In this document: in pieces, positions 1 through 33,379 of the stretch | Position numbering within the stretch: position 1 is the first letter of the stretch | How the letters are laid out: each line of letters opens with the position of its first letter | From: Actinomycetota bacterium | GTDB taxonomy: Bacteria > Actinomycetota > Actinomycetes > Nanopelagicales > Nanopelagicaceae | DNA length: 33,379 nucleotides | NCBI GenBank assembly: GCA_041178105.1 | Contig: JBEGVX010000007.1 | Location: 1-33,379 of the forward strand | Direction of reading: 5' to 3' | Notes under the pieces: model-generated | What the model was told of the DNA's origin: nothing | Databases searched by the model: none | Seen by the model: only the letters and a program-made list of their open reading frames with translations | Translations under genes and position numbers: made by a program

Positions 1-1412
1 CAGAGGCGGTCGAGAGTGAAGACTCTGAGGATCTCGGCGCCATCGCCGATGCTGCAGCAGAAGGCGCGCTCCATGGCGCGCAAGGAAATTCTGGAGTCTT
101 GCTAAGTCAGATTTTCCGAGGTTTTGCTGATGGGTTACGTGAGAATTTACCCAAGGCATTTGCTCTGGCACACGAGCGCGCATTGAAGGCAGTTGCTGAT
201 CCGAAAGAGGGAACAATCCTCTCGGTTGCGCGCGCAGCGCGTGATGCGGCAACAAGTGTGGGTTCATGGGGCAATGAGATGCGACGCGATGGTGAAATTG
301 CGCTCGCCGCATGGAAGGCAGCCCGAGCATCAACTCTTGATAGCGCAATCAATCCTCCGAGTGAGGCAGCGCGTGGAGTTATCGATGCCGGCGCACACGG
401 GATTGAACTTATCTATCGATCGCTCGTCGCAGTACTGGATGGCGAAATCGATAATGTCGACGATATTCCTTTTTACACGAGTAGTGGCTCACCTTCGCTC
501 GATGTCAGCCAAAAAAGTGATGGCGCATTCGAGGTTATGTACGAGTTAACTAATCTCTCTGAAGAGCAAGTAGAACTTCTTCGCAGAAAACTCTCTGGTA
601 TTGGGCAGAGCCTATTAATTGTTGGCGGAGCAAAGTTTTGGAAGGTTCATGTTCATACTGATTTTGTCGAAGAGTCGGTGGCTTTCGCGAAGGAGATAGG
701 CAAGCCGGAAAATATCCGTATCACAGCGCTGGATCTATCTGGATGCAAAAGTGAACGCACCCTTGTCACGGTCGCAAATGGTTCTGGTTTTGAAACGCTC
801 ATGCGCGAGTCTGGGGTCAATGTGATCAAAGCATTTGAGTCCCGTCGAGTCACTTCAGAAGAATGGGTACTTGCCGCGGGTGAGAGCACCGAAGTTATCT
901 TCATTCCGCATGATGCGCATGGCCACCAGAGCGCTCAAAATGCAGCGCAAATTTTGGAATCAGCCAAAAAAAGCGTCGCGGTAATCAATTCTTATTCCCC
1001 ACTCCAGGCACTTGCCGCAATTTCCACACATTCGGAAGACCTTGAGAGTGATTTTGTGGAAGAAGTGCATACGATGGAAGCTGCCGCGCGCGCCACACTT
1101 TCGCTCACAATCGCCATTGCGCCACGACAGATGGAAAGTTATGGCGAGGTAGTAAACCCTGGAGCTGTTATTGCGCTCCAGGACCGCAAAATAATCGCCC
1201 ATGGAGTGGATGTCGTTGATGTTGCCCATGAAGCAATCTCAAAAGTTATTAATGCTGCTACCCAGTTGATTACTTTGGTGACTGGCGCCAATGCGACTAT
1301 TGAGGTTGCGCAAGCTTTGATAGAACGTATTTCAATCGCCCATCCAACTCTTGAGGTTGCACACTATGTGGGTGGACAAGCTTGGTATCCATTGTTGATC
1401 GGAATCGAATAA
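1..1412 (+). CDS. DAK2-domain protein (FakA/YloV fatty acid kinase family), 5'-truncated by window edge
   Basis: The frame is open from the window start and reads ...GALHGAQGNSGVLLSQ (DAK2 GNSG motif), then PKEGTILSV, IDAGAHG and KVHVHT. It sits directly upstream of recG, the usual position. The ORF-track start at 99 is internal. Confidence 0.9.
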   Translation, partial: EAVESEDSEDLGAIADAAAEGALHGAQGNSGVLLSQIFRGFADGLRENLPKAFALAHERALKAVADPKEGTILSVARAARDAATSVGSWGNEMRRDGEIALAAWKAARASTLDSAINPPSEAARGVIDAGAHGIELIYRSLVAVLDGEIDNVDDIPFYTSSGSPSLDVSQKSDGAFEVMYELTNLSEEQVELLRRKLSGIGQSLLIVGGAKFWKVHVHTDFVEESVAFAKEIGKPENIRITALDLSGCKSERTLVTVANGSGFETLMRESGVNVIKAFESRRVTSEEWVLAAGESTEVIFIPHDAHGHQSAQNAAQILESAKKSVAVINSYSPLQALAAISTHSEDLESDFVEEVHTMEAAARATLSLTIAIAPRQMESYGEVVNPGAVIALQDRKIIAHGVDVVDVAHEAISKVINAATQLITLVTGANATIEVAQALIERISIAHPTLEVAHYVGGQAWYPLLIGIE

Positions 1413-3569
1413 ATGGTTGCCCTCAACGCTAAGTTGTCGGCAGCCCTGGGTGATAGAACGGCCAAGGCGCTCAATACGGCATTTGGCTACTCAACCGTTG
1501 AAGATTTACTCCATCACTATCCACGGAGATATGTGGCTCGAGGCGAACTCACTGACATTGATGAATTAAAGGATGGCGATGTTGTCACTATTTTGGCAGA
1601 GATTGTTGATACCAATAATCGTCCAATGCGCGGCCGCAAGGGATCAATTCTTGAAGTGAAAGTTAGTGATGGCAAAAAGAAATTATCACTTACCTTTTTT
1701 AATCAAGCGTGGCGAGAGCGCGAAATGCGCGTAGGTCGAACCGGTCTATTTGCTGGAAAAATTGGCACATACAAGGGGGCTCGCCAGCTAGCTCATCCTG
1801 AGTATCTTCTTATTCCTGAGGGCACTGATACTGACGAGGCAGCAGGAGAGTTTGCTGGAAAATTGATACCTGTATATCCAGCAACTGCAAAATTCCCCTC
1901 TTGGAAAATTGGTCAGTGCGTCAGGACGATTCTCGATGTAATCGACGAAGTTCCCGAGACTTTGCCAGAGGAATATCGCGGAGAGCTGCCGAGCGCCCAT
2001 CAAGCGCTTTGTGACATTCACTTACCAGATTCCCATTTGGCGGCAGCCAAAGCGCTTGAGCGGTTGACTTTCGATGAGGCGCTCTCGCTCCAATTGCTCT
2101 TGGCGCGACGCAGACATCAATTTGAGTCCCTCCATACAACCCCGCGACTCTTTCGTAGTGGTGGGCTGTTAGAAATCTTTGATCAAAATCTTCCATTCGA
2201 ACTTACTGCAGGACAAATTGCGGTGGGAGCTGAAATTGAATCCGACATGAAATCTCAGCGACCAATGCACCGGTTACTTCAAGGTGAAGTTGGTTCAGGC
2301 AAAACTATCGTTGCCCTTCGTGCGCTACTGGCTGTGGTTGATACTGGTGGTCAAGGAGCGCTACTTGCCCCCACGGAAGTTTTAGCAGCTCAACATTTTC
2401 GTTCAATCTCTGCGACGCTTGGTGAATTAGCAACGGCGGGCATGCTTGGCGGGAGTGATCGCGCAACCCGGGTAGTGCTGCTTACTGGTTCCACGCCGGC
2501 GGCGGCACGAAAAGAAGTGCTCGCACAGATTGAAGATGGTTCGGCAGGAATTGTCATCGGTACCCATGCGCTCTTAAGTGAAGGAGTTAACTTCGCAGAT
2601 TTAGGCCTTATTGTCGTTGATGAGCAACATCGATTTGGAGTTGAGCAAAGAGACGCTCTCAAATTGAAAGCACAATTACCACCGCACCTTTTGGTTATGA
2701 CCGCTACGCCAATTCCAAGAACTGTAGCTATGACTGTCTTCGGTGATTTGGATATCTCAACGTTAACTGAACTACCAAAAGGTCGCTCGCCCATCACTAC
2801 TCATGTCATTAATGAGCTTGAAAAACCACGTTACGTAGAACGGGCTTGGGAGCGCATTGTTGAAGAGGTTCGCAAGGGTGCTCAAGGCTATGTTGTGGCA
2901 CCGCGAATTGAATCTGGCAAAGAGAAATCCAGTACGTCAAACTCAGAGATAGAGCACGAGGCGCACTCTGTTGAATCTCTTTATGAGCAACTCGCTCATG
3001 GTCCATTGAAATCGGTCCGAGTGAGCGTTTTACATGGCAAATTGTTGAGCGAAGAGAAAGATCGAATCATGCGCTCCTTCTCGCAAGGTGACATTGATTG
3101 TCTAGTAGCAACGACCGTCATTGAAGTGGGAGTTGATGTTCCTAATGCCACGGTAATGGTGATTGCAGATGCAGATCGCTTTGGAATCTCGCAACTACAT
3201 CAGTTACGTGGTCGGGTTGGTCGTGGCTCCAAACCAGGGTTATGTCTATTGCTGACCAAAGTTGAAGAACAGAGCTCTGCGATGGAGCGCCTGCAGGCAG
3301 TTGCAAATTCGCTCGATGGGTTTGAACTCGCTCGAGTCGATCTTGATCAACGTCGCGAAGGTGATGTGCTTGGCACTGCGCAATCGGGGAGTCGATCCCA
3401 GTTGCGCTTGTTGCGTGTGTTGCGAGATGAGAAGATCATCGAGCGTGCGCGGGATGTTGCAAACGAAATCATCGCTGCTGACCCAGAGCTCAAGCGCCAT
3501 GTTGCGCTACGGGATGAACTTGCCAAGTTAGAACGTGACGAACGTTCAGATTTTATCGAGAAGGCGTGA
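1413..3569 (+). CDS. recG: ATP-dependent DNA helicase RecG
   Basis: LLHHYPRRY, RLLQGEVGSGKT, DEQHRFGVEQR, MTATPIPRT, QLHQLRGRVGRG, plus an N-terminal OB/wedge region. Confidence 0.97.
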   Translation: MVALNAKLSAALGDRTAKALNTAFGYSTVEDLLHHYPRRYVARGELTDIDELKDGDVVTILAEIVDTNNRPMRGRKGSILEVKVSDGKKKLSLTFFNQAWREREMRVGRTGLFAGKIGTYKGARQLAHPEYLLIPEGTDTDEAAGEFAGKLIPVYPATAKFPSWKIGQCVRTILDVIDEVPETLPEEYRGELPSAHQALCDIHLPDSHLAAAKALERLTFDEALSLQLLLARRRHQFESLHTTPRLFRSGGLLEIFDQNLPFELTAGQIAVGAEIESDMKSQRPMHRLLQGEVGSGKTIVALRALLAVVDTGGQGALLAPTEVLAAQHFRSISATLGELATAGMLGGSDRATRVVLLTGSTPAAARKEVLAQIEDGSAGIVIGTHALLSEGVNFADLGLIVVDEQHRFGVEQRDALKLKAQLPPHLLVMTATPIPRTVAMTVFGDLDISTLTELPKGRSPITTHVINELEKPRYVERAWERIVEEVRKGAQGYVVAPRIESGKEKSSTSNSEIEHEAHSVESLYEQLAHGPLKSVRVSVLHGKLLSEEKDRIMRSFSQGDIDCLVATTVIEVGVDVPNATVMVIADADRFGISQLHQLRGRVGRGSKPGLCLLLTKVEEQSSAMERLQAVANSLDGFELARVDLDQRREGDVLGTAQSGSRSQLRLLRVLRDEKIIERARDVANEIIAADPELKRHVALRDELAKLERDERSDFIEKA

Positions 3570-3578
3570 CGGGTCACC

Positions 3579-4157
3579 ATGAGAATCATTGCGGGTAACG
3601 CTAAGGGGCGAATACTTCTCCAACCAGCAGGAGTAACACGGCCAACTTCAGATCGGACTCGAGAGGGAATCTTTTCGGCGCTCGAATCAGAAATCGGTAC
3701 ATGTGAAGGAATTACTTTCCTTGATTTGTTTAGCGGAACAGGTGCGGTCGGGTTAGAAGCGCTTTCGCGCGGTGCGAGCGAAGTCGTCGCAGTGGAAAAA
3801 GATAAAAAAGCTGCGGCAGTATGCCGTGAGAATTATGAATTGGTAAAGAGTTCTGTATTAGGCAAATTTTCGACCCTTCAAATGAGCGTTGATAGTTACC
3901 TAGATCTTGAACAATCAAAATTACTTAACTCTGATGTGGTCTACCTTGACCCCCCGTACGAAGTGGCAAATGAGGTTATTGAGAAGGTTCTCAGTAAAAT
4001 CCTGGAGCGAGGAATTCTTCACCCCGATGCAGTGGTGATTGTCGAAAGATCCTCTCGCGTTGCGCCCTTCAGTTGGCCCACAGGGCTCCTGGCCAGCAAG
4101 GAGCGAAAATACGGAGAAGGCGCTGTTTACTTTGGTTTACTCTCCGCCATTTCTTGA
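3579..4157 (+). CDS. rsmD: 16S rRNA (guanine966-N2)-methyltransferase
   Basis: MRIIAG, TRPTSDRTRE, LDLFSGTG, EALSRGA and DPPY motifs; recG-rsmD-coaD synteny. Confidence 0.95.
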   Translation: MRIIAGNAKGRILLQPAGVTRPTSDRTREGIFSALESEIGTCEGITFLDLFSGTGAVGLEALSRGASEVVAVEKDKKAAAVCRENYELVKSSVLGKFSTLQMSVDSYLDLEQSKLLNSDVVYLDPPYEVANEVIEKVLSKILERGILHPDAVVIVERSSRVAPFSWPTGLLASKERKYGEGAVYFGLLSAIS

Positions 4158-4182
4158 TTTCTCGCCCTGACCCTGCCCTGCT

Positions 4183-4191
4183 TGCTACCGT
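4183..4191 (+). promoter_or_regulatory. Extended -10 element (TGcTACCGT) of a probable leaderless coaD transcript
   Basis: TAnnnT hexamer at 4186-4191, 6 nt before ATG 4198; no SD sequence. Confidence 0.55.
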
Positions 4192-4197
4192 GTCCTC

Positions 4198-4683
4198 ATG
4201 ATGCGCGTTGTTTGTCCAGGTTCGTTCGATCCCATCACCTTTGGACATCTTGATGTCATCGAACGTGCCAGCGAGCAGTTTGATGAAGTCGTGGTTGCGG
4301 TTCTGGTCAATCGGACGAAAGGTTCACTCTTTTCGGTCGAAGAGCGGATGGAAATGATTCGCGAGACAGTCAAGGCTTTCCCGAATGTCAAAGTGGATTC
4401 GTGGAGCGGCCTGCTCATCGATTATTGCAAGGAACGGAAGATCCCTGCGATTGTTAAAGGCCTTCGAGCGGTTAGTGATTTTGATTATGAGCTCCAAATG
4501 GCGCAGATGAATCGCCAGCTCTCCGGGATAGAAACGTTATTCATGGCGACAAGACCTGAATTTTCTTTCCTCTCCTCATCATTGGTCAAAGAGTTGGCAA
4601 CGTATGGGGGAGATGTCACGACCTATGTGCCCGCACCTGTGCATGCTTCGCTTGTCGAACGAATAGCAGGAGGTAAGCGATAG
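4198..4683 (+). CDS. coaD: Phosphopantetheine adenylyltransferase
   Basis: PGSFDPITFGH, VKGLRAVSDFDYELQMA, SFLSSSLVKE. Confidence 0.97.
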   Translation: MMRVVCPGSFDPITFGHLDVIERASEQFDEVVVAVLVNRTKGSLFSVEERMEMIRETVKAFPNVKVDSWSGLLIDYCKERKIPAIVKGLRAVSDFDYELQMAQMNRQLSGIETLFMATRPEFSFLSSSLVKELATYGGDVTTYVPAPVHASLVERIAGGKR

Positions 4684-5163
4684 ATGGAGTCCTTAGATAA
4701 GTTGCAACTGGCCATCTCCATGGTGGAGGAGGCGCGCTCAGTACCTCTTAGCGCCTCGTGCGTAGTTCACCGAGGTGAATTACTTGGCATTCTCGATGAA
4801 GTGAAGTTAAGCCTTCCCTCCGATTTAGATGCTGCTTCAAAAGTTCTTACAGATCGAGATTCCATCATTGAAGAAGGTCGCATCAGCGCCGAACAACTTG
4901 TCGCCATGGCTCGTGAAGAGGCTGCGCGATTGGTGGAGCAAACTGAGATTGTCATTGCTGCTCGGGCAGAGGCAGAGCGAATCTTGAGTGAAGCCCATCA
5001 AAGCGCTCAAGAACAGCGTGATGAGGTGGATTCCTATATCGATTCACGACTTGCGACATTGGAAGTCATTCTTACCAAGACCATGGATGCAGTAGTTAAA
5101 GGACGAGAACGAATTGCTGGCGCGAGCGAGAAGGATGTCCTTTCACAGCTAGCAGATGAATAG
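4684..5163 (+). CDS. sepIVA: SepIVA-like (DivIVA-related) coiled-coil protein
   Basis: VEEARSVPLSASCVV N-terminus followed by Ala/Glu-rich heptad coiled coil; conserved actinobacterial position between coaD and yceD. Confidence 0.7.
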   Translation: MESLDKLQLAISMVEEARSVPLSASCVVHRGELLGILDEVKLSLPSDLDAASKVLTDRDSIIEEGRISAEQLVAMAREEAARLVEQTEIVIAARAEAERILSEAHQSAQEQRDEVDSYIDSRLATLEVILTKTMDAVVKGRERIAGASEKDVLSQLADE

Positions 5164-5178
5164 CGGGAGTTAATAAGT

Positions 5179-5748
5179 ATGGCTACCCACGCACACTCCT
5201 CACATATCTCCGAATTCTCAATTTCTATTCACGACCTTCGTCGCCAACCTGGGGAGATGATGGCGATTTCGCGTTCATTTCTCTCGCCAGAGCGAGTAGG
5301 AATTGATGTGATTGCGATTGAACTGGGGAGTGAAATCTCTATTTCAGGAAAAGTTGAGTCAGTTTCTACGGGCGTGCTTGCCAGTTGTGAGATCGAAGCA
5401 ATTGCCAGAGGCGAATGTGTTCGTTGTTTAGATCCCATCGCTCTTCCTGTTCGCGCATTGATCCAGGAACTCTACTTTTATGCTCTTCCAGTTGACTTGG
5501 ATGAAGACGAAGATGAACCGTTATTGATCTCCGATGAACATATTGATTTGCTACCTCCGATTCGAGATGCGGTAATACTCGATCTGCCGATGACGCCGCA
5601 TTGCTCCGAAAGGTGCCCTGGCCTCTGTCCTGAATGTGGCGAGAAGATTGCCGAGAACCCAGAGGGCCATAGCCATGAAAGCATCGACCCGCGGTGGAGC
5701 AAACTTAGAGATCTCCCCGACTTGGGCGAGGGTGGGCGCTCGCAGTAG
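5179..5748 (+). CDS. yceD: YceD/DUF177 family protein
   Basis: ECVRCL, CSERCPGLCPECG, IDPRWSKL; immediately upstream of rpmF. Confidence 0.92.
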   Translation: MATHAHSSHISEFSISIHDLRRQPGEMMAISRSFLSPERVGIDVIAIELGSEISISGKVESVSTGVLASCEIEAIARGECVRCLDPIALPVRALIQELYFYALPVDLDEDEDEPLLISDEHIDLLPPIRDAVILDLPMTPHCSERCPGLCPECGEKIAENPEGHSHESIDPRWSKLRDLPDLGEGGRSQ

Positions 5749-5824
5749 CCCCCGTTACCCCCCCGGTTTCTTCTGGTTTCTTGTTTTTTTGGCAAATTCA
5801 CCCTCAATGAGGGATAGTTCTCCC

Positions 5825-5998
5825 ATGCCAGTACCAAAGCGAAAGCTCTCCCGTGCCCGAACTCGTTGGCGCCGGAGCATGTGGCGTACCAGCGCAGCGA
5901 ACACCGTTCTCTGCGAACAGTGCCGTCAACCACGTTTACAACATATCGCGTGCCCTACATGCGGCACCTATCGGGACCGTAACGCTCTAGAGGTTTAA
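5825..5998 (+). CDS. rpmF: 50S ribosomal protein L32 (zinc-ribbon form)
   Basis: MPVPKRKLSRARTRWRR...CEQC...HIACPTCGTY, 57 aa. The true start is ATG 5825, not the ORF-track 5636. Confidence 0.95.
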   Translation: MPVPKRKLSRARTRWRRSMWRTSAANTVLCEQCRQPRLQHIACPTCGTYRDRNALEV

Positions 5999-6006
5999 GC
6001 ACGACT

Positions 6007-6684
6007 ATGCATCGCGACCTAACTCAGGCTCTCGGTGCTGAGGTTGATGAGCAACTCCTTGAAATAGCGCTTACCCACCGTTCTTTCGCCTACGAATCTG
6101 GTGGCCTTCCCACATATGAACGGTTGGAATTTCTCGGCGATAGCGTTTTGGGTCTAATAGTCACCGCGGAGTTATATCAACGCTACCCAGATTTACCCGA
6201 GAGCAGATTAAGTCCGCTTCGCTCCGGAATTGTGAATACCGTGGCGCTCGCCGAAGTCGCACGAACTCTTGGACTTGGCAATCACATCAAAATTGGTAAA
6301 GGCGAAGAGAGCTCTGGTGGGCGAGCAAAAGCATCGATTCTTGCCGATTCGCTAGAGGCGCTCTTTGGAGCGCTCTATATCGATAAAGGTTTTGAAGCGA
6401 CAAAGAACATCATTCTGCCTCTGATCTCGCCTCTTATTGCACATGCCTTAGAGAGAGGTGCCGGGCTTGATGGCAAGACTGCTCTGCAAGAGTTAGTAGC
6501 AGAACGAAATATGGGAGCTCCTGAATATGTGGTGACAGATACTGGCCCGGATCACGATAAAGATTTTGTAGCCGAAGTGCGCGTGCAGGGCAAAGTTGTG
6601 GGGCGCGGAACTGGAAAGAGTAAGCGCGAGGCAGAACAGATTGCGGCAACGATGGCATTCACTACATTAAGCGACCGTGCCTGA
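6007..6684 (+). CDS. rnc: Ribonuclease III
   Basis: ALTHRS, ERLEFLGDSVL, ADSLEALFGALY; C-terminal dsRBD (KTALQE...SKREAEQIAA). Confidence 0.97.
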   Translation: MHRDLTQALGAEVDEQLLEIALTHRSFAYESGGLPTYERLEFLGDSVLGLIVTAELYQRYPDLPESRLSPLRSGIVNTVALAEVARTLGLGNHIKIGKGEESSGGRAKASILADSLEALFGALYIDKGFEATKNIILPLISPLIAHALERGAGLDGKTALQELVAERNMGAPEYVVTDTGPDHDKDFVAEVRVQGKVVGRGTGKSKREAEQIAATMAFTTLSDRA

Positions 6685-7567
6685 GCTACCTGAAGTAGAG
6701 ACCGTCCGAAGCGAACTAGCTCGGTGGTTGCCAGGAAAGAGAATTTCAGCGGTAAAAATCCTCCATCCACGAGCAGTTAGACGCAGCAAAGGACCATCCC
6801 TGCGAAGCGCACGAAATCCATTGTTGGGAGCAAAAGTTGTGGCGGTCAACCGCCGCGGCAAATTTATTTGGCTCACCTTTGATCGCCCATATGCGCTCGT
6901 GATTCATTTAGGCATGAGCGGCCAAGTACATTTACCAAAAGTTCCAGCACTTCGATCATCACATGTTCGCGCGCGCATTGAATTTAGTAATGGCAATCGG
7001 GAGTTGCAATTTGAAGATCAAAGAACTTTTGGATATCTAGCCTTAGAAGAGATGGCAGAAGATCTCCATCGCGGCCATCAATTTGGGGGAGTCATTCCAC
7101 AATCAATTACTCACATCGCCCCAGATTTAATGGAGGTTTTTGAGGAGCAGACCCCCACTTATTCATTAGAGGTAATTAACGAAAAAATTCGTTCGCGAAA
7201 GAGCGAGATTAAGCGGGTTCTTCTCAATCAAGAGGTGGTTAGCGGAGTGGGAAATATCTACGCCGATGAAGGTCTATGGGCTGCCAAAATTCACCCTGAA
7301 ATCCACGCAAACACTTTGGAGCGATCGGAAGTTGAAAAATTGCTCGGAGCGCTCCGGGACGTGATGGCGCGTGCCATTGCTGCGGGGGGAAGCTCAATAG
7401 ATGAGCAGTACAAAAGAGTGAACGGTGAGAGCGGATATTTCGATCTCGAACTCAACGCTTATGGCCAAGAGGGGGAGCCCTGCCCCCGGTGTGGAACCCT
7501 CATCCAAAGGTTGAGGTTTATGAATCGCTCCAGCCACCTCTGCCCGAAGTGCCAGAAGAAGCGGTAA
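6677..7567 (+). CDS. mutM: Formamidopyrimidine-DNA glycosylase
   Basis: N-terminal PELPEVE, RRGKF, HLGMSG, GVGNIYADE; C-terminal CPRC/CPKC zinc finger. Confidence 0.96.
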   Translation: MPELPEVETVRSELARWLPGKRISAVKILHPRAVRRSKGPSLRSARNPLLGAKVVAVNRRGKFIWLTFDRPYALVIHLGMSGQVHLPKVPALRSSHVRARIEFSNGNRELQFEDQRTFGYLALEEMAEDLHRGHQFGGVIPQSITHIAPDLMEVFEEQTPTYSLEVINEKIRSRKSEIKRVLLNQEVVSGVGNIYADEGLWAAKIHPEIHANTLERSEVEKLLGALRDVMARAIAAGGSSIDEQYKRVNGESGYFDLELNAYGQEGEPCPRCGTLIQRLRFMNRSSHLCPKCQKKR

Positions 7568-7631
7568 CCAGTAGTTAGGGTAGGCGGAGCAAAATGTAAG
7601 GGAAATACCGAAAGGGGGTGGCTCTCAACCG

Positions 7632-10600
7632 ATGTACCTCAAGGCGCTCACCCTCAAAGGTTTCAAGTCCTTTGCCTCTGCCACCACGCTTCGCTTTGAA
7701 CCTGGGATTACCTGCGTGGTCGGTCCCAATGGATCCGGAAAATCGAACATCATTGACGCGCTCACTTGGGTTATGGGCGAACAAGGGGCGAAGAGCCTGC
7801 GCGGTGGAAAGATGGAAGATGTCATCTTTGCGGGTACTACCGGACGCGCCCCACTTGGTCGCGCAGAAGTTTCTGTAACTATTGATAACACCGATGGCGC
7901 ACTTCCTATTGAATTTTCTGAAGTAACAATTTCGCGCATCCTTTTCCGCAATGGTACGAGCGAATATCAAATCAACGGTGAGACCTCCCGACTGCTAGAC
8001 ATTCAGGAGTTGTTAAGTGATAGCGGTATCGGTCGCGAAATGCACGTTGTAGTGGGACAGGGTCAACTCGACTCAATCCTTTCCGCTAATCCGGAAGAAC
8101 GACGCGCTTTCATCGAGGAAGCTTCGGGAATTCTTAAGCATCGCAAACGGAAGGAGAAAGCGCTTAGAAAGTTAGAGGCGATGCAAGCAAACTTTGCACG
8201 AATCCAGGATTTACTCACCGAACTTCGTCGACAACTCAAACCGCTAGGCAAACAAGCAGAAGTGGCAAAGAAAGCGGCAACGATTCAAGCAGATGTTCGT
8301 GATGCAAAATTGCGCTTATATGCTGAAGACTTAATTACGCTTCAAGAGACTTTTACAGTTGAGGTCGCTGATGAGGGAGCGCTCCGTGCGCGAAGAAGTG
8401 AGGTGGAGCGCGAACTAGAAGTTATCCGCGCTCGCGAAGGCGAATTAGAACAACTTACTTTCTCCCAGGCTCCAGTACTTGCGAAAGCACAAGATACTTT
8501 TTACCAACTCAATTCACTTCGCGAGAGATTCCGTGGCAGCGCCAATTTGGCAAGCGAGCGAGCACGTTATCTCTCAGATTCTGAAGAGGTGCTTGCTTCA
8601 ACCGTTGATCCTGAGGCGATGGAGCGCGATGCTTCTGGAATTAGAGAGCAAGAGCGGGCGCTTCGTCAGACTTTAGTTGCGCAACAAGAGGCACTTACCG
8701 TTGCCAGCGCAAATCTTGCTGGAGCAGAGGCAGAGCTAAAGGCTCGAGAGAATGCATTAGCTCAAGCGCTTCGAGCAGCTGCTGATGTGCGCGAAGGAAA
8801 TGCACGACGAGAGGGTGAAATCAACTCACTTCTTTCGAGAATCCAAGCCAGTGAAGCAGAGATAGCCCGCCTCTCACGTAATCGCGATGATGCGCTCAAC
8901 CGAGCAGCGCAGGCCCAACAGCAGTTCGCAGCAAAAGAGGCAGAGATTGCAGGGCATGGCGCAGGCGAAGAGGAATTGGATTCTGATTACCAAGGCAAAA
9001 AGAGCGCCCTTGATTCAGCGAATGCAGAGTTAGAGTCTTTACGCGATCGAGAACGTTCAATTGAGCGGGAGCGTTCTTCCACTCAAGCACGAGTCGAAGC
9101 GCTCAAACTTTCAGTCGCATCACGTGATGGCAGCGCAGCGCTACTCAATTCTCGAAATGAAGTACCTGTTCTTGGTTCGCTAGCATCTTTAATGGAAGTG
9201 GCTTCGGGGTGGGAGATTGCAATAGGTGCTGCACTTGGTTCCCTTGCCGATGCAGTGGTCGTTGGTCGCCTCTCTGATGCCCTCGACGCCCTCACCTTGT
9301 TAAAGCGCGAGAATGCAGGTCGCGCTGAGATTGTCGTTGTTGGTTCGCTTGAAACTCCACTTCAAGTATTTAACCAACCATTGCCACAAGGTGCGTATAG
9401 GGCAGTGGATGTCATTCGAACTGTCCAACTACAACGTCCACTCGCACAATTTCTTGGCAATACGGTTATCGCAGAGTCGTTGAACATCGCACATTCGATC
9501 CTGCAGCAATATCCGACGCTTCGGGTGGTCACTAAAGAGGGCGATATTCTCGGTCGAGATTTAGTTAGCGGTGGTTCAAAGCGCGAATCAAGCATCGTCG
9601 AATTAAATGCTGCCATCGAAGTAAGTGAGCAGAAGTTAGTTGAACTCACACATAACGGTGAACGTTTGAGATTTGAAATTTCACAAGCTGTCGAAAAGGT
9701 AAATGCACAGCGAAACGAACTAGAAAGATTGCTTGCGGCACTTAATGAATCAGATGCGCGAATGGCAGCTCTTGCCGAGCAGATTGCTGTTTTTAGTCAG
9801 ACTCGTTCGGCAGCGCATGCTGAGGCTGAGCGACTAACTGCATCAATTGGTGAAGCCAACGATTTAATCGCCAGCTATCAGAGTGATTTGATTGCGCTGC
9901 AAAGCGCCCCTATAGCTGTAACTCCTGTAGTTGAACCGCAGAGTTTTGATGTAGACGCTCTTCGGGAGAGAGTTTCGTTAGCTCGGACTGTCGAGATGGA
10001 AGCGCGATTGACTTTACGAACTGGCGAAGAGCGGGCAAACGCGATGGCAGAGCGCGCAGTAGCGCTAGAGCGCGGAGCGCAGAATGAGCGAGATTCGCGA
10101 GTGCGCGCGATTGCTAAACGTGAGGCGCGTGCTACCGCCGCCGTTGTGGCACAACGGCTCGCTGAAATTGCTTACGACGCTCTGATTCAGATTGAAGTTT
10201 CTATAACAAAAGCGATGGCAGAGCGGAGCGCTCTCGAATCCGCGCGAACTGAGCGCGAAGGTGAAATTCTTGCCGTTCGATCGAAAAATCGTGAGCTAAC
10301 CGCTGAGATGGAACAACTGACAGATAGCGTGCATAAAGATGAGATTGCAAGAGCTGAACAGCGAATGCGGATTGAACAACTTGAAGAGAAGATTATTACT
10401 GAGTTTGGTCTCGACACCGCCACGTTGATTGGTGAGTATGGACCAACAAATGATGTACCAACATTTGTTCTCGATGACGATGGTCAGGTCATTTCTACCG
10501 AAGTTATTCCGTATCGCCGCGATCAACAAGAAAAGCGCCTTGCAGCTGCCGAGCGCTCACTTGCCCTATTGGGCAAAATCAATCCACTAGCGCTAGAAGA

Positions 10601-11177
10601 GTTCTCGGCCCTGGAAGAACGTGCGAAGTATCTCGCTGATCAGTTAGAAGACCTGAAGAATACCCGTCGCGATTTGCTGGAAATTGTTCGTGAAGTTGAT
10701 GAGCGAGTGGAGACAATTTTCAAAGAGGCCTACCGCGATACTGCAAAAGCTTTTAGTGAGATATTCCCACGCCTCTTCCCTGATGGCGATGGCCGTCTCA
10801 TTCTTACCAATCCGGAAGATTGGCTTACCACTGGTGTCGACGTCGAAGCGCGACCACCAGGAAAGCGTGTAAAACGACTCTCGCTTCTCTCAGGTGGTGA
10901 GCGCTCACTCACCGCAGTAGCTCTTCTTGTGGCGATTTTTAAAGCTCGCCCCAGCCCGTTCTATGTACTCGACGAGGTTGAAGCCGCGCTCGATGACGTG
11001 AACTTAGGGCGGTTGCTTGAAGTGCTTTCCGAACTTCGAGCGGATTCGCAATTGATCATCGTTACCCATCAGAAACGGACGATGGAGATTGCAGATTCGC
11101 TCTATGGCGTGACCATGCGTGGCGACGGGGTGACTGAAGTTATCTCACAGCGAATTCGTGAAATTGAGAACGCCTAG
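7632..11177 (+). CDS. smc: Chromosome segregation protein SMC
   Basis: GFKSF, Walker A GPNGSGKSN, long coiled coils around a hinge, LSGGE signature, LDEVEAALD. Confidence 0.97.
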   Translation: MYLKALTLKGFKSFASATTLRFEPGITCVVGPNGSGKSNIIDALTWVMGEQGAKSLRGGKMEDVIFAGTTGRAPLGRAEVSVTIDNTDGALPIEFSEVTISRILFRNGTSEYQINGETSRLLDIQELLSDSGIGREMHVVVGQGQLDSILSANPEERRAFIEEASGILKHRKRKEKALRKLEAMQANFARIQDLLTELRRQLKPLGKQAEVAKKAATIQADVRDAKLRLYAEDLITLQETFTVEVADEGALRARRSEVERELEVIRAREGELEQLTFSQAPVLAKAQDTFYQLNSLRERFRGSANLASERARYLSDSEEVLASTVDPEAMERDASGIREQERALRQTLVAQQEALTVASANLAGAEAELKARENALAQALRAAADVREGNARREGEINSLLSRIQASEAEIARLSRNRDDALNRAAQAQQQFAAKEAEIAGHGAGEEELDSDYQGKKSALDSANAELESLRDRERSIERERSSTQARVEALKLSVASRDGSAALLNSRNEVPVLGSLASLMEVASGWEIAIGAALGSLADAVVVGRLSDALDALTLLKRENAGRAEIVVVGSLETPLQVFNQPLPQGAYRAVDVIRTVQLQRPLAQFLGNTVIAESLNIAHSILQQYPTLRVVTKEGDILGRDLVSGGSKRESSIVELNAAIEVSEQKLVELTHNGERLRFEISQAVEKVNAQRNELERLLAALNESDARMAALAEQIAVFSQTRSAAHAEAERLTASIGEANDLIASYQSDLIALQSAPIAVTPVVEPQSFDVDALRERVSLARTVEMEARLTLRTGEERANAMAERAVALERGAQNERDSRVRAIAKREARATAAVVAQRLAEIAYDALIQIEVSITKAMAERSALESARTEREGEILAVRSKNRELTAEMEQLTDSVHKDEIARAEQRMRIEQLEEKIITEFGLDTATLIGEYGPTNDVPTFVLDDDGQVISTEVIPYRRDQQEKRLAAAERSLALLGKINPLALEEFSALEERAKYLADQLEDLKNTRRDLLEIVREVDERVETIFKEAYRDTAKAFSEIFPRLFPDGDGRLILTNPEDWLTTGVDVEARPPGKRVKRLSLLSGGERSLTAVALLVAIFKARPSPFYVLDEVEAALDDVNLGRLLEVLSELRADSQLIIVTHQKRTMEIADSLYGVTMRGDGVTEVISQRIREIENA

Positions 11178-12022
11178 TGGCGCTCTTTAGTAAATTCACC
11201 TCGCTCTTCAAGCGCGCTGAAGGCGCGCCATCTTCTGAGCGGGGCCAAATTGATTGGAATGATTTAGAGAGCACATTAATTGGCGCTGATCTTGGACCGA
11301 ACCTCGCACGTTCAGTATCGGAACGCCTTCGTGAAGATAAACACCTCTCATTACATGATGCACTTGCAGAGCTTTTAGTGAGAAGCGATCGCGCGTTACT
11401 GCACGCGGAGATTTCACCTACGGTAATTCTCGTAGTTGGCGTCAATGGCAGCGGTAAAACTACGAGCGTGGGAAAGCTTGGAGCGCTGTTGGCGGCAGAT
11501 GGTAAATCAGTAGTTGTTGTTGCGGCAGATACCTTTCGTGCCGCTGCGCGTCAACAATTAGAGACTTGGGCTGCACGTTCTGGTCTTCTCTGTTTTGGAG
11601 GTAGAGATGGGGCTGATCCCGCCGCAGTTGCCTTTGACGGCGTGAGCCAAGCGATTGAGCGCGACGCAGATTTTGTTCTCATCGATACCGCTGGTCGTTT
11701 GCACACAAAAGAGGGGCTGATGGATCAACTCGGCAAGATACGTCGAGTAGTTGAGAAAAAAGCGCCGGTAAGTGAAGTACTCCTTGTACTCGATGGAAGT
11801 ACTGGTCAGAACGCGCTGGCCCAGGCAGAGAACTTCACCGCTGCCGTAGCGGTCACCGGCGTGGTCCTCACAAAGCTCGATGGCTCCACTCGAGGGGGCT
11901 CAGCCCTTGCCATTGAGCACGCTCTGGGAATTCCCATCAAATATGTTGGCACTGGTGAAGGGGTGGGCGATTTCGCTCCTTTCGCTCCGGAGAGCTATAT
12001 CTCGGGGCTGCTCAACGAGTAA
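11177..12022 (+). CDS. ftsY: SRP receptor FtsY (compact NG-domain form)
   Basis: GVNGSGKTT, AADTFRAAA, DTAGRL, TKLDGSTRGG; GTG start overlaps the smc stop. Confidence 0.95.
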   Translation: MALFSKFTSLFKRAEGAPSSERGQIDWNDLESTLIGADLGPNLARSVSERLREDKHLSLHDALAELLVRSDRALLHAEISPTVILVVGVNGSGKTTSVGKLGALLAADGKSVVVVAADTFRAAARQQLETWAARSGLLCFGGRDGADPAAVAFDGVSQAIERDADFVLIDTAGRLHTKEGLMDQLGKIRRVVEKKAPVSEVLLVLDGSTGQNALAQAENFTAAVAVTGVVLTKLDGSTRGGSALAIEHALGIPIKYVGTGEGVGDFAPFAPESYISGLLNE

Positions 12023-12029
12023 GGCACCT

Positions 12030-12097
12030 GTGACAATCGGAAACATTCTTGTTACAGAACGCCAGGATTGTTTATCAACCTGAAACCTCCCACTAAC
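12030..12097 (+). promoter_or_regulatory. Candidate GlnR boxes upstream of amt-glnK
   Basis: GTGAC-n5-GAAAC-n6-GTTAC (12030-12055) and GAAAC-n6-CTAAC (12082-12097) fit the GTnAC/GAAAC, AC-n9-AC pattern of actinobacterial GlnR sites. Confidence 0.65.
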
Positions 12098-12178
12098 CCC
12101 TCTGACGTCGAGCCCCCGCATAGTTACCCCACCTGCTGCACGATTAGGCAGATTTCTAACAGAGTGGGAGTTAATGAA

Positions 12179-13809
<1,631 letters not shown>

Positions 13810-13865
13810 CTGCAGGAGAAAAAGCTAACAATCTGGTAGCTCTCGACGGTAGGTAGGCTAGGGGA

Positions 13866-15326
13866 GTGTTTGATGCGCTCACCTCGCGGATGTCGAGAAC
13901 CCTTGCAGGATTGCGAAGTCGTGGGCGGATCAATCCCGTTGATCTCGAATCAACAGTGGGAGAGATCCGCACCGCGCTTTTAGAGGCCGATGTTGCGCTC
14001 GTCGTTGTCGATCAATTAGTTGCCGATGTTAGGCGACGGGGATTAGAAGCGATATCACTCAAACAATCAGGTATCAATCCAGCGCAACAAGTCATCACCA
14101 TCATCCATGAAGAGATTCTCAAAATTCTTGGAACTAATGCGCGCTCGCTTACGACATCAAAACGCCCCCCTACCAAAATCATGCTTGCCGGTTTGCAAGG
14201 TTCTGGAAAGACCACCCTTGCCGGCAAGCTAGCGCTCTGGTTAAAGGAGCAAGGAAATACCCCTCTTCTTGTCGCATGCGATCTTGCTAGGCCTAATGCG
14301 GTGCAACAGCTTCAAGTAATTGGTGAACAGATTGGCGTTCCAGTTTTTGCACCAGAACCTGGGAACGGAATCGGCGATCCAATTAACGTTGCATCATCTG
14401 GGCTAGCTTTTGCGGAGCAGCGCTTACACAACTACGTCATTTTCGATACCGCCGGTCGATTAGGCGTTGATGTGGAATTGATGAAACAGGCGCGCTCAAT
14501 TAAAAATGCAGTGACTCCAGATGACACTCTTTTTGTTGTTGATGCAATGACAGGTCAGGACGCAGTAAATACTGCGAATGCATTTAATACTGGAGTAGGT
14601 ATTGATGGTGTTGTGCTTACCAAAGTAGATAGCGATGCGCGTGCTGGCGCTGCGCTTTCTGTCACTTCAGTTATTGGTAAACCAATTCTCTTCCTCTCAA
14701 CAGGCGAGAAGAGTCAAGATTTCGAACCTTTCTACCCAGAGCGAATGGCGCAGCGAATTTTGGGGATGGGAGATGTCGCCACTCTCGCTGAACAGGCGAA
14801 GAAAGCTCTTGATGAGAAGAGCGCTGCTCGCCTAGAAGAGAAATTTACGAGCGGCGAAGATTTCACCTTCGATGATTTCCTTGAACAATTACAGGCAATG
14901 AAAAAGATGGGCTCGATGTCAAAGTTACTTGGCATGTTGCCAGGGATGCCTGGTGCACAAGGTGCAGCGATGAAAAAGCAGATTGAATCACTAGATGACA
15001 GTGAGACAGATCGCGCAGCTGCAATTATTCAATCGATGACACCTGAAGAGAGATCGAATCCCAAGATTATGAATGGCTCCCGACGACTGCGTATCGCAAA
15101 AGGAAGTGGCCATGAAGTGTCGACGGTTAATAAATTGTTGGATCGTTTCGCGGCTGCACAGAAAGCGATGAAGCAGCTCCGCCAGGGCGGGGGAGCAGGT
15201 TTACCACCTGGTTTAGGGGGAGCAGCTGCTCTTGCGCCCAGCGGAATGGGGCGCCGAGAACAGCGGCCGGCAAAGAAATCTCGCTCCGGAAACCCTGCGA
15301 AGCGGGCTCAGGAGGAGCGCGGTTAG
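13866..15326 (+). CDS. ffh: Signal recognition particle protein
   Basis: ALLEADV, GLQGSGKTT, DTAGRL, RILGMGD, M-domain IIQSMTPEER. TAGGCT -10 lies 6 nt before the GTG start (leaderless). Confidence 0.97.
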   Translation: MFDALTSRMSRTLAGLRSRGRINPVDLESTVGEIRTALLEADVALVVVDQLVADVRRRGLEAISLKQSGINPAQQVITIIHEEILKILGTNARSLTTSKRPPTKIMLAGLQGSGKTTLAGKLALWLKEQGNTPLLVACDLARPNAVQQLQVIGEQIGVPVFAPEPGNGIGDPINVASSGLAFAEQRLHNYVIFDTAGRLGVDVELMKQARSIKNAVTPDDTLFVVDAMTGQDAVNTANAFNTGVGIDGVVLTKVDSDARAGAALSVTSVIGKPILFLSTGEKSQDFEPFYPERMAQRILGMGDVATLAEQAKKALDEKSAARLEEKFTSGEDFTFDDFLEQLQAMKKMGSMSKLLGMLPGMPGAQGAAMKKQIESLDDSETDRAAAIIQSMTPEERSNPKIMNGSRRLRIAKGSGHEVSTVNKLLDRFAAAQKAMKQLRQGGGAGLPPGLGGAAALAPSGMGRREQRPAKKSRSGNPAKRAQEERG

Positions 15327-15376
15327 GTCAGCCCCGTTTTGGCGGTTCGGGCCGCTGCTGGCAAGATAGGGACCCT

Positions 15377-15459
15377 TGAGAACGGGCCCTCTCTCCCGTA
15401 CTCATAAACCTCGAGGCAGTTGCCCGCTTCCTCATAACGTAAAAGAACTTGGAGAGTTT
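15377..15459 (+). ncRNA. Candidate structured 5' leader of the rpsP operon
   Basis: Hairpin TGAG-A-ACGGG/CCCGT-A-CTCA with loop CCCTCTCT. CTCTCC is complementary to the SD GGAGAG at 15451-15456. Confidence 0.45.
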
Positions 15460-15984
15460 GTGGCTGCAAAAATTCGTTTAGCTCGTATGGGAAAGATTCG
15501 CACTCCGCATTTTCGGATTGTCGTTGCTGATTCACGCTCGGCGCGTAACAGCAAGGCCATCGAAGAGATTGGTCGGTACTCACCCGCTCAAGAGCCTTCA
15601 TTAATCATCATCAATTCTGAGCGCGCTCTTTATTGGATGGGCGTTGGCGCAACCCCTACCCCCGCAGTTGAAGCGTTGTTGAAGATCACTGGTGATTGGC
15701 AGAAGCATTACGACTTGCCAGGCAAAGAGGGCACGCTCAAAGTTGCTCCGCCGCGACCTGATCGCCGCGCCGCCTTCGAAGCTGCTGCAAAAGATGCGAT
15801 GAACGAGCCAAAAGATGGCGCTACCACTTTGAAGAAGCGTGCAGCAGAGAAGCTTGCTGCGAAAAACGCACCAAAGGTTGAAGCTGCGGATGAAACTCCA
15901 GCAGCTGCGCCTGCAGAGGCAGAAGAAGCTCCTGTAGCTCAAGCAACGGAGAGCGCACCTGAGAGCGCTCCAGTAAGCGAGTAA
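15460..15984 (+). CDS. rpsP: 30S ribosomal protein S16 with actinobacterial C-terminal extension
   Basis: [37 protein letters not shown]. True start is GTG 15460, after SD GGAGAG. Confidence 0.96.
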
Positions 15985-15986
15985 CC

Positions 15987-16220
15987 ATGATTGATGAGGC
16001 GCTAGAACATCTCATCAAAGGGATTGTTGATCATCCCTCTGATGTTGTCGTCAGTGAAAAAAATGGGCGTCGCGGTTTGACCTACGAAGTACGAGTTCAT
16101 CCAGAAGATATTGGCAAAGTAATCGGCCGCGCTGGACGCACTGCGAAAGCGCTTCGAACTGTTGCAAGCGCTCTTGCCCGTCGACCCATTCGAGTGGATC
16201 TTCTCGAGGCTGACGAATAA
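15987..16220 (+). CDS. khpA: KH-domain RNA-binding protein KhpA
   Basis: VHPEDIGKVIGRAGRTAKALR; located between rpsP and rimM. Confidence 0.93.
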   Translation: MIDEALEHLIKGIVDHPSDVVVSEKNGRRGLTYEVRVHPEDIGKVIGRAGRTAKALRTVASALARRPIRVDLLEADE

Positions 16221-16222
16221 CA

Positions 16223-16741
16223 ATGCTCCTGACCGTCGGCCGAATTGGTCGCGTTCATGGCATACGCGGTGAAGTCACCGTGGAAGTACTGACCGATTCA
16301 CCTGATGACCGCTTTTATCCCGGCGCACAACTGGCAACCGATCCCGAGCGCGTCGGTGGCTTAACTATCGAAAGCGTAAGGTGGCATAACTCAACCCTGC
16401 TCCTTGGTTTTGCAGGCTTTGATGATCGGAACGCAGGGGAAACGCTTCGCAATGTAAAACTGCTTGCTGAAGTTGATCTTGATGATGTCGAAGAGGATGA
16501 GTATCACATCCAACAATTAATTGGCCTCACTGTCTTTCATGTGAACCCTGAAAAAGGCTCCCAGTCAATTGGTGAGGTATCCGGAGTTATTACAGGTGTT
16601 GCCCAAGATTTATTAGAAATTACAAAACCAAATGGAAGAGAATTTCTCATTCCTTTTGTGAAAGCGTTGGTGCCGAATGTCGACCTTTCACTAGGGAAAA
16701 TTTTCATTGACCCTCCGGGGGGTCTGATCGATGAAGATTGA
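16223..16741 (+). CDS. rimM: Ribosome maturation factor RimM
   Basis: VGRIGRVHGIRGEV, QLIGL, LIPFV, IDPPGGL. Confidence 0.95.
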   Translation: MLLTVGRIGRVHGIRGEVTVEVLTDSPDDRFYPGAQLATDPERVGGLTIESVRWHNSTLLLGFAGFDDRNAGETLRNVKLLAEVDLDDVEEDEYHIQQLIGLTVFHVNPEKGSQSIGEVSGVITGVAQDLLEITKPNGREFLIPFVKALVPNVDLSLGKIFIDPPGGLIDED

Positions 16742-17444
16742 TATCGCAACGCTCTTTCCCGAGTACTTTGCGCCGCTTTCGCTCTCTCTCTTAGGTAAGG
16801 CACAAGATGAGGGAATCCTGGAGATAAGAACGCACAATCTTCGAGATCACGCTCCAGGGGTGCACAAGAGCGTCGATGACACTCCTTATGGGGGTGGCGC
16901 TGGGATGGTCATGATGGCCGAACCCATCGCACAAACTATTGATCCAATTATCGAGAGTGATTCACAAACCATTTTGATTATTCCCACTCCAGCAGGCAAG
17001 AGATTTACCCAGCCCATTGCACAAAATCTCTCTCAAGCGAAACATTTACTTTTTCTATGTGGGCGTTACGAAGGAATCGATGCTCGCATTCCACGGTATT
17101 ACCGCGAGGTCGTGCAGATTGAAGTACTCGAACTTTCACTCGGTGATTACGTGCTTGCTGGAGGCGAGGTGGCAACCCTTGCGATGATTGAAGCGATCAC
17201 TCGATTGATCCCAGGTGTTTTGGGAAATCCCGAATCTTTACTGGAAGAGTCACATGTAATTCGCGATCAGCTGAGCTCCGAGGAGCAGGCGCAAGCGCTC
17301 GTCGAATATCCGAATTACACAAAGCCGCCACTTTGGAGAGGTCTTGAAGTCCCCGAGATCCTTACCTCAGGCAACCATGGCGCGATTGCCCGCTGGCGTT
17401 TGGAGCAAGCCAAGGCGCGAAGTCTGGCCCAGGGGCTGAATTAA
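16731..17444 (+). CDS. trmD: tRNA (guanine37-N1)-methyltransferase
   Basis: VDDTPYGGGAGMVM, CGRYEGID, SLGDYVLAGGE, SGNHG. Confidence 0.97.
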   Translation: MKIDIATLFPEYFAPLSLSLLGKAQDEGILEIRTHNLRDHAPGVHKSVDDTPYGGGAGMVMMAEPIAQTIDPIIESDSQTILIIPTPAGKRFTQPIAQNLSQAKHLLFLCGRYEGIDARIPRYYREVVQIEVLELSLGDYVLAGGEVATLAMIEAITRLIPGVLGNPESLLEESHVIRDQLSSEEQAQALVEYPNYTKPPLWRGLEVPEILTSGNHGAIARWRLEQAKARSLAQGLN

Positions 17445-17493
17445 GGAGCGGATTTGGGTAATCCCCAGGCGCACGGCAGAATAGGGCGCCTTG

Positions 17494-17570
17494 GCGAGAA
17501 ATGCGCCCCGCCGCAGGGGAGCGAGTTTCTAATCGCGAAGTGGTCCTAATTAGGTTATCGACCTGCGGCG
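17494..17570 (+). ncRNA. Candidate pseudoknotted 5' leader of rplS
   Basis: Interrupted hairpin at 17494-17536 whose loop GCCGCAG is complementary to CTGCGGC at 17563-17569; CAGAAT -10 at 17477-17482. Confidence 0.5.
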
Positions 17571-17598
17571 ATTACCAGAGAAAAACGAGATATCGATC

Positions 17599-18114
17599 AT
17601 GAATACATTGGACGCTCTTGATGCGGCAACCCTTCGCCGCGACCTCCCATCCTTCCGCCCTGGCGATGAATTGAAGATTCACGTCCGCGTTATCGAAGGT
17701 AATAAATCCCGTATCCAGGTCTTCCAAGGCTTGGTCATCCGTCGTCGCGGTAGCGGCGTTCGTGAGAGCTTCACCATTCGTAAAATCTCTTACGGTGTTG
17801 GTGTTGAGCGAACTTTCCCAGTACACACCCCTGTCATCGAAAAGATTGAAGTAGTTCGACGTGGCGATGTTCGTCGCGCGAAGTTGTACTACCTCCGCGA
17901 GTTGCGCGGTAAGGCATCAAAGATTCGTGAACGTCGCGGTGGCAATTTCGGACCGAGCGAGACAATTGTCTTTGAAACTGGCGAGGCAGAGGAAGTCACT
18001 GCAGAGGCGCTAGCGCCAGTCGAGGCCGTCGAGGCTGTCGAGGCTGTCGAGGCAGCTGCTGCCGTTGAGACCACAGAGAACGCGACCGAGACTGAGAAAG
18101 AGAAAACCGAGTAG
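17599..18114 (+). CDS. rplS: 50S ribosomal protein L19 with acidic C-terminal tail
   Basis: [34 protein letters not shown]. Confidence 0.97.
18019..18054 (+). repeat. In-frame 9-bp tandem repeat (GTCGAGGCN)x4 encoding (VEA)4
   Basis: Read directly from the sequence within the rplS tail. Confidence 0.9.
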
Positions 18115-18788
18115 TGAAACTTCCGCGGAAGGGTTCGCTCCTTCGCGAAATTCCAATTCTCATTGTTGTTTCACTTTTCATCTCGATAATCATTAAGGCG
18201 TTCTTGATTCAGGCGTTCTACATTCCCTCTGGGTCTATGCAAACCACTCTTGAAATCAACGATCGAGTTATTGTGAATAAGTTCGGGAATTTTTTCACCG
18301 ATGTAAAGCGTGGCGATGTGGTGGTATTCCGCGATCCGGGAGGATGGTTACCTCCAGCTTTTCAGGAGAAACGTTCCGCTCCATTACAAGCCCTTCGTAA
18401 CGGTTTAGTTTTCGTCGGGCTCGCTCCAGATCCAGCTAAGCAACATTTAATTAAGCGTGTAATCGGTGTAGGTGGAGATCGCATCGTCTGTTGTGATGCC
18501 TCTGGCGCCCTTGTGATCAACGGGAAACCAGTTAAAGAGAAGTACTTATACGAAGGAAACGCTCCAAGCGAAATGAAATTTGATGTAACTGTTCCAAAGG
18601 GATCGCTTTGGGCAATGGGTGATCATCGGGCAGCGAGTGAAGATTCTCGCTATCACCAGGAAGATCCAAATAAAGGAATGGTTCCGCTTAATAAAGTAGT
18701 AGGACGAGCTTTTTTAGTGATTTGGCCAGTACAACATTTCGGGCTCTTGCCTCGACCAGATGCGTTGACCGCAATTCCAGTGAAATGA
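18114..18788 (+). CDS. lepB: Signal peptidase I
   Basis: N-terminal TM segment, IPSGSM (catalytic Ser), RGDVVVF, LIKRVIG (catalytic Lys), MGDHRAASEDSR. Confidence 0.96.
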   Translation: MKLPRKGSLLREIPILIVVSLFISIIIKAFLIQAFYIPSGSMQTTLEINDRVIVNKFGNFFTDVKRGDVVVFRDPGGWLPPAFQEKRSAPLQALRNGLVFVGLAPDPAKQHLIKRVIGVGGDRIVCCDASGALVINGKPVKEKYLYEGNAPSEMKFDVTVPKGSLWAMGDHRAASEDSRYHQEDPNKGMVPLNKVVGRAFLVIWPVQHFGLLPRPDALTAIPVK

Positions 18789-19387
18789 ACCCCGAGGCTG
18801 CACTTCGAGCGGCGGGCTTTACCCTTATCGCTGGCGTTGATGAGGCGGGACGGGGTGCATATGCCGGCCCACTTGTTATTGCAGCAGTAATCCTTGACCC
18901 TGCACGCCCTGTGAGTGAGGTGGGGGATTCCAAATCTTTCACCGAAGATAGACGTAGGGAGCTTGCCGCAGAGATTAAAGAGCGAGCATTGGCATATTCC
19001 ATCATCACGATAGATTCTGACGAGATTGATGAACAGGGGTTACATCCCTCCAACATAGGCGGAATGCGTCGTGCGCTGACTGCGCTCACAGAGCAACCCG
19101 ACTACATCATCACTGATGGTTACCACGTTCAAGGTCTTAATATTCCATCGATTGCGATGTGGCGTGGGGATCAGGTGAGTGATTCGGTCGGTGCTGCTTC
19201 AATAGTGGCAAAGGATCATCGAGATCAACTCATGATCGCTTGGGATAGCCAATATCCAGAGTATGGATTTGCTCAACATAAGGGTTATGGCACAGCCGCT
19301 CATCAACGAGCGATAGAAGAGCACGGTATTTTGCCAATTCATCGAAAATCTTTTGCACCGATTGCTCGTTTACTTGAGTCATATTAA
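18785..19387 (+). CDS. rnhB: Ribonuclease HII
   Basis: AGVDEAGRG, DSK, AASIVAK, HKGYGT, HRKSF. Start is ATG 18785 (ATGA overlap with lepB). Confidence 0.95.
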   Translation: MNPEAALRAAGFTLIAGVDEAGRGAYAGPLVIAAVILDPARPVSEVGDSKSFTEDRRRELAAEIKERALAYSIITIDSDEIDEQGLHPSNIGGMRRALTALTEQPDYIITDGYHVQGLNIPSIAMWRGDQVSDSVGAASIVAKDHRDQLMIAWDSQYPEYGFAQHKGYGTAAHQRAIEEHGILPIHRKSFAPIARLLESY

Positions 19388-19391
19388 TTAG

Positions 19392-19427
19392 CAAGTAATC
19401 AACCAAGTAATCAACCAAGTAATCAAC
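19392..19427. repeat. Perfect intergenic tandem repeat (CAAGTAATCAAC)x3
   Basis: Three identical 12-mers starting at 19392, 19404 and 19416, with no spacers. Confidence 0.95.
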
Positions 19428-19469
19428 AGAGCCGCCCTGCCCACTTCTTTCCACAACGCTTCACCTCTC

Positions 19470-19491
19470 TGTCAGCGAGCAAACTTAGGTT
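19470..19491 (+). promoter_or_regulatory. RecA-NDp/PafBC-type promoter, leaderless, for yraN-comM-dprA
   Basis: TGTCAG-N10-TAGGTT matches TGTCRG-N10-TAnnnT; the ATG follows 6 nt later. Confidence 0.7.
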
Positions 19492-19497
19492 GACGCC

Positions 19498-19896
19498 ATG
19501 TCAATTGCCTCTCGCTCTAGATTCTCCCATCGACCCCATCAATTAGGAAAAGCAGGCGAGGATACGGCAGTCAATTATTTAATTGCCAATGGTTATCAGA
19601 TTCTTGAGCGAAATTGGCGTGGTACACATGGAGAGATAGATATCATCACAAAGTTTGCAAACGTTGTCTCTGGTCAGCCAGAGATTATTTTTGTTGAGGT
19701 AAAAACTCGTTCCACCATCGAGTTTGGTGCACCTATTGAGGCAATCACGAAAGAGAAATATCGACGTCTTTATCTACTGGGGCGAGAGTGGATAGCTACC
19801 AACCAACCATTCGCTCCGTGGCGCATCGATCTTCTTGCTCTCCTGGGCTCCAAGAAGAGTTTTCGCATCTCGCATATCAAAGGGTTGATTGCATAA
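19498..19896 (+). CDS. yraN: YraN family (UPF0102) PD-(D/E)XK nuclease
   Basis: LGKAGED, GYQILERNWR, GEIDII, FVEVKTR, RIDL. Confidence 0.93.
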   Translation: MSIASRSRFSHRPHQLGKAGEDTAVNYLIANGYQILERNWRGTHGEIDIITKFANVVSGQPEIIFVEVKTRSTIEFGAPIEAITKEKYRRLYLLGREWIATNQPFAPWRIDLLALLGSKKSFRISHIKGLIA

Positions 19897-21458
19897 TGCT
19901 CGCCATCACTAAATCCATCTCTTTAGTTGGACTTACAGGCCACCTCATTGATGTTGAAGCCGATATCGGTAATGGCGTGCCAGGCTTCACGCTCCTTGGT
20001 TTGCCTGATGCCGCGTTATCCGAAGCGCGAGATCGAGTCCGCTCGGCAATTATTAATTCGCAGGCGCAGTGGCCAAATAAGCGGATCACACTTGCCCTCT
20101 CACCAGCAGCGCTGCCTAAACGTGGATCCTCCTTCGACTGTGCCATCGCTCTCGCCTTGCTCGCCGCTGCGGAAGAGCTCTCTTTGGGTCGACTTGAAGG
20201 TGCAGTAGCGCTAGGAGAGTTGACTCTCGATGGTCGAATTAAATCTGTTCCTGGCATTCTTCCTGCCCTTCGCGCTGCTGCGCTTCATGGAATTGAACGC
20301 GCACTTATCCCCTCTGAAAACTATGAGGAGGGCTCACTTGTCCCTGGAATAGAGCTCATACATTTTGGCCACCTTCGAGAGTTAATTGCTTGGTTGCGCG
20401 GTAGTGAATATCTTCCTGGTGATCGCACTATTGCGCGCCCTTACTCCCAATCTCATTCTCAATCTCAATCCGGAGCGCGAACGGAAGAGCGCGAGAGCGA
20501 TGGCGCAGATTTTTCCGATATCGCCGGACAAGAGGCTGCGAAAGAAGCGCTCGAGATTGGAGCTGTTGGTGGCCACCATTTAGCGATGGTCGGACCGCCT
20601 GGAGTCGGTAAAAGTATGCTCGCTGCGCGAATACCTACCATCCTGCCATCTCTGAGTGAGCAGGACGCTTTAGATGTGACATCGCTCCATTCGATTGCCG
20701 GGAAAATATCCCCTGATAGTAATTCGCCATTAATCACTACTCCACCATTTATTGCCCCACATCACACAATCTCACGTGCGGGATTAATAGGGGGAGGTTC
20801 AGCAACAATCTCACCTGGAGCTTGTTCGTTGGCGCATCGAGGCATTCTCTTTCTCGATGAAGCGCCAGAAATTTCGCGCCAAGTAATTGAAGCGCTGCGC
20901 GAGCCGATGGAGCTAGGGGAGATCACGCTTACTCGCCTTGGGCGGAGCGCAACTTTTCCAGCGCATTTCACGCTCGTTCTTGCCTCTAATCCATGTCCGT
21001 GTGGTTGGGCGATTGGCAAAGCAAAGCGCTGCACATGCTCACCACTTGCTAGTCGTCGTTATCGTGAGAAATTATCTGGCCCTATTCTCGATCGAATCGA
21101 TCTTCGGATAGAACTCGAACCACTCTCTCAAGGAGATCTCATGCGCAAAGGTGAAAGTAGCGCCGATATAAAATCACGGGTAGATCAAGCGCGTGCGAGG
21201 TCAAGCCAAAGATTTCGCGCATATCCATGGTCGATGAATTCAGAGATTCCCGCAGCAGCGCTGCGCAGCGAATTCGCACCAGAGCCTCGCGCGCTCACTC
21301 TGCTCTATCGCGCATTAGATGGCGAAGAGATTACGGTTCGTGGGCTCCATCGGATCCAACGAGTGGCATGGAGTATTGCCGATCTAAAAGGTGAGCCTTC
21401 GCCAACGCGAGCATCAATTGAACGAGCGCTTGCGCTCCATTTGCGGGAGCGATTATGA
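19896..21458 (+). CDS. comM: ComM/YifB Mg-chelatase-like AAA+ ATPase (helicase)
   Basis: GLPDAALSEARDRVRSA, GPPGVGKSMLA, APHH, SLAHRGILFLDE, NPCPCG, SGPILDRID. Start is ATG 19896 (TAATG overlap). Confidence 0.94.
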   Translation: MLAITKSISLVGLTGHLIDVEADIGNGVPGFTLLGLPDAALSEARDRVRSAIINSQAQWPNKRITLALSPAALPKRGSSFDCAIALALLAAAEELSLGRLEGAVALGELTLDGRIKSVPGILPALRAAALHGIERALIPSENYEEGSLVPGIELIHFGHLRELIAWLRGSEYLPGDRTIARPYSQSHSQSQSGARTEERESDGADFSDIAGQEAAKEALEIGAVGGHHLAMVGPPGVGKSMLAARIPTILPSLSEQDALDVTSLHSIAGKISPDSNSPLITTPPFIAPHHTISRAGLIGGGSATISPGACSLAHRGILFLDEAPEISRQVIEALREPMELGEITLTRLGRSATFPAHFTLVLASNPCPCGWAIGKAKRCTCSPLASRRYREKLSGPILDRIDLRIELEPLSQGDLMRKGESSADIKSRVDQARARSSQRFRAYPWSMNSEIPAAALRSEFAPEPRALTLLYRALDGEEITVRGLHRIQRVAWSIADLKGEPSPTRASIERALALHLRERL

Positions 21459-22174
21459 GCGGAGAGATTCGGCGCATCACACCTTCGAGTTCGGAGTGGC
21501 CATCCCGATTAAATTCTCTCGAAAAACCTCCGCGCGAGTTATATGTCCGAGGGCGAGATCTCTCAGAAATTGCAGCGGAGCACCATCGGACACTGGCAAT
21601 TGTTGGCGCTCGGAATTCCACCTACTATGGCGAGAAAATTGCACGTGACTTCGCAACATATTTTGCTGCTCTCGATTGGTCGGTTGTTAGTGGCGGCGCA
21701 TTTGGAATCGATTACAACGCCCATCGAGGCGCCTTACTTGTCGATGGTGTGAGTATCGCAGTTCTTGCCGGCGGGCTCGATTACCCCTATCCACGAAGCC
21801 ATGACCAGATATTCTCCGAAATCACAGCTCGTGGGGCTCTCATCTCAGAACAGCCGCCGGGAGTGCGCGCTGCTAAGGGGCACTTCCTGGCACGGAATCG
21901 ATTGATTGCAGCGTTGAGCATTGGAACGATCGTTGTAGAAGCCGCATATAAAAGCGGCGCAATTAGAACGGCGCGCGATACCGCAGCTCTCTACCGACCG
22001 GTCATTGCGATTCCCGGTGCCATAACCTCACCACAAAGTTTTGGTGTACACGCGTTGATTCGCGATCGGATTGCGGAGTTAGTTACCTCCCCTGGCGAAG
22101 CGCTCGAAATCCTGATGCCACTAGATCAACACGAAGCGCCTGACAAGCTCACCAATCTCCATCGCGCAACGTGA
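21455..22174 (+). CDS. dprA: DNA-processing protein DprA (core Rossmann fold only)
   Basis: AIVGAR, VSGGAFGID, AHRGAL, FLARNRLIAAL, VVEAAYKSGA. Confidence 0.93.
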   Translation: MSGEIRRITPSSSEWPSRLNSLEKPPRELYVRGRDLSEIAAEHHRTLAIVGARNSTYYGEKIARDFATYFAALDWSVVSGGAFGIDYNAHRGALLVDGVSIAVLAGGLDYPYPRSHDQIFSEITARGALISEQPPGVRAAKGHFLARNRLIAALSIGTIVVEAAYKSGAIRTARDTAALYRPVIAIPGAITSPQSFGVHALIRDRIAELVTSPGEALEILMPLDQHEAPDKLTNLHRAT

Positions 22175-22208
22175 AATATTTGAAGAGCAAAGGTGAGAGA
22201 ATAGCGCT

Positions 22209-23093
22209 GTGAGCGAATTTCATTCTGGCTTTGTCGCCCTTGTCGGACGACCTAATACGGGTAAATCCACGCTCCTCAATGCATTGGTCGGAGAGAAAGT
22301 TGCCATTACCTCTAGTCGACCACAGACCACTCGACGTGCAATCCGTGGCATTGTTCATCGCCCAGAGGGGCAAGTAATTGTCGTTGACACTCCTGGACTT
22401 CATAAACCAAAGACTCTCCTTGGTCAACGCCTCAATGCTCTTGTAGCAGAAACTTTTGCAGATGTGGATGTGATCGTCTGCTGCCTGCCTGCCGATGAAG
22501 AGATTGGCCCAGGTGATAAAAGAATCATCAGCGAAATCTCTGGCTCCATCCCACTGATTGCTGTTGTTACAAAAACCGACCGAGTTGCCCCGCAAACTTT
22601 GCTGGAGAAGTTGGCCAGCGTTGGATCTTTGGCGCAATGGCGAGAAATTATTCCAGTATCAGCGAAGAAAAATTTTCAAGTTGATCGTTTGCTCTCGCTA
22701 CTCATCAAACATCTACCAGAAGGGCCGCCGCTATATCCTGAAGAGTATGTCAGCGAAGAGAGTGACGACGACATCTACAGTGAATTAATCCGAGAGGCAG
22801 CCCTAGAACTACTTGATGATGAGCTTCCGCATTCGCTTATGGTGACCATAGAAGAAGTTGGTGTTGGTGGCGACGGCAAGACGCCGATGATTTACGCGAA
22901 GATTTTCCTCGAGCGAGATAGTCAAAAGAGAATTATCTTGGGTAAATCAGGTGAACGAATTAAAGAGATCGGAACCAAAGCGCGAGCGGCTATTGAGAAG
23001 TATCGAGGGGAGAAGATATTTCTCACTCTTCATGTGGGCGTGGAATCCGAGTGGCAGGGAAACCCGCGCGCGCTTGAGAAATTTGGTTTTTAA
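22209..23093 (+). CDS. era: GTPase Era
   Basis: VGRPNTGKSTLLN, PQTTR, DTPG, ELPHS, KH region ERDSQKRIILGKSG. TGaGAGAAT lies 6 nt before the GTG start. Confidence 0.96.
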   Translation: MSEFHSGFVALVGRPNTGKSTLLNALVGEKVAITSSRPQTTRRAIRGIVHRPEGQVIVVDTPGLHKPKTLLGQRLNALVAETFADVDVIVCCLPADEEIGPGDKRIISEISGSIPLIAVVTKTDRVAPQTLLEKLASVGSLAQWREIIPVSAKKNFQVDRLLSLLIKHLPEGPPLYPEEYVSEESDDDIYSELIREAALELLDDELPHSLMVTIEEVGVGGDGKTPMIYAKIFLERDSQKRIILGKSGERIKEIGTKARAAIEKYRGEKIFLTLHVGVESEWQGNPRALEKFGF

Positions 23094-23239
23094 CGCTGGC
23101 TAGAGTGTGCGAGCGCCATGGCTGCGATTGCTGGGTGCGCTGGTCTTTGACACTTTTGGCAGCTCACCATTCCATTGTCGTCAATGGACCAGGGGGTTCC
23201 ACAGCCACATTGGAGAAGTGGCGGGTAACTCTTGGACAT
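23090..23239 (-). CDS. Unannotated 49-aa putative zinc-ribbon microprotein
   Basis: Translated by hand: MSKSYPPLLQCGCGTPWSIDDNGMVSCQKCQRPAHPAIAAMALAHSSQR*. It has CxC-x13-CxxC, fills the era-EamA gap, has a TACCCT -10 element 7 nt before its ATG, and its stop interlocks with the era stop (TTAA). Confidence 0.7.
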   Translation of the reverse strand: MSKSYPPLLQCGCGTPWSIDDNGMVSCQKCQRPAHPAIAAMALAHSSQR

Positions 23240-23262
23240 GATGGCAAGGGTAAATCTGCGAG

Positions 23263-24201
23263 CTACTTTTCGCCCGTTGAAATCTCTCTTCCATTGCTTC
23301 GCGAAGTTGCCAGGTATGAGCCCACCAGAACCATTGGGAAGCCCAGCGCCATCCCCACGGTAATGGGCTCATTGAGCAAGAGGACGCCCAGGGCGATGGC
23401 TATCGCGGTATTGGGGTAAGTAACTGTCGAGGCTTTAGGTGGTCCAATCATTCGTAATAGTGTGAAGAAGAGATAAAAGGCGAGCGCTGTGCAGAGCAGC
23501 CCCAAAGCAAGAAGAGCAAGGAGCGCTTGATATGAGGGCATCGAAGTTGGCGCGGTTTGCACCGCCGGGATAAAAAAGACAACTGCGGTGAGCGCCATCG
23601 CCCAGCCATTGACGCTCACTCCTGCAACGCCGTTGAGGTGGCGAGCAGCCATAAAGGTGGCAAAGGCATATGAGAAAGCGCTGAAAAGTATTTTGAGCAT
23701 GGCCAATAGGTCGTGGCTCTCCATTAAAGAGTCGATACCCACCAGTGCGAGAACCCCAATGAAGCCAATGACAATTCCAAAAGCCTGTCGAGGATGGCGA
23801 ACTGAACGATCTCCAGCAAGAGCTGCCAGAAGATTTGCCCAGATGGGAACTGTTGCGATCAATAGACCTGCTAGTCCGGAACTCACTGAACGTTGTCCAT
23901 CAGAGATTAAAGTCCACGGAATAAACATTTCGAAGATCGCATATAAAACTATGTACTTAATACTTGAACGCGGCACTCTTAGCGAACCAGATCGGAGCGC
24001 CAAAGGAATTAAAATTAGCGCCCCGATAAAGACTCGCGTAAAGACGATGACTGGGACAGATAGTTCTTTGACGGCAACGCTTACAAAAAGATAGGGGACT
24101 CCCCAAAGCGCGCTCACTGCGAGGTAGTAGCCAATGTAACGGGAATCTGGCTGCGGATTTGCTCCGTTACTTGGTCGCGAAGGGCTCACCATGCTGAGCA
24201 T
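23263..24201 (-). CDS. EamA/DMT family transporter
   Basis: About 10 hydrophobic segments; LWG, SSGLAGLL and LGVLLLNEPIT repeats. The start may instead be 24192 or 24189, downstream of TATGCT. Confidence 0.88.
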   Translation of the reverse strand: MLSMVSPSRPSNGANPQPDSRYIGYYLAVSALWGVPYLFVSVAVKELSVPVIVFTRVFIGALILIPLALRSGSLRVPRSSIKYIVLYAIFEMFIPWTLISDGQRSVSSGLAGLLIATVPIWANLLAALAGDRSVRHPRQAFGIVIGFIGVLALVGIDSLMESHDLLAMLKILFSAFSYAFATFMAARHLNGVAGVSVNGWAMALTAVVFFIPAVQTAPTSMPSYQALLALLALGLLCTALAFYLFFTLLRMIGPPKASTVTYPNTAIAIALGVLLLNEPITVGMALGFPMVLVGSYLATSRSNGREISTGEK

Positions 24202-24347
24202 AACTGAGCAGACGCGAGCGTATCTGTGGCCTTTTCTCCATCAAATAGGTCAGAGCGCGAGCCAGCGCCACCCCGGTACCATTACCTCCTAGAGAAAATC
24301 GCAGTACTCATAGGTCTATCAGGACTCAAAGGGCGAAGGGGCAAGTT

Positions 24348-25373
24348 ATGCGCGTTGGCGTGCTGACTGGTGGCGGAGACTGCCCAGGCCTCAATGCGGT
24401 CATTCGTGCAATCGTCCGTAAAGGCGTAAAAGAATATGGGTACGAATTCGTTGGTTTTCGCGATGGGTGGAAGGGCCCACTCGAAGGGTTGAGTATCCCG
24501 CTTAATATCGAGCGGACTCGAGGGCTGCTTCCTCGCGGTGGAACCATTCTTGGCTCTTCACGGACCAACCCATTTGCCATCGAAGGTGGCGTAGAGAAAA
24601 TAAAGCAGAATTTGCAAGAGCAAGGAGTTGATGCGCTCATTGCAATTGGCGGCGAAGATACCCTTGGCGTCGCGACAAAGCTCCACGCACTTGGAGTAAA
24701 AGTGATTGGCGTTCCTAAGACGATTGATAATGATTTAAATGCTACGGACTACACATTTGGATTTGATACTGCAGTGAACATTGCAGTCGAGGCGATTGAT
24801 CGCTTGCACACCACGGCTGAATCTCATCATCGCACTTTGATTGTTGAGGTAATGGGGCGTCATGCAGGGTGGATTGCGCTTCACTCTGGATTAGCTGGTG
24901 GCGCATCGTGCATTTTGATTCCGGAAGTTCCATTTTCCATCGAGAAGGTCTGTGAATATGTAGAGTCGCGCTATACCTATAACTACGCGCCAATCATCGT
25001 GGTTGCAGAAGGCGCACTTCCGGAAGCAGGAAGCGCCATCACAAAAGATAATTCCTTAGATGCATTTGGACATGTGAAACTCTCCGGAATTGGTGAGTGG
25101 CTTGCCAATGAGATTGAGCGACGTACCGGCAAAGAGGCTCGGGTCTCGGTCCTTGGACATATCCAACGCGGCGGAACCCCCACCGCATTTGATCGCGTTC
25201 TAGCGACGAGGTTTGGCCTGCACGCCATAACAGCAGTTCACGACGGCGATTGGGGCAAGATGGTGGCGCTCCAGTCAACAAATATCGTGCGCGTGCCCTT
25301 ATCGAGCGCAACGGAGAAGCTCAAGTTGGTCGACCCAGCTCTTTACGCTGAATCAGAAGTATTTTTCGGATAA
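24348..25373 (+). CDS. pfkA: 6-phosphofructokinase, group III (probably PPi-dependent)
   Basis: LTGGGDCPGLN, GGTILGSSR, GGEDT, PKTIDND, EVMGRHAG, LGHIQRGG. Confidence 0.93.
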   Translation: MRVGVLTGGGDCPGLNAVIRAIVRKGVKEYGYEFVGFRDGWKGPLEGLSIPLNIERTRGLLPRGGTILGSSRTNPFAIEGGVEKIKQNLQEQGVDALIAIGGEDTLGVATKLHALGVKVIGVPKTIDNDLNATDYTFGFDTAVNIAVEAIDRLHTTAESHHRTLIVEVMGRHAGWIALHSGLAGGASCILIPEVPFSIEKVCEYVESRYTYNYAPIIVVAEGALPEAGSAITKDNSLDAFGHVKLSGIGEWLANEIERRTGKEARVSVLGHIQRGGTPTAFDRVLATRFGLHAITAVHDGDWGKMVALQSTNIVRVPLSSATEKLKLVDPALYAESEVFFG

Positions 25374-25406
25374 CTCCAGGACAACAGGAAAAGGACGAGA
25401 CTGACT

Positions 25407-26744
25407 ATGACAACTTCATTGGAGAACCTCTTCGATTCCTCGCTGGTTGCTGCACAACAACCACATTGGCCTGATCCTGCCGCACTCACAAAGGCTGTTG
25501 CAGAACTACGAACCTTCCCGCCCCTAGTGTTTGCAGGTGAGTGTGATGAATTAAAAAAGCGAATCGCACAAGCAGCTCGTGGCGAGGCATTCTGGTTACA
25601 AGGTGGCGATTGCGCAGAGACTTTTACTGGAGCTACAGCAGATTCCATTCGAAACCGTATCAAAACAATTTTGCAGATGGCTGCAGTACTTCAATACGGC
25701 GCAAGTTTGCCCGTTATTAAGGTTGGCAGAATGGCTGGGCAATTTGCTAAACCGCGCAGTAAAGATACAGAGACTCGAGATGGCATCACACTTCCTGCCT
25801 ATCGAGGAGATGCGGTGAATGATCTTGCTTTTGATGAAATATCGCGCACCCCAGATCCACAACGATTGGTAAAGGTCTATCACACATCAGCAATGACGCT
25901 AAATCTCGTCCGCGCTTTCACTCAAGGAGGATTCGCAGATTTGCGAAGAGTTCACGAGTGGAATAAAGGCTTCATCCGAGATGCGGCCTTCGGGGAACGT
26001 TATGAACAAATGGCAAACGAAATTGGACGAGCATTGGCATTTATGAAATCTGCTGGAATTGATGCCGATCAATTTCGCGCCGTCGATTTATTCTCCAGTC
26101 ATGAGGCGCTCATACTTGAGTATGAAAAGGCGCTCACTCGAATCGATTCGCGAACTGGAGAGCCCTACGATGTCTCCGCACATTTTGTTTGGATTGGTGA
26201 GCGCACTCGTCAGATTGACGGTGCTCATGTGGACTTCTGCGCCAAAATACGTAATCCAATTGGTATCAAAGTAGGCCCTAAGGCAACGGTGGAGGAGATC
26301 ACTGCCCTTATCAATAAGCTCGATCCAAATCGCGAGCCCGGCCGAATCACACTTATCACGCGGATGGGTGCCGGAGTAATTCGCCAGGCGCTGCCAGCGC
26401 TCGTCGAGGGAGTTCGAAACTCTGGCGCGCAGGTGCTCTGGGTTTGCGATCCGATGCACGGAAATACTTATGAGGCGCCGAGCGGATATAAGACTCGAAA
26501 ATTTGATGATGTGATGGATGAAGTACGTGGTTTCTTTGAAGTGCATAAGAAACTAGGCACGCACCCTGGCGGAGTACATATTGAATTGACAGGTGATGAT
26601 GTCACTGAATGCGTAGGCGGTGGCACCGAGATTTCTCACGAAGATTTATCTTCACGCTACGAAAGTGCGTGCGATCCACGTTTGAATCACACGCAGTCGC
26701 TCGAACTAGCCTTTCTCGTTGCTGAAATGCTTCAGGCTAGATAA
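25407..26744 (+). CDS. aroH: Class II DAHP synthase
   Basis: QQPHWP, LQGGDCAE, GRMAGQFAKPRS, WIGERTRQ, CDPMHGNT, CDPRLN. Confidence 0.96.
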   Translation: MTTSLENLFDSSLVAAQQPHWPDPAALTKAVAELRTFPPLVFAGECDELKKRIAQAARGEAFWLQGGDCAETFTGATADSIRNRIKTILQMAAVLQYGASLPVIKVGRMAGQFAKPRSKDTETRDGITLPAYRGDAVNDLAFDEISRTPDPQRLVKVYHTSAMTLNLVRAFTQGGFADLRRVHEWNKGFIRDAAFGERYEQMANEIGRALAFMKSAGIDADQFRAVDLFSSHEALILEYEKALTRIDSRTGEPYDVSAHFVWIGERTRQIDGAHVDFCAKIRNPIGIKVGPKATVEEITALINKLDPNREPGRITLITRMGAGVIRQALPALVEGVRNSGAQVLWVCDPMHGNTYEAPSGYKTRKFDDVMDEVRGFFEVHKKLGTHPGGVHIELTGDDVTECVGGGTEISHEDLSSRYESACDPRLNHTQSLELAFLVAEMLQAR

Positions 26745-26755
26745 TCTCAACTCTT

Positions 26756-27256
26756 GTGCAACCGCTTTATCAAGTGAGCTCGGCTACCCCGCTGGGAAAC
26801 TTACGCGTCATAGCAGATGGGAAAACTTTAGTTGCGGCCGGCTTTACCAATTTTGCAGCGCTTCGAGCCAAGCTCTCACTCGAAGATCGCAGTCGAAAGT
26901 TGGTTTCAACTAAAGATTCCTTGTGGATTAACGATGTAATCGCCGATTACTTTGATGGTGATATCAGCGCATTTGATGGGTTACTTGTGAGGCAACCCGG
27001 GAGTAATTTCAGTCAGAACGCCTGGCGGGCGATGCGCAAGATTCCTGGAGGGAAAGTAATCTCTTATGCAACGCTTGCCAAGAAGGCTGGCTCAGCTGAA
27101 GCTGTGCGAGCGGCCGGAACAGCATGTGGCCGAAACGCGATTGCACCTTTTATTCCATGTCACCGGATAATTCGTAGCGATGGAGCCATTGGTAATTATG
27201 GCTACGGTTCATCGAAGAAGTTATGGCTACTTCGCCATGAGAAAGCTATTGATTAA
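26756..27256 (+). CDS. ogt: Methylated-DNA--protein-cysteine methyltransferase
   Basis: TPLG, IPGGKVISY, RAAGTACGRN, active-site IPCHRII, KLWLLRHE. Confidence 0.93.
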   Translation: MQPLYQVSSATPLGNLRVIADGKTLVAAGFTNFAALRAKLSLEDRSRKLVSTKDSLWINDVIADYFDGDISAFDGLLVRQPGSNFSQNAWRAMRKIPGGKVISYATLAKKAGSAEAVRAAGTACGRNAIAPFIPCHRIIRSDGAIGNYGYGSSKKLWLLRHEKAID

Positions 27257-28127
27257 TCTGGGTTGGTTCTTTTGGGTTCTGTCGCACTTGCATTAGTAGC
27301 ATCGCTGCGAAAATTAGCGCACCGCCTAAGGTAGCTTTTATCGTTAATGACTCTTGCCCGGCAAGAACTGCAAATAGCGCAGCAAAGACAACTTCTAGAG
27401 TAAGTACTACAGCAACGACAGTTGCATCCATCTTCGATTGCGACCAAGTCTGAACTAAGAATGCGACCGATGTAGCGAGAATTGCGGTGAATATGGTCGC
27501 TTTCCACTCTTGATCAGTGTTGGGAAGTTCATATCCATCATCGACCACTGCAAGAATGGAGGTGAGGATGGCGATTGTTCCCAGTTGGACGATTGTTAAT
27601 GGATATGTTGCAAACTTCTCAGACCATTTACCAAGTCCGAGGATATGGAAGGCAAAAAATAGCGCGCTAAGTAGTACAGAAAGCTCACCCATACCAATGG
27701 AAAATCCCTTGAAAGAGAGGAGGGCAAGGCCAACCGTGGCCATCCCAACGCCTATCCACTCATTTTTCGTTACATGAGATTTCAGAAAGAGCGCACCGAG
27801 TATCGGCGTGAATACTACGTATAAGCCAGTGATGAATCCGGTTGTAGCGGCCGTTGTTAAATGTAATCCAATAGTTTGAAACAGGTAGCCCGAGCCCAAG
27901 AAGAAACCAAGCAAGAATCCTTTTCGGAGCATCTCGGGGGATATCTGAGCGAGCGCTTTTGGGTTGATGAGAATGAGAACCAACGTAGCAATGATGAATC
28001 GGGTTGCAAGAAAGTCGTCCACGCTCTGTCCCTTGAGCGCGTCTTTCATGAGAACAAATGAGGCACCCCAGATTGCAGCGACAGAAGTGAGCGCAATGAG
28101 CGCAAAAATCTCTACTCTTCTAGTCAT
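27246..28127 (-). CDS. EamA/DMT family transporter
   Basis: IWGASFVLMK, FQTIGL, GFITGLYVVFTP, LEVVFAALF; hydrophobic throughout. Confidence 0.9.
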   Translation of the reverse strand: MTRRVEIFALIALTSVAAIWGASFVLMKDALKGQSVDDFLATRFIIATLVLILINPKALAQISPEMLRKGFLLGFFLGSGYLFQTIGLHLTTAATTGFITGLYVVFTPILGALFLKSHVTKNEWIGVGMATVGLALLSFKGFSIGMGELSVLLSALFFAFHILGLGKWSEKFATYPLTIVQLGTIAILTSILAVVDDGYELPNTDQEWKATIFTAILATSVAFLVQTWSQSKMDATVVAVVLTLEVVFAALFAVLAGQESLTIKATLGGALIFAAMLLMQVRQNPKEPTQINQ

Positions 28128-28132
28128 CGAAC

Positions 28133-28993
28133 TTACCCGCGAAGTTTCTTAAGAATTTTTACCTCGCGACCATGTTCGGGCTCTTCACCAGGGGTTTCCA
28201 GGATAAAAGGAACCCCTGCCATCGCAGGGTGCTCCATCAACATTTGAAAGGGCTTCTGGCCAATGTGGCCCTCGCCTATGGATTGATGGCGATCTTTTAG
28301 CGCACCACAAATATCCATTGAATCATTGGCATGGACTAACTTGACCCGCTCTTGTGGAACATTTGCAAGTAGTCCGGCGAGCATCTGGTCGATCCCCGAC
28401 TTATTTGTGATGTCATGGCCCGCAGCGAAAACATGACAGGTATCAATACATATTCCGACCTTTGGATGAAATTCGAGCGCTTCGAAATATTTAACAAGCT
28501 CTTCTAGTCTTTTGACGAGTGATTGACCTTGGCCGGCCGTTGGTTCAAGGAGCAAAAAAGGATCGTCATCTGAGAGTTTTTCAAGAATTGGCATCATGCC
28601 CTCATGAATTTGTTTCCATGCCTGGTCGACAAACTCCTCTTTAACCGCTGAGCCTGTGTGGATTACTGCGCCCAACGCGCCTAGCTCACGACTTCTGCGG
28701 AGCGAATACTCGGTTGAAGCGAGCGAGTTCTCGTATGTTCCCTGGGTTGGGGAGCCGAGATTGATAAGAAAAGGAGCATGTACGTAGGTGGTCACATCAA
28801 GAGATTGAGAGCTCTCACGGAATTCAGCATCTGCTTGCGGATTGGCATCGGGCATCGCCCAACCACGAGGATTTGATGCAAAAATTTGGATTGCCTCTGC
28901 CTCGATTGCTTTCGCATAACCTAAAGCACGCTTCACCAATCCGCCGGAGGTTGGAACGTGAGCGCCAATTCGATTTTTCACATTTGTGACCAT
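28133..28993 (-). CDS. nfo: Endonuclease IV (AP endonuclease 2 family)
   Basis: IGAH, QIF..NPRGW, VHAPFLINLGS, HTGS, LLEPTAGQG, CIDTCH, HANDS, DRH..IGEG, ILETP. Confidence 0.93.
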   Translation of the reverse strand: MVTNVKNRIGAHVPTSGGLVKRALGYAKAIEAEAIQIFASNPRGWAMPDANPQADAEFRESSQSLDVTTYVHAPFLINLGSPTQGTYENSLASTEYSLRRSRELGALGAVIHTGSAVKEEFVDQAWKQIHEGMMPILEKLSDDDPFLLLEPTAGQGQSLVKRLEELVKYFEALEFHPKVGICIDTCHVFAAGHDITNKSGIDQMLAGLLANVPQERVKLVHANDSMDICGALKDRHQSIGEGHIGQKPFQMLMEHPAMAGVPFILETPGEEPEHGREVKILKKLRG

Positions 28994-29004
28994 ATGGTGA
29001 AAGG

Positions 29005-30918
29005 CTACTTCACTTCGATGGTTATTACAGAATTAGGCTGAACGAGTGAGCCCTCACCTGGATTCACCTTGACTACCGTTAATTTCTTACCTTTTGGCAC
29101 CTTGGCTGGTTTGAGAACTTTGACAGAGAAGCCATAATCCTCGAGAAGTTTGATCGCTTTCATCTCTTCGCTTTTGAGCACTCCACTTGGAACTTTGATT
29201 TTCTCTGGACCTTTCGAGACTGTCAGAGCGACATCTGCTCCTTTTGCCAATTCAGGTTCGGTTGGGCTCTGTGCAATCACCGTTCCAATGGGGTATTTGT
29301 CACTGAACTCTTCCGTTTGTTTGACATCAAAGCCAGCTTCGGTGAGTTCATTTAGGGCTTGTTCATAATTTTTTCCGATGTAATTGGCGACGGCTACTAG
29401 CTCTGGCCCCTTACTAATCAGAAGGTTCACTTCACTGTTTTTCTTGACCATTGTCCCCGAGGTGGGTGAGCTAGAAATAATTTGATCCTTTGGAATTTTC
29501 GCGTCGAATTTAGACTGAGTGGAGCCGATGACTAATTTAACATTTGCTAATTCAATAGATGCCTGTGAAACGTTTTTACCTTTCAAGCTAGGCACCTTGT
29601 AGCGCTCGGCACCTTTGGATATTAAAATCGAAACACTCTCTCCTTCAGCAAGCCTGCTCCCAGCAGGAGGATCCATGCTGATGATTTTTCCTTTTGGAAT
29701 CTGCTCATCGAAGAGAGATTTCGATACCTTGACCTTAAATCCAAGTTTTCCAAGAGTTCGTTCCGCCTGTTGCTTTGTGCCGCCGATTACAGATGGGATT
29801 GCAATCTGTGAGCCTGGCCCGAAGAGTTGATACCAACCAGCTATTCCGATTGCGCCTGCGATTGCGAGCGCGACTAATCGATTCCGTCGAACTCGTCGCG
29901 AACTGCGCCTTCTAATTTGTCCCGAGTTATTAATTTGAGGATTAGTCATTTCACGCGGCACGCTCGCTACTGTAGCGCTCTTAATTTTCGATTTTTTAGA
30001 TTTAATTTCGCGCGCTGGCCTGCGGAGCTCCTCTGGAATTCCAAGGGGGAGGCTTAATTGCTGCTCATTGGGATCGAGAATGATTAGAGACTTGCGGATA
30101 TCGTCCTGAAATTCACGGGCGTTTTGGTAGCGCAATCCAGGGTCGGGAGTAGTGGCTCTTAGTACGAGGGTATCGATATCTCTAGTGATTGCGTTGTTGA
30201 GGGTGGATGGAGCCGGCACACGATCATGAACATGGCGATAGGCGATCTGAATTGGAGAATCACCTTCATATGGCTTCTTTCCGGTCAACATCTCAAAGAA
30301 GACGATTCCGAGAGAGTAGATATCACTCTTCTCATCAGCGATGCCACGTTGCACTTGCTCAGGGGCTAAATAGCCAACAGTCCCCATTAATACATTTGCA
30401 TCTGCCGTTAGCGTATTTCCAGTGCTAACGGCGCGAGCTAATCCAAAATCGCCAAGCTTCACCCGGCCATCGGCAGTAATCATGATGTTCTCAGGTTTGA
30501 TATCGCGATGAATGATTCCACGATGATGTGCATACGTCAGAGCAGAGAGCACTTGATCGAGGATTCCGAGCGCCTCTTTCGGATCTAACTGTCCAACGGC
30601 GAAAAGATGGTCACGCAAGGTTGCGCCAGGTATGTACTCCATAACGAGGAAGACTGCTGGAACGCCACCTTGATTCCATCCTTGGTCATAAACTTGAACG
30701 AGGTTGGGATGGGATAAACCTGCGGCAGCTTTTGCCTCGCGGATAAAACGAGATACGAACTCTTCATCAAGTGCGAGATTTTCGTGCATGATTTTGACTG
30801 CAACAGTGCGATCAAGGCGGGTATCAACAGCGGAATAGACCGTTGCCATTCCACCACGAGAGATAGCGCTCGTTATCTCATAGCGTCCATCAATGAGTTC
30901 GCCAATTCGCTCCGACAC
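29005..30918 (-). CDS. pknB: PASTA-domain Ser/Thr protein kinase (PknB/Stk1 family; PknL-like locus)
   Basis: GGMATVY, VAVK, HRDIKPEN, DFGLA, GYLAPE, one TM segment and about four PASTA repeats. TAGAAT -10 lies 6 nt before the GTG start. Confidence 0.92.
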   Translation of the reverse strand: MSERIGELIDGRYEITSAISRGGMATVYSAVDTRLDRTVAVKIMHENLALDEEFVSRFIREAKAAAGLSHPNLVQVYDQGWNQGGVPAVFLVMEYIPGATLRDHLFAVGQLDPKEALGILDQVLSALTYAHHRGIIHRDIKPENIMITADGRVKLGDFGLARAVSTGNTLTADANVLMGTVGYLAPEQVQRGIADEKSDIYSLGIVFFEMLTGKKPYEGDSPIQIAYRHVHDRVPAPSTLNNAITRDIDTLVLRATTPDPGLRYQNAREFQDDIRKSLIILDPNEQQLSLPLGIPEELRRPAREIKSKKSKIKSATVASVPREMTNPQINNSGQIRRRSSRRVRRNRLVALAIAGAIGIAGWYQLFGPGSQIAIPSVIGGTKQQAERTLGKLGFKVKVSKSLFDEQIPKGKIISMDPPAGSRLAEGESVSILISKGAERYKVPSLKGKNVSQASIELANVKLVIGSTQSKFDAKIPKDQIISSSPTSGTMVKKNSEVNLLISKGPELVAVANYIGKNYEQALNELTEAGFDVKQTEEFSDKYPIGTVIAQSPTEPELAKGADVALTVSKGPEKIKVPSGVLKSEEMKAIKLLEDYGFSVKVLKPAKVPKGKKLTVVKVNPGEGSLVQPNSVITIEVK

Positions 30919-30943
30919 TCTGAAATTCTATGAAAATAGCGGC

Positions 30944-31510
30944 TCAGGTGTTGGCAGGCGCTCCGTAGGGTAGATGTAATGTGCAATTCGCTCGATTCTG
31001 ATTCTGAGAAAAGAATTCTTTTTGCCGAGCAATCCAAGTGAGCATCTCCTTTTGGATATGCGTTCCATCTCGTTTTAAGACTCGCTCAAGTCCAAGTTCA
31101 ACGGGAATGTCCATCCAAATTGAAAGCTGCGCTGCGGATGCAACGCTCGGTAAGGCGCATCCCACCCCCTCAAGAATGATTAAAGGTGTCGCGGGTACCG
31201 TAATTCTCTCGCTGTAGCGCCCTGCTATCCAGTCATACTTCATGTACTGGACCGGCTCCGAACTATGTATCGGGTTGATGATCCCTTCGATGATTGTTCG
31301 CTCGAGCGTGGGGGTTAACGCATCCTCCCAGCCGTTGTATAAATCGTCGCAATGAATAATCTCGCCATACCCGAAAGTTGTCACTATCTCTTGAGCGAGA
31401 GTTGTTTTGCCTGCCCCAGCTGGTCCATCAATGATAATTAAAGCAGGAGGTGCGCTCGCACTTCTGTTGTGCAGTAGCGCAGTTATGCTATTGAGGAGAT
31501 CGTGCTGCAT
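30944..31510 (-). CDS. P-loop small-molecule kinase (uridine-kinase-like fold), substrate unknown
   Basis: IIIDGPAGAGKTTLA, IHCDDLY, YDW, IILEGVG, RVLKRDG; overlaps the upstream Pnu transporter by 23 nt. Confidence 0.8.
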   Translation of the reverse strand: MQHDLLNSITALLHNRSASAPPALIIIDGPAGAGKTTLAQEIVTTFGYGEIIHCDDLYNGWEDALTPTLERTIIEGIINPIHSSEPVQYMKYDWIAGRYSERITVPATPLIILEGVGCALPSVASAAQLSIWMDIPVELGLERVLKRDGTHIQKEMLTWIARQKEFFSQNQNRANCTLHLPYGAPANT

Positions 31511-32066
31511 TTTTATACCAACGGACCCAACCTAATATCGCTACTCCGGTGAAAATTAAGTAGACCAGAGAGGTGAAATATGCCTCACCACGGAAATACT
31601 GAATAGTGAGCACGATGTCGACGGCAAACCAGAGCGCCCACGTCTCCCATTTCTCTTTGACCATAATTACTTGCGCGATGAGACTGCCTAGTAGCCCAAA
31701 GGTGTCGCTCCAAATTGCAACAGCCCCAACTGATTTCAAGTAAGGCGCGAAGGCGAGCCAGCAAGCTGCAAATGCGAGAACAACAATTGCTCGACCCTTG
31801 AAGGAGAGGCTAGTTGGTTCTGCACCACTTTTTTTCCATGCAAACCAACCCCAGATACCGAAGGTAACGAAGATAAGTTGAGTAGCAAAAGATGCGAAGT
31901 ACTTGGCATCAAAGAACCAAATTGCATAGAGCGCAGAGCTTGCAATCCACCACGGCCACATCACTTTTCGTCCGGTAGTTCCCAGGTAGACAGCTATCAA
32001 CGAGGTGACGGCCGCTACGAATTCTAAAAGCGAAACTTGGTAGTTCCATGCGGTAAAGAGAATCAT
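31488..32066 (-). CDS. pnuC: PnuC-family vitamin transporter (probably thiamine-type PnuT)
   Basis: Multiple TM segments, GIWGWFAW, D(TF)...Q...WALWFAVD (WxxWxxxD), GWVRW. The start is ATG 32066 after SD GGAAGGGG, downstream of a TPP-like aptamer. Confidence 0.88.
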   Translation of the reverse strand: MILFTAWNYQVSLLEFVAAVTSLIAVYLGTTGRKVMWPWWIASSALYAIWFFDAKYFASFATQLIFVTFGIWGWFAWKKSGAEPTSLSFKGRAIVVLAFAACWLAFAPYLKSVGAVAIWSDTFGLLGSLIAQVIMVKEKWETWALWFAVDIVLTIQYFRGEAYFTSLVYLIFTGVAILGWVRWYKNAARSPQ

Positions 32067-32069
32067 CGG

Positions 32070-32155
32070 TACCCCTTCCAAATCCGCATTACCGGACTGG
32101 TTCTAACGGTCGGTGGCGTGCCACCCTCTCAGCCGTACTTCGGCTCCCGTGCAAT
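32070..32155 (-). ncRNA. TPP-riboswitch-like aptamer with variant P4/P5 internal loop
   Basis: RNA reads ACGGGAGCCGAAGUACGGCUGAGAGGGUGGCACGCCACCGACCGUUAGAACCAGUCCGGUAAUGCGGAUUUGGAAGGGGU. Elements: P2 ACGG/CCGU, P3 AGCCG/CGGCU, UGAGA, hairpin GGUGGC/GCCACC, P4 CCA/UGG, P5 UCCG/CGGA with loop GUAAUG. Confidence 0.85.
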
Positions 32156-32159
32156 TGAA

Positions 32160-32169
32160 AGGATAGCAT
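32160..32169. promoter_or_regulatory. Overlapping divergent -10 hexamers
   Basis: Minus-strand TATCCT (32165-32160) precedes the aptamer; plus-strand TAGCAT (32164-32169) lies 5 nt before ATG 32175. Confidence 0.5.
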
Positions 32170-32174
32170 TAGCT

Positions 32175-32516
32175 ATGCTCAAGTTCGGCTATCTGGCAAT
32201 GATTGCCTTTACGGTTGCTGGCTCATTCTGGCTTGAAATTTTTTTGAAAGTGGGAGTACTACGACGAATTAAACGTGTACTTCTGAGCATCCTGCCCGTC
32301 GCAACTCTTTTCATCATCTGGGATCTCTATGCAATCAGTAGAGGGCATTGGCATTTTGACAGCAAACAGATCCTTGGCATCTTCGGATTTGGCGGCATCC
32401 CACTGGAAGAATTTCTCTTCTTCACGGTAGTCCCATTAGCTGCAATCATGACGATTGAAGCGGTCGGAGTAGTGAAGCGAAAAAACAGCAAATGGAAGTT
32501 TGGTGATGAGAGGTGA
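32175..32516 (+). CDS. crtYc: Heterodimeric lycopene cyclase subunit (CrtYc type)
   Basis: Small membrane protein with IWDLYAI..GHWHF and GIPLEEFLFF. Start reassigned to ATG 32175. Confidence 0.85.
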   Translation: MLKFGYLAMIAFTVAGSFWLEIFLKVGVLRRIKRVLLSILPVATLFIIWDLYAISRGHWHFDSKQILGIFGFGGIPLEEFLFFTVVPLAAIMTIEAVGVVKRKNSKWKFGDER

Positions 32517-32824
32517 GCTACACCCAACTTGCGCTACTTGCTGTTCCCATAGCAATTCTCTTTGATCTCTTCATCACGCGGCGACGAATGATTCTGCGAC
32601 GGGCGTTTTGGACTTCCTACGCGATTATTTTGCCCTTTCAGTTACTCACCAACTGGTGGCTCACATCTCGAGAAATTGTGATGTATCGCGAGCAATTCAT
32701 CACTGGATTTCGAATTGCCAGCGCGCCAGTGGAAGATCTTTTATTTGGTTTCGCGCTAATTCTCGGGGTAATTACTTTGTGGATCTACTGGGGAGCGCGC
32801 GGCGTGCAGCAAGAGCGCGAGTGA
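32513..32824 (+). CDS. crtYd: Heterodimeric lycopene cyclase subunit (CrtYd type)
   Basis: MSYT, NWWLT, IVMY, G.RI..APVEDLLFGF; GTGA overlap with crtYc. Confidence 0.85.
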   Translation: MSYTQLALLAVPIAILFDLFITRRRMILRRAFWTSYAIILPFQLLTNWWLTSREIVMYREQFITGFRIASAPVEDLLFGFALILGVITLWIYWGARGVQQERE

Positions 32825-33379
32825 AAGCAGGAAGCGCAACAGACAGTCGTCTTGCTGTAGAAGTTTTCGCTCGCTTAGTAAATATTTGATAGTCAATTTT
32901 CTCAACCTCATCCACGATTCCACAGTAGAGCTCGCTAGCAGCTTCGATACAGGCTCGACTTTCAGGCGCGAGTAATTTGATACCTGGTGCTGCTTCACGT
33001 TGCAATTGGCGCACTCGTGCAATGTTGAACTTGAGCGCCTCTTTGATTTCTGGAGTGATAACCCGTTTTTTGAGCATCTCTTCATCAACGTTAAACGATT
33101 TCAATTCATCTAGTGGGAGGTAAATTCGCCCACGGTCTAGATCTTCGCCAACATCGCGGATGAAGTTAGCAAGCTGGAAAGCGATACCAAGCTTCTCTGC
33201 TGCAGGGTATGCATCGTCAGAGAGGGGCCCAAGGATTGGCACCATCTCTAGACCAATTACAGCGGCAGAGCCATAAACGTACTCCAGGAGATCTTCGTAC
33301 CTTTCGTACCGTGTCACGGAAATATCCATCGCCATCGATCGCAAAAATGCTTCAAAATGTTCAATAGGAATGTTAAATC
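32772..33379 (-). CDS. crtB: Phytoene synthase, 5'-truncated by window edge
   Basis: The frame is open to the window end (FNIPIEHFEAFLRSMAMD...); YVYGSAAVIG, LGIAFQLANFIRDVGEDLDRGRIYLP. Confidence 0.92.
   Translation of the reverse strand, partial: FNIPIEHFEAFLRSMAMDISVTRYERYEDLLEYVYGSAAVIGLEMVPILGPLSDDAYPAAEKLGIAFQLANFIRDVGEDLDRGRIYLPLDELKSFNVDEEMLKKRVITPEIKEALKFNIARVRQLQREAAPGIKLLAPESRACIEAASELYCGIVDEVEKIDYQIFTKRAKTSTARRLSVALPAFTRALAARRALPSRSTK

Follow-up and report, generated by a model that had tools for sequence, protein, structure and literature searches.

The P-loop kinase gene that overlaps a Pnu-type transporter gene in the window (the whole stretch of 33,379 nt analysed, whose host is taken as an acI-type actinobacterium) is predicted to encode a non-orthologous thiamine kinase, which would trap the thiamine imported by PnuT as TMP for ThiL. 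We assign this reading a probability of about 0.7. A kinase of this kind had been suggested in the initial annotation, and the suggestion was supported by a hole in the thiamine pathway, by the replacement of a biosynthetic locus, and by a second kinase clade linked to ykoEDC. In the available text of Kang et al. 2017 (PMC5301498), acI are described as the most abundant freshwater bacteria and as thiamine auxotrophs. No enzyme is annotated for the first thiamine phosphorylation in acI, and the kinase is a testable candidate for closing this gap.

In the proposed mechanism, the transporter would bring in thiamine, the kinase would phosphorylate it to TMP using ATP, the P-loop, and Asp55 as the base acting on the hydroxyethyl OH, and housekeeping ThiL would turn TMP into TPP. 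The transporter and kinase genes would be expressed from one translationally coupled message. The leader RNA, having lost its pyrophosphate pocket, may read the total pool of thiamine, TMP, and TPP, and its ligand-bound form would hide the ribosome-binding site.

The riboswitch-led transporter and kinase unit

All features of the unit lie on the minus strand. The transporter gene (31488..32066, ATG at 32066, stop at 31488, 192 aa) and the kinase gene (30944..31510, 188 aa) share a 23-nt overlap (31488-31510) and are preceded by a TPP-type leader matching RF00059 (32069..32155), which bears out the anatomy initially described. The predicted −10 of the unit, TG-n-TATCCT (32160..32168), was assigned by sequence and by conservation: 98 of the 102 different sequences upstream of the leader RNA had TAnnnT at a distance of 7-14 nt, TATCCT being the window version. 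The PASTA Ser/Thr kinase gene farther downstream (29005..30918, GTG start at 30918, NF033483 above the cut-off) was correctly credited with its own −10, TAGAAT (30925..30930), 6 nt before the start codon. Of 80 different sequences upstream of this start, 74 had TAnnnT at the same distance and 79 had it at 5-7 nt, a spacing that fits a leaderless promoter. This −10 was absent from the output of a generic sigma-70 scan, whose single promoter-like site, within the kinase gene, was rejected as being at chance level. None of the RNA contigs spanned the pnu-kinase junction, which was counted against the thiamine-kinase reading; the runs covered only small shares of the stretch.

The Pnu protein scored 123 bits with PF04973 and above the cut-off of TIGR01528, and contained the WxxWxxxD/N motif as WALWFAVD; the role of WxxWxxxD in Pnu proteins is treated in the available text of PMC5749112. 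Together with the TPP-type leader and thiamine context of the locus, these features indicate that it is likely PnuT, a predicted thiamine facilitator. As far as the same text (PMC5749112) extends, Shewanella PnuT transports thiamine, accepts neither TMP nor TPP, and relies on trapping, in agreement with the initial statement that Pnu proteins are facilitators dependent on a cognate kinase. Imported thiamine therefore has to be phosphorylated, yet no kinase was annotated for this step. A second Pnu paralogue was observed directly behind an amidohydrolase-like gene without an FMN riboswitch (G000:C172:2507-3082), and a second Pnu match was present in many genomes of the family.

The RF00059 match (32059-32160) scored 46.2 bits (E 5.5e-8), and because the gathering score is 54.3, the default Rfam scan returned no match in the window. 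All 19 relative loci that were scanned had the same sub-threshold match, with 36.7-46 bits. The CUGAGA pyrimidine sensor (32132-32127) and the L5 loop were intact, but the P4/P5 internal loop, which forms the pyrophosphate pocket (G60, A61, C77, G78), was lost in all 26 family loci located by way of their kinase gene. In these 26 loci, ACC-UGA-UCYG...CRGCG-H-AGG was replaced by ACC-RR-UYYG...CRRA and a variable 3′ strand; the canonical ACC-UGA-UC arm (5′ GA) was kept in all 49 pattern-matched ykoE leaders, out of 58. We take the missing positions to be the equivalents of A61, C77, and G78. In the available part of a recent preprint (bioRxiv 2025.01.21.634073), A61, C77, and G78 bind Mg2+ and the β-phosphate. 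The initial annotation was right that a riboswitch leads the unit and missed that it is a variant without this pocket.

MFE folding of the leader alone was not above shuffles (z −0.71), so its structure rests on covariation. In P2, P3, P3a, and P5, 94.7% of the cells were paired, against 17-43% in slid controls, and 11 pairs had two-sided changes; P4 had weak covariation support. Compared with the canonical TPP riboswitch, the acI leader has the sensor, P2, P3, P3a, P5, and L5, which it also shares with the P4-P5 mutants of McCown et al. 2017, and differs from RF00059 in lacking the A61/C77/G78 equivalents and the P4/P5 internal loop, in its variable P4, and in its sub-gathering score of 37-46 bits. 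McCown et al. mention, in the text available, that P4-P5 mutant TPP variants bind thiamin, TMP, and TPP alike (PMC5473149).

A variant model built from the family, R1, gave the window leader 88 bits and, in 109 of the 121 order-level genomes, found a match of 64 bits or more. In five of five complete relatives there was one TPP-like element per genome. Searches for the acI variant in viral contigs and in 150 other genomes of the phylum did not find it; in these genomes, the best matches had 49-59 bits and the 11 inspected were of another type. With transcription beginning at the predicted start, P1 would have little of its 5′ strand, and a Shine-Dalgarno-like GGAAGGGG (32072..32079) overlaps the 3′ strand of P4; together, these features suggest translational shut-off. 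The Breaker laboratory has reportedly described thiamin/TMP-preferring TPP variants around 2025.

Other altered arms were observed elsewhere. TPP leaders ahead of ThiB-like ABC genes in acI (L326, L331, L341, L343, L347, L349) had P5 mismatches of their own, such as CCACCACAGG in L326, perhaps through a separate decay of the pocket. The TPP P4/P5 arms of the non-acI Actinomycetota loci L357, L358, L359, and L363 were shortened in other ways, for example ACCUGUAAGGUAAUGCUUGCGUAGG and ACCGGCCUGG, unlike the acI type.

The kinase family and its homologues

The kinase has the P-loop GPAGAGKT, and its best family match was PRK06547 with 105 bits (104.9) against a cut-off of 173, while PF00485 scored 26 bits; judged by the PRK06547 score, it is a relative rather than a member of the PRK06547 equivalog. 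It scored far under the cut-offs of the curated udk models (40.8 vs. 180 and 34.8 vs. 220), did not match the ThiK models TIGR02721/NF007620 at E 0.01 or the ThiN/TPK model PF04263, and fell below every curated cut-off searched. The claim that it differs from ThiN and ThiK therefore held. The AlphaFold model (pLDDT 95) matched UCK2 best (Z 17.1, rmsd 2.4, 163 aligned), and the uridine-kinase-like P-loop fold stated at the outset was borne out at the level of this predicted structure. Further fold matches were a putative fructose-system kinase (Z 16.9), PanK (16.7), Thermus UDK (16.5), PRK (16.1), Geobacillus RBSTP0775 (1rz3, Z 16.0), and NRK1 (Z 11.4), with sequence identities of 13-24%. The fold, the Walker A motif, and an acidic base after strand 2 correspond to the UK/PRK/PanK/NRK superfamily. 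The best fold matches mostly phosphorylate a primary alcohol, and thiamine has one, which was counted for the thiamine-kinase reading.

In an alignment of 61 sequences, the P-loop, D55, G60, W61, W94, E114-G115-x-G117, R143, R147, and F167 were invariant, and both thiamine-linked clades kept D55, Y58, G60, W61, W94, EGxG, W132, D148, and W159. Unlinked homologues also kept the aromatic pocket motif, so it is no marker of thiamine; f27 homologues differed at Y58/G60/W61. Fold, P-loop, catalytic Asp, and EG motif are common to UCK, PanK type I, NRK1, PRK, 1rz3, and PRK06547, whereas the pocket of the window kinase (Y-x-G-W, W94, W132, W159) is its own. By profile alignment to 3asy/3w8r, the UDK segment YDHPDAF was missing from the kinase, and a variable column stood opposite Y93/H93 of Thermus UDK. 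In UDK, YDHPD is the ribose segment and the His/Tyr is the base selector.

The profile search retrieved 2,920 kinase-family representatives at E ≤1e-10, and an Atlas search with the kinase returned only unnamed or PRK/AAA_18 clusters. Homologues were present in 82 of 190 other class genomes, but only 5 of these 82 non-family genomes had a thiamine neighbour, which was counted against the thiamine-kinase reading. At the ykoE loci, a homologue directly followed ykoC in 6 of 58 cases (5 of the loci being incomplete), in families f36, f40, and f48, and a canonical TPP leader was found for 4 of these 6 ykoEDC-kinase loci. The unpublished genomes G070 and G064 enter the denominators of the class-genome and ykoE counts only. 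The ykoEDC-linked homologues were 21-25% identical to the window kinase. In a quick, unrooted tree, in which row L030_v is a bad fragment, they formed one clade (support 96) that included 8 unlinked or unplaced rows; this clade was widely separated from that of acI (support 94) by about 70 unlinked rows. Two distant branches of the family thus stand behind two unrelated TPP-regulated transporters, pnu and ykoEDC. Examination of the neighbourhoods of homologues, as initially proposed, therefore added a second distant clade, but most homologues lacked a thiamine context.

The unlinked homologues had scattered gene contexts, apart from 13 loci in three families (L177, L205, L208, L267, L285, L316, L317, and six more) where a homologue lay directly behind a 410-aa BhcC/alanine-racemase-domain gene. 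This linkage points to a possible second function of the kinase family.

Pathway hole and locus replacement

The order-level sample comprised 121 genomes, all of one family. thiL was found in 118 of the 121 and ThiK over the cut-off in none of them; ThiN was found in none of five complete relatives and none of ten family genomes of the class sample (14 in total, one being shared), nor in the window's own genome. The inventory of thi genes proposed in the initial annotation thus spoke in favour of its kinase, since it revealed a hole between thiamine and TMP. Weak ThiK-like matches in 40 of the 121 genomes were rejected as ThiK, being choline-kinase-like PF01633 proteins; four such loci examined had, by inspection, a GcvT-like or glycine-metabolism context without a TPP element. 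Likewise, PF04263 matches in 106 of 201 class genomes were rejected as ThiN because they were confined to the initial 40-60 positions of the model; almost all of them lay in frames of roughly 400 aa or longer. We presume them to be SteA-like. No ThiN anticorrelation could consequently be built, and true ThiN was about absent from the class sample.

The window's own genome (71% complete) had no tblastn match to 12 thi-related queries, and its lack of thiL is probably due to this incompleteness; it contained a homologue of the TPP-dependent 2-oxoglutarate dehydrogenase. Among the five complete relatives, Upp was present in all and ThiE over the cut-off in none. HMP, initially considered as a possible substrate, is unlikely here, given that searches for thiE and thiD found neither. 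Two acI-family genomes (L327, L330) had a TPP-led thiC-thiM-thiE-thiD without thiG, which implies thiazole salvage.

The kinase was present in 119 of the 121 genomes and thiG in 2 of the 121, the same two that lacked the kinase. This contrast comes from one genus and one event, kin are not independent, and the point was counted against the thiamine-kinase reading. These two g7 genomes kept thiE and had a canonical TPP leader, thiO, a ThiS-like ORF, and thiG before the PASTA kinase gene and nfo. The arrangement TPP leader-thiO-thiG-PASTA kinase-nfo also occurred in three of three f27 genomes examined (12 regions in all), and the scaffold of the window leader matched the thiO leader at the same locus. 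TPP-controlled thiOSG, which the initial annotation had placed at this locus in Streptomyces, was thus recovered both within the window's family and outside it, and its suggestion that salvage has replaced biosynthesis gained support, since the RNA-pnu-kinase unit replaces thiOSG at the same locus. The PASTA kinase is a marker of the ancestral thiOSG locus, outside the salvage function. The locus may be viewed as a record of the swap from thiamine synthesis to scavenging.

A pattern scan for the variant leader retrieved at least 119 loci. Among the matches listed, pnu and then the kinase followed wherever 1.5 kb or more of downstream sequence was present (72 of 72 variant-RNA loci), and the PASTA kinase was present in 64 of these 72. 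Since only 64 of 72 had the PASTA kinase (see also L196), RNA-pnu-kinase also moves without it. Twelve of the 121 genomes had no R1 match of at least 64 bits; two were the prototroph-like ones, and ten had lost the leader and pnu and kept the kinase. Nine of these ten had a ThiB/ThiP-like ABC transporter (five by TIGR01254, four by likeness) and one had ykoED and thiCMED, all behind TPP leaders, which was counted for a thiamine role. Retention of the kinase after loss of pnu and leader in ten genomes also fits a housekeeping role. A variant leader directly before the kinase in G279 (L325) was not accepted as support, since it proved to be a decayed leader next to a pnu gene that deletion had reduced to a short remnant; this genome has a ThiBP-like ABC transporter, with transporter replacement in progress.

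Alternative readings, novelty, and neighbouring genes

A reading as an ordinary nucleoside (uridine/cytidine) or sugar kinase, whose gene settled between pnuT and the PASTA kinase gene and plays no part in B1 metabolism, would account for the uridine-cytidine kinases being the nearest solved folds, for the "uridine kinase" label that sources give to many homologues, for the lack of a thiamine context in most of them, and for retention of the kinase after loss of pnu. We nevertheless regard it as unlikely, given the udk scores (41 vs. 180, 35 vs. 220), the missing YDHPDAF segment, the variable column at Y93/H93, and the Upp already present in the five complete relatives; it also leaves the ykoEDC linkage and the thiamine-to-TMP hole unexplained. 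The hole itself could instead be filled if ThiL or a different kinase accepted thiamine as a secondary substrate.

Import, phosphorylation, and sensing, by the remodelled leader, of another vitamer (HMP, nicotinamide riboside, or an analogue or degradation product of thiamine) appears quite improbable. In its favour, the Pnu gene scores as PnuC, NRK1 has the same fold (Z 11.4), the leader has lost its pocket nucleotides, and in the available text of Rodionov et al. 2019 YkoEDC2 is assigned to B1 but YkoEDC to HMP (PMC6593275). The intact pyrimidine sensor and L5 argue for thiamine, as do the scaffold matching the thiO leader and the position of the leader as the sole TPP-like element in five of five complete genomes; HMP would be unusable without ThiE/ThiD, and P4-P5 mutants have been reported to bind thiamin, TMP, and TPP alike (PMC5473149). 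We give still less weight to a different thiamine step, either two successive phosphorylations that take thiamine to TPP or a TMP kinase activity redundant with ThiL. It draws on the same context evidence as a thiamine kinase, but ThiL is kept in 118 of 121 genomes, which fits a need for ThiL in the TMP-to-TPP step, and the DD/EGxG fold family acts on alcohols, not phosphates.

As a thiamine kinase, the protein would complete a unit that by its sequence features is like the PnuT-ThiK/ThiN trapping modules, with a kinase that falls outside the ThiK, ThiN, and udk families. The PnuT-ThiN/ThiK, PnuC-NadR, and RibM/PnuX-RibF modules, as described in the available text of PMC5749112, resemble the acI unit in the WxxWxxxD facilitator, the co-located kinase gene, and the TPP-type leader; the acI kinase differs in its UK/PRK P-loop fold, being neither ThiN (PF04263) nor ThiK (TIGR02721). 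E. coli ThiK catalyses the reaction predicted here, from thiamine to the TMP used by ThiL, but belongs to the APH/choline-kinase family, with no homology to the window kinase. Kang et al. 2017 described a THI element upstream of the acI pnuC gene, which they interpreted as PnuT (PMC5301498), so that the leader and transporter of these auxotrophs were already in print; the kinase is not mentioned in the available part of that paper, which describes salvage enzymes as nearly all missing. The initial annotation missed that this leader and transporter had been published. As for the kinase, we did not find the family named as a thiamine kinase in the literature searched, which consisted mostly of non-subscription main texts (curated databases may hold such a name).

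If the assignment is true, many annotations that now read "uridine kinase," "cobalt ABC transporter," or "hypothetical" would be corrected, and the kinase would serve to trace B1 salvage in metagenomes from lakes. Other actinomycetes, for which the class sample contained almost no true ThiN, may owe their salvage of B1 to the same family. A bolder and rather doubtful extension is that the PRK06547-like family is the missing thiamine kinase of all Actinomycetia, unrelated to ThiK/ThiN, and that the pocket-less riboswitch, passive transporter, and trapping kinase of acI form a minimal device that took over the thiOSG locus.

On the other side of the unit, divergent −10s overlap at 32160-32175, with TATCCT (−) for the riboswitch unit and TAGCAT (+) for a lycopene cyclase gene. 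They appear to form a compact two-way promoter, and the lycopene cyclase gene (ATG at 32175) appears to be leaderless. Two small lycopene cyclase genes (PF18916, 32175-32824) converge on a phytoene synthase gene, an arrangement found in most, not all, relative loci.

Follow-up and report, generated by a model that had tools for sequence, protein, structure and literature searches.

Introduction

In the thiamine pyrophosphate (TPP) riboswitch, G60, C77 and G78 serve the pyrophosphate of the ligand (PMC3764141). A large collection of variants of this riboswitch, with mutations in the pyrophosphate core of P4–P5, has been reported from many bacteria, and these P4–P5 variants were said to sense thiamine, thiamine monophosphate (TMP) and TPP about equally, in a study announced as in preparation by Roth et al. 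(McCown 2017, PMC5473149). In the acI lineage, a THI element was described upstream of pnuC in four genomes, and the downstream gene was proposed to be PnuT (Kang 2017, PMC5301498). PnuT acts as a facilitator that carries thiamine only in its unphosphorylated form and needs a kinase to trap its substrate (Jaehme 2018, PMC5749112). Two other riboswitches are related by pathway or by gene but are different RNA families, namely the HMP-PP riboswitch (thiS motif, PMC6478431) and the NAD+-II riboswitch (pnuC motif). The accessible parts of PMC12632268, PMC6478431 and PMC12817590 hold nothing on a closed TPP variant. In the mostly non-subscription literature searched, neither the closed architecture nor the kinase reported here turned out to be described.

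A TPP-type aptamer upstream of a pnuC-family gene

We analysed a 33,379-nucleotide stretch of actinobacterial DNA (hereafter, the window). The original prediction had placed a TPP-class element at 32070..32155. The element is on the minus strand, in the short space that separates a gene of the pnuC family (32066-31488) from a divergent gene for lycopene cyclase. Both place and class were borne out: with an E-value threshold, Rfam model RF00059 matches 32059-32160 (minus strand) over all 105 model positions, with 46.2 bits and an E-value of 5.5e-8. This score is below the RF00059 gathering score of 54.3, and at gathering scores Rfam gave zero matches in the whole window. The element is the sole RF00059 match of the source genome, which is 71% complete. 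A variant model, R1, scores 88.9 bits at 32066-32156, its only match in the window, the window being among the sequences from which R1 was built. The HMP-PP and NAD+-II riboswitch families gave no match in the region in Rfam searches with E up to 10.

The aptamer core, supported by RF00059 and R1, lies at 32076..32150 on the minus strand and consists of P2, P3, J3/2, P3a, J2/4, a fused P4/P5, L5 and J4/1. Within it, the pyrimidine-sensor half occupies 32106..32150 (minus strand), where P2 pairs 32150-32147 with 32109-32106, P3 spans 32144-32132, the UGAGA motif 32131-32127 and P3a 32125-32112. As originally claimed, this half (GGGAG, UGAGA, ACC) and the L5 loop agree in the window with the RF00059 consensus. 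We compared the element with 47 other leaders of the same pnuC (alignment A1), omitting L032-L043, which repeat included sequences, L049, which is cut off, and L066 and L081, which are thiB leaders. UGAGA and UAAUG, the latter in the L5 loop predicted to dock on P3, are present in all 48 leaders, and pairs have changed on both sides in P3 (three of four pairs) and in P3a (four of four). The G of L5 is invariant; in solved TPP riboswitch structures this residue stacks on the thiazolium ring. Minimum free energies from single-sequence folding were no better than those of shuffled sequences (z of -0.23, -0.96 and -1.48, the first being that of the window), so support for the fold is comparative and not thermodynamic. 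Contigs from RNA runs cover the element at a depth of only 2-6, which is uninformative on start, strand or level, although pieces from two RNA runs span the closed arm. One RNA piece, at a depth of 2.9, carries a change at 32082 that would turn a G-U pair into G-C, and is too thin to count. Altogether, the element is real and conserved, and it is likely to be functional.

The pyrophosphate-binding loop is closed into a continuous helix

The right arm of the window element forms a fused P4/P5 helix with no internal loop (32078..32100, minus strand), as judged by covariation and a register test. Its 5' strand runs from 32100 to 32093, L5 from 32092 to 32087 and the 3' strand from 32086 to 32078, with a one-base bulge at 32080. 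The six pairs below L5 are intact in 48/48 leaders, with 100% of cells paired, and four of the six have changed on both sides. At the base of the arm, where two further pairs can form, 21 leaders are bulge-free, 23 have a one-base bulge, two have a three-base bulge and two lack the second pair. The whole-structure score was 0.518, compared with 0.224 in shuffled and at most 0.125 in slid controls, the structure having been drawn from the window and kinship inflating all such scores.

In the window, the arm lacks the CG of J5/4 and has two bases fewer in J4/5. The original prediction had described these changes as a replacement of CG by UU with a shortened J4/5. The missing CG and the two lost bases hold, but a mere substitution does not account for a closed six-pair helix in 48/48 leaders. 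Its register, with P4 as CCA/UGG and a G opposite UU, had to be given up: it fits the window but only 8 of the 23 leaders that have an extra base, whereas the continuous helix fits all 23. No leader, the window included, has CG at the C77–G78 position (0/48), and the positions of G60, C77 and G78, rather than standing unpaired in an internal loop between J4/5 and J5/4, are paired in the continuous helix. A G is kept at the G60 position in 40 of the 48, but it is paired, mostly as G-U. The 60–77 pair is G-U in 31 of 47 cells and could open on ligand binding to leave a residual pocket, which speaks against the closed-pocket reading. The pyrophosphate-binding loop is thus closed into a continuous helix, with the aminopyrimidine pocket and L5 intact. 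Homologues upstream of pnuC, suggested earlier as a check on the substitutions, have the closed arm throughout the 48-leader alignment.

P1, Shine-Dalgarno-like sequence and predicted promoter

In the Rfam alignment, P1 of the window element consists of A-U, U-G, U-G, a G.G mismatch and C-G. The original prediction had called this stem weak and warned of decay. P1 is indeed weak, with a duplex energy of +0.1 kcal/mol, but decay and sequencing error alike are countered by conservation of the closed arm in 12/12 same-genus loci and beyond, and by the pieces from two RNA runs that cover the arm. Among low-GC leaders, median P1 energy was -0.6 kcal/mol for 85 pocket-less and -2.1 kcal/mol for 19 canonical sequences, suggesting that switching may be shallow in low-GC pocket-less leaders. 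Weak P1 stems are also common among canonical actinobacterial leaders, 38% of which lie above -2 kcal/mol.

An SD-like purine run, GGAAGGGG (32079-32072, minus strand), starts in the 3' strand of P4, with the first two G of the run being part of P4, and lies 5 nt upstream of the ATG at 32066. The layout is similar in most relatives, and in some leaders of genus g17 the SD is set slightly further on, a few bases past the end of P4. This agrees with the overlap of SD and P4 and the translational OFF arrangement originally proposed. A terminator mechanism was discarded, since no intrinsic terminator was found in 31900-32400. Pairing of the SD with an upstream pyrimidine run is feasible on paper in the window, but relatives do not conserve this pairing, and the pyrimidines occupy the site of the predicted -10; the pairing was likewise rejected.

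Aligned upstream regions point to a predicted promoter with an extended -10-like motif (TGnTAnnnT; 32160..32168, minus strand) that ends 9 nt before P2 and therefore leaves little room for P1. The spacing is similar in most variants: among 105 pocket-less leaders, 93% carry TAnnnT within 5-16 nt upstream, with a peak at 7-9 nt; a strict sigma-70 scan found no promoter at the locus. The divergent lycopene cyclase gene (32175..32516, plus strand; PF18916) starts 7 nt from this predicted -10. Within 32160-32177, the predicted -10 overlaps, on the opposite strand, a TAGCAT hexamer located 5 nt before the lycopene cyclase ATG. From its sequence, this arrangement could possibly represent back-to-back promoters with a leaderless divergent lycopene cyclase mRNA.

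Closed arms follow the pnuC subfamily

R1 matches were found in 150 of 151 genomes sampled from the order, all 150 from family f1 (acI, Nanopelagicaceae). At least 62 bits were reached in 137 of the 151; 66 of these 137 were read, and all 66 have the closed arm. Among the 13 lower-scoring genomes, 11 were read and all 11 are canonical, upstream of thiB, thiC, thiO, ykoE-type or NCS1-type genes. The loss of phosphate contacts with retention of the helices, as originally put forward, is thus a conserved trait. Among named loci, those nearest to the window come from Nanopelagicaceae (acI), with pnuC proteins 94% and 83% identical. Some acI-type pnuC loci appear under Bifidobacterium or Fonsibacter titles (L033-L036, L038, L039, L043 and L050), apparently through mislabelling. 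Two genomes depart from the usual arrangement. In one (L204/L291; G140:C39), the variant switch is kept, pnuC is reduced to its first codons and abuts the kinase, and a second TPP-like match exists. In the other (G059, contigs C32 and C34; L287 and L288), the crtB neighbourhood occurs twice, with the variant at a contig end in one case and the kinase without pnuC in the other; this genome is possibly a mixed bin.

We surveyed the class with R1 on 150 class genomes and two follow-up searches. Outside the family, the best matches that were read were mostly canonical. Closed arms of more than one architecture were found in families f52 and f78 upstream of the same pnuC subfamily, and in f52 also upstream of ykoE-type genes (four leaders). 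In f52, leaders L168, L249, L250, L252, L254 and L256 represent a second pocket-less architecture, with a longer arm and a single 5' bulge, on the same pnuC subfamily; L246, L253, L257 and L258 are pocket-less with a 1x1 G.A mismatch and precede genes for ykoE-type ECF transporters. Short arms in family f16 (L170, L174 and L177) contain G60, C77 and G78, lack A61 and U62 and could pair, making them possible intermediates between canonical and closed forms. In genus g110, the closed arm lies upstream of thiO-thiS-thiG in five of six genomes, and the two genomes read at thiC (G302 and G328) have a canonical switch there together with the closed one at thiO-thiS-thiG. Leaders L186, L214-L217, L271 and L273 of this genus (family f53) provide a natural closed/canonical pair for ligand comparison. 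A phylum-wide search of 400 other genomes with the pnuC protein, a single query and hence no proof of absence, returned no match at E 1e-20.

Altogether, 194 distinct leaders were caught by our pattern. Among these, 93 of 94 leaders of the pnuC subfamily are pocket-less and one (L255) is canonical, whereas 100 leaders of other or unread genes comprise 85 canonical, 14 closed and one unclear; the set is biased by locus retrieval, gene labels derive from motifs, verified for eight examples, and the pattern missed some loci. Counted within the 14 closed leaders are two acI loci in which pnuC is either cut off or deleted, and three short forms that retain G60, C77 and G78 but may be able to pair them. 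Seven canonical control leaders come from unpublished genomes (G066, G083, G089, G091, G095 and G219), and no main claim depends on them. L255, with its canonical switch, belongs to a pnuC gene of this subfamily in another family. In a tree of 61 Pnu proteins it is nested among pocket-less members, which forces at least two state changes; the root lies on very long branches, and the tree does not fix the direction, repeated loss or regain.

The pnuC-family gene alternates with thiamine genes

The gene behind the switch (31488..32066, minus strand) encodes a 192-aa pnuC-family transporter (PF04973, E 1.4e-35). It scores above the cut-off of TIGR01528, the nicotinamide-riboside PnuC model, and the PnuC structure 4QTN matches it with an E-value of 2.5e-5. 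Its translation contains the WxxWxxxD/N motif, and membership of the Pnu family is combined with a thiamine-regulon context. Downstream sequence was available for 39 variant or thiB loci, and there each variant is followed by pnuC and then by a P-loop kinase gene. The fixed downstream neighbour is a pknL-like gene for a PASTA-domain Ser/Thr kinase (29005..30918, minus strand; Pfam), which serves as a synteny anchor and comes next after pnuC and the kinase where contigs reach, or after thiO-thiG in relatives. Six such relatives (genera g7, g14 and g15) have at the same locus a canonical switch with thiO and thiG and a divergent thiE, and in five of their six contigs the pknL-nfo neighbourhood is the same.

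The same pnuC occurs in 49 of 61 family genomes (47 whole, two cut), and the variant was read upstream of 48. In contrast, thiE occurs in 7/61 and thiB in 4/61, and both are absent from all 49 pnuC carriers. These genomes are kin, and the six de novo makers belong to three genera, so that the pattern amounts to few independent contrasts and not to 61. Since pnuC alternates with thiE/thiO-thiG and with thiB, the pnuC-family gene is likely the thiamine importer PnuT. A second pnuC paralogue (ribM/PnuX-like, 221 aa; G000:C172:2444-3109) lies in a different neighbourhood; in other actinomycetes this paralogue has a riboflavin-type context, which matches the PnuX reading in the accessible text of PMC5301498.

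A candidate thiamine kinase

Overlapping the end of pnuC is a gene for a 188-aa P-loop kinase of the uridine-kinase/phosphoribulokinase (PRK) fold (30944..31510, minus strand; PF00485, NF005115), our candidate thiamine kinase. Its structural model (pLDDT 93.7) has its best fold matches among uridine-cytidine kinases, with a TM-score of about 0.7 and phosphoribulokinases also near, and it is about 20% identical to solved enzymes of these two types. It does not reach the udk cut-offs (34.8 against 220.3 bits for TIGR00235 and 40.8 against 180 for NF004018), and no match to ThiK or TPK/ThiN was found in Pfam or among the NCBIfam matches listed (25 of 35). The kinase profile also matches human NRK1 (E 9e-6) and uridine kinases. 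Its relatives are labelled 'uridine kinase' or are unlabelled in their sources, and alignments to uridine kinases are strongly gapped around the nucleoside-binding residues.

The kinase is present in 53 of the 61 family genomes, comprising all 49 with pnuC and all four with thiB; no copy was found in the six de novo makers, nor in two genomes that are incomplete. In the thiB genomes it is still located upstream of pknL, without pnuC or the switch. ThiL is encoded in four of four complete genomes, three of them over the cut-off. TPK was found in none of five genomes, the source genome included, and ThiK over its cut-off likewise in none of the five. The four complete genomes lack thiE, and their ThiD-like matches are absent or partial. 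TPK and thiE were also not found in five f52/f78 genomes. In f52, a different P-loop kinase (AAA_28), which we take to be NadR-kinase-like, follows the same pnuC. With TPK and thiE lacking, no ThiK above the cut-off and thiL present, we infer that TPP must come from imported thiamine through a missing thiamine kinase and ThiL. The downstream kinase is likely this missing enzyme.

Discussion

What we observe comprises the fold and how it is conserved, the operon, and the distribution of the genes. We consider it probable that they reflect a pocket-closed TPP-class riboswitch that has similar affinity for thiamine, TMP and TPP and blocks the ribosome site of an operon for a predicted PnuT and a predicted thiamine kinase. 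A paired pocket leaves no way of reading phosphates as the canonical fold does, and the simplest reading is that discrimination has been lost. A cell unable to build B1 would take up thiamine through PnuT, the downstream kinase would trap it as TMP, and ThiL would then make TPP. When the total B1 pool is high, the ligand would bridge the two arms, with its pyrimidine in J3/2 and its thiazolium under L5. Docking would allow the short base of P4 and the junction to form, so that the SD run starting in P4 would be hidden. The layout of the leader thus suggests a translational OFF switch.

The strongest competitor, although unlikely, is a swap of specificity in which the negative charge of the closed helix works against phosphorylated forms, and the RNA reads free thiamine (or TMP) far better than TPP and so reports how import and phosphorylation are balanced. 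Free thiamine is the only form that PnuT moves (PMC5749112), and the near-uniform pocket loss on the pnuC subfamily (93/94), set against 85/100 canonical leaders among other or unread genes, fits this idea. A canonical thiC switch and a closed thiO-thiS-thiG switch within the same g110 genomes also suggest different signals. However, the genes controlled by the closed form in g110 serve de novo thiazole synthesis, the genomes being thiE-positive, and free thiamine is no intermediate of de novo thiamine synthesis. What is in print on such variants, similar affinity and not preference (McCown 2017, PMC5473149), points to lost discrimination between thiamine, TMP and TPP instead of the swap to a new ligand that was first proposed.

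A structured leader that keeps the fold with weak or no regulation, fixing low translation or protecting the mRNA end, is very unlikely. A weak or absent P1, the little space left by the predicted start and folding energies equal to those of shuffles would suit it, but the single-stranded, ligand-contacting UGAGA and UAAUG are invariant in 48/48 leaders whose stems have diverged, and many canonical actinobacterial leaders have weak P1 stems too. Recognition of HMP-type precursors or breakdown products (HMP, HMP-P, HMP-PP or aminomethylpyrimidine) through the pyrimidine pocket alone is highly improbable. This pocket is the only one surely intact, and closed forms occur at ykoE-type ECF genes (four leaders) and at the g110 thiazole genes (five leaders), the latter resembling the HMP-PP class; yet the L5 G is invariant, and acI genomes with the operon lack thiE (0/49 pnuC genomes) and could not use HMP. 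Of what was originally envisaged, pocket loss stands and an HMP-type ligand is unlikely in acI. Import and phosphorylation of nicotinamide riboside or another nucleoside, with the RNA repurposed for that ligand, is scarcely credible: TIGR01528 is exceeded, the kinase is related to NRK1 and uridine kinases and the gene after this pnuC in f52 encodes an AAA_28 kinase, but the exact alternation of the operon with thiE/thiO-thiG and thiB costs this lead ground, no other route to TPP was found in the genomes searched, a same-subfamily member (L255) has a canonical TPP switch, and of four acI strains, three have de novo NAD synthesis (PMC5301498, accessible text).

Beyond the probable reading of a non-discriminating switch, a bolder and rather unlikely proposal is that of a distinct thiamine-preferring class with more than one origin, arising where free thiamine is imported, joined to the operon's kinase as a new uridine-kinase-fold family of thiamine kinases that supplies the step missing between scavenged B1 and TPP in the lake bacteria of highest abundance. 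Should the RNA prefer thiamine over TPP, the commonest class of riboswitch would hold a genuine swap of specificity. The candidate kinase, if its assignment is true, would close the acI route of B1 salvage. New here are a closed helix that is backed by covariation and almost completely linked to PnuT, the canonical/closed pair of g110 and the candidate thiamine kinase. For the variant class announced in 2017, the pocket-less aptamers provide a large set with natural variation and a clear architecture, and standard Rfam cut-offs miss the variant in most genomes from a lineage that is dominant in fresh water.

The window element resembles the canonical TPP riboswitch (RF00059; E. coli thiM) in P2, P3, the UGAGA pocket, L5, an SD beside P4 and a thiamine-gene context, and its P3a is an actinobacterial feature of canonical TPP riboswitches. 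Unlike the canonical form, it has no J4/5–J5/4 loop and no C77–G78, its P1 is weak, it falls below the Rfam cut-off, and its right arm is two bases shorter on the 5' side. The element and gene of Kang 2017 (PMC5301498) are the same as those described here, strain IMCC26077 having the closed arm (L042); in its accessible text, that study treats the acI element as an ordinary THI element and names no kinase. As with the PnuT of Jaehme 2018 (PMC5749112), a Pnu-family transporter with WxxWxxxD is found beside a kinase gene, but the window kinase has the uridine-kinase/PRK fold and is neither TPK (ThiN) nor E. coli ThiK. The variants of McCown 2017 (PMC5473149) are named in the accessible text without sequences, architecture, taxa or genes, and may be milder than the closed acI form. 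They share with it conserved changes in the pyrophosphate core, an otherwise intact aptamer and a thiamine-gene context, which for the closed form is given by genomic inference at pnuC and directly at thiO in g110. The element is set off from the canonical TPP switch by its defining pocket, and belongs to the kind of variant mentioned in 2017.
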